Below, in pieces: positions 1 to 64,000 of a stretch of DNA of 64,000 nucleotides (positions are counted from its first letter, which is position 1; each line of letters starts with the position of its first letter). The stretch is from Alphaproteobacteria bacterium (GTDB lineage Bacteria; Pseudomonadota; Alphaproteobacteria; Acetobacterales; Acetobacteraceae). Under the pieces are notes generated by a model, which was not told where the DNA came from, did not search any database, and worked only from the letters and a program-made list of their open reading frames with translations. Location: positions 8,998 to 72,997 of the forward strand of contig VGDL01000003.1 in the NCBI GenBank assembly GCA_016869735.1, read 5' to 3'. The position numbers and the translations under genes were made by a program.

Positions 1-791
1 GCCTGGGCGGCACGCTGTTATCCGCGACACTCGCGCATATGGCGGCTAAACGCGATACGCGCATCAAATCCGCGACCTTCTTCACCACCATGGTGGATTT
101 TACCGAAGCTGGAGAATTGGGCGTTTTCATTGATGAAGAACAATTGAACGCGCTGGAGACAAAGATGCAAAAGCGCGGCTTCCTGGAAGGCCGCGAAATG
201 GCGACAACCTTCAATATGCTGCGCGCCAATGATTTGATCTGGTCCTTCGTGGTGAACAACTACCTGTTGGGGCAGGACCCCTTCCCGTTTGATTTGCTCT
301 ATTGGAATGATGATTCAACGCGCATGCCGGCGCGGATGCATTCCTTCTATCTGCGGCGCATGTATCAGCAGAATGATCTGATCAAGCCGGGCGGGATTGA
401 ATTGCTCGGCGTCAAGATTGACCTGCGCAAGATCAAGCTGCCGACCTATATTCTCTCCACGCGCGAAGACCATATCGCGCCCTGGGCTTCCACCTATCGC
501 GCGACACAAACCTATGGCGGCGATATCCGCTTTGTGCTGGCCGCGTCCGGCCATATTGCGGGCGTGGTCAATCCGCCGGATGCGGGCAAATACAGCCATT
601 GGGTGAATACAGCACTGCCGGCAGACCCCGAAGCCTGGCTGGCGGGATCAACCGAACTTGCCGGTTCCTGGTGGCCGGATTGGCAGCGCTGGGTTACCGG
701 ACAGGATCCCGCGCAGGTGCCCGCACGGCCGCCGAAAAACGCCTTGGAAGATGCGCCCGGCAGATACGTGAAGGTGATGGCGCAGGATTGA
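1..791 (+). CDS. phaC: Class I poly(3-hydroxyalkanoate) synthase, C-terminal part (5' end outside window)
   Basis: Frame is open from the window edge (LGGTLLSATLAHMAAKRD...). Blocks FFTTMVDF, DLLYWNDDSTRMPARMHSFYLRRMY and HIAGVVNPP are typical of the PhaC alpha/beta-hydrolase C-terminal half. Confidence 0.9.
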   Translation, partial: LGGTLLSATLAHMAAKRDTRIKSATFFTTMVDFTEAGELGVFIDEEQLNALETKMQKRGFLEGREMATTFNMLRANDLIWSFVVNNYLLGQDPFPFDLLYWNDDSTRMPARMHSFYLRRMYQQNDLIKPGGIELLGVKIDLRKIKLPTYILSTREDHIAPWASTYRATQTYGGDIRFVLAASGHIAGVVNPPDAGKYSHWVNTALPADPEAWLAGSTELAGSWWPDWQRWVTGQDPAQVPARPPKNALEDAPGRYVKVMAQD

Positions 792-799
792 AACGCGCT

Positions 800-2347
800 T
801 CATTGCAAGGGCAGGCGCAGGACGAAGCTGGCGCCGCCACCTGGGGTTTCTTCCAGTTCCAATCGGCCACCATGGGCCTGCGCCAAGGCACGACATAGGG
901 CCAATCCCACGCCTGTGCCCTGCTCCGGCGGTTTTGTGGTGAAGAAGGGGTCGAAAATGCGCTCTCGGTTTTCGGCGGGCACGCCGGGGCCGTTATCGGC
1001 AACGCGAATGATGATGTGATTTTCCTTGATGCCAACGTCAATGTTCAGGCGTTTGGCACCTTGGCCATTGGCGGCTTCCAGCGCCTGGGTCGCATTGGAT
1101 ACCAGATTGGCAATGACATGCGCGATCTGGTCCGAATCACCGATGAATTTGGGCAAATCCGGCTTTTCTTCCAGATGGAATTCAAGCCAAGGTGGCGTGC
1201 CATCATTCCAGGCAAGTTCCAGCGCCATGCGGATGGTGGCTGGAATATCCATGACTTCCTGGCGTTGTTCGCGCCGCCGCGCGCTGCGCATCAGGCTATG
1301 GACAATACGCCCGGCACGTTCCGTTGCCTCACAAATGCATTCAAGGTGCCGCGCCAGGCCGGGGTCGGTGATTTTCCGCGCCAAACCACTAGCTTGCGCC
1401 AGAATGGCGGCCAGCGGATTATTGATTTCATGCCCAAGCCCAGCCAGCAGCGTGGCATTGGTTTCCATTTGGGCCACACGCTGCAAGGTTTCACGTTGTT
1501 CCCGCTTGGCGCGATCCGCTTCATACTTCGCGGTAATGTCGGTATGGGTAACCAGCAATGAACCATCCGACAGGCGACGCCGGCGAAGGTTCAGCCATTT
1601 CCCCTGAATTCTATGAATATTCTGGGTTTCCCGCCTGATCCTGGCATGGGCTTCGATTCTCGTACGGATCAGGTCTTCAATCGGTTTGCCTGGTTTTTCA
1701 TCACCATAAAAAATACCGCGTTCGAGCCGGTCGCGGATCAGGCATTCCATGTGTGTTCCGGGCCGACCAAGCAGTGGCGGGAAACCCATCAGGTCCAGAT
1801 AGCCCTGATTGCACAGCACCAGACGCAGATCGGCATCGAAAAGCACAACCGCGTCATCAATGCCACGCATCACGCCTTCCAATTGCTGGGTTCCGCGCTC
1901 CAATTCTTCCTTCTGATGTTCGGATTCCGTCAAATCCCGCACCAGCACGAAATAGCCATCCATTGCGCCATTGGGCTCAAAAAGCGGGATGAAGGTAGTT
2001 TGGACAAATCGTCTCACTTGGCCCTTGTAGTCGCGCCAGCCTTCGGTGCGGATGGTTTCGCCGCGCCTGACGGCTTCCACCTGCGGCAGGGTTTCGTCTG
2101 ATGCCTGCTGTCCCAAAACCTGCGCCACATTGCGGCCCAAGACCTGTTCGGGCGCAAGGCCCATGAATTCATAAAATTCTTTGTTATTGTAACAGAACTG
2201 ACGATCTTTATCGAAATAGGAAACGCGGGCGGGCATGGCATCCAGGATACCGCGCAGCACATGGGCATCTGCGAAAGGCGGCAAGCCCGGCGCCCTGGCT
2301 GGCGCCTCAGTTGATGGCATCACGCGCGCCTTGCGAGGGGGCGCCAT
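800..2347 (-). CDS. PAS-domain sensor histidine kinase (no response regulator adjacent)
   Basis: H-box HEINNPLAAILAQAS; HATPase boxes NLVSNATQA, DNGPGVP, GTGVGLALC; two PAS-like segments upstream. Converges on phaC with an 8-nt gap. Confidence 0.9.
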   Translation of the reverse strand: MAPPRKARVMPSTEAPARAPGLPPFADAHVLRGILDAMPARVSYFDKDRQFCYNNKEFYEFMGLAPEQVLGRNVAQVLGQQASDETLPQVEAVRRGETIRTEGWRDYKGQVRRFVQTTFIPLFEPNGAMDGYFVLVRDLTESEHQKEELERGTQQLEGVMRGIDDAVVLFDADLRLVLCNQGYLDLMGFPPLLGRPGTHMECLIRDRLERGIFYGDEKPGKPIEDLIRTRIEAHARIRRETQNIHRIQGKWLNLRRRRLSDGSLLVTHTDITAKYEADRAKREQRETLQRVAQMETNATLLAGLGHEINNPLAAILAQASGLARKITDPGLARHLECICEATERAGRIVHSLMRSARRREQRQEVMDIPATIRMALELAWNDGTPPWLEFHLEEKPDLPKFIGDSDQIAHVIANLVSNATQALEAANGQGAKRLNIDVGIKENHIIIRVADNGPGVPAENRERIFDPFFTTKPPEQGTGVGLALCRALAQAHGGRLELEETPGGGASFVLRLPLQ

Positions 2348-2723
2348 GCCTAACAGTTCCGACCTTGCGGATAATGCGGAGAAGCGAAGCCGACCGAGGC
2401 TGGGTTTCTTGTTTCCGTCAATTCATCCTCCATCGCCTTTTGGCGTGACGCGAACATTATTCCTCCTTACCCCTTTAAGCAGCGCCGTTTTGGAATCGCT
2501 CCTGGGAAGAAATTATTCCGTCTTTATCCCACCTATGATGCAGTATTGTCCATTAAAAATCCGGCTATATCCGGTTAAGAAAGTTCACGAAGATGCGATA
2601 TTCGCGTTATGGTAAACAGGGCGCTCGGCGGGGGCAGCTTTTCCGGCGCCATTGCGCGTGACGCCATGGCGAAAATGCGCCCTGGTAGCGCGTAGTTGAT
2701 GAATATTGCAGGAGGAAAGCCGC

Positions 2724-3473
2724 ATGGCTGGCAGATTGACAGGCAAGCTTTGTTTCGTGACAGCAGCAGGCCAGGGCATTGGCCGCGCCGCCGCCCTTGC
2801 CATGGCCGCCGAAGGCGCGCGGGTGGTGGCGACGGATCGTGATGCGGCGCTGCTCGCGACCCTGACCGCCCCCGGCATCACCACGGCGGTGCTGGACGTG
2901 CTGGATGATGCGGCCATCACCGCCGCTGCCAAGGCCGCAGGCCCCGTTGATATCCTGTTCAATTGCGCGGGTTTTGTGCACCAAAACACCATCCTGACCT
3001 GCACCGATCAGGATTGGGATTTTGGCTTTGGTTTGAATGTGCGCGCCATGTGGAAAGTGGCGCAGGCCTTCATCCCAGGCATGCTGGAACGCCGCCGCGG
3101 CAGCATTGTGAACATGTCTTCCGCCTGTTCATCCATTAAGGGTGCGCCCAATCGGTTTCTGTATGGCACCACCAAGGCGGCTGTTGTGGGCCTCACGAAA
3201 TCAATCGCGACCGAGTATGTCGCCCAGGGTATCCGCTGCAATTGCCTATGCCCCGGCACGGTAGATACGCCTTCGCTGCATGACCGGATCGCCGCCAATG
3301 CCGCCGCCGCTGGATCCGTGGAAGCCGCCCGCGCGGCCTTTGTCGCGCGCCAAGCCATGGGCCGGCTGGCCACGGCCGAGGAAATGGCCGCTTTGGTAAT
3401 TTACCTGGCTTCCGATGAGGCCGCTTTTGTCACCGGCCAGGCCGTTGTGATTGACGGCGGCTGGACATTGTAG
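2724..3473 (+). CDS. SDR family oxidoreductase (keto-deoxy sugar-acid dehydrogenase-like)
   Basis: TAAGQGIGRAAA dinucleotide motif and YGTTKAA (Y-x3-K). ATG 2724 lies 8 nt after AGGAGG; the ORF-track TTG at 2706 is less likely. Confidence 0.88.
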   Translation: MAGRLTGKLCFVTAAGQGIGRAAALAMAAEGARVVATDRDAALLATLTAPGITTAVLDVLDDAAITAAAKAAGPVDILFNCAGFVHQNTILTCTDQDWDFGFGLNVRAMWKVAQAFIPGMLERRRGSIVNMSSACSSIKGAPNRFLYGTTKAAVVGLTKSIATEYVAQGIRCNCLCPGTVDTPSLHDRIAANAAAAGSVEAARAAFVARQAMGRLATAEEMAALVIYLASDEAAFVTGQAVVIDGGWTL

Positions 3474-3508
3474 GAAGCCCTTTCCCAGTTTCCCCCAAGG
3501 AGGATGAA

Positions 3509-3745
3509 ATGGCCAGTGAATTTGCCGTGCCGATCATGGGCGCGATGGGTGCCGTGGTGCTTGCCGGCATGAATGAGGATGTGGCGATGCCCGCCTATAT
3601 GATGTTGGGTTCGATCGCCATGCTGATCGCGCTTCTGCTTGCCGCAGGCGCTGTCACCCTGCCGATGAACAGCATTCAGGCGCTGGCCTTTGGCGGCATT
3701 GGTTTGGCACTTTTCGGGCATGTGCGCGCCCGCCGTTCCAATTGA
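3509..3745 (+). CDS. Small hydrophobic membrane protein, unknown function
   Basis: 78 aa with 2-3 hydrophobic helices (LGSIAMLIALLLAAGAV, ALAFGGIGLALFG). GGAGG sits 5 nt upstream of the ATG. No family recognised. Confidence 0.5.
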   Translation: MASEFAVPIMGAMGAVVLAGMNEDVAMPAYMMLGSIAMLIALLLAAGAVTLPMNSIQALAFGGIGLALFGHVRARRSN

Positions 3746-3759
3746 AGGAGAGGCGTTAG

Positions 3760-4608
3760 ATGAAGCTGCTGCGTTACGGCCCCGCGGGCCAGGAAAAACC
3801 AGGCATTCTGGATGCCGCCGGCGCCATTCGTGATCTTTCAGGCGTTGTGCCTGACATCACCGGTGATGTGCTGTCCCCCGCCGCGCTGGCCAAGATTGCG
3901 GCGGTGGATGTGAATAGCCTGCCCAAGGTTGCCGGCAATCCGCGCCTTGGCTCGCCCGTCACGGGCATGAAGAACCTGATTTGCATCGGGCTGAACTATG
4001 CCGATCACGCGGCGGAAACCGGCGCGCCGATCCCAAAGGAGCCGATCGTGTTCCTGAAGTCGCTCAATGCACTGCAAGGGCCGAATGATGACGTGGTGAT
4101 CCCGCGCGGATCGGTGAAAACCGATTATGAGGTGGAGCTCTGCATCATTATCGGCACGCGCGCCAAATATGTCTCGGAAGATCAGGCGCTGGATCATGTC
4201 GCGGGTTATGCCGTTGGCAATGACGTGTCTGAACGTGAATGGCAGGCGGAACGCGGCGGCGCCTGGGACAAGGGCAAGGGCTTCGATACCTTTGGCCCGC
4301 TTGGCCCCTGGTTGGTGACCAAGGATGAAATCCCCGATCCGCAAAACCTGGCCATGTATTGCGATGTGGATGGTGTGCGCGAACAGAATGGTTCCACCAA
4401 GACCATGATCTTCGGCGTGAAGCAGATTGTATCCTATGTCAGCCAATGCATCACGCTCAATCCCGGTGATGTGATCTTCACCGGCACGCCGCCGGGCGTT
4501 GGGCTGGGCAAGAAGCCGACACCGATCTTCCTGAAGGCCGGCCAGACCATGAAGCTTGGCATTGCCGGGCTTGGTGAGCAGACGCAGAAGCTTGTTGCTT
4601 CTGCCTAA
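3760..4608 (+). CDS. Fumarylacetoacetate hydrolase (FAH) family protein
   Basis: FAH-fold blocks GLNYADHAAETG, DYEVELCIIIG, GFDTFGPLGPW, GDVIFTGTPPGVG; AAGGAGA SD. Confidence 0.9.
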   Translation: MKLLRYGPAGQEKPGILDAAGAIRDLSGVVPDITGDVLSPAALAKIAAVDVNSLPKVAGNPRLGSPVTGMKNLICIGLNYADHAAETGAPIPKEPIVFLKSLNALQGPNDDVVIPRGSVKTDYEVELCIIIGTRAKYVSEDQALDHVAGYAVGNDVSEREWQAERGGAWDKGKGFDTFGPLGPWLVTKDEIPDPQNLAMYCDVDGVREQNGSTKTMIFGVKQIVSYVSQCITLNPGDVIFTGTPPGVGLGKKPTPIFLKAGQTMKLGIAGLGEQTQKLVASA

Positions 4609-4628
4609 TGCACATGCGTTGAGATTAA

Positions 4629-4664
4629 GCTTCCTCCCCGCCAGAAACTCTGGTGGGGAGAAGC
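4629..4664. terminator. GC-rich hairpin between convergent genes (candidate bidirectional terminator)
   Basis: GCTTCCTCCCCGCCAG-aaact-CTGGTGGGGAGAAGC: about 15 bp with one bulge and one G-U pair. It lies between the FAH stop (4608) and the aldolase stop (4690). No strong U-tract. Confidence 0.45.
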
Positions 4665-4689
4665 CGCATCCGGAAACCGGGGAACTTCT

Positions 4690-5331
4690 TTAGCCCCGCC
4701 CGTAGCCTGCAAAATGCTTGGCCGCTTCGGCCAATTCCGCTTCCGTCAGCAAGACAGGCTTCAACCCCGCCGCCAATAGATCGAGGTATTGGCCAGCGAG
4801 GTTTTCAACCTCCAACGCCAGCGCATGCGCGGCGCCCAAGGTTGCGCCCACCGCGACCACACCATGATTGGCAAGCAATACGGCCCGCCGCCCGGCCAGC
4901 GCGCGAAGCGCGTTATCAGCAAGCGCTTGCGTGCCCGCAGTGGCGTGACCCGCACAGGCAATGGCGCCGCCGGCCAACAGCACCATGTAATGCAAGGGCG
5001 GGATGCCCTTGCGCGCACAGGAAAGTGCGGTCGCGCGCGGGGAATGCGTATGCACCACGGCCATCACCTCAGGCCGCGCGCCGTAGATCGCCGCATGCAG
5101 CCGCCATTCAGATGAAGGCCGATGTTTTGCGCGGCCAAGCGGGCTGCCATCCAAGCCCGTGGTCACCAGATCAGCCACCGTGGTGCGCGCATAAGGCAGG
5201 CCAGCCGGCGTGATGATGAAACCCTTCGCATCGCGCGCCGAGACATTGCCGGATTTGGAGGGCATCATGCCCGCCTGATCCAGTGCTTGCGCGATGCGGA
5301 GAATCTCCCGCTTGGCCTCAGCACGCGTCAC
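4690..5331 (-). CDS. Class II aldolase/adducin family protein
   Basis: Blocks SGNVSARD, VVHTHSPRATALS, NHGVVAVG. ATGA overlap with the upstream dehydratase gene. Confidence 0.85.
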   Translation of the reverse strand: MTRAEAKREILRIAQALDQAGMMPSKSGNVSARDAKGFIITPAGLPYARTTVADLVTTGLDGSPLGRAKHRPSSEWRLHAAIYGARPEVMAVVHTHSPRATALSCARKGIPPLHYMVLLAGGAIACAGHATAGTQALADNALRALAGRRAVLLANHGVVAVGATLGAAHALALEVENLAGQYLDLLAAGLKPVLLTEAELAEAAKHFAGYGRG

Positions 5332-6863
5332 ATGGTTGCTCCCAACATCCAGGGCGCGAATTCCTGCGCGCCGAAGCCAAGCGCTTCGCTTTTCGTGGGT
5401 TCGCCGGAAGCGGTGCGCAGCATCAACTCAAAAATGCGCTGGCCGCATTCCTGCACGCTTTCGCCACCTGTCAGGATGGTGCCGCAATTGATGTCCATGT
5501 CTTCCGACAGGCGATCATACATGGTGGTATTGGTGGCCAGCTTGATGGAAGGTGCCGGCTTCATGCCAAAGACGCTGCCGCGCCCCGTGGTGAAGCAGAC
5601 AAGATTGGCGCCACCCGCCACCTGCCCTGTCGCCCCCACCGGGTCGTAGCCAGGCGTGTCCATGAAAACGAAGCCCTTGGCGGTAACGGGTTCGGCATAG
5701 CGATAGACCTCAACCAGATTGGTGGTGCCAGCCTTGGCCATGGCGCCCAGGGATTTTTCGAGGATGGTGGTAAGACCGCCCGCCTTATTCCCCGGCGATG
5801 GGTTGGCATTCATCTCCGCACCTTGGCGGGCGGTATAATCCTCCCACCAATGCATAACATCCACCAGTTTCTGGCCAACGTCGCGAGATACCGCGCGGCG
5901 TGTCAGCAAATGTTCAGCGCCATAGGTCTCCGGGCTTTCAGACAGGATCACGGTGCCGCCATGGCGCACGAGCAGATCGGATGCAGCGCCAAGTGCAGGA
6001 TTGGCAGTGATGCCGGAATAGCCATCCGAACCGCCGCATTGCAGTGCGACGCAAAGTTCGGAGGCAGGAACGGCTTCGCGCTTCGCGGTATTGGATTCCG
6101 CCAGCACTTCCTTCACGAAATCTATGCCCTTCATCACGGTCGCGCGCGCACCCGCATCCTGAATATCCATGCTGCGCAGCCGCCCGGTCAGGCGCTGTTC
6201 TTCCAACATCGGGCCAGGCTGATTGACTTCACAGCCAAGGCCAATCGCAATCACATGGGAAAAATTCGCGTGTCGCGCGAAACCGGCGAGGGTCCGCCGT
6301 AGCAGCCGCAAGGGCTCATCCATGGTCATGCCGCAGCCGGTTTTATGCGTCAGCGCCACCACGCCATCCACATTGCTCCAGGCGGCCAAAGGATCATCGC
6401 CGGAGATTGGGTTTTTCTCGAATTGCCGCGCAATCAATTCCGCAACATGGGCGGAACAATTCACCGATGTGATAATGCCGATGTAATTGCGTGTTGCCAC
6501 ACGGCCATCGGCGCGGCGAATACCCATGAAGCTTGCCGGCACATCAACATAGTCGGTCGGCTTCGCATCCTGGCCCCAGGCGTAATCACGCGCGAAATCG
6601 CCCATTTCGCAATTATGCGTATGCACCCAGGCGCCAGGTTCAATCGCATCCGTCGCAAAGCCAATGATCTGGCCATAGCGCTTGATGGGCTCGCCCTTCG
6701 CATGCGGGCGGATCGCGACCTTATGGCCGGGCGGGATGCGCCTTTCGCCAACGCTGATGCCGGGCGCCACTTCTGTCCCCGGCGTCAACGGAATGCGGGC
6801 AATCACCACGCCATCGCTGGGATGCAGACGGATGGCGGGCGGCAGGGCGATGGTGCTGGACAT
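5328..6863 (-). CDS. UxaA/altronate-dehydratase family sugar-acid dehydratase
   Basis: N-terminal SAF-like segment (DGVVIARIPL...GHKVAI) followed by UxaA C-terminal-type blocks (GLGCEVNQ, GGSDGYSGITANP, CFTTGRGS); 511 aa. Confidence 0.88.
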   Translation of the reverse strand: MSSTIALPPAIRLHPSDGVVIARIPLTPGTEVAPGISVGERRIPPGHKVAIRPHAKGEPIKRYGQIIGFATDAIEPGAWVHTHNCEMGDFARDYAWGQDAKPTDYVDVPASFMGIRRADGRVATRNYIGIITSVNCSAHVAELIARQFEKNPISGDDPLAAWSNVDGVVALTHKTGCGMTMDEPLRLLRRTLAGFARHANFSHVIAIGLGCEVNQPGPMLEEQRLTGRLRSMDIQDAGARATVMKGIDFVKEVLAESNTAKREAVPASELCVALQCGGSDGYSGITANPALGAASDLLVRHGGTVILSESPETYGAEHLLTRRAVSRDVGQKLVDVMHWWEDYTARQGAEMNANPSPGNKAGGLTTILEKSLGAMAKAGTTNLVEVYRYAEPVTAKGFVFMDTPGYDPVGATGQVAGGANLVCFTTGRGSVFGMKPAPSIKLATNTTMYDRLSEDMDINCGTILTGGESVQECGQRIFELMLRTASGEPTKSEALGFGAQEFAPWMLGATM

Positions 6864-6970
6864 GGGCGTTTCCCTTTGACGACAGTCACGCCCCTTCTAC
6901 CCCGTTGCGCGCCCGGCGCGCCACCGCCGCCCTTGCGCAAGCCTGCGTGAGGGCGCAATTAAATGATTGA

Positions 6971-7063
6971 GACACCTGGGGGAGCCCTTTTGGGGCTGAG
7001 AGGCGGGCTTCACCCGCGACCCCTGGAACCTGACCCGGTTCGGACCGGCGTAGGGAAGGGTGC
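6971..7063 (+). promoter_or_regulatory. TPP (THI-box) riboswitch aptamer
   Basis: The + strand reads CACCUGGGGGAGCCCUUUUGGGGCUGAGAGG-CGGGCUUCACCCG-CGACCCCUGGAACCUGACCCGGUUCGGACCGGCGUAGGGAAGGGUG. The invariant blocks CUGAGA, ACCUGA and GCGUAGGGAA occur in canonical order. P3 is AGCCC/GGGCU, P5 is CCGGU/ACCGG, P1 is CACC/GGUG. It sits 100 nt upstream of the ATG at 7164. Confidence 0.85.
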
Positions 7064-7163
7064 ATCGCCCGCGCGTCTGCGCTTCGCCCCTGGTCTGGGC
7101 GGGCGTGGCCAGGGCCAAAGCCCTCCTCCCCGCGTCAGCCGACAGGAAACGAAGGAATTGGGG

Positions 7164-8741
7164 ATGCATCGCCGTACGCTTTTAGCCACCGCCCTCGCCG
7201 CGCCTTTGCCGCGCCCTGCCCTGGCGCAGCCCAGCCGCGCGCGCACACTGCGCTTTATGCCGCAGGCGGCACTCGCCAATCTGGACCCGATCTTCAGCCC
7301 CAGCACCATCATCACCACCCATGCCTATTGCGTGTTTGATACGCTCTATGGCGCCAATCGCGCGCTGCAGCCGCGCCCGCAAATGGCGGAAGGCCATAGC
7401 GTGGAAGATGACGGCAAGCGTGTAAAAATCCGCCTGCGCGAAGGGCTGCGCTGGCATGATGGCGAAGCCGTGCGTGCCCAGGATTGTGTGGCCAGCATCA
7501 AGCGCTGGGCGAGCCGCGATGGCTTCGGCCAAATCCTGATGCGCGCCACGGCCGAGCTTTCCGCGCCTGATGATCGCACCATCGAATTCCGCCTGCATCG
7601 GCGCTTCCCGGCGCTGTTTGATGCTTTGGCCAAGCCAGGTTCATCCCCGTGTTTCATGATGCCAGAACGCATCGCCAATAATCCCGGTGATCGTTCACTT
7701 GGCCTGGAACACATGATCGGCAGCGGGCCGTGGCGCTTTATTGCCAATGAATATGTGCAAGGTGCCCGCAGCCATTATGCGCGCAATGACGCCTATGTGC
7801 CGCGCACTGAAACCGCCGAAGCGGCTTCAGGCGGCAAGCGCGTGCATTTCGACAGGCTGGAGATGATCTGGATTCCAGATGGCGGCACGGCGGCAGCGGC
7901 ACTCCGCACTGGTGAGATTGACTGGATCGAATACCCACTGCCGGATCTGGTGCCGGTGCTGGAACGGGACCGGAATACGCAAACCCAGATTTATGACCCG
8001 AACGGGTTTTTGGGTTTTCTGCGCTTCAATCATTTGCACCCGCCCTTCAATGATGTGCGGGTGCGTCGCGCCATTCGTGATGTGATCGTGCAATCCGATT
8101 TCATGTCGGCGGTGGCGCTGCAAGGTGATTGGCAGGAATGCCACGCCATGTTCCCCTGCGGCCTACCAGGCGTGGTGGAATTCCCCGCCGCTGCACGCGG
8201 TGAAGCCGCCATGGAACGCGTCCGCGCCGCCTTGCGGGAAGCGGCCTATAATGGCGAGCCCATTATCCACATCAACCCAAGCGATTTCCCCGCGGTCACG
8301 CAACAAGGCCGCCTGACGGTGGAACTGATGCGCCGGCTTGGCGTGAATATGCAGCCGATTGAAGCCGATTGGGCCAGCATTCTGGCGCGGCGCGCCAATC
8401 GCAATCCGCCGGCGCAGGGTGGGTGGCATTTGCACAATACCAATGGCCCGGCGGCAACCATCGCCAATCCTGCCGTGAGCTTCGCCATTCGCATGAATGG
8501 GCAAGCCGCCTGGCCTGGCTGGCCGACGGATGCGGATGCAGAAGCGCAGGTGGAAGCCTGGATCAATGCCGATGATCAGGCAGCACAGGACACCGCCATG
8601 CGCCGCTTGCAGGAAATCACTTGGGAATCACTGCCCTTTGCGCCGACAGGCTTGTTCCGGCTTCGCACCGCTTTCCGGCGCGATTTGACGGGCGTGTTGC
8701 AAGGGCCGAACCCCTTTCTCTGGAATCTGCGGCGGGCGTGA
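7164..8741 (+). CDS. ABC-type substrate-binding protein, family 5 (Opp/Dpp/Nik type), Tat signal, no cognate permease nearby
   Basis: MHRRTLLATALAAPLPRPALAQ twin-arginine signal; size and blocks (GSGPWRF etc.) of family-5 SBPs; GAAGGAA SD. The ORF-track start at 6963 is rejected because it would translate the riboswitch. Confidence 0.88.
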   Translation: MHRRTLLATALAAPLPRPALAQPSRARTLRFMPQAALANLDPIFSPSTIITTHAYCVFDTLYGANRALQPRPQMAEGHSVEDDGKRVKIRLREGLRWHDGEAVRAQDCVASIKRWASRDGFGQILMRATAELSAPDDRTIEFRLHRRFPALFDALAKPGSSPCFMMPERIANNPGDRSLGLEHMIGSGPWRFIANEYVQGARSHYARNDAYVPRTETAEAASGGKRVHFDRLEMIWIPDGGTAAAALRTGEIDWIEYPLPDLVPVLERDRNTQTQIYDPNGFLGFLRFNHLHPPFNDVRVRRAIRDVIVQSDFMSAVALQGDWQECHAMFPCGLPGVVEFPAAARGEAAMERVRAALREAAYNGEPIIHINPSDFPAVTQQGRLTVELMRRLGVNMQPIEADWASILARRANRNPPAQGGWHLHNTNGPAATIANPAVSFAIRMNGQAAWPGWPTDADAEAQVEAWINADDQAAQDTAMRRLQEITWESLPFAPTGLFRLRTAFRRDLTGVLQGPNPFLWNLRRA

Positions 8742-8747
8742 CCCGCC

Positions 8748-9596
8748 TCAGCAACCGCCCGGCGCGTCTTCCAACTTCACCAGTTTGGCGCGCACGGTGA
8801 AATCGCCGAAATCCATGATCATGTCATCCGCCACGCCATTTTCGAAATAACGGAGCGAGACTTCGTAGGATGGCGTGCGCGCCCCGCCGGCCTGTTCGCC
8901 ATCGGGTTCAAAAAACGCGATGCGCATGCGCGCTGAACCGAGTGTGGACAGGCTTGGCGCTTCCGGCACGGGCATCGGCCCCTGCCAGGGCGATAGCACC
9001 GTCGTGGTTTGCTGCGCACCATCGGCCGAGGTGCCATCAAAAATCGGCGCCACCAGCAGGCGCTGGCCGGCGCGCGCGGCATTCAGCGCGGCGATGGTGT
9101 GGGTGTTGGGCAGAAGCGTGCCGGGGGGAATCGGCAATTCCCTGGTTTCAGATTCGCTGTAGCGCACCGTGCCGCTGCCATCTGCGCCAAGTTCCGCCTG
9201 CCCCGCCACGCGGCTGGAAACGGCGCCCTGTGTCATTTGCGTCAGACTGAAGCGCAAATTGCGCCCATCCATGGATTCCAGCGTTGCATAGTCAGATGCG
9301 GTTTCAAGTTCCGTGCCTTCACGGCTGCGGATCGTCAGGGAAAATCGCTGCCGTGTTGTCCAGCTTTCGCAAGCGTCAATCAATTCATAAAGCATCGCGC
9401 CCGATGCTTCGACAATGCCCGCATTTTCCCGCGCGCGGTCCAGGGTCATGCTGTAAATGGCGCGATGGGATGCGAGCGCCTGCGCCGTGAGAGGCGCAAG
9501 CGGGGCCGTAGTCGCCGGCGCATCCTTCGATCCCTGGGCGTAGCCTGGGGTGGCGGGCAGAATCAGCGCAAGGGCCAGAATGGCAGGAAACCGCAT
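8748..9596 (-). CDS. DUF1849/EipB-like periplasmic cell-envelope integrity protein
   Basis: Sec signal MRFPAILALALILPATPGYAQG; 282 aa. Cys76 (IDACESW) and a C-terminal Cys282 match the conserved early-Cys/terminal-Cys disulfide described for Brucella EipB (from memory). HRAIYSMTL opening block. Confidence 0.6.
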   Translation of the reverse strand: MRFPAILALALILPATPGYAQGSKDAPATTAPLAPLTAQALASHRAIYSMTLDRARENAGIVEASGAMLYELIDACESWTTRQRFSLTIRSREGTELETASDYATLESMDGRNLRFSLTQMTQGAVSSRVAGQAELGADGSGTVRYSESETRELPIPPGTLLPNTHTIAALNAARAGQRLLVAPIFDGTSADGAQQTTTVLSPWQGPMPVPEAPSLSTLGSARMRIAFFEPDGEQAGGARTPSYEVSLRYFENGVADDMIMDFGDFTVRAKLVKLEDAPGGC

Positions 9597-9637
9597 CGGA
9601 TACTCCGGGCCGCAGGGGCCGCTGCCGTCTGATACAG

Positions 9638-9666
9638 CCGATTCCGCCGCAACGGAATCGGTTTTT
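9638..9666 (+). terminator. Canonical intrinsic terminator oriented for the + strand
   Basis: CCGATTCCG-ccgcaa-CGGAATCGG followed by TTTTT on the + strand. On the - strand the same stem is followed only by CUGUAUC. Confidence 0.5.
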
Positions 9667-9690
9667 CATAACAAAGTTTGGCGGCGGGGA

Positions 9691-11496
9691 TCAGCCTGGC
9701 TTGGCACCCTTCACCGGCGGCAGGTCCAACTTGATGTGCAATTCCTTGAGCCGTTCCGGCGGCACGCGCGCCGGGGCGCCCATCATCAAATCTTCCGCCT
9801 GCTGGTTCATCGGGAACAGGATCACTTCGCGGATCGCGGGTTCATCGGCGATCAGCATCACAATCCGGTCAATGCCGGGGGCCGAGCCACCATGCGGCGG
9901 CGCGCCGTAGCGGAAGGCATTCAACATGCCGCCGAAGCGGTGTTCCACTTCTTCCGCCGGATATCCCGCAATTTCAAAGGCGCGGATCATGATATCCGGG
10001 CGATGGTTGCGGATGGCGCCGGAGGAAAGTTCAATCCCATTGCAGACAATGTCGTATTGGAAAGCCTTGATATCCAAGGGGTCCATGGAATTGAGCGCTT
10101 CCAGCCCGCCTTGCGGCATGGAAAACGGGTTATGGCTGAATTCGATCTGCCCGGTATCTTCATTTCGTTCATACATCGGGAAATCCGTGACCCAGCAGAA
10201 GCGATAGGCGTTTTCTTCGAGCAACCCCAGATCACGCCCGACACGGTTGCGCACGGCGCCGGAGAATTTCGCGGCGTCCGCTGCCTTATTGGCCACAAAG
10301 AACACGGCATCACCCGCGCCAAGCCCGCAAGCGGCGGCAATGGCGGCCACGCGATCAGCCTCCAGGTTCTTGGCAATTGGCCCCTTCGCGCCATCGGCAT
10401 CCCAGGCGATATAGCCAAGCCCGCCCTGCCCTTCCGCGCGCGCCCATTCATTCAACCCATCAAAGAATGACCGCGGACGGCCCGCCGCACCCGGCGCCGG
10501 AATGGCACGCACCACGCCACCCGATGCGGTGACTTTCGCGAACAAGCCAAAGCCACCACCGGCGAAATGCGCGCTGACATCTGTGATCTTGATGGGATTG
10601 CGCAAATCCGGCTTGTCCGAACCATATTCCAGCATCGCCTGCTGATAGGGAATGCGCGGGAAGGGTGCCGGCGTCACGGCGCGCTTCGTGCCGGTCCAAT
10701 CGGCAAATTCCTCAAACACGCCAGCCAGCACGGGTTCAATCGCGGCGAAGACATCTTCCTGCGTCACAAAGGACATTTCGAAATCAAGCTGATAGAATTC
10801 GCCGGGTGAGCGATCCGCGCGCGAAGCCTCATCCCGGAAGCAGGGCGCGATTTGGAAATAGCGATCAAACCCCGCCACCATACATAGCTGCTTGAATTGC
10901 TGCGGCGCTTGCGGCAACGCGTAGAATTTGCCGGGATGCAGGCGTGCGGGGACCAAAAAGTCGCGCGCGCCTTCCGGGCTTGATGCGGTCAGAATCGGGG
11001 TTTGGAATTCGGTAAAACCCTGATCAATCATCCGCCGCCGGATGGAAGAAATCACCTGGCTCCGCAGCATCAGATTGCGATGCTGGCGATCGCGCCGCAA
11101 ATCCAAAAAGCGATAACGGAGGCGAAGTTCTTCGGGGAATTCCGCATCACCCGCCACCTGAATGGGCAGCACTTCAGCAGCGGATTGGACTTCCACTTCG
11201 CGCACACGAAGTTCAATCGCGCCCGTCGGCAGTTTCGCATTCACCGTGCCCGCTTCGCGCGGCACCACATCGCCCGTGACGGTAATCACGCTTTCGGGGC
11301 GCAGTTCTTCGAGCAGTTTCAAGACGGGTGAGCCCTGCGCCACCACGCATTGCGTCATGCCGTAATGGTCGCGCAAATCAATAAACAGCAAGCCGCCATG
11401 GTCGCGCTTGCGATGCACCCAGCCGGAAAGCCGCGCGGTGGAGTCGGCATCGGTGGCGCGGAGCGCGCCACAATGATGGGTACGATAGGCATGCAT
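9691..11496 (-). CDS. aspS: Aspartate--tRNA ligase
   Basis: 601 aa; OB-fold N-terminus ([22 protein letters not shown]); class II motifs ([24 protein letters not shown]). Confidence 0.97.
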
Positions 11497-11607
11497 GGCG
11501 AAAATTCATCCTCAGGGGCGGGAAAGGCGGGGGAAAGCGCCTCAGGGCGGGGTTTCTGTCAACCCCACCGCTATCCGGGACGCCGCCGCCCCTGTAAGAA
11601 AAAGCCC

Positions 11608-12795
11608 ATGAACCGCCGCCCCGCCGCCCCGGCAGCCAGCCAGAACCCCGCCCTGATCACCGATACAGGCAGCCTCGCCGCGCTGTGTGACCGGCTGAAG
11701 CATGAGCCCTTCGTGACTGTGGACACGGAATTCATGCGCGAACGCACCTATTGGCCGGAGCTTTGCCTGGTGCAGCTGGCCGGCCAGCATGAGGTCGCTT
11801 TGGTGGATGCCCTGGCGCCGGGGCTTGATTTGGGACCTCTCTGTGAATTGATGGCGCTGCCCCATGTCGTGAAGGTGTTTCACGCCGCCCGGCAGGATGT
11901 GGAAATTTTTTTGCTGAAATTCGGCGCCGTGCCCTACCCGATCTTTGATACGCAAATCGCCGCCATGGTGGCCGGGTTTGGCGATCAGGCATCCTATGAT
12001 TCGCTCTGCCGATCCCTTGCGGGCGTGCAGATAGACAAGGCCCATCGCTTCAGCGATTGGTCGGCCCGTCCCTTATCCGAAAGCCAATTGGCCTATGCGG
12101 CGGCGGATGTGACGCATTTGCGGAAGATTTTCGTCTCCCTCACGCTGCGCCTCGAACGGGAAGGCCGGATTGATTGGGTGGGGCAGGAGATGGGCGCGCT
12201 CGCCGATCCCGCGACCTATTTGACCGACCCGGACACGGCTTGGGAAAAGCTCCGCCCACGCACGTCAAACCGGCGGTTTCTGGGCGTTTTGCGCGCCATC
12301 GCTGCCTGGCGGGAACGTGAGGCCCAGCGGATCAATATCCCGCGCCAGCGGCTGGTGAAGGATGATACGCTGCTGGAAATCGCGGCCACCATGCCCGATA
12401 ATGCTGGGGAATTGGCCCGCGCGCGGGGCATTTCGGAAAATTTCGCCAAGGGCAAGTCCGGTGAGGGCCTGCTGGCCGCCATCCGCCAGGCCCGGGCGCT
12501 GCGCGAAGAAGAATTGCCGCAATTGCAGAAGGAAAAGGCCGGCCCACCGCCCTCCCCCGCGCTGATTGCGCTGCTGAAAGTGCTGCTGGCCGCGAAGTCC
12601 GAGGAGCATGATGTGGCGCCGCGGCTGCTCGCTTCCGGGGAAGATCTGGAAAAGCTGGCCACGGGGCAGGATGATGTGCCGGCGCTTTCTGGCTGGCGGC
12701 GGGAAGTGTTTGGCGGGGCTGCCTTGGCGCTGCGGTCCGGACAATTGGCCCTTGGGGTGGATGGCAGGCGCGTGAAGCTGATCCCGGCGGGTTGA
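11608..12795 (+). CDS. rnd: Ribonuclease D
   Basis: DEDDy exonuclease blocks FVTVDTEFMRERTYWPELCLVQL and YAAADVTHL, then an HRDC-like region. ATG 11608 chosen because the ORF-track start 11350 overlaps aspS. Confidence 0.9.
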   Translation: MNRRPAAPAASQNPALITDTGSLAALCDRLKHEPFVTVDTEFMRERTYWPELCLVQLAGQHEVALVDALAPGLDLGPLCELMALPHVVKVFHAARQDVEIFLLKFGAVPYPIFDTQIAAMVAGFGDQASYDSLCRSLAGVQIDKAHRFSDWSARPLSESQLAYAAADVTHLRKIFVSLTLRLEREGRIDWVGQEMGALADPATYLTDPDTAWEKLRPRTSNRRFLGVLRAIAAWREREAQRINIPRQRLVKDDTLLEIAATMPDNAGELARARGISENFAKGKSGEGLLAAIRQARALREEELPQLQKEKAGPPPSPALIALLKVLLAAKSEEHDVAPRLLASGEDLEKLATGQDDVPALSGWRREVFGGAALALRSGQLALGVDGRRVKLIPAG

Positions 12796-12805
12796 GTATT
12801 TTCAA

Positions 12806-12825
12806 GCCAAGTGGTGACACTTGGC
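12806..12825. terminator. Perfect 8-bp hairpin between convergent genes (weak candidate terminator)
   Basis: GCCAAGTG-gtga-CACTTGGC. On the - strand it is followed by TTGAAAAT. Confidence 0.35.
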
Positions 12826-12893
12826 GGCTCGGAAAATACGATCGAGAAAGCTCTTGGTTTGGTTGCTGTGAACGGAGGTGAACAGGAACCAAA

Positions 12894-13217
12894 CTAACCC
12901 TGGGGCCCCAGCCCTTCCAGAAAGATAATCGCAGCCGCCGCCAGACCAAGCGCGCAGAACAGCATGGACAACATGGGCCAGGCATTGCGCGGGCCGCGCA
13001 TGGCGATCACCGCATTGCCCACCAACGATACCATCACCGCCGCCACAGGCTGGGACCAATGAAATTCCCGAAAGCCCCAGACAATGAGCGCGATCCAGGC
13101 AATGAAGGCCGCGCGCGCCAGCCATTGCCAGAATATGGACGCCACTTCCGAAGCGGGCCGCATCTCTGGCGCCCCGCTTTTGGATTGGATGAAGGCGCCG
13201 ATCGAAAGCAGCACCAT
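12894..13217 (-). CDS. Small integral membrane protein, unknown function
   Basis: About 107 aa with three hydrophobic helices (MVLLSIGAFIQ, AAFIAWIALIVWGF, MLSMLFCALGLAAAAIIFL). Start uncertain (ATG 13217, or TTG about 40 nt upstream). The longer ORF-track start overlaps the GT4 gene. Confidence 0.45.
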   Translation of the reverse strand: MVLLSIGAFIQSKSGAPEMRPASEVASIFWQWLARAAFIAWIALIVWGFREFHWSQPVAAVMVSLVGNAVIAMRGPRNAWPMLSMLFCALGLAAAAIIFLEGLGPQG

Positions 13218-13330
13218 GGCGGCATAATAAAGGGTCACGAATGTTTCATTGCCGCCCAAAAGCGCCCTCGGCAAGGGGTTTTTTGCCGGCCATGGTCGCC
13301 CTTCGCGCCATTCCGCGCTAACCCTACGCC

Positions 13331-14464
13331 ATGCCCGCCCCACCCCCTGCAATCTTGCAAGTGCTGCCTGCGCTCCGCTCCGGGGGCGTGGAACGCGGCA
13401 CGCTGGAAATTGCCGAGGCACAAATCGCGGCTGGTTACCGCGCCATTGTGGCTTCCGCGGGCGGGGACATGGTGCCGGCTTTGGAAGCACTCGGGGCGAA
13501 GCACGTCACCCTGCCGCTGACCGCCAAATCGCCCTTCGCCATCTGGCGCAATGCGGCGGCACTTGCGGCGCTGGCGCGGGCGGAAGGGGTTGGGCTGATC
13601 CATGCGCGTTCCCGCGCGCCGGCTTGGTCGGCGCAGATGGCGGCCAGACGCGCGGGACTGCCCTTCGTCACCACCTATCACGGTGCCTATAATGAGGGCT
13701 TTCCGGGCAAGCGTTTCTATAATTCCGTGATGGCGCGGGGCGACCGCGTGATTGCCATCAGCCATTTCATCGCCGATCTGATTCGCACCCGGCATGGCGT
13801 GGCGGAATCGCGCCTGCGCGTGATCCCGCGCGGCGTGGACCCGCGGCGCTTCGATCCTGCGCTGGTCAGCGCCGAAAGGCTCGAAAAGCTACGCACTGCC
13901 TGGAGCCTGCCGGAAGGCCACCCAATCATCATGCTGCCAGCGCGCGTGACGCGCTGGAAGGGCCAGATGGTGCTGGTGGAGGCCATGGCGCGGCTGCAAG
14001 GTGATTCGCTCGCGCTGCTGGTGGGGGATGCGGAAGAACGCCCGGCCTTCAAGGCGGAACTCCTCGCGCGGATTGAAAGCCTGGGGCTGAAGGAGCGCCT
14101 GCGTCTGGTGGGGCACGCGGCTGACATGCCGGCGGCGCTGCTGCTGGCGGATGTGGTTATCCATGCCTCCACCGATGCGGAAGCCTTTGGCCGCACGGTA
14201 ATCGAAGCCCAGGCCATGGCGCGGCCGGTGATTGCAAGCGATCTGGGCGCGCCGCGCGAAACCGTGGCCGAGGGCATCACCGGTTGGCGCATCCCGCCCG
14301 GCGATGCGGCGGCGCTGGCGGGGGCCATCGGCAAGGTGCTGGCCCTGCCGGCGGCAGAACGCGCGGCATTCGGCACGCGGGCGCGGGCGGCGGTGCTGGC
14401 GGGCTACACAACGCAATCCATGCAGGCCGCGACCATCGCGGTTTACCGGGAATTGCTGCCATGA
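13331..14464 (+). CDS. Glycosyltransferase family 4 (GT-B, LPS/polysaccharide)
   Basis: N-terminal SGGVERGT block and EAFGRTVIEAQAMARPVIASDLGAPRETV (E-x7-E) motif. Confidence 0.9.
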   Translation: MPAPPPAILQVLPALRSGGVERGTLEIAEAQIAAGYRAIVASAGGDMVPALEALGAKHVTLPLTAKSPFAIWRNAAALAALARAEGVGLIHARSRAPAWSAQMAARRAGLPFVTTYHGAYNEGFPGKRFYNSVMARGDRVIAISHFIADLIRTRHGVAESRLRVIPRGVDPRRFDPALVSAERLEKLRTAWSLPEGHPIIMLPARVTRWKGQMVLVEAMARLQGDSLALLVGDAEERPAFKAELLARIESLGLKERLRLVGHAADMPAALLLADVVIHASTDAEAFGRTVIEAQAMARPVIASDLGAPRETVAEGITGWRIPPGDAAALAGAIGKVLALPAAERAAFGTRARAAVLAGYTTQSMQAATIAVYRELLP

Positions 14465-15387
14465 CGCAGCGTATTCTGCTGATCAAGCTGGGTGCACTCG
14501 GGGATTTCGCCCAGGCTTTTGGCCCCTTCGCCGCGATCAGGACGCATCATCCGGGGGCCGAGATCACCCTGTTGACCACAGCGCCCTTCGCCCCCCTCGC
14601 CCGGCAAGCGCCCTGGTTTGACCGGGTTTGGGATAATGGCCGCCCCAGGGGCCTAGCCGCGCTTTGGGCTTTGGGGCGGAGGCTGCGCGCGGCGCGGTTC
14701 GACAGGGTTTATGATTTGCAGACCTCGGGCAGGTCATCGCGCTATCGCTGGCTCATCGGGCGCAGCGTGGAATGGTCCGGCATTGCCGCCGGCGCTTCCC
14801 ACCCGCATGCCAATCCGCGCCGCGATTTCATGCACACGGTGGAACGCCAGCGGGAGCAATTGGCAATGGCCGGCATCAGTCATTTCCCGGCGCCTGAACT
14901 CGCTTGGCTGGATGCCGATATCACGCGCTTTGCCCTGCCGGAGCATTTTGCGCTGCTGATCCCCGGTGCCTCCCCCGGCCGGCCGGCCAAGCGTTGGCCG
15001 GTGGAAGCCTTCGGCGCCTTGGCGGGCGCGCTTGATCTGCCCGCCGTGATCCTGGGGGGGCCTGCGGAGGCAGCTTTGGGCGCGGCGATCAGCCAGGCGG
15101 CACCCTCAGCGCGCGATCTGACGGGCCAGACCAGCTTTGCCGATATCGCCGCACTCGCCCGGCGCGCCGCTTTTTGCATCGGCAATGACACGGGCCCGAC
15201 CCATTTGGCCGCCGTGGCCGGCTGCCCGACGCTGGCGCTGTTTGGCGAAGATAGCGACCCCGCGCTTTGCGCCCCGCGCGGCCCGCGCGCGGCTGTGCTG
15301 CGCCGCCAGCCCCTTTCCGCCCTGCCCACTGCTGAAGTAAAGGCAGCGCTTCAGGAATTGATCTCATCACCCGCCGCAACGGCTTGA
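14461..15387 (+). CDS. Glycosyltransferase family 9 (LPS heptosyltransferase-like)
   Basis: MTQRILLIKLGALGDF and GNDTGPTHLAA blocks. ATG 14461 forms an ATGA overlap with the GT4 stop. Confidence 0.88.
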   Translation: MTQRILLIKLGALGDFAQAFGPFAAIRTHHPGAEITLLTTAPFAPLARQAPWFDRVWDNGRPRGLAALWALGRRLRAARFDRVYDLQTSGRSSRYRWLIGRSVEWSGIAAGASHPHANPRRDFMHTVERQREQLAMAGISHFPAPELAWLDADITRFALPEHFALLIPGASPGRPAKRWPVEAFGALAGALDLPAVILGGPAEAALGAAISQAAPSARDLTGQTSFADIAALARRAAFCIGNDTGPTHLAAVAGCPTLALFGEDSDPALCAPRGPRAAVLRRQPLSALPTAEVKAALQELISSPAATA

Positions 15388-15443
15388 CCCGGAAGGGGCC
15401 TCTGCCCATGGTCCGGCGGCGTTTCCACCAGATAGGATAAGCT

Positions 15444-17378
15444 ATGCCCGCGATTACCCTGCCCGATGGTTCCATCCGCCAATTTGACGGCGCGGTGACG
15501 GGCACCACTATCGCGGCGGCGATTGGCCCTGGCCTCGCCAAGGCCGCGCTCGCCATGGAAGTGGATGGCAAGCTGCGCGATCTTTCGGCCTCCATCAGCC
15601 AAGACGCCAAGCTGCGCTTCATCACGCGCCGCGATCCCGAAGCGCTGGAGATGATCCGCCATGATTGCGCCCATGTGCTGGCGGAAGCCGTGCAGGCGCT
15701 TTACCCCGGCACGCAGGTCACGATCGGCCCTTCGATCGAAAACGGCTTCTATTACGATTTCGCCCGCAATGATCCCTTCACGCCGGATCACTTCGCCAAG
15801 ATCGAAGCGAAGATGCGTGAAATCATCGCGCGCAATGACGCTTTTCTGCGCGAAGAATGGGAGCGCGAGGATGCCATTCGTTTCTTCACTGAAAAGGGCG
15901 AACGCTACAAGGCGGAACTGATCCAGGATTTGCCGAAATCCGAGATCATCAGCATCTACAAGCAAGGTGCCTGGACGGATCTTTGCCGCGGCCCGCATAT
16001 GCGCGGCACGGGCGATATCGGCACTGCCTTTAAGCTGATGAAAGTGGCCGGCGCCTATTGGCGCGGCGATCATCGCAATGCCATGCTGAGCCGGATTTAC
16101 GGCACCGCCTGGCGCGACCAGAAGGAACTCGACGCCTATTTGTTGCAGTTGGAAGAAGCGGAAAAGCGCGACCACCGCAAGATCGGCAAGGAAATGGGGC
16201 TGTTCCACCTCCAGGATGAAGCGGTGGGTTCGGTCTTCTGGCATCCCAAGGGCTGGCGGCTTTATCGCACCGTGGAAGCCTATATGCGCCGGCGGCTTGA
16301 TATTGCCGAGTATCAGGAAGTGAAGACGCCGCAGCTGGTGGATCGCAAGCTTTGGGAAGCGTCCGGCCATTGGGAGAAATTCCGCGAAAACATGTTCGTC
16401 GCGCGCGTGGAAGACGAAGATGAAAAGGACCGCGTGCTCGCGCTGAAGCCAATGAATTGCCCCTGCCATGTGCAGATTTTCAATCAGGGCTTGCGTTCTT
16501 ATCGGGAATTGCCATTGCGCATGGCGGAATTTGGCGCCTGCCATCGCTATGAACCATCAGGCGCGCTACACGGCATCATGCGGGTGCGGAGCTTTGTGCA
16601 GGATGATGCGCATATCTTCTGCGCCGAAGAACAGATCGCCGATGAGACAGTGCGTTTTGTGGCGCTGCTGTCGTCCATCTATCGCGATTTCGGCTTTACC
16701 GAATTCCGCGTGAAATTCTCCGACCGCCCGGCGCGGCGCGCGGGCACGGATGCGGTGTGGGATCAGGCGGAAGGTGCGCTGAAAGACGCCTGCCGCATCG
16801 CGGGCGTGGAATATGAACTCAACCCCGGTGAGGGCGCCTTTTATGGCCCCAAGCTGGAATTCGTGCTGCGCGATGCGATTGGCCGGGATTGGCAATGTGG
16901 CACGCTGCAAGTGGATTTCGTGCTGCCGGAACGGCTGGATGCGGAATATGTCGCCGAAGATGGCGCCCGCCGCCGCCCCGTTATGCTGCACCGGGCCATC
17001 CTCGGGTCTTTTGAACGATTCCTGGGTATTTTGATCGAAGAACATGCCGGGCGCTTCCCGCTTTGGCTCGCGCCCGTTCAGGTGGTGGTGGCGACCATTG
17101 TGGATGAAGCCGCCCCCTTCGCCCGTCAGGCGGCTGCGGCTTTGCAAAAGGCCGGGGTCGCGGTTTCGCTTGATCTCAGAAACGAAAAAATCAACCGCAA
17201 GGTGGTGGACCATATTGACCAGCGCGTGCCGGTGCTGGCCGTGATTGGCCGGCGAGAAGCTGAGGAAGGCACCATTGTGCTCCGCCGCCTGCCGGGGCGG
17301 GATCAGGAAACGCTGAAGCTTGCTGATGCGGTGGCGCTATTGGCCGCCGAGGCAACGCCGCCCGATCTGCGCGGATAA
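15444..17378 (+). CDS. thrS: Threonine--tRNA ligase
   Basis: 644 aa; TGS-type N-terminus ([11 protein letters not shown]), editing domain, class II core ([16 protein letters not shown]), anticodon-binding C-terminus. Confidence 0.97.
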
Positions 17379-17495
17379 GGCAACATTCAGAAAGGATTTG
17401 ACCGCCCAAGGGCCGCAAACCTCAAGTGAAACTTGCAGCCCGCCGCCCAAAAGCCCATAAAAGCGCCATTCTGATAACCTCGACAGGAGAGTACC

Positions 17496-18041
17496 ATAGC
17501 TCGACCCCCTATGCCCGCCGCCCAGCAGGCCCCAGCACGTGAAGGCCCGCGCATCAATGATGAAATCCGCGTCCCTCAGGTCCGCCTGATTGATGATGCC
17601 GGAGAGATGATCGGCGTGATGTCCGCTCGCGAAGCGCTGATCCGCGCTTATGATGCGGGGCTTGATCTTGTCGAAATCTCACCCAACGCGGTGCCGCCTG
17701 TCTGCAAAATCCTGGATTACGGGAAATACAAATACGAGCAGCAGAAAAAGGCGAATGAGGCGCGCAAGAAGCAGAAGGTCGTCGAAATCAAGGAAATCAA
17801 GGTTCGCCCGAATATTGATGACCATGATTACGAAGTGAAGATGAAGCAGATGCGGAACTTCATCGGCGAAGGCGACAAGGTGAAGGTGACACTACGCTTC
17901 CGTGGCCGCGAAATGGCGCACCAGGAATTGGGCGTGAAGGTGCTGGAACGCATCCGCAATGACCTGACGGAGTTGGTGAAGGTCGAACAAATGCCCAAGC
18001 TGGAAAACCGCCAGATGGTCATGGTGGTGGCGCCGAAATAG
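17496..18041 (+). CDS. infC: Translation initiation factor IF-3 (probable non-canonical AUA start)
   Basis: [17 protein letters not shown]..., [31 protein letters not shown] at 17485-17490 is 5 nt from in-frame ATA 17496 but 20 nt from ATG 17511. Product confidence is high; the start is inferred. Confidence 0.9.
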
Positions 18042-18056
18042 GCGTTTCCTTTCCTT

Positions 18057-18082
18057 GCGTGATCCGGACCGGCGGATCACGC
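18057..18082 (+). terminator. Hairpin after infC (candidate terminator)
   Basis: GCGTGATCCG-gaccgg-CGGATCACGC, a perfect 10-bp stem followed by TTCCAAATATT (weak U-tract). Confidence 0.5.
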
Positions 18083-18158
18083 TTCCAAATATTGCTTGTT
18101 ATCCCGATGAGGCTTTGGCGTTTACTTGCCTTGCCGTAATGAGCCTCACCGCCCATAA

Positions 18159-18190
18159 GGCTTGCTTACCCGCCGCCCCTTAAGCAAGCC
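18159..18190. repeat. Perfect 10-bp inverted repeat abutting the ATG at 18191
   Basis: GGCTTGCTTA-N12(cccgccgcccct)-TAAGCAAGCC; the right arm ends at the base before the ATG. Confidence 0.6.
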
Positions 18191-20062
18191 ATGCCCGAAA
18201 GCGCCCTCGCCAGACTGGAAATTGCCGCCGCCCGCCAGCCTGAAGGCGCGATGGAACTTCTGCTGGCAACGATGCGGCGCCTTGCCTCCGGCACCAGCCT
18301 TGAGGAGCTTGCCGCGCCTGAGGCGCCACAGCCGATTGAGGTTTTGGCCACGCGCCTTGCAGCGGCACTTGCGCGCTTCCTGACAGACACTCGCCTCCGC
18401 TTTGATGATAGCGCCTTGCTGCGCTTGGCCGCTATCGGGCGCGTTGCAGATCACATCCATGCCATCAGTGGCTTTGGCAGTTCGGACCATATTCTGCGCG
18501 TGCTGGGCGCGGGGGATACGGATGCGCTCAAGCGTCTTATCCAGGAAGACAGGCGTGCTTTCGCCAAGGCTTGGCTGGCATTTTCGATCGATTCGGCATT
18601 GCCGATTGATGTCCGGACCTTGTTGGAAGCGCCAGCACCCCTCGCGCTGCTGGCCAGCATGGGGCTGATTTCGCAAAAACCCATCCTGACCGAAGCAGGC
18701 CATGCGCGCCGCGAAGCGCTGGTCAGCCTGGCCGGGCGGCTCCAGCCCGTGCCGCTGCCGCTTTCACCGGATCATCTGGTGTTGCTCTCAGCGGCTTGGA
18801 TGCTCTGTTCCTATGCCGCGGCACGCGACAAGCATGGCATCAAGCCAGTGCTGAACCGCGTGCTGCGCCATTGGGGGGTGGGGATTGGCTTAAGCGATGC
18901 TGTCCTGCCCACAACGCGCGCCTTGAAGACCCGCCCGACCCTGTTGGTCGCGGCTGAGATCATGCATTCCAACCATGTTCAGTATCGTTATTTCGGGCAG
19001 TATCTGCGGCAATTGCGCCAGCGCTTCCATCTTGTGTTGCTGACCGAGGAATCGCAGGCGGATCACCATGCGCGCAGCCTTTACAATGAAGTGCATGTCT
19101 TCAAGCGCGAAGGTGGCACAGGCTATTTCAACAAATTGCTGGACCAGATCAAAGCCATCGCCCCGGATATGATTTTCTGGTTGAGTGTTGGCATGCGCCA
19201 TTGGGGGCCGCCGCTCGCCAATTTCCGCTTGGCACCCATTCAATTCGTGGGGCTCGGCCATTCGGCTTCCACCTTTTGCGACACCATGGATTATTACGTC
19301 ACCGAAGCGGGCTATGTCGGTGATCCCGCGCTGCTTTCGGAACAGGTGGTGCTGCTGCCGCATGAAAGCCTGATCTTTGAAAGATCACCGCATTACAAGC
19401 CTGTCGCGCCGGTCCTGCGGGAAAGCGCGCAGCCCTTGCGCGTGGCGCTGCCATCCAATCTGCTGAAGCTCAATCCGCATTTCATCGGCGTCTTGCGGCG
19501 TATTCGGGAAAAGGCCCGTCGGGCCTTGGAATTTCGCGTCTTCCCCAATGTCTCGGGGCTGGAATTGCTAGCCACGCGGCGTGTTTTTGATCAGCGGCTA
19601 CCCGGCAGCATCGTGCATCCGGTCATGGCCTATAACGCCTATCTTACTGAACTGAATGCCTGCGATCTGAACCTGAGCCCCTTCCCTTTTGGCGGGCTGC
19701 ACAGCGTTGTGGATTCGCTCCGTCAGGGCATTCCCGTGGTGGCTTTGGAAGGGCTTGATCTGCATGCGCGCACGGATTCCATGCTGCTGCGCCGGCTTGG
19801 CATGCCGGAATGGCTGATTGCCCAGGATGAGGAAGCCTATATCGCCGCGGCGCTGCGTGTGATTGATGATGACACGGAACGCCTGGCGCTCAGCCGCCAG
19901 GCGCTGGCGCTCGATATTGACCGCGTGCTGTTCGGCGATGCCGCAACACCCCTCAAGCGCGATGTGGTGGATACGATTTGGTGGATTTACCAGAATCATG
20001 AGGCAATCAAGGCCTCCGGCCGCAAGGTATTTCGCGCTGAAGATCGGAAGGTTTTTCCCTAA
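18191..20062 (+). CDS. GT41-like protein glycosyltransferase with non-TPR helical N-domain (HMW1C/NGT-like), putative
   Basis: 623 aa. Ordered GT41 blocks FVGLGHSASTF, LPSNLLKLNPHFIGVLRRI, DLNLSPFPFGGLHSVVDSLRQGIPVVALEG, RTDSMLLRRLGMPEWLIA. No SD before 18191; an alternative ATG at 18251 follows GAAGG. Confidence 0.6.
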   Translation: MPESALARLEIAAARQPEGAMELLLATMRRLASGTSLEELAAPEAPQPIEVLATRLAAALARFLTDTRLRFDDSALLRLAAIGRVADHIHAISGFGSSDHILRVLGAGDTDALKRLIQEDRRAFAKAWLAFSIDSALPIDVRTLLEAPAPLALLASMGLISQKPILTEAGHARREALVSLAGRLQPVPLPLSPDHLVLLSAAWMLCSYAAARDKHGIKPVLNRVLRHWGVGIGLSDAVLPTTRALKTRPTLLVAAEIMHSNHVQYRYFGQYLRQLRQRFHLVLLTEESQADHHARSLYNEVHVFKREGGTGYFNKLLDQIKAIAPDMIFWLSVGMRHWGPPLANFRLAPIQFVGLGHSASTFCDTMDYYVTEAGYVGDPALLSEQVVLLPHESLIFERSPHYKPVAPVLRESAQPLRVALPSNLLKLNPHFIGVLRRIREKARRALEFRVFPNVSGLELLATRRVFDQRLPGSIVHPVMAYNAYLTELNACDLNLSPFPFGGLHSVVDSLRQGIPVVALEGLDLHARTDSMLLRRLGMPEWLIAQDEEAYIAAALRVIDDDTERLALSRQALALDIDRVLFGDAATPLKRDVVDTIWWIYQNHEAIKASGRKVFRAEDRKVFP

Positions 20063-20113
20063 CGGCTGACCCGGGTGCTTTCAGGCGCCGTACCCCGACA
20101 TTACATGTGGGTG

Positions 20114-21550
20114 ATGTCCAAACCCGCCCTTCTTTGGTTCCGCCAGGATTTGCGCCTTGCCGATAACACAGCGCTACATGCCGTGGCCGATCGCCCGATC
20201 CTGCCTGTTTTCATTCTGGACCCGGACGCCGCCGGCGCCTGGGCCGAAGGCGGTGCTTCGCGCTGGTGGCTGCATCACAGCCTTGGCTCCCTGTCGCGTG
20301 ATCTGAAGGCCCTTGGCGCGCCGCTTCTGGTGCTGCGCGGCGCGGCTTTGGACCTTTTGCCCAAGCTGGCCGCCGAGATCGGCGCCGATGAAATCCATGC
20401 CGGGCGCCTGACCGAACCCTGGGCGCGCGCGCGCGACGCCAAGCTGGCGGAAGCCCTGCAAGGCGCAGGGCGGAAGCTGGTGCTGCATCGCTCAGCCCTG
20501 CTGCATGAACCACATCTGGTCCGGACCGGGGCCGGCAAGCCCTATGCGGTCTACACGCCCTTTTCGCGCACGCTATTCGGTTTTGGCGACCCTGCCGCAC
20601 CGATCCCGGCGCCTGAGCGCGTACGGGCAGCCTCAGGCGCGCCCCAAGGGTTGGATATCGCTGCCCTTGGCCTGCTGCCTCGCCCGCCTGAACCCGATTG
20701 GGCGAGGGGCTTCGGCGCAATCTGGCAGCCGGGGGAAGCAGGGGCCGCGCAGCGGCTGGCGGAGTTTCTGGCCCATGGCGTCAATGCCTATGCCGACCGG
20801 CGCAATGAACCGGCGGCCAAGGGCGGGACCTCTGGCCTTTCGCCGCATTTGCATTTTGGCGAAATCTCGCCTCGCCAGGTTTGGGTCGCGGCGCGGGAAG
20901 CAGCACCGCATGGCGGCGCGGGGCTGGAGACCTTCCTGAAGGAAGTGCTGTGGCGGGAGTTTTCCCATCATCTGCTTTGGCATCGCCCGGAAATGCCGGA
21001 AGCGCCCTTGCGCGCCGATTTCGCCGCCTTCCCCTGGGCGCCGGATGCGGCGCTGCTCCGCGCCTGGCAGCGCGGGCAGACCGGCTACCCGATTGTGGAT
21101 GCCGGCATGCGCCAGCTTTGGCAGACCGGCTGGATGCATAACCGCGTGCGCATGATCACGGCTTCGTTTCTCGTGAAACATTTGCTGCAGCCCTGGCAGG
21201 AAGGTGAGGCTTGGTTCTGGGATACGCTGGTGGATGCGGACCTCGCGGCCAATAGCGCTTCCTGGCAATGGGTTGCTGGCTGCGGGGCGGATGCCGCGCC
21301 CTATTTCCGCATCTTCAACCCGGTGCTGCAGGGTGAGAAATTCGACCCCGAAGGTGCCTATATCCGCGCCTGGTGCCCGGAATTGGCCAAGCTGCCGGCG
21401 CGCTACATCCATAAGCCCTTTGAGGCGCCGGAGATGATTCTGCGCGGCGCCGGGGTGGCGCTTGGCCAGACCTACCCGAAGCCGGTGATTGATCTGGCCA
21501 CGGGCCGGGCGCGTGCCTTGGCGGCCTTTGCGGGGTTGCGCGCGGGATGA
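20114..21550 (+). CDS. phr: Deoxyribodipyrimidine (CPD) photolyase
   Basis: LLWFRQDLRLADNTAL N-terminus; FAD-binding C-terminus TGYPIVDAGMRQLWQTGWMHNRVRMITASFL and SWQWVAGCGADAAPYFRIFNP. Confidence 0.92.
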   Translation: MSKPALLWFRQDLRLADNTALHAVADRPILPVFILDPDAAGAWAEGGASRWWLHHSLGSLSRDLKALGAPLLVLRGAALDLLPKLAAEIGADEIHAGRLTEPWARARDAKLAEALQGAGRKLVLHRSALLHEPHLVRTGAGKPYAVYTPFSRTLFGFGDPAAPIPAPERVRAASGAPQGLDIAALGLLPRPPEPDWARGFGAIWQPGEAGAAQRLAEFLAHGVNAYADRRNEPAAKGGTSGLSPHLHFGEISPRQVWVAAREAAPHGGAGLETFLKEVLWREFSHHLLWHRPEMPEAPLRADFAAFPWAPDAALLRAWQRGQTGYPIVDAGMRQLWQTGWMHNRVRMITASFLVKHLLQPWQEGEAWFWDTLVDADLAANSASWQWVAGCGADAAPYFRIFNPVLQGEKFDPEGAYIRAWCPELAKLPARYIHKPFEAPEMILRGAGVALGQTYPKPVIDLATGRARALAAFAGLRAG

Positions 21551-22299
21551 TCACGGCGCGAAGGCTGCGCGACGCCGGCTTTTCCGGGCTGCGCGTGGTG
21601 GGTGATGTGCATGGAGAGGCTGAGGCTTTCGCATCTGCCTTGGCGGGGGCCGAAGCACTTCGGCTGTTCATCATCCAGCTTGGCGATTTGGTGGATTACG
21701 GGCCGGATAGCCCCGGCGTCTTGCGCCAAGCCTTCGCCATGCTGGACGCCAAGCGCGGCATTTTCCTGCTGGGCAATCATGAACATAAGCTCAGGCGCGC
21801 GCTGATTGGCCATGCCAGCGCCAAGCTTTTCGTCGCCCCCGAAGGCTTGGGCAAAACACTCGAGCAATTGAACGCTGCCCCGGATGGCGATGCCTTGGCA
21901 GAGCGTGCGGTGGCCGAGATTGCCAGCGCACCGGCTTGGCTAAGAATGGGTCAGGCCATGTTCATCCATGCCGCCTATCATGATGCCATGCTGTTCCGCG
22001 CACCGCCGGAAGATGCCGGGGTGCGTCGCCCCGATGGCGCGCTTTCCCGCGCCTTATACGGAGAGGTGACCGGCCAGCGCGGACCGGATGGCTACCCAAT
22101 GCGCGCCACCCGCTGGGTTGGGCGGATACCCGATGGCATGACCGCCTATGTTGGGCATGACAATCGCTCCACCGATGGGCGCCCGCATGAGATGCGCGGC
22201 GCGCTGGGGGGGCGGGCGATGTTCCTTGATACCGGCGCGGGCAAGGGCGGTGCGCTGGCCTGGATTGATCTGCCGTTTGAGACGCTGGGGCAGCCCTAA
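21547..22299 (+). CDS. Metallophosphoesterase (PPP-family Ser/Thr phosphatase / ApaH-like)
   Basis: GDVHGE, QLGDLVDYGP and LGNHEHK metallophosphatase motifs. ATGA overlap with the phr stop. Confidence 0.85.
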   Translation: MITARRLRDAGFSGLRVVGDVHGEAEAFASALAGAEALRLFIIQLGDLVDYGPDSPGVLRQAFAMLDAKRGIFLLGNHEHKLRRALIGHASAKLFVAPEGLGKTLEQLNAAPDGDALAERAVAEIASAPAWLRMGQAMFIHAAYHDAMLFRAPPEDAGVRRPDGALSRALYGEVTGQRGPDGYPMRATRWVGRIPDGMTAYVGHDNRSTDGRPHEMRGALGGRAMFLDTGAGKGGALAWIDLPFETLGQP

Positions 22300-22300
22300 T

Positions 22301-23083
22301 TCAACCCCATAGCTTCGGATTGGCCAAATCCCGCGCAATGCGTTCGGCGGCAGCGTCCAGCAAAGCCTCCCCCTTCGCGGCCGTCGCACTCCGCGCATCA
22401 CCAATCACGCCATTGGCGCTGAGTTCCTTGAAGGAACGCCGCCGCGCGAGTGCTGCCGGTTGGCCTTCAACCCGCGTGCTATGCGGGCCATGCTGTTCGG
22501 CAAGCCGCGCGGGGCGCACCGCTTCGGGCATCAGGGTCATGACCATGGAAGCCTCAGCCTCACACGCATGCAGCACATTCGATTGGCGTTCCAGAATGGG
22601 CGCGAAGGCATCACCCGCCATATGCCAATAGGTTGCGGCGGCAATCGGAATGCCGCTTTCGGCCTGCGCATCAACGGCGGCGACCGCCACCGCTTCGGCA
22701 TTGCCGCCATGGCCATTCAGCAGCATGGCGCGCTTGAAGCCGGCGCGCGCGGCGGAACGCACAATGCCGCGCAATACGCCCGCAAAAGCCGCGTAATCCA
22801 GCGTGACCGTGCCGCCAAAAGGCACGTGATGTTCCGCCAAGCCGGTCCAGACGCAGGGGGTCACCACCACCTGTTCGCCGGCTGCCACCATGCGCTGCGC
22901 CACGCGATGCGCGACACCCGTGGCGCAGATGATGTCAACGCCGGTCGCGAGCGCGGGCCCATGTTGTTCCAAGGATGCCACAGGAATGATCACCAAAGCC
23001 CCCGCTGCCGCGCGGGCATTGAGTTCTTCGGATGTCAGTTTCATCCATTCGATTTCGGTCGTCATAAGCGTCACTCCGTTCAC
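22301..23083 (-). CDS. Creatininase family amidohydrolase
   Basis: IIPVASLEQHGPALATGVD and LNGHGGN blocks; 260 aa. The stop is 1 nt from the convergent phosphoesterase stop. Confidence 0.88.
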   Translation of the reverse strand: MNGVTLMTTEIEWMKLTSEELNARAAAGALVIIPVASLEQHGPALATGVDIICATGVAHRVAQRMVAAGEQVVVTPCVWTGLAEHHVPFGGTVTLDYAAFAGVLRGIVRSAARAGFKRAMLLNGHGGNAEAVAVAAVDAQAESGIPIAAATYWHMAGDAFAPILERQSNVLHACEAEASMVMTLMPEAVRPARLAEQHGPHSTRVEGQPAALARRRSFKELSANGVIGDARSATAAKGEALLDAAAERIARDLANPKLWG

Positions 23084-23146
23084 AATGGAAAAGGCCCGTT
23101 CCGCATTGGCGGCAAGGGGAGATGCCAGAGCTGATCATCTGGTGCG

Positions 23147-24688
23147 TCAAGCCCGCATCCCCGGCCCGTCCAGAAATTCCCGCGCCTTGGCACGCATGGC
23201 GGCGAGTTTTTCGGGCTTTAGTTTGCGCAAGCCCATCACCGGCATGGCCATGCGCGGGTTGCGTGCAAATTCCTCCGCATGGCGGGCGATGAAATCCCAA
23301 TAGAGGAAATTGAATGGGCAGGCGCGCGGCCCCACCGCATCCTTCGCATCATGCGCGCAGCCGCGACAATAATCGCCCATGCGGTTGATATAGGCCGCAG
23401 ACGCCGCATAGGGCTTGGACGCCATGACCCCGCCATCGGCATACAGCGCCATGCCCTGGGTATTGGGCAATTCCACCCAATCAAAGGCATCGGCATAGAC
23501 GGAAAGATACCAGCGATTGACCTCATGCGGATCAAGGCCCGCGATCAGCGCGAAATTGCCAGTGATCATCAGGCGCTGGATGTGGTGCGCATAGGCGTGA
23601 TCACGCGTCTGCCCCACGGCTTGCGACATGCAGCGCATGGAAGTCTCCGCGCCCCAATAAAACGCCGGCAAGGGGCGCTTGGCGGCAAGCGCATTGCCTT
23701 CTGCGTAGCCTGGCATCAGCAGCCAATAAAGCCCGCGCACATATTCGCGCCAGCCGATGATTTGGCGAATGAAGCCTTCAACCGCATTCAGTGGGGCCTT
23801 GCCATCGCGCCAGGCTTGCTCGGCGGCGAGGCAAATCGCGCGCGGATCGAGCAGACCAATATTCAGGCTGGTTGAAATCAAGGAATGAAATAGAAAGGGC
23901 TGCCCCGCCGCCATGGCGTCCTGGTAATCGCCAAAGCGGGGCAGGCGATCACGGATGAAGGCAGCCAGCGCCGCTTGGGCATTACGGGCTGTGACGGGCC
24001 ACGCGAAGTTCTCTGCCGCGCCGAAATGCGCGCCGAAACGCGCACTGACCAGGGCGATCACATCGCGCGTGATCTCATCAGGCGCAAAGCGCGGCGCGGC
24101 GGGGGGTGTCACGCCGGCGGGCAGGCTCGCGCGGTTTTCGGCATCGTAATTCCAGGCGCCGCCGGCCGGTTCATCGCCTTCCATCAGCAGGCCGGTTTCG
24201 CGGCGCATCTCCCGATAGAAGAATTCCATGCGGTATTGCTTGCGCCCCTTGGCCCAGGCGCGAAAGCGCGGCAGGTCGCAGACAAAGCGATGATCGGGGC
24301 GGATTTCTACAGGTAAGCCAAGCGCTTTCTCCCACGCCTCCATATCCTGCAAGACGCGCCATTCGCCGGGATGGGTTGCGATGATGCGCTTTGGGCGATG
24401 CCGCGCGACGGCGCGCGCCACTTCACCGGCAAAACTTTGCGTATTCGCTGGATCATCCAGGCGGATGTAATCCACGGCCACGCCGCGTGCCTCCAAGGCG
24501 CGGGCGAAATGGCGCATCGCAGATAGGATCAGGATGATTTTTTGCGGATGATGCGGGACATAAGTGCATTCCGCCATCACCTCCATCATCAAGACGCGGT
24601 CCCGCGCGGGATCGAGCCCCTCAAGCGCGGACACACCAGGCGTCAATTGGTCGCCCAACACCACGCGCAGGGTTTGGGTCTTGCTCAT
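23147..24688 (-). CDS. FeS-BCP type cryptochrome/photolyase ((6-4) photolyase PhrB / CryB-like)
   Basis: 513 aa. Cys353...Cys441-x2-Cys444-x12-Cys457 reproduces the C-x88-C-x2-C-x12-C spacing of the [4Fe-4S] ligands of Agrobacterium PhrB (numbering from memory). GWREYVRG block. Confidence 0.88.
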   Translation of the reverse strand: MSKTQTLRVVLGDQLTPGVSALEGLDPARDRVLMMEVMAECTYVPHHPQKIILILSAMRHFARALEARGVAVDYIRLDDPANTQSFAGEVARAVARHRPKRIIATHPGEWRVLQDMEAWEKALGLPVEIRPDHRFVCDLPRFRAWAKGRKQYRMEFFYREMRRETGLLMEGDEPAGGAWNYDAENRASLPAGVTPPAAPRFAPDEITRDVIALVSARFGAHFGAAENFAWPVTARNAQAALAAFIRDRLPRFGDYQDAMAAGQPFLFHSLISTSLNIGLLDPRAICLAAEQAWRDGKAPLNAVEGFIRQIIGWREYVRGLYWLLMPGYAEGNALAAKRPLPAFYWGAETSMRCMSQAVGQTRDHAYAHHIQRLMITGNFALIAGLDPHEVNRWYLSVYADAFDWVELPNTQGMALYADGGVMASKPYAASAAYINRMGDYCRGCAHDAKDAVGPRACPFNFLYWDFIARHAEEFARNPRMAMPVMGLRKLKPEKLAAMRAKAREFLDGPGMRA

Positions 24689-25290
24689 CCGATCGGCTCA
24701 TAAACAACGGCGCTGCCATCCTCACCCTTGGTGGCAAGCGCGATCCAGCGGCCTTGAGTGTCGTAGCGCGCCACGGCTTCAACCTCGCCATTCAGGCTGT
24801 ATTGCACAGCGCCATTTGGGGCGGTGCCGCGCGTGGCGGCGGTTTGCAGCAGCGTGCCATTCAAGGGGCGGATCAGGGGCCGGGCGAAATGCGCGCCATT
24901 CCACCAGGTCAGTGGCGCGGCATTGGCCGGCAGGCGCGCTTCACCCGCTGGCCCGCGCGCCAGCAGCGCATTGCCTTCAGCCACCACGCGCGCTTCGGTG
25001 ACTGTGCCATTGCGGTCATGGCGTGATGCCAGGCTTTGCAGCCGATCACCCGCCCATTCTTCCGTAATGTCATGACGCAGACGGAAAACCGTGAAGCCGG
25101 CCAGCTTCACCTGCAAGGCGGTTTCAGTTTGCACGGAAAGCTTCCCGGCATTGCCAGAAAGCCGCACCTGATGCGTGCCAATCTCTCGGCCTTCGCGCAG
25201 CACACGAAACCGCACCGGGCCAGGGGCGGCGAAGGCAGCGGCGGGCAGCAGCAGCCCAGGCAGCATGACAAAGGCACGACGCGATATCAT
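24685..25290 (-). CDS. Secreted beta-rich protein of unknown function (possibly DUF3108/DUF6134-like)
   Basis: MISRRAFVMLPGLLLPAAAFAAPGP signal peptide; 201 aa. ATGA overlaps with the genes on both sides. Confidence 0.6.
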   Translation of the reverse strand: MISRRAFVMLPGLLLPAAAFAAPGPVRFRVLREGREIGTHQVRLSGNAGKLSVQTETALQVKLAGFTVFRLRHDITEEWAGDRLQSLASRHDRNGTVTEARVVAEGNALLARGPAGEARLPANAAPLTWWNGAHFARPLIRPLNGTLLQTAATRGTAPNGAVQYSLNGEVEAVARYDTQGRWIALATKGEDGSAVVYEPIG

Positions 25291-26015
25291 CCGCGGCTCC
25301 GCACAGTGGAACGGCCGCCATCCACGGCCATGATCTGGCCGGTAATCCAGCCCGCCTGGTCCGATAGCAGAAAATCCGCGAGCGCGGCGGCATCCTCCCC
25401 CTCCCCCAACCTGGGGATCGGGTGTTGCTTGGCAATCGCATCGGCCATTTGTGCATTTGCCAGCAAGGGGGCGGCCATGGTGCTGCGGGTCAGCGATGGC
25501 GCGATGCAATTGATGCGAATGGCAGGCGCCAATTCAGCGGCGAGGGCAACGGTCAGCCCCTCTACCGCGCCCTTGGCGGCGGCAATCGCCGCGTGATTGG
25601 TAAAGCCCGCCCGGGCCGCGATGGACGAAAACAGCACCACCGAACCACGCCCCGCCGCCAGCGCATCCTGCGCGGCCTGAATGGCAAGCGCAGCGCCCAC
25701 CGCATTCAGGCGAAAGGCCGTGAGCATATCGGCCTCGGTCACGCGTTTCAGGGGCTTCAGCGCAATGGAGCCGACGCAATAGGCCAGCCCCGCCAAGGGG
25801 CTGCCAGCGGCGGCGACCGCGCCACGCAAGGCAGCGAGGTCTTCCACATCAGCGGGGATTGCCTGGCTGCCTGGGATTTCGGCGGCAAGCGCGGCCAGCC
25901 GGGCGGCATCGCGCGCCACCAAAACCGGGCGCTGCCCGCGCGCCGCGACGCGCCGCGCCAAAGCCGCCCCCACCGCCCCCGTTGCGCCCAGAATCAGAAT
26001 TGATGTGTCAGCCAT
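25287..26015 (-). CDS. SDR/NAD(P)-binding oxidoreductase
   Basis: ILILGATGAVGAALARRV Rossmann motif. ATG 26015 sits 5 nt after GGAGG; the ORF-track GTG at 26027 lies inside the SD. Confidence 0.85.
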   Translation of the reverse strand: MADTSILILGATGAVGAALARRVAARGQRPVLVARDAARLAALAAEIPGSQAIPADVEDLAALRGAVAAAGSPLAGLAYCVGSIALKPLKRVTEADMLTAFRLNAVGAALAIQAAQDALAAGRGSVVLFSSIAARAGFTNHAAIAAAKGAVEGLTVALAAELAPAIRINCIAPSLTRSTMAAPLLANAQMADAIAKQHPIPRLGEGEDAAALADFLLSDQAGWITGQIMAVDGGRSTVRSRG

Positions 26016-26109
26016 GCTGTCCTCCACTTTCCTGTCACCAAATGGTCATGGTCAGCAAAAGCGCGAGGGGCGCGACAAGCGGCGCGCGCCGTGCCAGAAT
26101 AAGGGTTCG

Positions 26110-26640
26110 ATGCGTCAACTGCTTCTCCTGCGCCACGCCAAATCCGCCTGGGATGACCCGGCGCTGGCGGATCACGCACGCCCCTTGAATGGCCGGGGCA
26201 AACGCGCGGCGGCGGCGATGGCAAACGCGATGCGCGGGCTGGGGCTTGCGCCCGATGTGGTGCTGGTATCTTCCGCCCGGCGCACGCTACAAACGCTGGA
26301 GGCGCTTTCGCCCTTGCCCGATAGCCCCATCATTGAACCGATGGATGAGCTTTATTTGGCATCCTGGCAGAATCTCCTTGGGCTGTTGCACCGCGTGCCA
26401 GAGACGGCGCGGAGTGTCCTGCTGATCGGCCATAATCCCGGCCTGCATGATCTGGCGCTCGCGCTCACGGGGGCAGACGCCATGGCGCGCAGCCGGGAGG
26501 CACGGCGGATGGCGGAAGCCTTCCCAACGGCCGCCTTGGCGGAATTCAGCATCTCCAGCCCTTGGGCCACGCTGGCTGAGGGTGGCGGGCGGCTGGTGCG
26601 CTTCGTGATCCCGGCTGATTTGCCGGAAATGGCGGCATGA
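26110..26640 (+). CDS. Histidine phosphatase family protein (SixA-like)
   Basis: LLLLRHAKSAW (RHG-type motif), VSSARRTLQT, LLIGHNPG. Confidence 0.8.
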   Translation: MRQLLLLRHAKSAWDDPALADHARPLNGRGKRAAAAMANAMRGLGLAPDVVLVSSARRTLQTLEALSPLPDSPIIEPMDELYLASWQNLLGLLHRVPETARSVLLIGHNPGLHDLALALTGADAMARSREARRMAEAFPTAALAEFSISSPWATLAEGGGRLVRFVIPADLPEMAA

Positions 26641-28178
26641 TTCCCGGGGACCAACAAGCCGCTGACCATGACGACGCAATAACGCCAGAAATCGAACCAT
26701 CGCTCGATCTTGAATTTACCTTGCCAGCCGCGGAATTGGGCCAGCTTGCCCGTTTTCCGATCTTGATAGCGCTGCGCCAGGGGCGCATCAGCACCAGCGC
26801 CGAGGAACTCCGCTGGCTGGATACGCCAGGCGGTGCGCTTGCGGCCAATGGCACCTTGCTTGAGGCACCAAAGCGCGGGCCAAGGCGGCTGATGGCCCTT
26901 AATGCGGCTGACGAAGCGCCCTGGCATCCAGGCCAAGTCCTGCCGCCCTTGGCACTGCTTGCGCCCGATGAAATGCCAGAGGCAGCCGGGGGCCAAAGCC
27001 TGCTGCCGTTGGCTGCCTTCATTGGCAAAAGACGCAAACAGCGCCTGTTTATTGGTGACGCGGTGGTCACCTTGAGCGTGCTTGAAGGGCATCTGCGCGC
27101 CGTGGCGGCCGAACGCGACGTGGCGCGGGTTTTCCTGTCCGGTCCGACGCCCGCCGTGTTGGACCTGGCCCGGCGCCTTGCGGCGGCGCTGCGCTTGCTG
27201 CCGCCCACCCAAAGCCTGGGCGCTGAGGCGCTCAGGCTGGCGAGCGGGCAGCTGCCCATGCCCCGCCGTCGCGGTGCGCCAGATACGTCTGAGGCGATGA
27301 GCGCCGAGGCCTGCTTCACCATGTCCATCGGGCATTTGCTGGAAGTGGCGCTGTATTATGCGCCGGTGGCGCGGGCCGGGCTTGATCATGAAGGCGTGCA
27401 TCAACTGCGCGTTGCGATGCGCCGCTTGCGTTCGGTGCTGCGCGTATTCCGCCCGATCACGGGCTGCCCGCAAAGCCGCGCTTTGGATGCGGCACTCAGG
27501 GGGATGCTGGGGCTTTTGGGGCCGGCGCGGGATTGGGACGTGTTTCTGGCCGGAATCGGGGCCGATATGGCCGGGTTGCTGCCCAATGACCGCCGCCTGC
27601 GATCCCTGCTGCGCGCGGCGGAAACCGAACGACAGGCAGCCTATCAGGCGCTTGGTGAAGCGCTTGATGGCCCGGGCTGGCGGGGCATGTTGCTTTCGGG
27701 CATCGCGTTTCTGCTCGAACGGCCCTGGCGGGCGGGGGCCGATGCCGCAAGGCTGGACCGGCTGGCGGCATCACCCCGGGAATTCGCGGAATTGATGCTT
27801 GAAAAGCGCTGGCGCAAGCTCGGCGCCGCTGGGGCGGAAATTGCCACCCTGCCGACTGAGGCGCTGCATGAGCTTCGGCTTGACGCCAAGCGCCTGCGCT
27901 ATGCGGCGGAGGTATTCGCGCCGGTATTCCCACAGAAGGCGGCGCGGCGCTTTCAGCGCCGTTTGGCGGCGCTGCAAGAAGAATTGGGCCGCAGCAATGA
28001 TGCGGCTGTGGCGCGCAGCCTGATACAAGTGCTGGAACGCGAAAAAGATACCGGCCGCGCCTGGGCGATTGGCGCAGTGGAAGGCTATTGCCTGGTGCGG
28101 TCCATCATGGACCGGGAAATGATTTTGGCGGCTTGGGAAAAACTGGACGATAAAGAGTCTTTCTGGTCAGGAGATTAG
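26637..28178 (+). CDS. CYTH and CHAD domain-containing protein
   Basis: The C-terminal half has CHAD helices (HQLRVAMRRLRSVLRVF, LHELRLDAKRLRYAAEVF); the N-terminal roughly 200 aa is CYTH-like. ATGA overlap with the sixA-like gene. Confidence 0.85.
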   Translation: MIPGDQQAADHDDAITPEIEPSLDLEFTLPAAELGQLARFPILIALRQGRISTSAEELRWLDTPGGALAANGTLLEAPKRGPRRLMALNAADEAPWHPGQVLPPLALLAPDEMPEAAGGQSLLPLAAFIGKRRKQRLFIGDAVVTLSVLEGHLRAVAAERDVARVFLSGPTPAVLDLARRLAAALRLLPPTQSLGAEALRLASGQLPMPRRRGAPDTSEAMSAEACFTMSIGHLLEVALYYAPVARAGLDHEGVHQLRVAMRRLRSVLRVFRPITGCPQSRALDAALRGMLGLLGPARDWDVFLAGIGADMAGLLPNDRRLRSLLRAAETERQAAYQALGEALDGPGWRGMLLSGIAFLLERPWRAGADAARLDRLAASPREFAELMLEKRWRKLGAAGAEIATLPTEALHELRLDAKRLRYAAEVFAPVFPQKAARRFQRRLAALQEELGRSNDAAVARSLIQVLEREKDTGRAWAIGAVEGYCLVRSIMDREMILAAWEKLDDKESFWSGD

Positions 28179-28270
28179 GGAGCTGTCTTCGCGTTTCGCT
28201 CGATACTGCCTCATTTATTTTACACTTTTCCCGGTTGTCGCGCGGCGCAAAAATCATTAATCAACTTTCC

Positions 28271-28822
28271 ATGCGTGAACCAAGGCGTATCTTCAAAGGA
28301 CGTCAACTAAGTCCCCGCTTCGGCGGTTCGGGGCTGGGAGTTGCTTGCGCGGTTTTGGCCGCACTTTTCCTGGGCTTTGGATTGCCTTCCAATCTTTTTG
28401 GCTCTGCGCCCGCGGATCGGTTCGTGACGGCTGAGGCCGCGCACATCCGCGTTTTTGATGGTGAAACGCTTGGCCTTGGGGATCGGATCATCCGGCTTTC
28501 CGGCATTGCGGCGCCTGTCCGCGGTGAGGCCTGTGGCAGTGATCCCGCGCGCGGAGATTGCGGCGCGGCGGCGGCCGCAAGGCTTGCGGCGCTGCTGCAT
28601 GGCCAGGATGTGACCTGCCGGATTGAAGGCCATGATGGCTTCAGCCGCGGCCTTGGCCGCTGCATCGCCGGCGGGCGGGATGTGAATGCGGCCATGGTGG
28701 AGCAGGGATTTGCGCTAGCTTCCGGTTCCGTGTTGCGCCCTTTGGAAGTGGCGGCGCGGGATGGCCGCCAGGGGCTTTGGGCCGATGCCAGCCTGATGCC
28801 GGCCGAGTGGCGCCGGCGTTAG
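28271..28822 (+). CDS. Thermonuclease (SNase)-like protein with N-terminal membrane anchor
   Basis: Hydrophobic segment GLGVACAVLAALFLGFGL; SNase-like IRLSGIAAP...MVEQGFALA...GLWA. Start uncertain (TTG 28235 or ATG 28271). Confidence 0.6.
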   Translation: MREPRRIFKGRQLSPRFGGSGLGVACAVLAALFLGFGLPSNLFGSAPADRFVTAEAAHIRVFDGETLGLGDRIIRLSGIAAPVRGEACGSDPARGDCGAAAAARLAALLHGQDVTCRIEGHDGFSRGLGRCIAGGRDVNAAMVEQGFALASGSVLRPLEVAARDGRQGLWADASLMPAEWRRR

Positions 28823-29025
28823 ACTTCGGCGGTGCCTCCGCTTTGGTGCGGATTCCAGCATTTTGGCCCCTTCCTTCAAGCCCGATTCACGCTTTGCCTT
28901 TAGGCTTGCACGCAGCTTCAGTGCCAGGGTTTGCCAAGCTGACCTGTCCGCCCTTATCCTGCACCGCACCATGATTAAGCGCCCCCGCATCTGACGGTGG
29001 CGCATTGTTTTTGAGGAAGACGAGC

Positions 29026-30333
29026 ATGACCACGACGCCCCAGGGGTCCATTACCATCACGGTAGATGGCACAAACAAAAGCACTAAGTTGCCGCTCTTG
29101 GGCGGCACGCTGGGCCCGCAGGTTGCGGATATCCGCAAGCTTTATGGTGATCTTGGCATTTTCACCTTTGACCCTGGCTATGGCGCGACCGCTTCCTGCG
29201 AAAGCACCATCACTTATATTGACGGCGATGCGGGCGTTTTGCTCTATCGCGGCTATCCCATTGAGCAATTGGCCGAAAAATCGAGCTTCCTGGAAATTTC
29301 CTATCTGCTGCTGAATGGCGATCTGCCCAATGCCGCGCAGTATGAGGAATTCCGCAAGGGTGTGACCTATCACACCATGCTACATGAACAGCTGCGCCGC
29401 TTCTTCGACGGCTTCCGCCGCGATGCGCACCCGATGGCGATCATGTGCGGTGTGGTTGGCGCGCTGGCGGCCTTCTATCACGACAATCTGGACATCAATG
29501 ACGCGCGGCAGCGTGAAATCGCGGCCTTCCGCCTGATTGCGAAAGTGCCGACCATTGCGGCCTGGGCCTATAAATATTCCATCGGCCAGCCATTCATGTA
29601 TCCGCGCAATGATCTGAGCTATGCGGAAAACTTCCTGTATATGCTGAACGCCGTGCCGGCTGAGCCTTGGGTGAATAACCCAATCCTGGCGCGCGCCATG
29701 GACCGCATCATGATCCTGCATGCGGATCACGAACAGAATGCCTCCACCAGCACCGTGCGTCTGGCCGGTTCAACCGGGGCCAATCCCTTTGCCTGTATTG
29801 CAGCCGGCATCGCCGCCCTTTGGGGCCCGGCGCATGGTGGCGCCAATGAAGCCGTGCTGAAGATGCTGGCGGAGATTGGGCATCCCAAAAATATTCCTGC
29901 CTTCATCAGCGAAGTGAAGGACAAGAACAGCCATACCAAGCTGATGGGCTTCGGCCACCGGGTCTATAAGAATTTTGACCCGCGCGCCAAGATCATGAAG
30001 GAAACCTGCCACGAAGTGCTGGCGGAACTCGGCATCAAGGATGAACCGCTGTTGGATATGGCGATGGAAATGGAACGCATCGCGCTTTCCGATGATTACT
30101 TCGTCAGCCGCAAGCTTTACCCGAATGTGGATTTCTATTCGGGCATCATCCTGAAGGCGATGGGCATTCCGACCCACATGTTCACCGTATTGTTTGCCGT
30201 GGCGCGCACGGTGGGCTGGGTGAGCCAGTGGAAGGAATTGATCGAAGACCCAAGCCAGCGCATTGGTCGCCCGCGTCAGGTCTATAGCGGTGCGGCGGAA
30301 CGGCCTTTTGTGCCGATGGCGCTCAGGCCCTGA
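29026..30333 (+). CDS. gltA: Citrate synthase (type II)
   Basis: [39 protein letters not shown]; GAGGAAG SD before ATG 29026. Confidence 0.95.
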
Positions 30334-30343
30334 TCGGCGGCTT

Positions 30344-30376
30344 GCCCCCTCTGGTTGACGACCAAGGGGGGCTTTA
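30344..30376 (+). terminator. Hairpin after gltA (candidate terminator)
   Basis: GCCCCCTCTGGT-tgacg-ACCAAGGGGGGC (11 of 12 positions paired) followed by TTTA. Confidence 0.5.
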
Positions 30377-30555
30377 ACCCTGTGGCAGTACAAAACAGGC
30401 CAATTTTTTAAGGCGTTCCATGCAATTATGCGTGTATGGACGCCGCCGACACGATCAACCAGAAGCCGAAAATTCGGCTAAAATTGACGCTGCCGACAAA
30501 GCCTTCGGGGGCGCCGTTAACCTTTCATTCATCTTTAGGGCCTAAGGTTTCAGGC

Positions 30556-30762
30556 ATGCTCAGCTTGAATTCCATCGCGGCCTTCTCCCAGGAAATCGCG
30601 GCAAATGCCGGGATCATCCAAGCGCGTTCCCCGGTGCAGCCGGTGGATGCCCTGGGCAGCAAGCGTCAGGGGCAGCCCTCACCGCAGCGTTCGCTGGAAG
30701 CTGTGCCGCCCGCGCCGACCACGCCGATGCCGCGCGGTTCCTTGCTCGACCTCAGGGTCTGA
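30556..30762 (+). CDS. Hypothetical small protein (68 aa)
   Basis: ATG 30556 is 9 nt after AAGG. Pro/Ser/Gln-rich with C-terminal PRGSLLDLRV. The upstream part of ORF 30436 is AT-richer and contains a palindrome, so it is treated as non-coding. Confidence 0.3.
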   Translation: MLSLNSIAAFSQEIAANAGIIQARSPVQPVDALGSKRQGQPSPQRSLEAVPPAPTTPMPRGSLLDLRV

Positions 30763-30798
30763 CGGCGTTTTCCCGAAATTGGTCGTTTTGGCACGGCG

Positions 30799-31443
30799 CT
30801 ATTTGCCGTTGAGCGCTGTTATCACGCCCGCCATGGCGGCCTGAAACATCTCCGGCGTTAGCCGCCGCGTTGAGGTGTTGTAGCGGCTCACATGATAGGA
30901 ATCGGCCAGGATCAGCCCATCCGGGAGGTGATGCTGCGCGCCATGGCCGAACGCAAAGCGCGTCGCCGGAATGCCCTTGGCGCGAAGCAATGCGTTATGC
31001 GCCACCACCCCCAAAGCTAGCACCACGCGCAGGCGGGGCATGGCGGCAAGCTCGGCCTTCAGAAAATCATTGCAGGCGCGGATTTCGATAGGCAGCGGCA
31101 GGTTTTCGGGCGGCACGCAGCGCACCGCATTGGCGATCCGGCAGCCCGTAAGTTCCATGCCATCCATGGGGTCTTCACGATAGGCGCCGCGCGCAAGCCC
31201 GTTTTCCAGCAGCGTCGCGTAAAGCAGTTTCCCGGCGAAATCCCCGGTGAAGGGCCGCCCGGTGCGATTGGCGCCGCGCACGCCGGGTGCCAGGCCCAGC
31301 ACCAGAAGCGGCGCCTCACGCGGGCCCCAGGACGGCACGGGCGCGTTATGCCAGCCAGGCTCCTTCGCCCGATTGGCGGCGCGATATTCGGCAAGCCTTG
31401 GGCAGAGCGCGCAATCGCGCCCCGGTGCCGTCGTTTCGCTCAT
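30799..31443 (-). CDS. Uracil-DNA glycosylase, family 4/5 type (Fe-S)
   Basis: CALCPRL, GLAPGVRGANRTGRPFTGD, HVSRYNT motifs. Confidence 0.85.
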   Translation of the reverse strand: MSETTAPGRDCALCPRLAEYRAANRAKEPGWHNAPVPSWGPREAPLLVLGLAPGVRGANRTGRPFTGDFAGKLLYATLLENGLARGAYREDPMDGMELTGCRIANAVRCVPPENLPLPIEIRACNDFLKAELAAMPRLRVVLALGVVAHNALLRAKGIPATRFAFGHGAQHHLPDGLILADSYHVSRYNTSTRRLTPEMFQAAMAGVITALNGK

Positions 31444-32105
31444 TCAGCTTCGATATCCGGGGCCTCTCCATAGGGGTCAGCCGGGGTTGCGCGGCTTGGC
31501 CTTGCCGCGGCGGCGGCGGGCGGAGCGGCGGGGCGGGGGGCGCGGGCTTCCGGCGGTGGGCGGCGGGCGATCTCAGGCCCGATATCGGCCAATTCCAGAA
31601 AGCCATCGACCTGGCGGCGCAATTCATCGGCGATCATGGGCGGCTGGCTTTCCATGGTGGACACCACCGTCACCTTCACGCCCTGGCGCTGCACAGCCTC
31701 CACCACGCGGCGGAAATCGCCATCGCCGGAAACCAGCACCGCGTGGTCCAGATGCGGCGCCAATTCCATCATATCCACAGCCAATTCGATATCCATATTG
31801 CCCTTGATGCGGCGCCGCCCGGTCGGGTCTGCCTGTTCCTTGGCGGGCTTCGTCACCACGCGCCACCCATTATAGGCTAGCCAATCGGTCAGCGGGCGCA
31901 GCGGCGAGTAATCCTCGGTCTCGATCAGGGCGGTGTAGTAGCAGGCGCGCACCAGATAGGTGGACCCGCCGAAAAACCGCAGCATGGCGGCGAAATCCAC
32001 CTCGAACCCCAGGGCCCTTGTGGCGTAATAGAGATTGGCCCCATCAACGAAAAGACCAACACGTTCCAGGCCAGCCTGGCGCCGAGCAACATGAGCAGAC
32101 ATCAA
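31440..32105 (-). CDS. NYN (LabA/DUF88-like) domain protein with Pro/Ala-rich tail
   Basis: LFVDGANLYYATRALGFEVDF, KGNMDIELAVDMM, VLVSGDGDFRRVVEAVQRQGVKVTVVS. ATGA overlap with the UDG start. Confidence 0.85.
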   Translation of the reverse strand: MMSAHVARRQAGLERVGLFVDGANLYYATRALGFEVDFAAMLRFFGGSTYLVRACYYTALIETEDYSPLRPLTDWLAYNGWRVVTKPAKEQADPTGRRRIKGNMDIELAVDMMELAPHLDHAVLVSGDGDFRRVVEAVQRQGVKVTVVSTMESQPPMIADELRRQVDGFLELADIGPEIARRPPPEARAPRPAAPPAAAAARPSRATPADPYGEAPDIEAE

Positions 32106-32188
32106 ATGATCCTTATTGGTTTGAAGAGTGGTTTGAAACCAGCGTTCAAATACGGACAGTTTTGTTACACCAGACTTCCAGCGCTGTC

Positions 32189-32695
32189 ATGCCCAGCATC
32201 CTGATCGCCATTGGCGCCAATCTGCCGGCGGGCGATGGCGCGCCACCCTTGGCAAGCTGCAAGGCGGCTTTGGCCGCGTTGGCCGCCCTGCCGGGGCTTC
32301 GCTTGGTCGCGGCATCCCGCTGGTGGGAAAGCGCGCCCATTCCGCCCAGCCCGGCCTCTCCCCGCTATATGAACGGGGTTGCCCTAATGGAAGGCGCGGC
32401 GGATCCGGCGGGGTTGCTGGCTGCGCTGCAAGCCATTGAAAACGCTGCCGGGCGCACCCGGCCCTATCCCAATGCCCCGCGCATCTTGGACCTTGATATC
32501 ATTGATATGGATGGGCTGATGCGCGATGCGCCGGACCCGGTGCTGCCCCATCCACGCGCCCATTTGCGTGGCTTTGTTTTGCATCCCTTGGCCGAGGTGG
32601 CGCCAGGCTGGGTGCATCCGCGCCTGAAGCAGCCGATTGCGGCTTTGATTGCCGCCCTGCCGACGCAGGATTTGCGCCCCCTCACCGACGCGTGA
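32189..32695 (+). CDS. folK: 2-amino-4-hydroxy-6-hydroxymethyldihydropteridine diphosphokinase
   Basis: ILIAIGANL, RPYPNAPRILDLDII, LPHPRAHLRGFVLHPLAEV. Confidence 0.9.
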   Translation: MPSILIAIGANLPAGDGAPPLASCKAALAALAALPGLRLVAASRWWESAPIPPSPASPRYMNGVALMEGAADPAGLLAALQAIENAAGRTRPYPNAPRILDLDIIDMDGLMRDAPDPVLPHPRAHLRGFVLHPLAEVAPGWVHPRLKQPIAALIAALPTQDLRPLTDA

Positions 32696-32716
32696 CGCCC
32701 CAGGCGCTTGAAATCC

Positions 32717-32744
32717 TTGCAAAGCGGCGCCGGGGCGACTATTT
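32717..32744 (+). promoter_or_regulatory. Candidate sigma-70 promoter for rpoZ-spoT
   Basis: TTGCAA-N16-CTATTT, about 70 nt upstream of the rpoZ ATG. Sequence resemblance only. Confidence 0.3.
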
Positions 32745-32812
32745 GACCCAAAGAACCGGTCCAGCCGGGCGCCCGGCCACCGCCGCGCGCCCCTTTTGTC
32801 TTTGGAGCCCTC

Positions 32813-33205
32813 ATGGCGCGCGTCACCGTTGAAGATTGCATCGAAAAGATTCCGAACCGCTTTGAACTCGTGCTGATGGCAGCGCAACGGGCGCGCAATA
32901 TCAGCCGGGGCGAGCAGATCACGATTGATCGTGACAATGACAAGAACCCGGTCGTGGCGCTGCGCGAAATCGCCGAAGGAAAGGCTGATCTTCCCGCGCT
33001 GGAAGCTGACCTGATCAAATCCTTGCAGCGTGCGCCGGAACCGGAGCCTGCCGAGGAAGAAGTGATTGACCTGATCGCGACCGATGAGAACATCTTCGGG
33101 ATCATGGATGTGCAGGAAGAAGCCCTTCCTGAAGCCGGCCCCGAAGACATGGCGCCCGATGATCTGGAAGCCGCCATCGCCGCCGAACTTGGCGGCAAAC
33201 GATAG
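32813..33205 (+). CDS. rpoZ: DNA-directed RNA polymerase subunit omega
   Basis: [28 protein letters not shown]. Confidence 0.95.
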
Positions 33206-33213
33206 GAAGGCCG

Positions 33214-35493
33214 ATGGGGCGAAGCGTCAGCACCTGCTTCCCCCCGGATTTTCCCCGCGCGCCTGAAGGTCTGGCCGCGGGGCGCGCCCTTTCGCCCGGC
33301 GCTGAACTTGCTTCCCATGTTCTTGCCTATGATCCGCGCGCCGATGGGGCGCTGATTACCTCGGCCTATGACATGGCGGCCGAAGCCCATGCGCCGCAAA
33401 AGCGCGATGATGGGCAGCCCTATATCGTGCATCCTTTGGCGGTGGCAGAAATCCTGGCGGGGTATCGGCTGGATACCGGGTCCATCATCACCGCGCTTTT
33501 GCATGACACGGTTGAGGATACGCCGCTCAAGCTTGGTGATATTGAAGGCCGCTTCGGCAAGGAAGTCGCGCGGCTTGTAGATGGCGTCACCAAGCTGACA
33601 CGGCTTGAACTGCAATCCGAACGCACCAAACAGGCAGAGAATTTCCGCAAACTTGTGCTGGCGATGAGCGAGGATATCCGCGTGCTGCTCATCAAGCTCG
33701 CGGATCGGCTGCATAATATGCGCACCATTTCGGGGATGCCGCAGCCGGAACGCCGCCGCAAACAGGCGCGCGAAACCTTGGAAATTTATGCGCCGCTCGC
33801 TGAACGCATCGGCATGGATGCGCTGAAGACCGAATTGGAAACCCTTTCCTTCCGCGAAATGAATGCGGAAGCCTGGCAGACCATTGCCGCGCGGCTGACC
33901 TATCTGCGTGGTCAGGGTGCCGATTTGATTGCGGAGATTGAGACGGATTTGCGCCGTGTGCTTGCTGATGCTGGCGTCACGGTGGTGGATATTCAGGGGC
34001 GGGAGAAATCGCCCTATTCCATCTGGCTCAAGATGCAGAAGAAGAATGTTGCGTTTGAGCAATTATCCGACATCATGGCCTTTCGCATCATCGTGCCGGA
34101 AAAGGGTGATTGCTACGCGGCCTTGGGTGCCATTCATTCCGCCTATCGCGTGGTGCCGGGGCGCTTCAAGGATTGGATGTCAACGCCCAAGACCAATGGC
34201 TATCAAAGCCTGCATACCGGCGTGACGGTGCCGGCGCGGCGCAATGCCAAGATCGAAGTGCAAATCCGCACCAAGGAAATGCATAACATTGCGGAAAATG
34301 GCGTCGCCGCGCATTGGAGCTACAAGCAAGGGCCCGGATCATCACGGGATCAGAAGCGCTATCCTTGGGTGCGCGATCTGCTCGAAATTCTGGAAAATGC
34401 TGCGGAGCCGCAGGAATTTCTGGAACATACCAAGCTTGAACTGCATCGCGACCGCGTGTTCTGCTTCACGCCCAAGGGTGATCTGATCGAATTGCCGCGC
34501 GGCGCCACGCCCGTTGACTTTGCCTATGAGGTGCATAGCCAGGTTGGCGATACCACGGTTGGCGCCAAGGTGAATGGCAAGATCGTGCCGCTCCGCCATG
34601 TGCTGGAAAATGGCGATCAGGTGGAGATTATCACCGCGCGCGGTGGCACGCCCAATCCGGGGTGGGAGCGTTTTGTTGTCACCGGCAAGGCGCGCGCGCG
34701 CATTCGCCGGGTCAATCACGCGCGGCAGCGTTCTGAGCAGCGCGAAGAAGGCCGCAGCGCCATTGCCAAGGCGTTTCGTGCTGCGGGGCTCGATTTTTCC
34801 GAAAAACTTGCCGAACCGGCGTTGAAGCCGCTGAAGCAGGCGGATTTTGAAGCGATGTGCATTGCAGTCGCCAGCGGCAACCTTTCGCCGCGCGATGTGC
34901 TGCATGCCGCGGTGCCGGAATTGCGCGCCGCACCACGTGGGGCGGACCCGCTGCCGCTTGCGCGGCCACGCGGGCGGCTGGGTGCCGGGCCAACCCTAAT
35001 GCCAGGCAAGGCAGAACGCCAATCAGTGGCGAAGCGCGATGCGGCGCTTGGGGTGCGCGGCCTGGTCGCCGGCATGGCGGTCAGCTTCGCCGGCTGTTGC
35101 CACCCCCTGCCCGGGGATCGGATTCTGGGGATTGTCACCACCGGGCGCGGGGTCACGATCCATCGGCAGGATTGCCATGGCTTGCAGGCTTTTGCGGCAA
35201 CGCCAGAGCGCTTCATTGATGTGGATTGGGATTATGATGGCGTCACCAAGGGTACGCATGTCGCGCGGGTGGAGTTGGTCGCGGAAAACCGCCCGGATGC
35301 GCTGGCGGGGGTGACCACGGCCATCGCCCGTCAGGAAGGGGCGGTAAATAGCCTCCGCATCACCAACCGGGCCGAGGATTGGTGCGAAGTGCTGGTGGAT
35401 GTGGAAGTGCGCGATATTTCCCACCTGACCGCGGTGCTGGCAGCGCTCCGCGCCTGCCCCGGGATTACCCAGGTGGAACGCGGCAAGGGTTAG
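33214..35493 (+). CDS. spoT: Bifunctional (p)ppGpp synthetase/hydrolase (RSH)
   Basis: HD domain ([10 protein letters not shown]...LLHDTVEDT), synthetase ([21 protein letters not shown]), TGS ([24 protein letters not shown]), ACT-like C-terminus. Confidence 0.95.
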
Positions 35494-35501
35494 GGCAGCG
35501 C

Positions 35502-35909
35502 ATGATCATTGGCATCGGGTCGGATATTCTGGATATCCGGCGCATTGAACGCACCATTGAACGCCATGGGGAGCGTTTTCTGGAGCGCATCTTCACGGTG
35601 GCAGAGCGTGCCAAGGCGGAAAAGCGCACCGAACGCATCCGTGCTGCCACCTATGCCAAGCGCTTTGCCGCGAAGGAAGCCGCTTCCAAGGCGCTTGGCA
35701 CTGGGTTTCGCGCCGGCGTGTTTTGGCGCGATCTGGGGGTGGTGAATTTGCCATCGGGTCAGCCCACGCTGCGCCTAACCGGGGGGGCAGCAGAACGGCT
35801 GAAGGCCATTACGCCGGCGGGCCATGGCGCGGCGATTGCGCTCACCATGACCGATGAATTTCCCTATGCCCAGGCGATGGTGGTGATCACCGCCGTGCCG
35901 CTTCCTTGA
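35502..35909 (+). CDS. acpS: Holo-[acyl-carrier-protein] synthase
   Basis: [16 protein letters not shown]...[14 protein letters not shown]. Confidence 0.93.
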
Positions 35910-35999
35910 CAGGGCGCGCTACCCCGCTATGCCCTGCTCTGTCTTGGTGTTTCGCCGAGGTTTTGATGCCCCGATTGGGCGGATTTTGTTGGATGTGAC

Positions 36000-36752
36000 A
36001 TGGCCTTGCAAAGAACTGGCGGCTGGCTTGAAAGCGTAAAAACCATTGTTTATGCCGCCGCTATTGCGATTGGCATTCGCACGATTGCGTTTGAGCCGTT
36101 CAATATTCCTTCCGGGTCCATGATCCCTTCGTTGCAGGTCGGGGATTATCTTTTTGTGTCCAAATACTCCTATGGCTATTCACGACATTCCATGCCGTTC
36201 AGCCCCAATCTTTTCGAGGGGCGGATTTTGGCGTCCCCGCCCAAGCGCGGCGATGTTGCTGTCTTCAAGCTGCCACGCGATGGCAGCACGGATTACATCA
36301 AGCGTATTATCGGCCTGCCGGGTGATCGAGTGCAGATGCGCGCGGGCATTCTGTATTTGAATGGTGCGGCGGTGCGGCGCGAATTGCTTGGCCCCTATAC
36401 GGTGGAAGGCGATGGGCCGCGCATCACGGTCAGGCGCTTCCGCGAATTCCTGCCCGCGATTGATGGCGCGCCCGGTGTGGCGCATGACATCCTGGAAGCA
36501 TCCGATGATGCGCCCTTGGACAATACACCGGAATTTCGCGTCCCGCCCGGACATGTATTTGCCATGGGCGATAATCGCGACAATAGCCTTGATAGCCGCG
36601 CGATGAATGCAGTGGGCTTCATCCCGATTGAAAACCTGGTGGGCCGGGCGGAGATTATTTTCTTTTCGGTGGATGGGTCCACTCCCTTTTGGCAGGTATG
36701 GAACTGGCCCTTTGCCATTCGCTGGTCGCGGCTGTTCAGCACGGTCAAGTGA
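36000..36752 (+). CDS. lepB: Signal peptidase I
   Basis: FNIPSGSMIPSLQVGDYLFVSK (catalytic Ser), YIKRIIGLPGD (Lys box), GDNRDNSLDSR. Confidence 0.93.
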   Translation: MALQRTGGWLESVKTIVYAAAIAIGIRTIAFEPFNIPSGSMIPSLQVGDYLFVSKYSYGYSRHSMPFSPNLFEGRILASPPKRGDVAVFKLPRDGSTDYIKRIIGLPGDRVQMRAGILYLNGAAVRRELLGPYTVEGDGPRITVRRFREFLPAIDGAPGVAHDILEASDDAPLDNTPEFRVPPGHVFAMGDNRDNSLDSRAMNAVGFIPIENLVGRAEIIFFSVDGSTPFWQVWNWPFAIRWSRLFSTVK

Positions 36753-36768
36753 TGCGTCTAGACAAAGC

Positions 36769-37440
36769 ATGAGTGCTGATCTGGAAGCGCGGTTGGGCCA
36801 TCATTTTGCTCGACCGGAATTGCTGACGCGCGCGTTGACCCATAGCACCGATGCGGAAAGCCGCGGCGAAGGCTTGCTTTCCAATGAGCGTTTGGAATTT
36901 GTCGGCGACCGCGTGTTGGGGCTTTGCATCGCTGAATGGCTGGCCGAGCGTTTTCCGGATGAACGTGAAGGCGATCTGGCAAAGCGGCTTTCCATGCTGG
37001 TATCCGCCGATACGCTTTGCAAGGTGGCCGAAGAACTGGGGCTTGGCGCTGATTTGCGCATGCCCGCGCGCTATCGTGCCACGGGGCTGATGGGGCCGCG
37101 CAACCTGCTTTCCGATGCGTTTGAAGCGGTGCTTGGCGCGATTTATCTGGATGGCGGGATCGCGCCCGCACGCGCCTTGGTGCGGCGCTGCTTTGCCGGG
37201 TTGATGGAGGCGGATTTGCGCCCGCCAACTTCCGCCAAGAACCGCTTGCAGGAATGGACTTTGGGGCGTGGCCTTGGGCTGCCGGTTTATGGGTTGGTGC
37301 AATCAAGTGGCCCTGCCCATGCGCCGCGCTTTGTTATCCGCGTGCTGGCAGCCGGGCGGGAAGCAGAGGGTGAAGGTGATAGTAAACGCGCCGCCGAACA
37401 GGCAGCGGCAGAAGCCTGGTTGAAGGGTTTGGAAACATGA
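36769..37440 (+). CDS. rnc: Ribonuclease III
   Basis: NERLEFVGDRVLG signature and a dsRBD C-terminus. Confidence 0.95.
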   Translation: MSADLEARLGHHFARPELLTRALTHSTDAESRGEGLLSNERLEFVGDRVLGLCIAEWLAERFPDEREGDLAKRLSMLVSADTLCKVAEELGLGADLRMPARYRATGLMGPRNLLSDAFEAVLGAIYLDGGIAPARALVRRCFAGLMEADLRPPTSAKNRLQEWTLGRGLGLPVYGLVQSSGPAHAPRFVIRVLAAGREAEGEGDSKRAAEQAAAEAWLKGLET

Positions 37441-38330
37441 CAACGCGTTGCGGGTTGATTGCGATTCTGGGCGCGCCCAATGCCGGCAAATCCACGCTGG
37501 TGAATAGGCTCGCCGGCAGCAAGGTTACAATTGTCTCACCGAAGCCGCAGACAACGCGGTTTCGCGTGCGCGCGGTGGTGATGCGCGGTGAAAGCCAATT
37601 GGTGCTGGTGGATACGCCTGGCATTTTCACGCCGCGCCGGCGGCTCGATCGCGCCATGGTCGCCGCTGCCTGGGGTGGCGCGCAGGATGCTGATATCTCC
37701 CTACTGATTGTGGATGCGCGCGCTGGGCTGACCGAACCCTTGCGCGGTATTATTGAAAAACTCGGCAAGACACGCCAGCCCATTTGGCTGGTGCTGAACA
37801 AGACCGATCTGATCCCGCGCGAACAATTGCTGCCGCTGACGGCGGAATTGCACAAGCTGCTGCCCTTTGCCGAGACCTTCATGATCTCCGCCGAGAAGGG
37901 CGAAGGGCTGGATCGGTTGGTTGATCGGCTGGCGGAGGCCGTGCCGCCCGGCCCTTATCTTTTCCCGGAAGATGATCTGACCGATTTGCCGAACCGCATG
38001 TTGGCGGCCGAGATTGTGCGCGAACAAATCCTGCGTCAGACGCATCAGGAAGTGCCGCATCATGCTTCGGTTGAAACCGAAGCCTGGACGGAAAAGCCCG
38101 ATGGGTCGGTGCGCATTGATTGCACCATCTACATCGCCCGCGCGACGCAAAAGGCGATCCTGATTGGGGATAAGGGCAGCCGCATTCGGGAGATTGGGCG
38201 GCTCGCGCGGTTGGAATTGAGCAAGCTTTTGGAACGGCCGGTGCATCTTTTCCTCAATGTGAAGGAAAAGCCCGATTGGGATGAAACTGCGGCCCGGATC
38301 CGCGCCATTGGGCTTGAGGATGCCGGTTAA
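37437..38330 (+). CDS. era: GTPase Era
   Basis: GAPNAGKST, DTPG, NKTD boxes and a KH C-terminus. ATGA overlap with rnc. Confidence 0.96.
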   Translation: MTTRCGLIAILGAPNAGKSTLVNRLAGSKVTIVSPKPQTTRFRVRAVVMRGESQLVLVDTPGIFTPRRRLDRAMVAAAWGGAQDADISLLIVDARAGLTEPLRGIIEKLGKTRQPIWLVLNKTDLIPREQLLPLTAELHKLLPFAETFMISAEKGEGLDRLVDRLAEAVPPGPYLFPEDDLTDLPNRMLAAEIVREQILRQTHQEVPHHASVETEAWTEKPDGSVRIDCTIYIARATQKAILIGDKGSRIREIGRLARLELSKLLERPVHLFLNVKEKPDWDETAARIRAIGLEDAG

Positions 38331-38342
38331 GCCCCGCCAGCC

Positions 38343-39083
38343 ATGAGCATTGAATGGCAGGCCCCGGCGGTGGTGCTTGATGTGCGCCCGCATGGTGAAG
38401 GTGGCGCGGTGGTGACAGTGCTCACCGAGGCCTATGGCCGCCATGCGGGGCTGGTGAAGGGTGGCGGTTCGCGTGCCCAGGCAGGGCTATGGCTGCCGGG
38501 CAATCTGGTTGAGGCGCGCTGGGTTGCCAGGCTTGCGGATCAATTGGGGAGCCTGAGCGGTGAATTGGTGCATCCGGCGGCCGCACTTGCCATGGATGAA
38601 CCCTTGGCCCTAGCGCTGCTGTCTTCCGCCTGCGCCATTGCCGCCGAGGCCTTGCCGGAACGCGAAGCCCATCCCCGCGCCTTTGCCGGTCTGGTTTCCC
38701 TGATTGGCCATTTGGCCGGCGGCGCTGAGGGTGTGGTTGCGGATTATGTGCGCTTTGAAGCGCTGATCCTGGCAGAGCTTGGCTATGGGCTTGATCTTGG
38801 CGCTTGTGCGGTAACCGGGGTGAGCGAAGGTTTGACCCATGTCTCCCCACGGACGGGCCGGGCGGTCAGCGCCGGGGCGGCGGCGCCTTATCTCGACAAG
38901 CTTTTGCCCCTGCCCGCCTTTCTGCGTGATGCGGAAAGCCTGGGGGAGGCAGCATCCTGGGTGGCAGGTTTGAAACTGACCGGGCATTTTCTGGAACGCG
39001 ATGCTTTTGGCGCGCGTCACCGCCCGCAGCCCGAAGCGCGCTTCAGATTGGTTGAGCGAATAGCGGGATTGATCGCCGATTGA
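38343..39083 (+). CDS. recO: DNA repair protein RecO
   Basis: Its position after era, the OB-like N-terminus (VVLDVRPHGEGGAVVTVLTEAYGRHAGLVKGG) and the 246-aa length. Confidence 0.9.
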   Translation: MSIEWQAPAVVLDVRPHGEGGAVVTVLTEAYGRHAGLVKGGGSRAQAGLWLPGNLVEARWVARLADQLGSLSGELVHPAAALAMDEPLALALLSSACAIAAEALPEREAHPRAFAGLVSLIGHLAGGAEGVVADYVRFEALILAELGYGLDLGACAVTGVSEGLTHVSPRTGRAVSAGAAAPYLDKLLPLPAFLRDAESLGEAASWVAGLKLTGHFLERDAFGARHRPQPEARFRLVERIAGLIAD

Positions 39084-39414
39084 CGCGGTAATGCATGACG
39101 CCCGTCTGCCCGCACATGGCGGCTTCACAGATTTCGTGAAACCCATCCGGCAGTGAATGCAGCCTTTCGGGATTGAGCGGCAATCCGTTGAGAGTCGCCA
39201 CGTGATTCCAGCCGAGGTTCCGCAGCGTCATCGCCGCCCTTTGTGCGGCGGCATCTGCGCCATGGGCCAGGGTAAAGACCAGGAAGCAGCGAAACTCCCC
39301 ACGCGGGGCGAGTGTGGCGGGGCCGGCAATACCCTCAGCCCAGGTGACCCAGACGGCAGGCGCGGGTTCAGGCACATAATTTTGCCTTGCGGAAGCGATG
39401 GCCAAATTCATCAT
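39043..39414 (-). CDS. Hypothetical protein (123 aa)
   Basis: It fills the recO-parC gap on the opposite strand with GC-rich third codon positions. There is no SD before the ATG, and the 3' end overlaps recO by 41 nt. No family recognised. Confidence 0.4.
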   Translation of the reverse strand: MMNLAIASARQNYVPEPAPAVWVTWAEGIAGPATLAPRGEFRCFLVFTLAHGADAAAQRAAMTLRNLGWNHVATLNGLPLNPERLHSLPDGFHEICEAAMCGQTGVMHYRVNRRSIPLFAQPI

Positions 39415-39516
39415 GGGGGAAAGACTACGGCAAGAATGCTTACCGAAGTCTTGAAGCCTTTGCAGCGCGATGGGCGCAGGGTTAGACGGTTGATTGAATG
39501 AGGATGCGATTCGCCT

Positions 39517-41748
39517 ATGCCCGATGATGTGAAAACCCTGGCGCCCGGCGGGGCGGAGCGTGAAACGCGGCTCGCGGATGCACTATCCGAACGCTATCTG
39601 GCCTACGCGCTTTCCACCATTACCGCGCGGTCCCTGCCGGATGTGCGTGACGGGCTGAAGCCCGTGCATCGGCGCCTGTTGTGGGCCATGCGGCAATTGC
39701 GGCTTGATCCGGAAGCGGGTTTCAAGAAATGCGCGCGCATCGTGGGCGATGTGATGGGTAAATACCATCCGCATGGCGATGCCGCGATTTATGAGGCGAT
39801 GGTACGCCTCGCGCAGGATTTTGCGGCGCGTTATCCGCTGGTCGAAGGCCAGGGCAATTTCGGCAATATTGATGGCGATAACCCGGCTGCCATGCGTTAC
39901 ACCGAAGCGCGGCTGACGGAAGTGGCACAGGCGCTGCTGGAAGGGATTGAGGAAGACGCGGTTGATTTCCGCGCGACCTATGATGGCGAAGAACGCGAAC
40001 CCATCGTGCTGCCGGCAGCCTTTCCGCATCTGCTCGCCAATGGCGCGGCGGGGATTGCGGTGGGGATGGCAACCTCCATCCCGCCGCATAATGCTGGGGA
40101 ACTCTGCGCTGCCGCGTTGGAATTGGTGCGCAACCCGAATGCCGGCACAGATCAATTGCTGCGCCACATCAAGGGGCCGGATTTCCCGACCGGTGGCATT
40201 CTGGTGGAAAGCCAGGAAGCGATCCGTGAAGCCTATGAAACCGGGCGCGGCGGGTTTCGTGTGCGCGCTAAATGGGAAGTGGAAAAGGGCAAGGCCGGAA
40301 GCTGGTTGATTATTGTCACCGAAATTCCCTATCAGGTGCAAAAGGCGCGGCTGATCGAACAGATCGCTCAATTGCTCGAAGAAAAGAAGCTGCCGTTGCT
40401 CGCGGATTTGCGTGATGAGAGCACCGCACAGGTGCGGATCGTGCTGGAGCCGAAGTCGCGCAATGTGGAACCGGCGGTGCTGATGGAAACGCTGTTCCGC
40501 GCCACGGCGCTGGAATCGCGCTTTCCGCTCAATATGAATGTGCTGGATGCCGATCGCACACCGCGTGTGATGAGCTTGAAGGAAGTGCTGCGCGCCTGGC
40601 TCGATCATCGGCATGAGGTGTTGCAGCGGCGGACCAATCATCGGCTGGGTGCCATTGCGCGGCGGCTTGAGATTCTGGATGGCTATCTGATTGCCTATCT
40701 GAACCTGGATGAGGTGATCCGCATCATCCGGGAAGAAGATGAACCAAAGCCGCGCCTGATGGAACGCTTTGGCCTGACCGATACGCAGGCCGAGGCCATT
40801 TTGAACATGCGGCTTCGCGCACTGCGGCGCCTTGAGGAAATGGAAATCCGCAAGGAGCATAAGAAGCTTTCTGCGGAACAGAAGAAGCTGCAAGCCCTGA
40901 TGAAATCCGAAGCCGCGCGTTGGCAAACTATCGCGGAAGAAATTGAAAGCATGCAGGCGCGCTTTGGCGGCGGCGCACTCGGCACACGGCGCACCGCCAC
41001 AGGTGCGGCGCTGCCTGAAGTGTTGGTGGATGAAGCGGCCTTTGTGGAGCGCGAGCCGATTACCGTGATCCTGTCTGAGAAAGGCTGGATCAGGGCGCAG
41101 AAGGGGCATGTTTCGCTGGATGGCGAATTGCGCTTCAAGGAAGGCGATAGCCTGTTCATCGCACTCCATGCCGAAACCACGGATCGGCTGGTGTTGTTTG
41201 CCACCAATGGCAAGGCTTTCACGCTGAAGGCTGATGCCATTCCGCGCGGGCGTGGTGACGGCCAGCCGGTGCGGCTCATGCTCGATCTGACCAATGAGGA
41301 TGCGGTGGTCACGATGTTCGTGCATCGTGAAGGGCTGCGCTATCTGGTTGCGGCATCGGACGGCAAAGGCTTTCTGGTGAAGGCCGAGGATTTGCTGGCA
41401 GAAAAGCGCACCGGCAAGCAGGTTTTGAATGTGGATGCGCCGGCGGAAGCGGCAGTCTGCGCGGCGGCAGAGGGCGATTCGATTGCGGTGGTTGGCGAAA
41501 ATCGCAAATTGCTGATTTTCCCGATTGACCAGGTGCCGGAAATGACGCGCGGGCGCGGCGTGCAATTGCAAAGCTATCGCGATGGCGGGCTGGCCGATGC
41601 GAAGGTGTTTATCCGTAAGGAAGGGCTTTCCTGGGTGCTTGGCGAAAGAACGCGGACCGAGACCGATTTGCGCGCCTGGGTTGGCAATCGCGCTGGCGCG
41701 GGCAAGGCGCCGCCCAATGGGTTCCCTCGGTCCAATCGCTTTGAATGA
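39517..41748 (+). CDS. parC: DNA topoisomerase IV subunit A
   Basis: GyrA/ParC breakage-reunion domain ([21 protein letters not shown]). 743 aa and no GyrA-box seen, so ParC rather than GyrA. Confidence 0.92.
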
Positions 41749-41753
41749 AAAAA

Positions 41754-41779
41754 CCCCAGTGTGATTGCTCACACTGGGG
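41754..41779. terminator. Bidirectional intrinsic terminator (parC / BMP-ABC operon)
   Basis: AAAAA-CCCCAGTGTGA-ttgc-TCACACTGGGG-CCTTTATT: a perfect 11-bp stem with an A-tract upstream and a T-rich tract downstream. Confidence 0.65.
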
Positions 41780-41806
41780 CCTTTATTCTAGCGGCCATGA
41801 AGCGCC

Positions 41807-42883
41807 TTACGGCATCGCGACATCAATGCCCTGATAGAAATAGTTCTGCGCGCGGATTTCATCATCCGAAAGGCGCCGGCCCGCTGGGATGACTACCGTG
41901 CCATCCTGGCGCGTGATCGGGCCTTCAAACGGGTGCAGCGTGCCAGCGGCAATGGCGTCGCGGATGCGCGTTGCTTCGCTGATCTCCTCGGGCGTCATAT
42001 TGGTGAAGGGGGCCATGCGGAACATGCCGCTGCCAAGCCCGCCCCAGGTATCCGTCGGGCGCCAGGTGCCATCCAGCACGGCCTTGGCACGTTCGGCGTA
42101 ATAGTCGCCCCAATTGTTGACGCTGCTGGTCAGATGGGCGCGCGGCGCGAAGCGCGTCATGTCGCTTGCCTGGCCGAAGCCAAAGACGCCGCGCTGTTCC
42201 GCCAATTGCAGCGGCGCCGGGCCATCGGTGTGGCTGCAGAGCACATCGCAGCCTTGGTCAATCAGAGCGCGCGCGGCATCGGCCTCTCGCGCGGGGTTCG
42301 ACCAGGCATTCACCCACACCACGCGGATTTTCATGGAAGGGTCAACGGACCAGGCGCCGCGCATGACGGTATTGATGGCGCTGATCACTTCCGGCACCGG
42401 GAAGGTGGCGACATAGCCAATCGTCTTGGAACGGGACTTGCGCGCGGCGATCACGCCCTGGATGTAGCGGCCTTCATAGAAGCGGGCATTGTAGATCGCC
42501 ATATTCGGCAGCGTTGTCGGGCCGGTGGCGTTCTCAAAAAACACGCCCGGATGCTGCGGCGCCAGCCGCTGCGTGGGGGCGAAATAGGAAAAGCTGGTGG
42601 TGAAGATCAGCCGATGCCCGGTGCGGACAAGCTGCGTCACCACGCGGTCGAAATCGGGCGGTGCGACGGATTCCACCGTGGTGGCATTGACGCGGTCGCC
42701 CAGCACCTCGGCCATGCGGCGGCGGCCCTGGTCGTGCATATGCGACCAGCCGAAATCGCCGACGGGGCCGATCAGGACGACGCCGACGTTCAGGCGCGAT
42801 TGCGCTTCGGCATGCTGGCCAGCCAGCGCAGCGCCGGCAAGACCGGCAGAACCGGCCATAAGGTGACGACGGGTGATATTCAT
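41807..42883 (-). CDS. BMP-family (nucleoside-type) ABC substrate-binding protein, Tat signal
   Basis: MNITRRHLMAGSAGLAGAALAG; VGVVLIGPVGDFGWSHMHDQG block typical of Bmp/PnrA-like SBPs. Confidence 0.88.
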   Translation of the reverse strand: MNITRRHLMAGSAGLAGAALAGQHAEAQSRLNVGVVLIGPVGDFGWSHMHDQGRRRMAEVLGDRVNATTVESVAPPDFDRVVTQLVRTGHRLIFTTSFSYFAPTQRLAPQHPGVFFENATGPTTLPNMAIYNARFYEGRYIQGVIAARKSRSKTIGYVATFPVPEVISAINTVMRGAWSVDPSMKIRVVWVNAWSNPAREADAARALIDQGCDVLCSHTDGPAPLQLAEQRGVFGFGQASDMTRFAPRAHLTSSVNNWGDYYAERAKAVLDGTWRPTDTWGGLGSGMFRMAPFTNMTPEEISEATRIRDAIAAGTLHPFEGPITRQDGTVVIPAGRRLSDDEIRAQNYFYQGIDVAMP

Positions 42884-42941
42884 GAGGGGCTCCCTAAAAA
42901 GCGATTCGCATTGAGCAAATTTAATGCCGATACGGAAGGGG

Positions 42942-43859
42942 CTATCTATCGGGCACGAATGGCACGCCGAGGGAGGCCGGGCCCGCCGCCCCGCCCCGCC
43001 TTGCCCGCATAATGAGCACCAGCACGAGAATCGTGATCAGATAGGGCAAGGCCGCCAGAAACTGCGATGGCAGCGGCACGCCGGCCGATTGCGCATGCAA
43101 TTGCAGGATGGTCAGCGCGCCAAACAGATAGGCGCCGAGCATGGCCCTGAAGGGCAGCCAGGAGGCAAAGACCACGATGGCAAGCGCAATCCAGCCGCGC
43201 CCCGCGGTCATGCCGCTGGTCCAGAAGGGCGTATAGACCAGGGACATGTAAGCGCCCGCCAAGCCCGCACAGCCGCCGCCGAACAGGATGGCAAGCAGGC
43301 GTATGCGCCGCACCGGATAGCCAAGCGCATGCGCCGCCGCGTGGTTTTCGCCGACCGCGCGCAAAACCAGCCCGGCGCGGCTTTTGGTGAGGAACCACCA
43401 GACGGCCACCACCAAAGCGATGGAGGCATAGACAAACGGGTCCTGGCGGAACAGCAGCGGGCCGAGAAAGGGAATTTCGGACAGCCAAGGGATCTCTATT
43501 TTGCCGATGCCCGCGCGCTGCACGCCGACAAAGGGCGCGCCGATCACACCGGAAAGCCCAAGCCCCAGAATGGCCAGAGCAAGCCCCGCCGCGACCTGAT
43601 TGGCCGCAAGCCCAAGCACGAGCGCGGCAAAAACCAGCGACAGCGCCATGCCTGCCAGCACGGCGACCAGCACGCCAAAACTGGACGACCCGGTGGTGAT
43701 GGCAGCCGCAATGCCGGCGGCAGCGCCGATCACCATCATGCCCTCAACGCCCAAATTCAAAACGCCAGCGCGTTCCACCACCAATTCGCCAATCGCCGCA
43801 ATCAGCAGCGGCGTTGACGCCGTAATGATGGTCAGGATGATGGCTTCGAACAGGGTCAT
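42942..43859 (-). CDS. ABC transporter permease (BMP-type system)
   Basis: 305 aa, polytopic; Bmp-system permease-like; ATGA-type overlap with the upstream permease. Confidence 0.88.
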   Translation of the reverse strand: MTLFEAIILTIITASTPLLIAAIGELVVERAGVLNLGVEGMMVIGAAAGIAAAITTGSSSFGVLVAVLAGMALSLVFAALVLGLAANQVAAGLALAILGLGLSGVIGAPFVGVQRAGIGKIEIPWLSEIPFLGPLLFRQDPFVYASIALVVAVWWFLTKSRAGLVLRAVGENHAAAHALGYPVRRIRLLAILFGGGCAGLAGAYMSLVYTPFWTSGMTAGRGWIALAIVVFASWLPFRAMLGAYLFGALTILQLHAQSAGVPLPSQFLAALPYLITILVLVLIMRARRGGAAGPASLGVPFVPDR

Positions 43860-44932
43860 GCGGCGGCACCCCGCAGCAGGCGGAAGCGATACAAAAGCAG
43901 GCTATCGCAGACCAGCACGAAGAACAGCAAAAGCCCTTGCAGCACGCGGGTAGCATCCAAAGGCAGGCGCAGCATGATTTGCGCATTCTCGCCACCGATG
44001 AAGGTGATGGCGATGAATATGCCGGCGAACAAACAGCCGATGGGATTGAGCCTGCCCAAGAAGGCAACAATGATGGCGGTGAAGCCATAGCCGGGTGAAA
44101 TGCCGGGCTGCAATTGCTTCACTGTGCCCGCCGCTTCCAACACACCTGCAAGTCCGGCGAGTGCGCCCGAGATCATGAAAACCGTGATCACCAAACCGGT
44201 TTCGGAAAATCCCGCAAAGCGCGCGGCGCGCGGTGCTTCGCCCACCAGGCGAATTTCAAACCCCTTCAGCGTGCGCCCCATCAGCAGCATAAAGCCAAGC
44301 ACCACCGCAATCATGATCGGCGTGCCGATATTGAGCCGCCCGCCCGCCATCAGCAGCGGCAGCGTCGCCTCCGGCTCAAACATCACGCTATTTGGCATGT
44401 TGAAGCCGGCAGGGTCTCGCCAGGGGCCGCGCACCAGGTAATCCAGCAGCAATTCCGCGACATAAACCAGCATCAGGCTGGTCAGGATTTCATTGGCGCC
44501 GAAGCGAGTGCGCAGCAATGCCGGGATCAGCGCAAAACAGGCACCCGCCATGGCGCCCATCAGCAGCATCACTGGCAATAGCCATGGGCCTTGCGTGCTG
44601 CCATGGGTGATGATGGCGACATAACCACCCGCCATGGCACCAAACAGGAATTGCCCCTCGGCGCCGATATTCCAGACCTTGGCGCGATAGCAGACCGCAA
44701 GCCCAACCGCGATGAGCACCAGCGGCGTCGCCTTCACCGCCACTTCCTGCAAGCCCCAGGAATCCGAAAGCGGATCAAGGAAATAGGTTTGCAACGCCGC
44801 CACCGGATCCTTGCCGAGCAGCGCGAACATGATGGCCGCCGATATCATGGTCAGCGCAACCGCAATCATGGGCGATATCAGCATCAGGCTGATCGGCGTT
44901 TCGCTGCGCTTTTCCATGACAAGCTTCATCAC
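43856..44932 (-). CDS. ABC transporter permease (BMP-type system)
   Basis: 358 aa, polytopic; 4-nt overlaps with the genes on both sides. Confidence 0.88.
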   Translation of the reverse strand: MMKLVMEKRSETPISLMLISPMIAVALTMISAAIMFALLGKDPVAALQTYFLDPLSDSWGLQEVAVKATPLVLIAVGLAVCYRAKVWNIGAEGQFLFGAMAGGYVAIITHGSTQGPWLLPVMLLMGAMAGACFALIPALLRTRFGANEILTSLMLVYVAELLLDYLVRGPWRDPAGFNMPNSVMFEPEATLPLLMAGGRLNIGTPIMIAVVLGFMLLMGRTLKGFEIRLVGEAPRAARFAGFSETGLVITVFMISGALAGLAGVLEAAGTVKQLQPGISPGYGFTAIIVAFLGRLNPIGCLFAGIFIAITFIGGENAQIMLRLPLDATRVLQGLLLFFVLVCDSLLLYRFRLLRGAAA

Positions 44933-46446
44933 GCCGCCATCCCCGCCCCGCCCATGAGTAGGCCGAGCGATTCACGTGTGGCTTCAGCAGTTGGCATGGC
45001 GGGCGAAAGCCTGCCCATGAAAATGACGCAAAGCCGATCTGAGATTTCCAGCAGCTCATCCAAATCCTGGCTGATCACCAGAACAGCACTGCCCGCGCGC
45101 GCGAGATCCATCAGCGCCTGGCGAATAGTGGCAGCGGCGCCGGCATCAACGCCCCAGCTTGGCTGCGCCACGACCAAAAGGCCGGGCTTGCGCGCAATTT
45201 CCCGGCCAATGACGAATTTCTGCAAATTGCCGCCGGATAGCGCGCGCGCTTCCGGATCGGCAGGGCCTTTACGCACATCAAAGGCACGCACCACCTTGCC
45301 CACAAAGTCAGTCAGCTTGGCGCGCTCCACCAGGCCGTAGCGCAAAAAACCATTAGTGGCATGGCCTGACAGCAGCGCGTTTTCCGTGAGCCGCATGGCA
45401 GGTGCGGCGCCATGCCCAAGCCGTTCTTCCGGCACAAAGGCTGCCCCGCGCCGGCGGCGTTCATTGATGCCAGCGCGGCCCACCGCGACACCATCCATGA
45501 CAATGGCGGCATCATGGGGGGCCAGCTCTTCACCGCTGAGGGCTGCAAAAAGCTCATCCTGGCCATTGCCGGCAACACCGGCGATGCCCAGCACCTCACC
45601 GGCGCGGAGTTCAAGATTTATGTTGGCGAGCGCGATGCCATGCGCATGCAGCGGCGGCAGTGAAAGCGCGGAGACCGCAAGCCGCACCGGGCCTTGCGCT
45701 TCAATGTGGTCATGGCGAATGGGCACGACATCGCCGCCCATCATCATGCGCGCGAGGCTTGCCGCGGTTTCCGCGCGCGGGTCGCAATGCGCCACTACCT
45801 GGCCGCCGCGCAAAATGGTCGCGGCTTCGCAAATGCGCCGCACCTCATCCAGTTTGTGGGAGATATAGAGCACTGAACGCCCCTCAGCGCGCAGCCTGGC
45901 AAGTGTCGCAAAAAGCCCTTCGGCTTCCTGGGGTGTCAGCACAGAAGTGGGTTCATCCAGGATCAGCAGGCTTGGGTCCTGCATCAGGCAGCGCATGATC
46001 TCAACGCGCTGCCGTTCGCCGACCGAAAGCCGCCAGACTTCGCGCTTGGGATCAAGTGGCAGGCCATAAGCGCGGCTGGTTTCAGAAAGGCGTTGGGCGA
46101 TTTCGTCCAAAGGTGCAGAGCCATCAAGCGCGAGGGCGACGTTTTCCGCGACCGTCAGTGCCTCAAACAGCGAGAAATGCTGGAATACCATGCCAATGCC
46201 AAGCGCGCGGGCGGCGCGGGGGCTTTCCACCGCAACAGGCGCGCCGCGCCAGACCAGCCGCCCGGCATCCGGGCGCAGCAGGCCATAGATGATTTTGACG
46301 AGCGTGGATTTGCCGGCACCGTTTTCGCCGAGCAGGGCATGGATTTCGCCGGGTGCGACCTTCAGGTCCACGGCGTTATTGGCCTCCAGCGCGCCGAAGC
46401 GCTTGGTAATGCCCTCAACGGCCAAAAGCGGGGGGGAAGCCTGCAT
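44929..46446 (-). CDS. ABC transporter ATP-binding protein, duplicated ATPase
   Basis: Walker A GENGAGKST, signature LSVGERQRVEI, second cassette LSGGNLQKFVI; 505 aa. Confidence 0.92.
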   Translation of the reverse strand: MQASPPLLAVEGITKRFGALEANNAVDLKVAPGEIHALLGENGAGKSTLVKIIYGLLRPDAGRLVWRGAPVAVESPRAARALGIGMVFQHFSLFEALTVAENVALALDGSAPLDEIAQRLSETSRAYGLPLDPKREVWRLSVGERQRVEIMRCLMQDPSLLILDEPTSVLTPQEAEGLFATLARLRAEGRSVLYISHKLDEVRRICEAATILRGGQVVAHCDPRAETAASLARMMMGGDVVPIRHDHIEAQGPVRLAVSALSLPPLHAHGIALANINLELRAGEVLGIAGVAGNGQDELFAALSGEELAPHDAAIVMDGVAVGRAGINERRRRGAAFVPEERLGHGAAPAMRLTENALLSGHATNGFLRYGLVERAKLTDFVGKVVRAFDVRKGPADPEARALSGGNLQKFVIGREIARKPGLLVVAQPSWGVDAGAAATIRQALMDLARAGSAVLVISQDLDELLEISDRLCVIFMGRLSPAMPTAEATRESLGLLMGGAGMAA

Positions 46447-46511
46447 GACAGGCGTGTAACCTTTTTCGTCTGCCCTGTCGCCGGGATTGTGCGGCTTCGG
46501 CGCGCAGAAAA

Positions 46512-47174
46512 TCAGCCCGGCAAAGCAAAGGCGGAAAGTTCCGCCCGCAATTCGGGAATGCCCTGCCCGGTTTCGCTGCTGGTCACCATCACCACCGGAT
46601 GGCCTGCCGTGTGGCGTCGGGCGAGGCCTTCAACCTCGGCCAGGCGCTTGGCCAATTGGGCGGGCGGCACGTCATCGGCCTTGGTCAGCACGATCTGAAA
46701 GGCGACGGCGGCATCATCCAATAGTTTCATCGCGGCGAGGTCGGCGGATTTGGTTTCAATCCGCGCATCCATCAGCAGCAGCACGCGGCCCAGATTGGGC
46801 CGGCCGCGCAGGTATTCAAACATCATGCCTTGCCAATCGGCCTGCAATTCCTTGGACGCCTTGGCATAGCCATAGCCCGGCATATCCACGAGTGCGAGCC
46901 GATCACCCAAATTGAAGAAATTGAGCTGACGTGTGCGCCCAGGTGTGTTGGAAACCCGCGCCAGAGCATTGCGCCCCGTCAGCGCATTCAGCAAAGATGA
47001 TTTGCCGACATTGGATCGCCCGCAAAAGGCAATTTCCGGCAGGCCGGGCGGTGGCACTTGTTCAAGCTTCTGCGCGCCGAGATAGAAATCACAAGGTCGC
47101 GCAAAAAGCAGCCGCCCCGCTTCAAGCAGGGCGGCGCGCGCTTCTTCATCGGATGTGTCGGCAACGCCGTTCAT
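46512..47174 (-). CDS. engB: Ribosome biogenesis GTP-binding protein YihA/YsxC
   Basis: GRSNVGKSSLLNALTGR, DMPGYGYA, LTKADD. ATG 47174 chosen because the ORF-track start 47246 overlaps yidC. Confidence 0.9.
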   Translation of the reverse strand: MNGVADTSDEEARAALLEAGRLLFARPCDFYLGAQKLEQVPPPGLPEIAFCGRSNVGKSSLLNALTGRNALARVSNTPGRTRQLNFFNLGDRLALVDMPGYGYAKASKELQADWQGMMFEYLRGRPNLGRVLLLMDARIETKSADLAAMKLLDDAAVAFQIVLTKADDVPPAQLAKRLAEVEGLARRHTAGHPVVMVTSSETGQGIPELRAELSAFALPG

Positions 47175-47196
47175 CACGCCAACCTGGCAAGCGGTA

Positions 47197-48984
47197 TCAC
47201 GCCTTCTTGCCGCTGGTCTTGGCCGCGCGATTGGCGGTACGTTCATGGCGCATGATGTAGTATTGCTGGCCGACGGAAAGCGTATTGTTCCAGGCCCAGT
47301 AGATGATCAGCCCCGCCGGGAAGGATGCTAGCATGAAGGTGAAGATCACCGGCATCCAGGCGAAGATTTTCGCCTGAATCGGATCAGGCGGCTGCGGGTT
47401 CAGCCTTTGCTGCACCCACATGGTCAGGCCCATGATCAGCGCCCAGGCCGGCATGTGCAGAAAGCTGCTCCAGGCCGCAGGATCGAAAGGCAGCAGGCCA
47501 AACAGGTTGAACAGATTGGTGGGATCAGGCGCGGACAAATCCTTGATCCAGCCAAAGAAGGGCTGGTGGCGCATTTCAATGGTGACAAACAGCACCTTAT
47601 AAAGCGCGAAGAACACCGGAATCTGGATCAGGATCGGCAAGCAGCCGGATGCAGGGTTGACCTTTTCACTCCGATAAAGCGCCATCATCTCCGTCTGCGC
47701 TTTTTGCGGATCATCCTTGTGACGTTCTTTGAGCTCGGCCATTTTGGGCGCAAGCACCTTCATCTTCGCCATGGATTTATAGGCCTTGTTCGCCAGCGGG
47801 AAGAAGGCGATCTTGATGGCGAGCGTGAAGATCAGAATGGCGACGCCGAAATTGCCAAAGACCTGGAACAACCAATCCAACGCATAGAAGAATGGCTTGG
47901 TCATGAAGTAGAACCAGCCGAAATCAATCGCCTTGTCGAAATCCTTGATGCCGAAGCGCGTTGCGTAATCGTCCAGCAAATGCACTTCCTTGGCGCCAGC
48001 GAATAAGCGGCTTTTGAAGCCATCGGCGGCACCGGGCGCGACTTGCTGCGCGCTTGGCGCTGCGATATCCACCTGCCAGCGTTCACCCGCCGTGCCGGGG
48101 GCTTCGCTCACAAAGCGATAGGCGGCGCGCATCGGTTGATCCGCTGCTGCCGGCATTAGCGCCGCGAGCCAATATTTGTCGGTAATGCCAACCCAGCCGC
48201 CGGCATCTTCCTGTTCAAAGGCAGCGCCACGACGCTTCTGCGCCTCAGTTTTGGCATCGGCGAAGGTGACTTCATTCAAGCGCCCACCAACAACGCCGGT
48301 GAAGCCTTCATGCAGAATGAAGAAGCCTTCAATCTTCGGCGTCACTTCGCGCCGAATGCGCGCCCAGGGCAGCACCGCCACCGTATCGCTGCTGGTATTG
48401 CGCATGCGCTGTTCGGCGGAGAACATGTAATTCTCATCCAGGGCCAACTGGATTTCGAAAACCTGGCCCTGTGTATTGTCCCAGGTAAGTGTTACCGGCT
48501 TGCCTGGCGCAAGCGGCCCGCCACTGATCTGCCAATCCGTATCATTATCCGGCACGCGGGTGCGGCCATCAGCGGCAGTCCAGCCCCATTGCGCGAAATA
48601 AGGTGCTGCAGAATCGCGCGGCGCGAAAAGCCGCACCGGGGCTGAATCAGGCGCCGTGGTTTCGCGGTGGCGCAGCAGCACCAGATCATCCAGCCGCGCG
48701 CCACGCAGATTGAGATTGCCCGCGACCGAGGCGCTTTCAATGGCAATGCGGCGCGCGGGCGCACGGGCCGCCGGGGCGGCTTCCTGTTGCGTCGGCGCGG
48801 TCAGAACGGGCGTGGCCGGCACCGGCGCGCCGGAAGCGGCTGGCGCAGGCACGGCGGGCGCGGGGGCCTGTTGCGTAACGGGCGCAGGTGCCTCGGGCGG
48901 CGCATTCATGCGCTTGTAGACATCGAAAAGCAGCAGGATGCCGATTGAAAGCGCAATCGCGGCGAACAGACGCTTCTGATCCAT
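47197..48984 (-). CDS. yidC: Membrane protein insertase YidC
   Basis: 595 aa; N-terminal TM, large periplasmic domain, 60-kDa insertase core (GCLPILIQIPVFFALYKVL). Confidence 0.95.
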   Translation of the reverse strand: MDQKRLFAAIALSIGILLLFDVYKRMNAPPEAPAPVTQQAPAPAVPAPAASGAPVPATPVLTAPTQQEAAPAARAPARRIAIESASVAGNLNLRGARLDDLVLLRHRETTAPDSAPVRLFAPRDSAAPYFAQWGWTAADGRTRVPDNDTDWQISGGPLAPGKPVTLTWDNTQGQVFEIQLALDENYMFSAEQRMRNTSSDTVAVLPWARIRREVTPKIEGFFILHEGFTGVVGGRLNEVTFADAKTEAQKRRGAAFEQEDAGGWVGITDKYWLAALMPAAADQPMRAAYRFVSEAPGTAGERWQVDIAAPSAQQVAPGAADGFKSRLFAGAKEVHLLDDYATRFGIKDFDKAIDFGWFYFMTKPFFYALDWLFQVFGNFGVAILIFTLAIKIAFFPLANKAYKSMAKMKVLAPKMAELKERHKDDPQKAQTEMMALYRSEKVNPASGCLPILIQIPVFFALYKVLFVTIEMRHQPFFGWIKDLSAPDPTNLFNLFGLLPFDPAAWSSFLHMPAWALIMGLTMWVQQRLNPQPPDPIQAKIFAWMPVIFTFMLASFPAGLIIYWAWNNTLSVGQQYYIMRHERTANRAAKTSGKKA

Positions 48985-48993
48985 GGCGGGTGC

Positions 48994-49233
48994 TCAGCCT
49001 TTGGTGTTTTTGGGGCGGGGTACGGGGTCGTAGCCGCCAGGGGTCCAGGGATTGCAGCGCAGGATACGCCGCGTGGTCAGCCAGGTGCCGCGGGCGGCGC
49101 CATGGGTTTCCAAAGCTTCCAACGCGTAATCGCTGCAGGTCGGGTAATGGCGGCAATGGCTGCCGATAATGCCCCGCAGCGTATAGCGATAGGCATGCAC
49201 GCAGCCCTTCAGCGTCATGGCCGGCAGGCTCAT
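48994..49233 (-). CDS. yidD: Membrane protein insertion efficiency factor YidD
   Basis: [19 protein letters not shown]...RILRCNPW signature. Confidence 0.9.
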
Positions 49234-49604
49234 GCGGCCACACCGGCTTGGCGCAGCGCGGCGCGCAAATCTTCGATCAGCAACGGGAAGGGTCGTTCGG
49301 CAGTCGCATCACGGCCAATCAGCACCAAATCCCAGCCGGAAAGTCCCATGGCGGGCAGCGTGAGCCGCGCGGCTTCCTTCAGGCGCCGGCGGGCACGGTT
49401 GCGGGCCACGGCATTGCCGATTTTCTTGGTCACGGTGAAGCCAAGCCTAAGTGATGGTTCCGGCACAGCAAGCGCTTGCAGCACAAGGCCAGGCCGCGCC
49501 GCGCGCTTGCCACGTGCCGCGGCGCGCAGAAACCCCCGCCGCTTCTTGAGCCGCGTTGCCGCGGGCGGCAATGGCGCGGCGTCAGGTTCTTGCCGCTCCA
49601 TCAC
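49230..49604 (-). CDS. rnpA: Ribonuclease P protein component
   Basis: RLKKRRGFL...[24 protein letters not shown]. Start codon uncertain. Confidence 0.88.
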
Positions 49605-49628
49605 CCAACCCCGCGCGAAAGCTTCTTG

Positions 49629-49763
49629 TCAGGCGGAAAGGCGCTTGCGGCCCTTGGCGCGGCGATTGGCCAGCACCTTGCGGCCGCCCACAGTCGAAAG
49701 GCGGGAGCGAAAGCCATGGCGACGCTTCCGGACGAGCTTGGAGGGCTGATAGGTACGCTTCAC
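49629..49763 (-). CDS. rpmH: 50S ribosomal protein L34
   Basis: (M)[43 protein letters not shown], 44 aa. GTG start at 49763 preceded by GGGAGAAG. The ORF-track start 49880 is an upstream extension. Confidence 0.95.
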
Positions 49764-49987
49764 GATACTTCTCCCAGAGGGTCGTAGCCATAAGGCAAAG
49801 AAAGAGCGCCGGCGGCGGGCCATTGGCTGGCCGCCCCGGCGGGGTCGGACCCTATAGAGAGAGCCAGCGCCATCCGTCAACCATAAGCGGGGCCGAAAGC
49901 GATTGACGCTGGCGGAAAGCGGCCCGCATCATCCCCTCAATGGCTCGGGCGCGGTGGGATCTGCCGCGCCAAAGGGGGAGGATGGGC

Positions 49988-51208
49988 ATGGCTGAGGCGC
50001 CCTATGACACGGTTTTGCAGCATTTCCGTCTGGCCGATGGCGGGCCGCCTGGCCGGCGCCTGACGCTGAAGGATGGGCGGATTGCGGCCATCCTGCCCGC
50101 CGAGGCGCCGCCACCCCCGGCAGGCCAGGTGTTCGATCTGGGCGGGGATTTGCTACTGCCCGGCCTCGTGGATGGCCATATGCATTTGGATAAGACGCTG
50201 TTCGGCCTGGCCTGGACGCCCCATGCCGCCGAGCCCTTCCGCATGAGCCGGATCGCGACCGATGCGAAGCTGCTGCCATCCCTGCCGCTTGATACGGCGG
50301 CGCGGGCCGGGGCGTTGATCCGGCGCTGTGTCGCCAATGGCACGGCGCATATCCGCACCCATGCCGATATCACGCCCGCCTTCGGGCTTTCCGCTCTGGA
50401 AGGCTTGCTGGCGGCGCGGGAGGCGCATCAAGGCGCCGCCACCGTGCAGATCGTGGCCTTCCCCCAGGCCGGCGTGATGCGGGCTGGCGGCAAGCCCATG
50501 CTTGATCTGCTGGATGCCGCCATTGGCGCGGGGGCGGAGCTTGTGGGCGGCATTGACCCCTGTGAGGTGGATCGCGACCCGCGCGGGCAATTGGACGGCA
50601 TTTTCGCCATTGCGGAAAAGCGTGGCGTTGGCGTGGATATTCATTTGCATGAACCGGGGGAGCTTGGCCTGTTCAGCCTGCTTGAAATCTGCGCCCGCGT
50701 CCGCGCGCATGGCATGGCGGGCCGGGCCACGATCAGCCATGGTTTTTGTTTAGGTGGCATTGCCGAATCAAAACAGAAGGCGGCGGCGGACATGATGGCA
50801 TCTTGCGGTGTCGCGCTGGTGACGCATGGCGCGGGCAGCGCGACCATGCCGCCCTTGATGCTGCTGCGCCGCGCCGGGGTACGGGTATTTTGTGGCAATG
50901 ATGATGTGCGCGATACCTGGAGCCCTTATGGCAATGCCGATATGCTGGAACGCGCTTCGGTGATCGGCTGGCGGGAAGATTTGCGCCATGATCCGCTGCT
51001 GCTGGAATTGTTCAGCATGGTGTCATCCGAAGGCGCCGCCGCGCTTGGCATTGCAGAATACGGCATTGTGCCCGGCAATCCGGCGCATTTCTTCAGTATT
51101 GCAGCTGAGAATATCCCCGATGCGATTGGCGCGCATCCGCCGCGCCGGCGCGTCTTTCACGCGGGGCGCCTGGTGGCCGCGGATGGCGCATGGAAGGACG
51201 CGGCATGA
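49988..51208 (+). CDS. Amidohydrolase superfamily protein (cytosine deaminase-like)
   Basis: LLLPGLVDGHMHLDKT metal-binding start, HLHE, THG. GGAGG sits 7 nt before ATG 49988. Confidence 0.8.
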   Translation: MAEAPYDTVLQHFRLADGGPPGRRLTLKDGRIAAILPAEAPPPPAGQVFDLGGDLLLPGLVDGHMHLDKTLFGLAWTPHAAEPFRMSRIATDAKLLPSLPLDTAARAGALIRRCVANGTAHIRTHADITPAFGLSALEGLLAAREAHQGAATVQIVAFPQAGVMRAGGKPMLDLLDAAIGAGAELVGGIDPCEVDRDPRGQLDGIFAIAEKRGVGVDIHLHEPGELGLFSLLEICARVRAHGMAGRATISHGFCLGGIAESKQKAAADMMASCGVALVTHGAGSATMPPLMLLRRAGVRVFCGNDDVRDTWSPYGNADMLERASVIGWREDLRHDPLLLELFSMVSSEGAAALGIAEYGIVPGNPAHFFSIAAENIPDAIGAHPPRRRVFHAGRLVAADGAWKDAA

Positions 51209-52839
51209 CCAGCACCGCAGAAGAAGCCGGGGTATTTGACTTTGTTGTCTCCGGCGCCGGTTCCGCCGGCGCGGCGGTAGCGGCGCGGCTTTCGGAAGAT
51301 GGGCGTTATTCGGTGTGCTTGCTGGAAGCCGGGCCGCCGGATCGCAACCCGTGGATTCACATTCCGCTCGGTTTTGCCAAAGTCTATGCGAATTCGGCGA
51401 TCAATTGGTGCTTTGAAAGCCAGCCGCAAAAGCAACTGAATGACCGGAAGTTCTTTGTGCCGCGCGGCAAGACATTGGGTGGTACAAGTTCGATCAATGG
51501 CATGGTCTATATGCGGGGCCATCCGCGCGATTATGATTCCTGGCGCCAGCGCGGCTGCACGGGCTGGGATTATGATTCCGTGCTGCCGTTCTTCAAGAAA
51601 AGCGAAAACCAGGCACGCGGCGCGGATGAATTCCATGGTGTTGGCGGGCCGCTCAATGTCTCGGACCACACTGGCACGACGGAATTGACCGAGGCGATGA
51701 TCAGCGCGGCGGAGCAGGCTGGGATACCGCGCAACCCGGATTTCAATGGCAAGGTTCAGGAAGGCACTGGGTATTATCAATCCACCACCAGCGCCAATCG
51801 GCGCTGGAGCACCGCGCGCGCTTATCTGGCGCCGGCGAAGAGCCGCGCCAATCTGGATATTCGCACCAATGCCCATGCGACGCGGGTGGTGATCGAAAAT
51901 GGGCGGGCGACTGGCGTGGAGTATCGCGACCCAGGCGGGCTTAAGCGCGTGCGGGCGCGGCGGGAAGTGATTGTCTCGGGCGGCGCTTATGGTTCGCCGC
52001 AATTGTTGCAATTGTCAGGGCTTGGGCCGGCAGAGCATTTGCAGGCGATGGGCATTCCGGTGCTGCGCGATATGCCGGCGGTGGGTGCCAATCTGCATGA
52101 TCATTTCTGCGTCTATCTGATGTGGCGCTGCGCCAAGCCCCTCACCTTCAATGATCTGGAAAATAGCTGGCCACGCAAGATAGCGGCAGCGCTGCAATAT
52201 GGCTTGTTTCGCAGTGGCCCCATGGCAGTGAATGCCGTGCGCACCGGGCTTTTGACCAGATCAGATCCACGGCTTGAACGGCCTGACTTGCAAATCAATC
52301 TGCTGGAATGGAGCACGCTGGAGCGCAACAAAAAGGGTGTCATTCCGCATCCTTTTTCGGGCTTCACGCTAAGCCCGGTGCATCTGGCGCCCGAAGGGCG
52401 CGGCACGGTCAGGCTTGCAAGCCCCGATCCCTTTGCGGGCCCGGCGATTACCTTCGGGTTCCTCGCTTCCGATTACGATATGCGCGCCATGATCAGTGGC
52501 ATCAAGCTGGTGCGACACCTCGTAGAACAACCAGCATTGAAGCCCTTTGCACTTGGGGAATTGGTGCCGGGCAATGCCTTGGAAAGTGAAGCTGATATGG
52601 AACGCTTCGTACGCGAAACAGGCACGACCAATCATCACCCATCCAGCAGCTGCGCCATGGGTATTGGCAGTAATAGCGTGGTGGACCCTGAATTGCGTGT
52701 GCATGGTGTCGCGGGGTTGCGCGTGGCGGATGCTTCCATCATGCCATCCGTGGTGGCGGGCAATACCAATGCGCCTTCCATCATGATTGGTGAGAAAGCC
52801 GCGGCGATGATTCTGGAAGATGCGCGGGCGGCAGCCTGA
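51205..52839 (+). CDS. GMC family FAD oxidoreductase (choline dehydrogenase-like)
   Basis: [37 protein letters not shown]; C-terminal HPSSSCAMG and [18 protein letters not shown] overlap with the amidohydrolase. Confidence 0.92.
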
Positions 52840-52849
52840 AAGGACGGAT

Positions 52850-53236
52850 ATGATTTCCCTGCTTGGCACCTGGCAATTGCTGCGCGTGCGCGCCACCGAT
52901 GCGGCGGGGCAGCCGCTGGAACATCACCAATATGGGCCGGAGCCAACCGGCATTGTGCAATTTGGCCCGAAGCGCATGCAGGCCGCAACAGGTGATGGCC
53001 GCGCGATACTACCGCCCGGCGTGAAGCGCTTTTGGTCCGCCTATACGGGCAATTACAGTTTTGATGGTCAAACGCTGATCACGCGTGTTGATGACAGCAA
53101 TTTGGTCGAACGCATTGGCGGCGATCAGGTACGGCAAGTGCGCGCGGAAGGTGTCGGCGTTTGGCTGAAGCCGCCGGCGCGCATGGTGGATGGCGCCATA
53201 CAGCAATTGGAATTGTATTGGGAGAGGATTGGCTGA
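52850..53236 (+). CDS. Lipocalin-like domain protein
   Basis: [17 protein letters not shown]...[17 protein letters not shown] pattern of the bacterial lipocalin-like family; 128 aa. Confidence 0.65.
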
Positions 53237-53257
53237 AGCTGCGGCTTTCTTGCCGAT

Positions 53258-54478
53258 TTACGCAAAAGCCTGCTGGCGGCGAGTGAGCCGCCAGAAAAGC
53301 CAAAGTGCGATGGAAAGATTGACGAGATTCCAGGCGATGCCGTTCAGCATCGCTGCCGTATAGCCGCCGGTGGCGTCAAATAAGGCACCCGCCATCCAGC
53401 CGCCCACCGCCATGCCTACCATCGTCGAGGACAGCGCCAAACCAACACGGCTGCCGGCCTGAGATGGGGGGAAGTTTTCACGCACAATCATGGCGTAGCA
53501 GGGCACCAACCCGCCCTGAAACAGGCCAAACATGAAGGACACCAGGTAAAGCGCCATCAACCCATCGGATGGCAGGAACATCAGCAAAGCGATGCCTTGC
53601 AGCAGGGAGGAGAGCACGAGCGTGCGCACCCCACCGATGCGATCCATGATGAAGCCGAAAATCAGCCGCGAAGCGATACCGCTGGCGAGCATCACTGAGA
53701 GCATCTCCGCTCCACGCGCCGCGCCATAGCCAAGATCCACACAATAGGCGACGATATGCACCTGCGGCATGGCCATGGCGATGCAGCAGGTGATGCTGGC
53801 CAGGATCAGCAATGTCTGCAAGACATTCGGCGGGAGCCCCAGCGCCATGGGATTGCGCGGCGTGATGGCACCGGGCTGTGGTGTCGCCGGCATGGGCGCA
53901 CGGGTGCGCAACAGCAAGGCAAGAGGGACGATGGTGAGGAAGCTCGCAATCCCCATGATCAGATGCGCCTGACGCCAACCAATCGTGGAAATGCCCCATT
54001 GCAGCAAGGTCGGCCAGAAGGTACCGGCGAAGTAGTTGCCGGAAGCGGCGAGCGCCATGGCAATGCCGCGGCGCTTTTCAAACCAGAGCGAGACATCGGC
54101 AATCAGGGGGCTGAATACCGCCGCCGCGCCAAAGCAACTCAGCAACACGCCATAGGCAAGACCGAAGGTGAACAGGCTCGGCGCGAAATACGTGGCGATC
54201 CCACCAAGCCCGATGGAGGTAGCGCCAATCAAGACCGGCACCATGACGCCGAAGCGATCAGACAGCCTGCCCATCAGCACACCGCCCACCATGAAGCCCA
54301 CCATGGTCATGGTATAGGGAAGCGAAGCGCCAGCGCGGAGCGTGCCGAATTCCGCCTGCACGGTGGGCAACACCACCACCACGGTCCACATCGGCGCGCT
54401 GCCGATCATGCTGATCAAAAGCGCAATCGCCAAACGTGTCCAGGCAGCGCGGCCATCCAAGCGGCTGTCACGCATCAT
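53258..54478 (-). CDS. MFS transporter
   Basis: 406 aa, about 12 TM; GRLSDRFG loop motif. Confidence 0.9.
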   Translation of the reverse strand: MMRDSRLDGRAAWTRLAIALLISMIGSAPMWTVVVVLPTVQAEFGTLRAGASLPYTMTMVGFMVGGVLMGRLSDRFGVMVPVLIGATSIGLGGIATYFAPSLFTFGLAYGVLLSCFGAAAVFSPLIADVSLWFEKRRGIAMALAASGNYFAGTFWPTLLQWGISTIGWRQAHLIMGIASFLTIVPLALLLRTRAPMPATPQPGAITPRNPMALGLPPNVLQTLLILASITCCIAMAMPQVHIVAYCVDLGYGAARGAEMLSVMLASGIASRLIFGFIMDRIGGVRTLVLSSLLQGIALLMFLPSDGLMALYLVSFMFGLFQGGLVPCYAMIVRENFPPSQAGSRVGLALSSTMVGMAVGGWMAGALFDATGGYTAAMLNGIAWNLVNLSIALWLFWRLTRRQQAFA

Positions 54479-54555
54479 GATGGCGTCGCTTCATTCTGGG
54501 TTTCCTCGGCGTGTTTTGTTGCAGGCTGACAGCTTTGCCGGCGCCGCGCCATAGG

Positions 54556-55398
54556 CTATTTCACACCAGGAGACCAGCGATAGGCGCGCGCAGTGGCTTC
54601 ACCCATCAGCATGGCGCGATCACTCTCCGAAAGCCGATCCGATTTCAGGAAGGCATCCACGCCTTCGGCATAGGTCATCAACTCCACCGCGCGAGTCCAA
54701 TCCGTGCCCCAAAGGCAGCGCTGCAAGCCAAAGGCATCGAATATGCGCGCAAGCGGTTCCCAGATATCGGCGTAGGGATATTCGCCACGCGAGAGCGTAC
54801 ACGCGCCGGTGATTTTCACGACGATATTGGGAAAAACAGCAAGCGCCAGCAACTTCGGCAATTCATCAAAGCCGTTTTCCATCCGCGGCGGTTCAAAGGG
54901 CTGTTGCAGGCCAAGGTGATCAATCACCAGCCGCGTATCCGGATTGCGCCGCGCCAATTCATGCACCTGATCAAGCCTGCCCCAACACAGCAGATTGACC
55001 GGCAGGTCACGCTTCGCAGCCGTTGCCAGCACATGATTGATGCCAGGATCGGCGGGATCGGCCGAAACATCGCCGCGCATCATGATGCGAATGCCAACCG
55101 CGCCAGGGGTCCCCTGCCAATCGGCGATGGTATCCGCCACCGCCGGATCATTGGGATCAACCGGTTTTATCAGTGCGAAACGATCGGGATAGGTATTGCG
55201 CACGGAAACCGCATAGCTTGCGTCAAAGCGATACATGGTGAAGGCGGAAACCAGAATCGCGCCATCCACGCCGACGGCGTCCATGGCCTTGACCATGTCG
55301 GCGCCGGTGACTTCGGGCGGGCCATGCAGCACCGCATGCCAAGGGCGGCCCGGATGGTTGCGTTCATAGGCATGAACTTGTGCGTCAATGATCGGCAT
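54556..55398 (-). CDS. Amidohydrolase_2 family protein (metal-dependent hydrolase/decarboxylase, LigI/ACMSD-like)
   Basis: MPIIDAQVHAYE start, VIDHLG, WGTDW blocks. Confidence 0.8.
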   Translation of the reverse strand: MPIIDAQVHAYERNHPGRPWHAVLHGPPEVTGADMVKAMDAVGVDGAILVSAFTMYRFDASYAVSVRNTYPDRFALIKPVDPNDPAVADTIADWQGTPGAVGIRIMMRGDVSADPADPGINHVLATAAKRDLPVNLLCWGRLDQVHELARRNPDTRLVIDHLGLQQPFEPPRMENGFDELPKLLALAVFPNIVVKITGACTLSRGEYPYADIWEPLARIFDAFGLQRCLWGTDWTRAVELMTYAEGVDAFLKSDRLSESDRAMLMGEATARAYRWSPGVK

Positions 55399-55526
55399 GG
55401 CGGTTCCTTGGACGTTTCTTGAGACAAAGCCTAGGCGCGGGACGCTGGCGCAGCAAGGCGCAGGTATTGGTGGCGCGCGCGATTCGATCTAGCGTGGCGC
55501 ATCATCACCTCGATCGAGGAAACATC

Positions 55527-56387
55527 ATGACCCCGCCTGAGAGAATGCGTGCCCTACTCGCCAAGCCTGATTTCGTTGTCATGCCCGCCGTATGGGATGG
55601 GCTTTCCGCCAAGATGGCGGCGGCAGCAGGGTTTGAAACCGCCTTTCTGTCCGGTTCCTGCGTGGCCGCCAGCCGCCTTGGCGGGCCGGATCTCGATTTG
55701 ATTTCCTTCGCCGAAATGTTTGACAGTTTCAACATGGTGCGCGGTGCCGCGCCGAATACGCTGGTGCTGGCCGATGGCGATCATGGCTATGGCAATGCGA
55801 TGAATGTGCAGCGCACCGTGCGCGCTTATGGCCGCGCCGGGGCCGCCGCTATCCTGATTGAAGACAAGATCACACCGCGCGCCTTGACCGCTGCGGGCAA
55901 GCCCTGCCTGCCGCGCGAAGAAGCACGCATGAAAATCCGCGCCGCTGTTGAAGCCGCCAAGGAATCCGGCATTCTGATTCTGGCCCGCACCGATTGCCGT
56001 CCGACCGCCGGCATTGATGAAGCCGTGGCGCGGATTGAAATGTTTGTCGAAGAAGGCGCGGATATCCTGTTTCTGGATAGCCCCGCCGATAACGCGGAAA
56101 TCCATCGCGCGATTGCGGCAGCGAAGGGCCGACCTTCCTTCGTGGTGCTTTCCCCCGGTGGGGCGCGCGCCACACCGACGCAGGCGGAAGCCAAGGCGCT
56201 TGGCTTCAAGATCGGCACTTTCCCAACCGGGATGCTCTCTCCGGCGGCAGCAGGGATGAAGGCCGGCTTGGCCGCGCTGCAAGCCGGGCTTTCGGAAGCC
56301 GCCAGCGCCATGCCTTCGGCGGAATTGCGCGACACGCTTGGCTATGGCGATTATGACGCCAAGGCCAAGGCTTTTATCGTTTCGTGA
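55527..56387 (+). CDS. Isocitrate lyase / PEP mutase superfamily protein
   Basis: VMPAVWDGLSAKMAAAAGFETAFLSGS, LADGDHGYGNAMNVQRTVRAYGRAGAAAILIEDK. Confidence 0.85.
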   Translation: MTPPERMRALLAKPDFVVMPAVWDGLSAKMAAAAGFETAFLSGSCVAASRLGGPDLDLISFAEMFDSFNMVRGAAPNTLVLADGDHGYGNAMNVQRTVRAYGRAGAAAILIEDKITPRALTAAGKPCLPREEARMKIRAAVEAAKESGILILARTDCRPTAGIDEAVARIEMFVEEGADILFLDSPADNAEIHRAIAAAKGRPSFVVLSPGGARATPTQAEAKALGFKIGTFPTGMLSPAAAGMKAGLAALQAGLSEAASAMPSAELRDTLGYGDYDAKAKAFIVS

Positions 56388-56408
56388 TTTAGGACCGGTC
56401 GGGTGAAA

Positions 56409-57812
56409 TCACCCGACCGGATCAATCGGCGTAATCGGCGCGCCGGCCGCTTCAATGACAGCGCCGGCTTGCAGCAGCAAATCTTCCCGGTAACGGCCAG
56501 CGAGCAATTGCACGCCCACGGGAATGCGCCCAACCGTGCCGGTGGTAACCGTAAGGCCAGGCAGCCCCATCAGCGGCAGGCCAACCTGCGTGAGCTGCGC
56601 TTCCATGATGCGGCGGAAGGCAGCAGGGCTTTCAACATCTTCCTGATCGCGGAAGGGCAATTCACCCGAGACTGGCGTGATCGCCACCGGGAAGCGCTCA
56701 AAGAATTCCATCCAAAGCCGCACGAAATAGGAACGCTTCTGCAGCGCATCCATGAAGCTGTTCAGGTTCGGCGTTGGGCAAAGTTCTTCCATCTGCGCGA
56801 AGATGAAGCTGGCATCCGGATCACCTTCCTGATGCAAGGCGCTATTGAAACCGCGGCGGCTTTCCGCGAGCCAGAGCATCGCCTGTAATTGCGCGGGTTC
56901 ACGCAGGGGCGGTGTGTCGGTTTCTTCAATCGTCCAGCCGGCGGCTTCAAGGCGCTTCGCGGCATCACGCAAAGCGGCCTGCACTTCCGGCTGTAGCTTC
57001 ATGCCATCGGGCGCCAGGCAAAGCGCGGCGCGCTTCGGCGCGGGCGGGCCTTCCATGGCGGCATCCACCCACCAGGGGTCGCAAATATCGCGCGCGCACA
57101 TGGCGCCAAAGCCAAGCTTCACATCGGCGATGGTCCGCGCCAAAGGCCCGCTGACCGCCATGATCTGCCCGCCAACATGGCGTTCCGCACCGGAAGCATT
57201 CCAGGCCGGAATACGCCCAAGTGTGGGGCGCAGCCCGTGAATGCCGCAGGCATAGGCAGGGTAGCGGATGGAACCGCCAATATCCGTGCCATGTCCAATC
57301 GCACCAATGCCGGCCATGGTGGCGGCACCTGCACCACCGGAAGAACCACCCGGCGTAATGCTTGGGTCGCGCGGGTTTTTTGTGTGGCCATGCAGCGAAT
57401 TGCGCGTGAACCACCTCAACGAAAAGGCCGGCGTATTGGTCCGCCCGACAATCACCGCACCCGCCTTGCGCAGATTAGCGACAACGGGGTTGTCCTGCTT
57501 CGCGATCAGATCCTTTTGCAGGCGCAAACCATTCGTGGTCGCATAGCCTTGCTGATCCGCATTCACCTTGATGGTGATGGGCACGCCGGCAAGCGGCCCG
57601 GCATCCTCCCCCCGCGCGATCATGGCATCAATGCGCGCAGCCTCCGCGAGTGTCTCTGCCGGGCGGTGATCCACCACGGCATTGATCTTGGGGTTCACCG
57701 CATCCAGCCGCGCCAGCGCATCCTTCGCCGCTTCAGTGGCGGAGACCTGCTTGGACCGAATGCGCGACGCCAAATCGGTTGCGCTGAGGCGCCATAAATC
57801 GCCCATGATCAC
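56409..57812 (-). CDS. Amidase (amidase signature family)
   Basis: GGSSGGAGAA signature within a Gly/Ser-rich AS block; 467 aa. Confidence 0.9.
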   Translation of the reverse strand: MIMGDLWRLSATDLASRIRSKQVSATEAAKDALARLDAVNPKINAVVDHRPAETLAEAARIDAMIARGEDAGPLAGVPITIKVNADQQGYATTNGLRLQKDLIAKQDNPVVANLRKAGAVIVGRTNTPAFSLRWFTRNSLHGHTKNPRDPSITPGGSSGGAGAATMAGIGAIGHGTDIGGSIRYPAYACGIHGLRPTLGRIPAWNASGAERHVGGQIMAVSGPLARTIADVKLGFGAMCARDICDPWWVDAAMEGPPAPKRAALCLAPDGMKLQPEVQAALRDAAKRLEAAGWTIEETDTPPLREPAQLQAMLWLAESRRGFNSALHQEGDPDASFIFAQMEELCPTPNLNSFMDALQKRSYFVRLWMEFFERFPVAITPVSGELPFRDQEDVESPAAFRRIMEAQLTQVGLPLMGLPGLTVTTGTVGRIPVGVQLLAGRYREDLLLQAGAVIEAAGAPITPIDPVG

Positions 57813-57832
57813 TTCCTTTTTTTGGCGCTGCC

Positions 57833-58996
57833 TTAGCCGGGCAGCGCGAGGACATTCTTGCTGATGATATTGCGCTGGATTTCATTCGAACCGCCATAAA
57901 TGGTGGAAGGCCGCGCCTGAATGTAAAGCCCGGTCGGGTTCAGGTTGCGATTGCCTTCCATGGGGTCGAGCAAGCCGGCATTCTCGCCACAGATTTCCAG
58001 CATGGTATCCGTGATGCGCTGAAAGAGCTCTGTCTGAAACACCTTCAGCATGGACACATCGGGGCCGAGCGTCTCGCCGCGCCGCACCTTATCCACGAAA
58101 ACGCCATAGAGGGATTTCAGATCTTCCAGATCAAGCCGCAGCTTGGCGTAGGTATCCTGGAACACCGCATCTTCCCAGACCCCCATGCGTTCCGCGAGTT
58201 GCTTCAGGCGCGAGAACGCATAGGCCGAAAGCCGGGGGGAGCCGAGATAGATGCGTTCAAACGAAAGCAACGCCTTCGCCATATCCCAGCCGCGATTGGG
58301 CGTGCCGACCAGATTGGCCGCGGGCACGCGCACATTATCGAAGAACACCTCACAGAATTCGTCGTGATATTCCAGATTGATGATCGGCTTCACGGTGATG
58401 CCGGGGCTGGTCATATCCACCAGCAGGAAGGAAATGCCTTCCTGCTTTTTCGCATTCTTGTCCGTGCGCACGAGCAGGAAGCACCAATTGGCATCCATGG
58501 CGAGTGTGGTCCAGATCTTCTGGCCATTCACCACGTAATGATCGCCATCCAGCACGGCTTCGGTGCGAAGTGCCGCCAAATCCGACCCCGCATTGGGCTC
58601 CGAATAGCCCTGGCACCAGATATGTTCGCCAGAGAGAATTTTCGGCAGGAAGAATTGCTGCTGTTCGCGCGTGCCATGATTGATCAGCAGCGGGCCCACC
58701 ATGACAATGCCATGGTCATTGGTGCGCGCGCAGCCATGGCGTTCGATTTCCTCGGTGAAGATGATCTGCTTCGCCGGGGAAAGACCAAGCCCGCCAAATT
58801 CGCGCGGCCAGCCGGGGCAAAGCCAGCCTTTTTCCGCCAGCTTGAAATACCAGGGCTTGTTTTCATCCCAATGCAGGCGCTTTGGCGGATTGCGCAATTC
58901 GGCCGGGTAATTGCCTTCAATCCATTGCCGCACATGCAGGCGGAAGGCTTCATCTTCCAGCCGGTTCAGATCCTGGCTTTCGCGTGCTTCGATCAT
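57833..58996 (-). CDS. Acyl-CoA dehydrogenase family protein (387 aa)
   Basis: WCQGYSEPNAGSDLA and TIYGGSNEIQRNII blocks. ATG 58996 preceded by GGGAGG; the ORF-track start 59131 overlaps the hydratase gene. Confidence 0.9.
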   Translation of the reverse strand: MIEARESQDLNRLEDEAFRLHVRQWIEGNYPAELRNPPKRLHWDENKPWYFKLAEKGWLCPGWPREFGGLGLSPAKQIIFTEEIERHGCARTNDHGIVMVGPLLINHGTREQQQFFLPKILSGEHIWCQGYSEPNAGSDLAALRTEAVLDGDHYVVNGQKIWTTLAMDANWCFLLVRTDKNAKKQEGISFLLVDMTSPGITVKPIINLEYHDEFCEVFFDNVRVPAANLVGTPNRGWDMAKALLSFERIYLGSPRLSAYAFSRLKQLAERMGVWEDAVFQDTYAKLRLDLEDLKSLYGVFVDKVRRGETLGPDVSMLKVFQTELFQRITDTMLEICGENAGLLDPMEGNRNLNPTGLYIQARPSTIYGGSNEIQRNIISKNVLALPG

Positions 58997-59000
58997 CTGT

Positions 59001-59786
59001 TCAGCCTCCCGTAAAATTCGGCTTGCGCTTGGCGAAGAAGGCAGCGCGGCCTTCCTTGAAATCCTCGGTCGTGAAAAGCGCGGCCTGATAGGTTTGTTCC
59101 TGCGCCAAAGCCTCATCCAGGCCATCGGCAAAGATTTGCTTGGTGAAGGCGATGGGGCCTGGCGCTTCAGCGGCCAGGAAGCGCGCCTTTTCCAAAGCGG
59201 CTTCCAAAGCCTTGCCAGGTGGTGCGACGTAATCCACCAAACCGATGCGTTCGGCTTCCGGTGCGGCGATCACCTCATGGAAAAACAGGATGCGCCGCGC
59301 GCGGCCAATGCCGACACGTGCCGGCAGGAAATGCGGCAGGCCCATATCGGACATCAGGCCAATCTTGTGAAAACCCGCCGTGAAGCGCGCATCTTCGGCG
59401 GCGACAATCACATCGCACGCGCAAGCCACCGCCATGCCCGCACCCGCGGCCCAGCCTTCCACCGCGGCAACAATCGGCTTGCCGCCCTTGGCCATGAGGC
59501 GCACGAGCTTATGGGTGCGGCGCATCCGCTCCCGCCCAGCCAGCGTGCTATCAATATCCATCGAAGAAATATCGCCACCAGCGCAGAAAGTACCCTCGGC
59601 GCCCGTCACCACAATGGCGCGGATGGTATCATCGCCATGGGCGCGTTCCATCACGTCTTCCATTACGGCGCGCAGTACGGGCGCGATGGCATTTTTGCGC
59701 GATGGGCAATCAATGGTGACGATCAGCACCGCGCCATCGCGTTCTTCCAGAATGCGCTGCCGTAGCGGTTCGGCGGGCGCGCTCAT
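59001..59786 (-). CDS. Enoyl-CoA hydratase/isomerase (crotonase) family protein
   Basis: VVTGAEGTFCAGGDI, PIVAAVEGWAAGAGMAVA oxyanion-hole blocks. Confidence 0.9.
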   Translation of the reverse strand: MSAPAEPLRQRILEERDGAVLIVTIDCPSRKNAIAPVLRAVMEDVMERAHGDDTIRAIVVTGAEGTFCAGGDISSMDIDSTLAGRERMRRTHKLVRLMAKGGKPIVAAVEGWAAGAGMAVACACDVIVAAEDARFTAGFHKIGLMSDMGLPHFLPARVGIGRARRILFFHEVIAAPEAERIGLVDYVAPPGKALEAALEKARFLAAEAPGPIAFTKQIFADGLDEALAQEQTYQAALFTTEDFKEGRAAFFAKRKPNFTGG

Positions 59787-60853
59787 TCTGCATCCTCCGG
59801 CGCCAGCGCCATGAAGCGGCGGCGATGCAGGGCGGCAGAGCCGAATTGATTGGCAATCACCATGCCACGGCGCAGATAAAGCCCGACATCATATTCATCC
59901 GTGTAGCCAATGCCGCCATGCAACTGGATGCATTGGCGGAGCACCATCAACCCGCTTTCGCCCGCCCGCGCCTTAGCCTTGGAAACCGCGGCCTTGCGCG
60001 CATCCCCTGCCGCACCGCCATCCAAGGCTGCTGCCGCCGCTTCCACGGCTGCGCGCGTGAGCGACAGATGGATTTTCAAATCCGCCGCGCGGTGCTGCAA
60101 GGATTGGAAGGTGCCAATGATGCGGCCGAATTGCTGCCGGGTTTTCAGATAGGAAAGCGTCATGTCAAAGGCGCGTTCCATCAGCCCGACCATGGCGCCG
60201 GCTGTCATCAACGCGGCCTCATCCAAGGCGTCGTCCAAAACAGCGCCGATATCAGCGGCGATTCGCTTGCCCCGCGCAAGGTCAGCGCGCAGCGTGCCGA
60301 AATACCCGCCATCCATGGTCTTTTCCAAGATTGCATCAGCGCCAGCAGCGGGCACGGCGTAAAGCGCCAAGCCCGCACCTTCACGCACCGGCAGCAAAAA
60401 CACATCCGCGCCACCAGCTTGCGGGATGAAGACGCGCGGCGCATCGGCATTGCCAGGCGCTGCCAGCGTATCGGCGCGTTCCTGCCACGCTGTCAGCACC
60501 ACTTGCTGGCCGGCCAGCAAGGGACCGAGCAGCGCTTGATCATCCGCGCCTGCCAGCAAACGCGCCGATAGCATTGCCGGGATCAGCGGTTCAGGCGCCA
60601 GGCCGCCCGCGAGTTCTTCCGTCAGCGCAATCGCCTCACTCATGCCAAGCCCAGCGCCGCCGGCGGCTTCCTCCACCGCCAAGCCAATCCAGCCGAATTC
60701 ACCCATCTGGGCAAAAACGCGCTTGTCAAAACCAGGCGCGACAAAGCGCAGGCCGCGCACGCGTTTGCTATCCCCGCCACGCGGCGCCACCGCACCCGCG
60801 CTATCGCGAATCATGCGAATGGATTCCGCGCGTTCTTCCAAAACCTCACTCAT
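59783..60853 (-). CDS. Acyl-CoA dehydrogenase family protein (356 aa, shorter paralogue)
   Basis: ACAD C-terminal blocks (RQQFGRIIGTFQSLQH, LHGGIGYTDEYDVGLYLRR). 4-nt overlap with the hydratase gene. Confidence 0.85.
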   Translation of the reverse strand: MSEVLEERAESIRMIRDSAGAVAPRGGDSKRVRGLRFVAPGFDKRVFAQMGEFGWIGLAVEEAAGGAGLGMSEAIALTEELAGGLAPEPLIPAMLSARLLAGADDQALLGPLLAGQQVVLTAWQERADTLAAPGNADAPRVFIPQAGGADVFLLPVREGAGLALYAVPAAGADAILEKTMDGGYFGTLRADLARGKRIAADIGAVLDDALDEAALMTAGAMVGLMERAFDMTLSYLKTRQQFGRIIGTFQSLQHRAADLKIHLSLTRAAVEAAAAALDGGAAGDARKAAVSKAKARAGESGLMVLRQCIQLHGGIGYTDEYDVGLYLRRGMVIANQFGSAALHRRRFMALAPEDAE

Positions 60854-60886
60854 GCCCGTTTCCTCATTGCCCGCAGGGGCGCCTTT

Positions 60887-61528
60887 TTAGTTCGTGTGCA
60901 GCTTGGCGCCGCTGGCGGCCTGGATTTGATCAAAGGTGACACCGGGCGCCAAATCACGCACCACGAAGCCCTTGCCCTTCACCACATCCAAAACGCCAAG
61001 ATTGGTATAGACGCGGCTGACCGCGCCAGGTGTGGTCAGCGGATAGGTGCAGCGTTCCACAATCTTGTGCCCGCCATCCTTGGTGGTGTGTTCCATCACC
61101 ACCCAAAGCCGCTTGGCGCCGGCGCCAAGATCCATGGCACCACCCACCGCAGGTGCTGAATCATTTTCGCTGGTGGCCCAATTGGCGATATCGCCATTGG
61201 CCGCCACTTCGAAGGCGCCCAGCACGCAAAGATCAATATGCCCGCCACGGATCATGGCAAAGCTATCGGCGTGATGGAAATAGGAACCTCCCGGGCGCAG
61301 CGTAACAGCCTGCTTGCCGGCATTCACCAACCACGGATCCACCCTATCCGGCGCGGGCGCTGGACCCATGCCCAGAATGCCATTTTCCGAATGCAGAATC
61401 ACTTCACGTTCCAGCGGCACGTAATTCGCGATCATGGTCGGAATGCCAATACCAAGATTGACGAACCAGCCTTCCGGAATGTCTTCCGCGACACGGGCGG
61501 CCATTTGCTTGCGGTCAAAGCCAGTCAT
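60887..61528 (-). CDS. 3-oxoacid CoA-transferase subunit B family
   Basis: LHSENGILGMGP (active-site Glu block), GGAMDL. Confidence 0.9.
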   Translation of the reverse strand: MTGFDRKQMAARVAEDIPEGWFVNLGIGIPTMIANYVPLEREVILHSENGILGMGPAPAPDRVDPWLVNAGKQAVTLRPGGSYFHHADSFAMIRGGHIDLCVLGAFEVAANGDIANWATSENDSAPAVGGAMDLGAGAKRLWVVMEHTTKDGGHKIVERCTYPLTTPGAVSRVYTNLGVLDVVKGKGFVVRDLAPGVTFDQIQAASGAKLHTN

Positions 61529-61555
61529 GGTCTGATCCCCTTCTTTCCTGCCTGC

Positions 61556-62236
61556 TCATGCCCATGCCGGGCCGCGGTCAATGCGCAGCACGCGTTGCAC
61601 GAAAATGCCGGGCGTATGCACATTTTCCGGCACCAGCTCACCCAATTCGCGGATATGCATCACCTGCGCGATGGTCAGATCCGCGGCCATGGCCATGACT
61701 GGGTTGAAGTTCCGCCCGCTGGAACGGTAGGTCAGGTTGCCCCAACGGTCGCCCTCCCAGGCTTCAACAAGCGCCACATCGCCCTTCAGCGCATGTTCCA
61801 TGACATATGTCCGGCCATTGAAGTCGCGCTGTTCCTTGCCATTGGCCAGGATGGTGCCAACCGATGTCGCGGTGAAAAACGCCGGCACACCCGCGCCGGC
61901 AGCACGCATGCGTTCTGCCATGGTGCCCTGCGGCACGATCTCAAGCTCAATCTTGCCTTGGCGATAAAGTTCCTCAAACACCACGGAACCGGCGGAACGC
62001 GGGAAAGAACAAATGATTTTCCGCACCCGGCCCAATTCCATGAGCCGCGCGAGGCCAACGCGCCCCGTGCCGGCGTTATTCGCCACACAGGTCAGGCCGG
62101 TCGCGCCCTGTTCGATGAGCCCTTCAATCAAGTGGTCCGGCTGGCCGACAGCGCCGAAGCCACCGATCAATACGGTTGATCCATCCTTGATACCGGCCAT
62201 GGCGTCCGCCATAGATTGCACGATCTTGTTGATCAT
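61556..62236 (-). CDS. 3-oxoacid CoA-transferase subunit A family
   Basis: DGSTVLIGGFGAVGQP, QGTMAERMRAAGAG. Confidence 0.9.
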   Translation of the reverse strand: MINKIVQSMADAMAGIKDGSTVLIGGFGAVGQPDHLIEGLIEQGATGLTCVANNAGTGRVGLARLMELGRVRKIICSFPRSAGSVVFEELYRQGKIELEIVPQGTMAERMRAAGAGVPAFFTATSVGTILANGKEQRDFNGRTYVMEHALKGDVALVEAWEGDRWGNLTYRSSGRNFNPVMAMAADLTIAQVMHIRELGELVPENVHTPGIFVQRVLRIDRGPAWA

Positions 62237-62263
62237 TCGTTTCTTCCCATCATCATGCCGGCG

Positions 62264-63121
62264 TCAGGCGAAGCGGAACAGGCCATTGCTGACCACCACC
62301 TTGTCGCGTTCCACAACGCGCGCGCGGAAGGCGGCGCCACCAGCTTCGTGCCAAATCTCGGTGCGGATTGTCTCACCCGGATAGACCGGGGAGGAAAAGC
62401 GCAAATCCATCTTACCGAAGCGTGCCGTATCGTAACTGCAGAGTATTTTCAGCAGCGCATGGCAGACCGTGCCAAAGGTGCAAAGCCCATGCAGGATCGG
62501 GCGCGGAAAGCCTGCGGCGGCAGCTATTTTCGGGTCTATATGCAGCGGGTTCAAATCCGTGTTCAGCCGATAGATCAGCGCCTGTTCCGGGCGTGTTGCC
62601 AGATCAAGCGTCATATCCGGCGCGCGGTTCGGTTCAGGATGCGGCTGCTTCACCGGCCCGCTAGGCCCGCCAAAACCGCCATCGCCGCGTAGGAAGGATG
62701 TGCTGGTGAGTGTGGCCAGCAAGTCGCCCGTTTTCGCATCAATCACCTGGCGTTCGGAATACATGAGCGCGCCTTTGCCCTCACCGCGATCCACCAGGCC
62801 CGTCACGCGCGAACGGCCAATGATTTCGCCTTCGGTTGGCAAGGGCTTATGCAGGATCAAGCCCTGTTCGCCATGCACAATCTTCACCCAATCCATGCCG
62901 GTATCGGGATTGCGCGACCAAAAGCCCGGCGCGCCCAGCACTACAGGCATGGAGGGCATGACTTTCAGCCGCGGTTCATAGAGGAAATCGAGTTGCTGTT
63001 CATCCATCGGGTCCTGGCCGAGCCCGACAGAAAAATTATACATCGCCACATCCTGCCAACGCAGATGCTGGCGCATTTCCGGGATGGGGTAGTTCAGCAG
63101 CTTTTCATAGACGATCGGCAT
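62264..63121 (-). CDS. MaoC-like double hot-dog (R)-specific enoyl-CoA hydratase
   Basis: YRLNTDLNPLHIDPKIAAAAGFPRPILHGLCTFG hydratase-2 motif in the C-terminal half; degenerate hot-dog N-terminal half. ATG 63121. Confidence 0.85.
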   Translation of the reverse strand: MPIVYEKLLNYPIPEMRQHLRWQDVAMYNFSVGLGQDPMDEQQLDFLYEPRLKVMPSMPVVLGAPGFWSRNPDTGMDWVKIVHGEQGLILHKPLPTEGEIIGRSRVTGLVDRGEGKGALMYSERQVIDAKTGDLLATLTSTSFLRGDGGFGGPSGPVKQPHPEPNRAPDMTLDLATRPEQALIYRLNTDLNPLHIDPKIAAAAGFPRPILHGLCTFGTVCHALLKILCSYDTARFGKMDLRFSSPVYPGETIRTEIWHEAGGAAFRARVVERDKVVVSNGLFRFA

Positions 63122-63122
63122 T

Positions 63123-64000
63123 TCAATGCCCTTCCTCGATTTCAATCACCGCATCCGCGGCAAAGGCGCCCTGCCCTGCCGGCAGCACCAGCATGGGGTT
63201 AACATCAACGGAGGCCAAACGCGGCCCCGCCGCCACGGCAAAACGCGATAGCGCGGCAAGCGCTTCCGCCAGAGCCTTCACATCGGCCTTGGGTTTGCCG
63301 CGCGCACCATCCAGCAGGGGAAAACCCTTGAGCGAACGGATCATGGTTTCCGCTTCGGTCGCATTGAAGGGGCAGCGACGGAAGGCGACATCCTTCAGGA
63401 TTTCGATGAAGACACCGCCAAGCCCCACCATGGCCACAGGACCAAAGACGGGATCGCGCAGCACACCAAGCGCCATTTCAACGCCGCCGGTGATTTGCTT
63501 TGCAATCAGCACACCTTCGATGCGCGCCTTGGACGCGTGTTGCGCGGCGCGGGCGAGCAAGGTCGCATGCGCTTCACGCACCGCAGTGGCATTGCCCAGG
63601 TTCAAAATCACGCCACCGATTTCGCTTTTGTGCAGGATATCGGGCGAGAGGATTTTCGCCACCACCGGATAGCCCATGGCCTCCGCTGCGCGCACCGCTT
63701 CATCAGCACTGGCGCAGGCTTGCTCTGGCACAGCGGCCACGCCGGCTGCGGCCAGAAGGCGTTTGGCTTCGGCCTCGGTTGGGGTTTTTGCGGGCAGCGT
63801 AACATTCGGCAGCGCACCCGCCGCGCCCGCTTCCTGCCGCGCGAAATAGGCGCCGAAGCGGCCCATCGCAGCAATGGCATTCACCGCGCGCGTCGGGTCT
63901 TCGAAAACAAGGAAGCCGTCTTCTTCATATTCGCGCACTTTCTCACGCGAACAAATGGCAGACAGCACCCAAAGCCGATCACGGCGTTTGGCGATGGCAT
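63123..64000 (-). CDS. ADP-forming acyl-CoA synthetase (acetate--CoA ligase family), C-terminal ATP-grasp part; 5' end outside window
   Basis: EAEAKRLLAAAGVAAVPE...GYPVVAKILSPDILHKSEIGGV ATP-grasp block. The frame stays open to the window edge (...AIAKRRDRLWVLSAI). Confidence 0.8.
   Translation of the reverse strand, partial: AIAKRRDRLWVLSAICSREKVREYEEDGFLVFEDPTRAVNAIAAMGRFGAYFARQEAGAAGALPNVTLPAKTPTEAEAKRLLAAAGVAAVPEQACASADEAVRAAEAMGYPVVAKILSPDILHKSEIGGVILNLGNATAVREAHATLLARAAQHASKARIEGVLIAKQITGGVEMALGVLRDPVFGPVAMVGLGGVFIEILKDVAFRRCPFNATEAETMIRSLKGFPLLDGARGKPKADVKALAEALAALSRFAVAAGPRLASVDVNPMLVLPAGQGAFAADAVIEIEEGH

Follow-up and report, generated by a model that had tools for sequence, protein, structure and literature searches.

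A gene at 7164..8741 on the + strand of the window, by which we mean the whole 64-kb stretch of DNA that was analyzed, encodes an orphan periplasmic solute-binding protein (SBP) of family 5 (cluster C, PepT-type). The 525-aa product matches PF00496 (SBP_bac_5) with an E of 1e-53, and its start is the ATG at 7164, not position 6963 as given in the list of open reading frames. A 300-nt gap (6864-7163) separates the gene from a divergent upstream gene resembling those for galactarate/altronate dehydratases (5328-6863), and a convergent EipB-like gene (8748-9596) ends 6 nt past the SBP stop codon; the gap and the close convergent neighbor had both been described in the earlier note, with which these coordinates agree. 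Searches with tblastn across the 64-kb window revealed no Dpp/Opp-type permease, oligo_HPY ATPase, or second family-5 SBP, and the sole ABC system, which occupies 41810-46446, belongs to the BPD_transp_2 type. The description of the SBP gene as monocistronic, with no permease or ATPase nearby, thus holds in the window, and the orthologs likewise have no transporter partner beside them.

The N terminus of the protein (MHRR...ALA|Q) contains a twin-arginine motif within a signal peptide of the twin-arginine type, MHRRTLLATALAAPLPRPALA (7164..7226, + strand), for which cleavage is predicted at A-L-A|Q. Both arginines, R3 and R4, are kept without exception in 20 relatives, and their conservation is 90% or higher in a set of 71; from its motif, the protein would be exported by the Tat pathway. 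The AF2 model of the SBP has a pLDDT of 91.3 overall and below 50 for residues 1-21.

Aptamer and Its Conservation

A scan of the whole window with cmscan yielded a single Rfam match, to RF00059 (TPP riboswitch), at 6968-7074 on the + strand with a score of 69.5 bits (E 1.4e-11), above the gathering score of 54.3 bits for this family and covering model positions 1-105 of 105, the full length. The THI-box that the earlier note had recognized on the + strand is therefore recovered by Rfam, and its placements of CUGAGA, ACCUGA, GCGUAGGGAA, and P5 agree with the matched aptamer. From 5' to 3' the aptamer comprises the 5' strand of the P1 helix (CACCU, 6973-6977, paired with GGGUG at 7058-7062), the pyrimidine-sensor block CUGAGA (6996-7001), a P3a hairpin GCGGG-CUUCA-CCCGC (7003-7017), the pyrophosphate-sensor block ACCUGA (7028-7033), the P5 helix (CCGGU, 7035-7039, paired with ACCGG, 7044-7048), and a third conserved block, GCGUAGGGAA (7048-7057). 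The CGGG-cuuca-CCCG insert that had been taken for an extra element is the variable P3a helix of the Rfam consensus model. The pyrimidine sensor (CUGAGA) and the pyrophosphate sensor (ACCUGA ... CGUAGGGA) keep their canonical order, and the sensor blocks are invariant or nearly so over 41 orthologous leaders. The 3' end of the aptamer lies 89 nt from the ATG of the SBP gene, on the same strand.

Across these 41 leaders (36 of them distinct), 96.1% of the cells in the aptamer helices are paired and 8 pairs have changed on both sides, in an alignment that was fitted to the model and thereby favors the structure. The covariation score was reached by 0 of 500 shuffles, and in controls with a slid register the pairing collapsed to 26-58%. 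Judged by its sequence, the aptamer at 6968-7074 is a genuine TPP riboswitch.

The riboswitch lies upstream of the orthologous gene in 12 of 13 named genomes (loci L001-L006, L081, L084, L085, L087, L145 from Roseomonas mucosa, and L146) and in all 30 of the metagenomic orthologs for which upstream DNA is present, so that the linkage for which the earlier note had proposed a test in related genomes is borne out. The orthologous leaders score 56-68 bits with the Rfam model and 86-132 bits with a custom covariance model (CM). The closest relatives of the SBP, 93-95% identical, are found on metagenome contigs, and the ortholog occurs in Roseomonas species, R. mucosa and R. gilardii among them, as well as in relatives that are abundant in fresh water. 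The Roseomonas that carry it are of clinical and ecological relevance.

Paralogs present a different picture, with the custom CM detecting the riboswitch at none of the paralog loci of 38-55% identity, 74 from genomes and 20 from metagenomes, and Rfam at its gathering threshold at none of the 21 paralog loci to which it was applied. Strict and loose regular expressions and CM searches for paralog riboswitches gave loose-regex matches and a weak CM match at L041, none of which was confirmed by Rfam. On a neighbor-joining tree, the 39 tips that bear the riboswitch all fall within a single 42-tip clade, which excludes 88 paralog tips; by this tree the riboswitch-linked SBPs are one clade with a single loss, in Belnapia. 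The Belnapia rosea ortholog (L086, 70% identity) has no riboswitch and follows an unrelated ORF after a 54-nt gap. The linkage of riboswitch and SBP is not due to chance, and the SBP of the window appears, from these comparisons, to found a TPP-riboswitch-linked clade in the Roseomonas-group Acetobacteraceae.

The genes flanking the riboswitch-SBP unit vary among genomes and the unit itself stays together, so that the unit is what selection conserves. This bears on the notion that the aptamer is an inherited relic without a present regulatory role for the SBP, for which the loss of the aptamer in the Belnapia lineage might be cited. Yet all the aptamer sequences score above the Rfam threshold, their helices have been maintained by compensatory substitutions, and the aptamer has been kept over orthologs of 58% to 95% protein identity despite the rearrangement of flanking genes, and we consider a relic extremely improbable.

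Leader and Mode of Control

The promoter of the riboswitch-SBP transcript presumably lies, because of its position, in the divergent intergenic region at 6864..6967 (+ strand). An AT-rich patch, AATTAAATGATT, is found at ~6957-6968, directly 5' of the aptamer; a scan of the region upstream of the aptamer for the sigma-70 consensus gave no site. Downstream of the aptamer, the expression platform (7075..7163, + strand) contains a C-rich candidate anti-Shine-Dalgarno (anti-SD) element, CCCUCCUCCCC, at 7121-7131 and a purine-rich ribosome-binding region, AAGGAAUUGGGG, at 7152-7163. No intrinsic terminator with a U-tract was found in the leader.

Predicted folds of 37 distinct orthologous leaders place the SD (GGAGG in most of them) in a paired state, with a mean unpaired probability of 0.16-0.18, and a C-rich anti-SD and a hairpin that contains the SD are predicted in most orthologous leaders. 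The anti-SD has an alternative potential partner in 27 of 35 leaders, namely the 3' half of the aptamer, which is rich in G. These folding predictions suggest that control would be translational, through sequestration of the SD. A truncated two-state folding model gave equal SD accessibility in both states, with no P1-dependent opening, and since accessibility did not differ, a simple mechanism in which the 3' strand of P1 acts as an anti-anti-SD is unsupported.

The leader of the window also has complementarity between GGUGCAUC (7059-7066, which includes 3' nucleotides of P1) and GAUGCAUC (7163-7170) across the start codon. In the subgroup to which the window belongs, the duplex has a predicted energy of -12 to -14 kcal/mol (z of -2 to -3.5 against shuffles), and the MFE fold of the leader pairs the two segments. 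Start-codon pairing of this kind, were it functional, would point to a switch of the opposite sign, in which the TPP-bound riboswitch activates translation; control mainly through Rho or mRNA stability would be a further departure from the canonical mode. With activation, the SBP would serve a TPP-replete function. The complementarity is not conserved clade-wide, however (mean z of -0.9, with 11 of 37 leaders below -1.5), and we rejected it as a conserved feature because it is restricted to the subgroup of the window, whereas the feature that is conserved is the SD-sequestering C-rich element. To our knowledge, moreover, the characterized bacterial TPP riboswitches are OFF switches, and we regard reversed or otherwise non-canonical regulation as very unlikely.

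Genomic Context and Candidate Permease Partners

All of the orthologs are orphans without an adjacent cognate transporter, no BPD_transp_1 permease or oligo_HPY ATPase being found within 6-10 kb of the ortholog in any of the 13 genomes. The majority of the 74 paralog loci are likewise orphans. The earlier note was right that the SBP stands alone, but this is less surprising in an expanded paralog family whose members are usually orphans. Other paralogs do belong to dppBCDF-type operons, and two genomes carry such an operon as well as the riboswitch-linked ortholog: Roseococcus sp. YIM B11640 has two SBP5 genes together with dppBCDF (BPD_transp_1, oligo_HPY) at locus L041 and the ortholog at L084, and Siccirubricoccus deserti has an SBP5/Dpp-type operon at L038 and the riboswitch ortholog at L004.

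No conserved partner gene was found beside the SBP gene, the neighbors differing across the ortholog genomes. Two candidate partners were rejected: the ~530-aa unannotated ORFs that flank L085 and L086 are unrelated to one another, and a GMC oxidoreductase gene that follows a relative of 52% identity (P0097) is present in that genome only.

An SBP that is an orphan in every genome could serve as a sensor that detects thiamine or another ligand in the periplasm and signals to a chemoreceptor, a sensor kinase, or another signaling protein. SBP-dependent signaling is well documented, and at L081 a two-component pair (response regulator and histidine kinase) follows the ortholog on the same strand after 64 nt. 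This neighbor is present in only 1 of the 13 genomes, however, and many orphan family-5 SBPs are served by a shared permease, with candidate Dpp-type permeases available in the same genomes. A sensory role is, in our estimate, quite unlikely.

Family Placement and Candidate Binding-site Residues

Public databases label the protein in generic terms ("dipeptide-binding," "GsiB," "peptide/nickel"), and its scores against the NCBIfam equivalog models lie far below the cut-offs for GsiB (65.5 versus 594), NikA (58.1 versus 393), DppA (36.4 versus 1005), and OppA (32.7 versus 947). No homology to ThiB or to ThiY/NMT1 was detected; Pfam gives only PF00496, and NCBIfam gives no thiamine-binding family. 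The top Foldseek matches in the PDB are all family-5 SBPs, in keeping with a two-lobed cluster C fold, with 8VDX first, followed by AgaA, YliB, and DppA. That first match, a protein of Bordetella bronchiseptica RB50, is the nearest one with a solved structure (phmmer E of 1.7e-106; Foldseek E of 5e-61, TM of 0.75-0.80, and 37% identity in the structural alignment). It belongs to the same subfamily as the paralogs of 40-50% identity and lies in the paralog tier of similarity, outside the riboswitch-linked clade. The entry is a structural-genomics deposit with no ligand assigned, and our search for it found no paper, the lone text match being unrelated.

We aligned the SBP with Escherichia coli DppA (precursor numbering), in which D436 binds the alpha-amino group of the peptide and R383 its C-terminal carboxylate. 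DppA D436 aligns to His424 of the SBP, a position occupied by H, F, or Y in relatives and lying three residues past an invariant tryptophan, Trp421, the counterpart of DppA W433. For DppA R383 there is no counterpart, as it belongs to a stretch of 3 residues that the whole subfamily lacks, although at an SBP-DppA identity of just 22% this position is aligned less securely than that of D436. With the first anchor replaced by histidine and the second in a gap, the SBP is, by this alignment, not a canonical peptide binder. Among the residues that are fixed in the riboswitch-linked clade and different in the paralogs, aromatic and acidic ones are over-represented (W190, Y257, F282, W487, D306, D322, and D456), as would fit a site for a cationic aromatic ligand.

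These features also bear on a bypass reading, in which the SBP imports a compound unrelated to thiamine, such as an unusual peptide, an amino-acid derivative, or an organic acid, that eases the effects of TPP shortage by supplying the products of TPP-dependent pathways, much as B12-independent isozymes are governed by cobalamin riboswitches. By fold and family the SBP is of the peptide/opine/glutathione type, and paralogs occupy ordinary dppBCDF operons, both of which would suit such an import. Against it, the DppA-type anchors for peptide termini are absent, and the riboswitch-linked clade has its own set of fixed residues, suggesting that a new specificity and the riboswitch arose together. 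A TPP riboswitch on a bypass function is also without known precedent (Sun et al. 2013, PMC3766115), and we regard this reading as unlikely.

Discussion

The clade-wide pairing of a TPP riboswitch with this SBP points, by regulatory logic, to a previously unrecognized SBP for thiamine or a related compound. All characterized bacterial targets of TPP riboswitches that we know of are genes of thiamine biosynthesis, salvage, or uptake, and on the same logic the protein is probably a thiamine-starvation-induced SBP for thiamine, a precursor, or a salvage product that uses a Dpp-type permease encoded elsewhere. Here we infer the identity of the ligand, the permease partner, and the OFF direction of the switch. 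As long as TPP is sufficient, the riboswitch would most likely occlude the Shine-Dalgarno region and so repress translation of the SBP; under TPP scarcity the SBP would be translated and exported to the periplasm, where it would capture thiamine (and possibly TMP or TPP as well), one of its precursors, or a salvage product and deliver it to a Dpp/Opp-type ABC permease that is encoded elsewhere and shared with paralogous SBPs.

Sun et al. 2013 (PMC3766115) name thiXYZ, ykoFEDC, cytX, thiU, thiW, thiT, pnuT, thiBPQ, and omp_thi as TPP-regulated transporters, a list that agrees with the earlier note in placing family-5 SBPs outside the known THI-box uptake systems. Our literature search returned no report linking a family-5 SBP to a TPP riboswitch. 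The chances seem to us evenly balanced that this is the first family-5 (PepT-type, cluster C) SBP dedicated to vitamin B1, its precursors, or its degradation products, a riboswitch-gated and Tat-exported "add-on" receptor through which a shared peptide-type ABC permease is turned to vitamin scavenging.

Among known systems, ThiB (TbpA), the binding protein of the ThiBPQ importer (TC 3.A.1.19), is likewise a periplasmic SBP commonly under a TPP riboswitch, and the presumed role, thiamine scavenging at low TPP, is alike. ThiB belongs to another SBP family and fold class, whereas the SBP of the window shows only PF00496, and thiB comes with permease and ATPase genes of its own (thiPQ), in contrast to the orphan gene described here; ligand binding has been shown for ThiB, whereas for the SBP of the window the ligand is deduced from its regulation. 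ThiY of the ThiXYZ system (NMT1/THI5-like) is also a TPP-riboswitch-regulated SBP, for the pyrimidine precursors HMP and FAMP, and as it binds a thiamine precursor, riboswitch-linked SBPs need not bind thiamine itself. ThiY differs in fold and is a member of the taurine-type ABC family, and its gene, unlike the orphan of the window, shares an operon with thiX and thiZ.

The proposed architecture is that of MppA and OppBCDF in E. coli, in which a family-5 SBP with no adjacent permease lends an Opp/Dpp-type translocator a new substrate. MppA differs in that it binds murein tripeptide and lacks riboswitch control, and its partnership has been shown genetically, whereas that of the SBP of the window is suggested by dppBCDF operons in the same genomes. 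The non-peptide family-5 SBPs, namely AgaA (agropinic acid), AccA (agrocinopine), NikA/NikZ (Ni-histidine), GsiB/GbpA (glutathione), and the Haemophilus ducreyi sialic-acid binder, have the fold in common with it and offer a precedent for the repeated evolution of small non-peptide specificity within the family, but at 12-20% identity and with no link to thiamine or a riboswitch.

Few genomic indicators of function are as reliable as riboswitch linkage, which has already revealed most of the known vitamin transporters. If the ligand is thiamine-related, the substrate range of PepT/cluster C would widen to vitamin B1, metabolic reconstructions would now underestimate B1 scavenging in these bacteria, and the locus would provide a clean natural case of an orphan receptor under metabolite control that shares a permease. 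The proposed function, if true, would add a new class to the thiamine-related uptake systems and give a ligand handle on the large uncharacterized orphan-SBP family of Acetobacteraceae and Bordetella. The finding itself opens a first way into the function of this much-expanded subfamily of orphan SBPs, of which 8VDX is the only solved member.

A TPP Riboswitch Precedes a Single Solute-binding Protein Gene

The sole Rfam match in the entire 64-kb window is to RF00059, the TPP riboswitch, at 6968–7074 on the + strand, and the Rfam scan covers the full model with a score of 69.5 bits (E 1.4e-11) against a gathering score of 54.3. The CUGAGA (6996–7001), ACCUGA (7028–7033), and GCGUAGGGAA (7048–7057) blocks follow one another on the + strand in the canonical order, confirming the THI-box that an earlier note had read from the sequence, and the strands CACCU (6973–6977) and GGGUG (7058–7062) form P1 on the same strand. 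The + strand hairpin GCGGG-CUUCA-CCCGC at 7003–7017, which that note took for an extra insert, belongs to the Rfam consensus as the variable P3a arm; the aptamer is an ordinary RF00059 member. In 41 orthologous leaders (36 distinct), 96.1% of the helix cells of the aptamer model are paired, both-sided base changes are found at 8 pairs, and the observed covariation score was reached by 0 of 500 shuffles. That an aptamer with this pairing record is a relic we consider exceedingly improbable.

The gene that follows (7164–8741, +) translates from ATG to stop into a 525-residue protein matching PF00496 (SBP_bac_5) with an E value of 1e-53, and its N terminus carries a twin-arginine motif (MHRRTLLATALAAPLPRPALA|Q) that is kept among relatives. 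It is a family-5 solute-binding protein (SBP) like DppA/OppA, GsiB, and NikA, yet it fails their tests, with NCBIfam similarity to GsiB, NikA, DppA, and OppA all far below threshold, and neither ThiB nor ThiY is related to it. The public names of its orthologs and relatives ("dipeptide-binding protein," "GsiB precursor," "peptide/nickel") are generic or misleading. On the opposite strand, a galactarate/altronate-dehydratase-like gene (5328–6863) lies divergently upstream and an EipB-like gene (8748–9596) lies convergently 6 nt past the SBP stop, the aspartyl-tRNA synthetase gene being next downstream. With a divergent gene before it and a convergent gene after it, the SBP gene is monocistronic, and it alone can be controlled in cis by the riboswitch, as the earlier note had held.

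The Riboswitch-SBP Linkage Is Clade-specific

Orthologs of the SBP at 58–95% identity span the Roseomonas group of Acetobacteraceae (Neoroseomonas, Siccirubricoccus, Roseococcus, Sabulicella, Humitalea, Muricoccus, and Pararoseomonas, and also R. mucosa and R. gilardii), and a large tier of paralogs is found at 38–55% identity. RF00059 scored above threshold 5' of the ortholog at loci L001–L006, L081, L084, L085, and L087. A custom covariance model built from seven leaders among these Rfam-positive loci located the aptamer upstream of two more orthologs, L145 (R. mucosa) and L146, and in 30 of 30 metagenomic orthologs with upstream DNA on the contig. Retention of the THI-box, which the earlier note had proposed checking, thus extends to 12 of 13 named genomes as well as these metagenomic sequences. 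The sole exception is Belnapia rosea, where no aptamer is present at the ortholog (L086, 8337–10001); this gene sits 54 nt after an unrelated 536-residue ORF that contains hydrophobic stretches and matches no Pfam family, and its downstream synteny (EipB-like, AspRS) is that of the window.

At paralogs the custom model found no aptamer in 74 genomic and 20 metagenomic loci, the official Rfam model was negative at all 21 paralog loci tested, and none precedes P0097, a relative at 52% identity. Of the 130 proteins in a neighbor-joining tree, 39 bear the riboswitch, and all of these are confined to one clade of 42, whose other members are the Belnapia protein and two from contigs ending at the gene. 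The neighboring genes vary among ortholog genomes; the conserved unit is the riboswitch and the SBP, whose regulatory link is genuine, restricted to the clade, and maintained by selection.

Several neighborhoods carry features of their own. In Plastoroseomonas hellenica (L082, 10001–13323), the gene of the nearest riboswitch-less relative, P0097, shares 4 nt with a gene for a GMC-family oxidoreductase. This arrangement, observed in that single genome, suggests that the sister lineage has another ligand, a catabolic one. The SBP gene of Roseomonas sp. CCTCC AB2023176 (L081) is followed 64 nt later, on the same strand, by genes for a response regulator and a sensor kinase with HAMP and HATPase domains (11630–13679, +), a neighborhood found in this genome alone. 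At the same locus, two tandem xanthine (NMT1, RF03054) aptamers (17131–17184 and 17367–17416, −) precede a 2OG-Fe(II) oxygenase gene (16085–17089, −). The R. mucosa ortholog (L145) has, 3.6 kb downstream, a pair of genes, one ThiS-like and one encoding ThiF plus rhodanese (13274–14721), which could take part in sulfur-carrier chemistry, whether for thiamine or for molybdopterin; the pair does not recur beside other orthologs. In Roseococcus sp. YIM B11640 (L084), an nhaA-I RNA (RF03057; 6485–6539, +) falls just within the 5' end of a called Na+/H+ antiporter gene (6469–7869, +), which probably starts further downstream, placing the RNA in its leader.

Predicted Folding of the Leader

The 89-nt spacer between aptamer and ATG contains no terminator-like U-tract, and orthologous leaders carry a C-rich element followed by a strong GGAGG Shine-Dalgarno sequence. 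By prediction this sequence is mostly paired (mean unpaired probability 0.16–0.18 in 37 distinct leaders), and forcing it open makes the C-rich element switch, in 27 of 35 leaders, to pairing with the aptamer's G-rich 3' half; blocking the P1 3' strand alone left its predicted accessibility unchanged. Such folding would be in keeping with the usual proteobacterial translational OFF switch. A reversed regulatory sign appears very doubtful. The element GGUGCAUC (7059–7066), overlapping the 3' strand of P1, is complementary to GAUGCAUC (7163–7170) over the start codon (−13.8 kcal/mol, z −3.1), and this pairing, if functional, would hide the AUG with P1 open, the opposite of the expected logic. 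It is common to the closest relatives of the window (L088–L094) and L006 and is not conserved across the clade as a whole.

The Binding Protein Is an Unlikely Canonical Peptide Receptor

The AF2 model of the SBP is confident (pLDDT 91.3). By structure and by sequence alike the protein is closest to 8VDX, a family-5 SBP of Bordetella bronchiseptica RB50 from structural genomics for which we found neither ligand nor paper, followed in structure by AgaA (agropinic acid), YliB/GsiB, and DppA. In DppA, Asp-436 holds the amino terminus of the peptide and Arg-383 its carboxy terminus. Aligned with E. coli DppA (NC_000913, precursor numbering), the position of Asp-436 is taken by His-424, three residues past an invariant tryptophan, and that of Arg-383 lies in a segment absent from the whole SBP subfamily; a role as canonical peptide receptor therefore seems unlikely from the alignment. 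Thirty positions are invariant in the riboswitch-linked clade yet different in paralogs, among them Trp-190, Tyr-257, Phe-282, Trp-487, Asp-306, Asp-322, Asp-456, Arg-305, Arg-383, and His-327. A site that binds a cationic aromatic compound, thiamine for example, would require such a gain of aromatic and acidic residues. That the protein instead receives a sparing or bypass nutrient is a minor possibility.

A Shared Permease as Candidate Partner

A census of 48 likely genes, together with tblastn searches with DppB, DppC, DppD, and DppF of a related genome, found no BPD_transp_1 permease, oligo_HPY ATPase, or second family-5 SBP within the 64-kb window, so the statement that no partner lies nearby holds over this whole stretch. 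The only ABC importer of the window (41810–46446, −) consists of two BPD_transp_2 permeases, a fused ATPase of 505 residues, and an SBP whose signal is of the twin-arginine type; its class is not that of Dpp/Opp, and its use by a family-5 SBP is implausible.

All SBP orthologs are orphans, with no adjoining permease or ATPase genes, as are most paralogs, and dppBCDF-like genes directly follow the SBP at about 15–18 of 74 paralog loci. Two of these systems, L041 and L038, encode BPD_transp_1 permeases and ABC_tran plus oligo_HPY ATPases by Pfam. Roseococcus sp. YIM B11640 holds L041 (4141–11518, +; two tandem family-5 SBP genes, then dppB, dppC, dppD, and dppF) and also the riboswitch ortholog L084, and Siccirubricoccus deserti holds both L038 and the riboswitch ortholog L004; a shared Dpp-type permease is therefore available in the same cells. 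L041 is itself a multi-receptor Dpp-type system. The E. coli protein MppA, which works through OppBCDF, is a precedent for an SBP borrowing a permease encoded elsewhere, and by this analogy we infer that the riboswitch-linked SBP may partner with a shared Dpp-type permease. A sensor role for the orphan protein is rather improbable.

The subfamily is strongly expanded in Acetobacteraceae (L007–L080, L119–L144), with several paralogs per genome and at least four in P. hellenica, most of them orphan and frequently close to TctC-family orphan SBPs. This suggests that the organization in Acetobacteraceae is generally one of many receptors and few permeases.

Proposed Function

Most likely, and with somewhat better than even confidence, the SBP would be an exported receptor, repressed by TPP through the riboswitch, for thiamine or a thiamine precursor or salvage product, which it would hand on to a shared Dpp-type permease. 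As a rough judgment, we would rank thiamine or its phosphates ahead of pyrimidine precursors, and these ahead of thiazole precursors. A published catalogue of TPP-regulated transporters (Sun et al. 2013, PMC3766115) includes no family-5 SBP, in agreement with the earlier note's claim that such proteins are absent from known THI-box-regulated uptake systems; the survey left out Rhodospirillales. Our literature search found no report of a family-5 SBP with a TPP riboswitch. What is new is the pairing and architecture, a previously undescribed union of a known riboswitch class with a known protein fold, and it offers a clear and cheap experimental route to a ligand.
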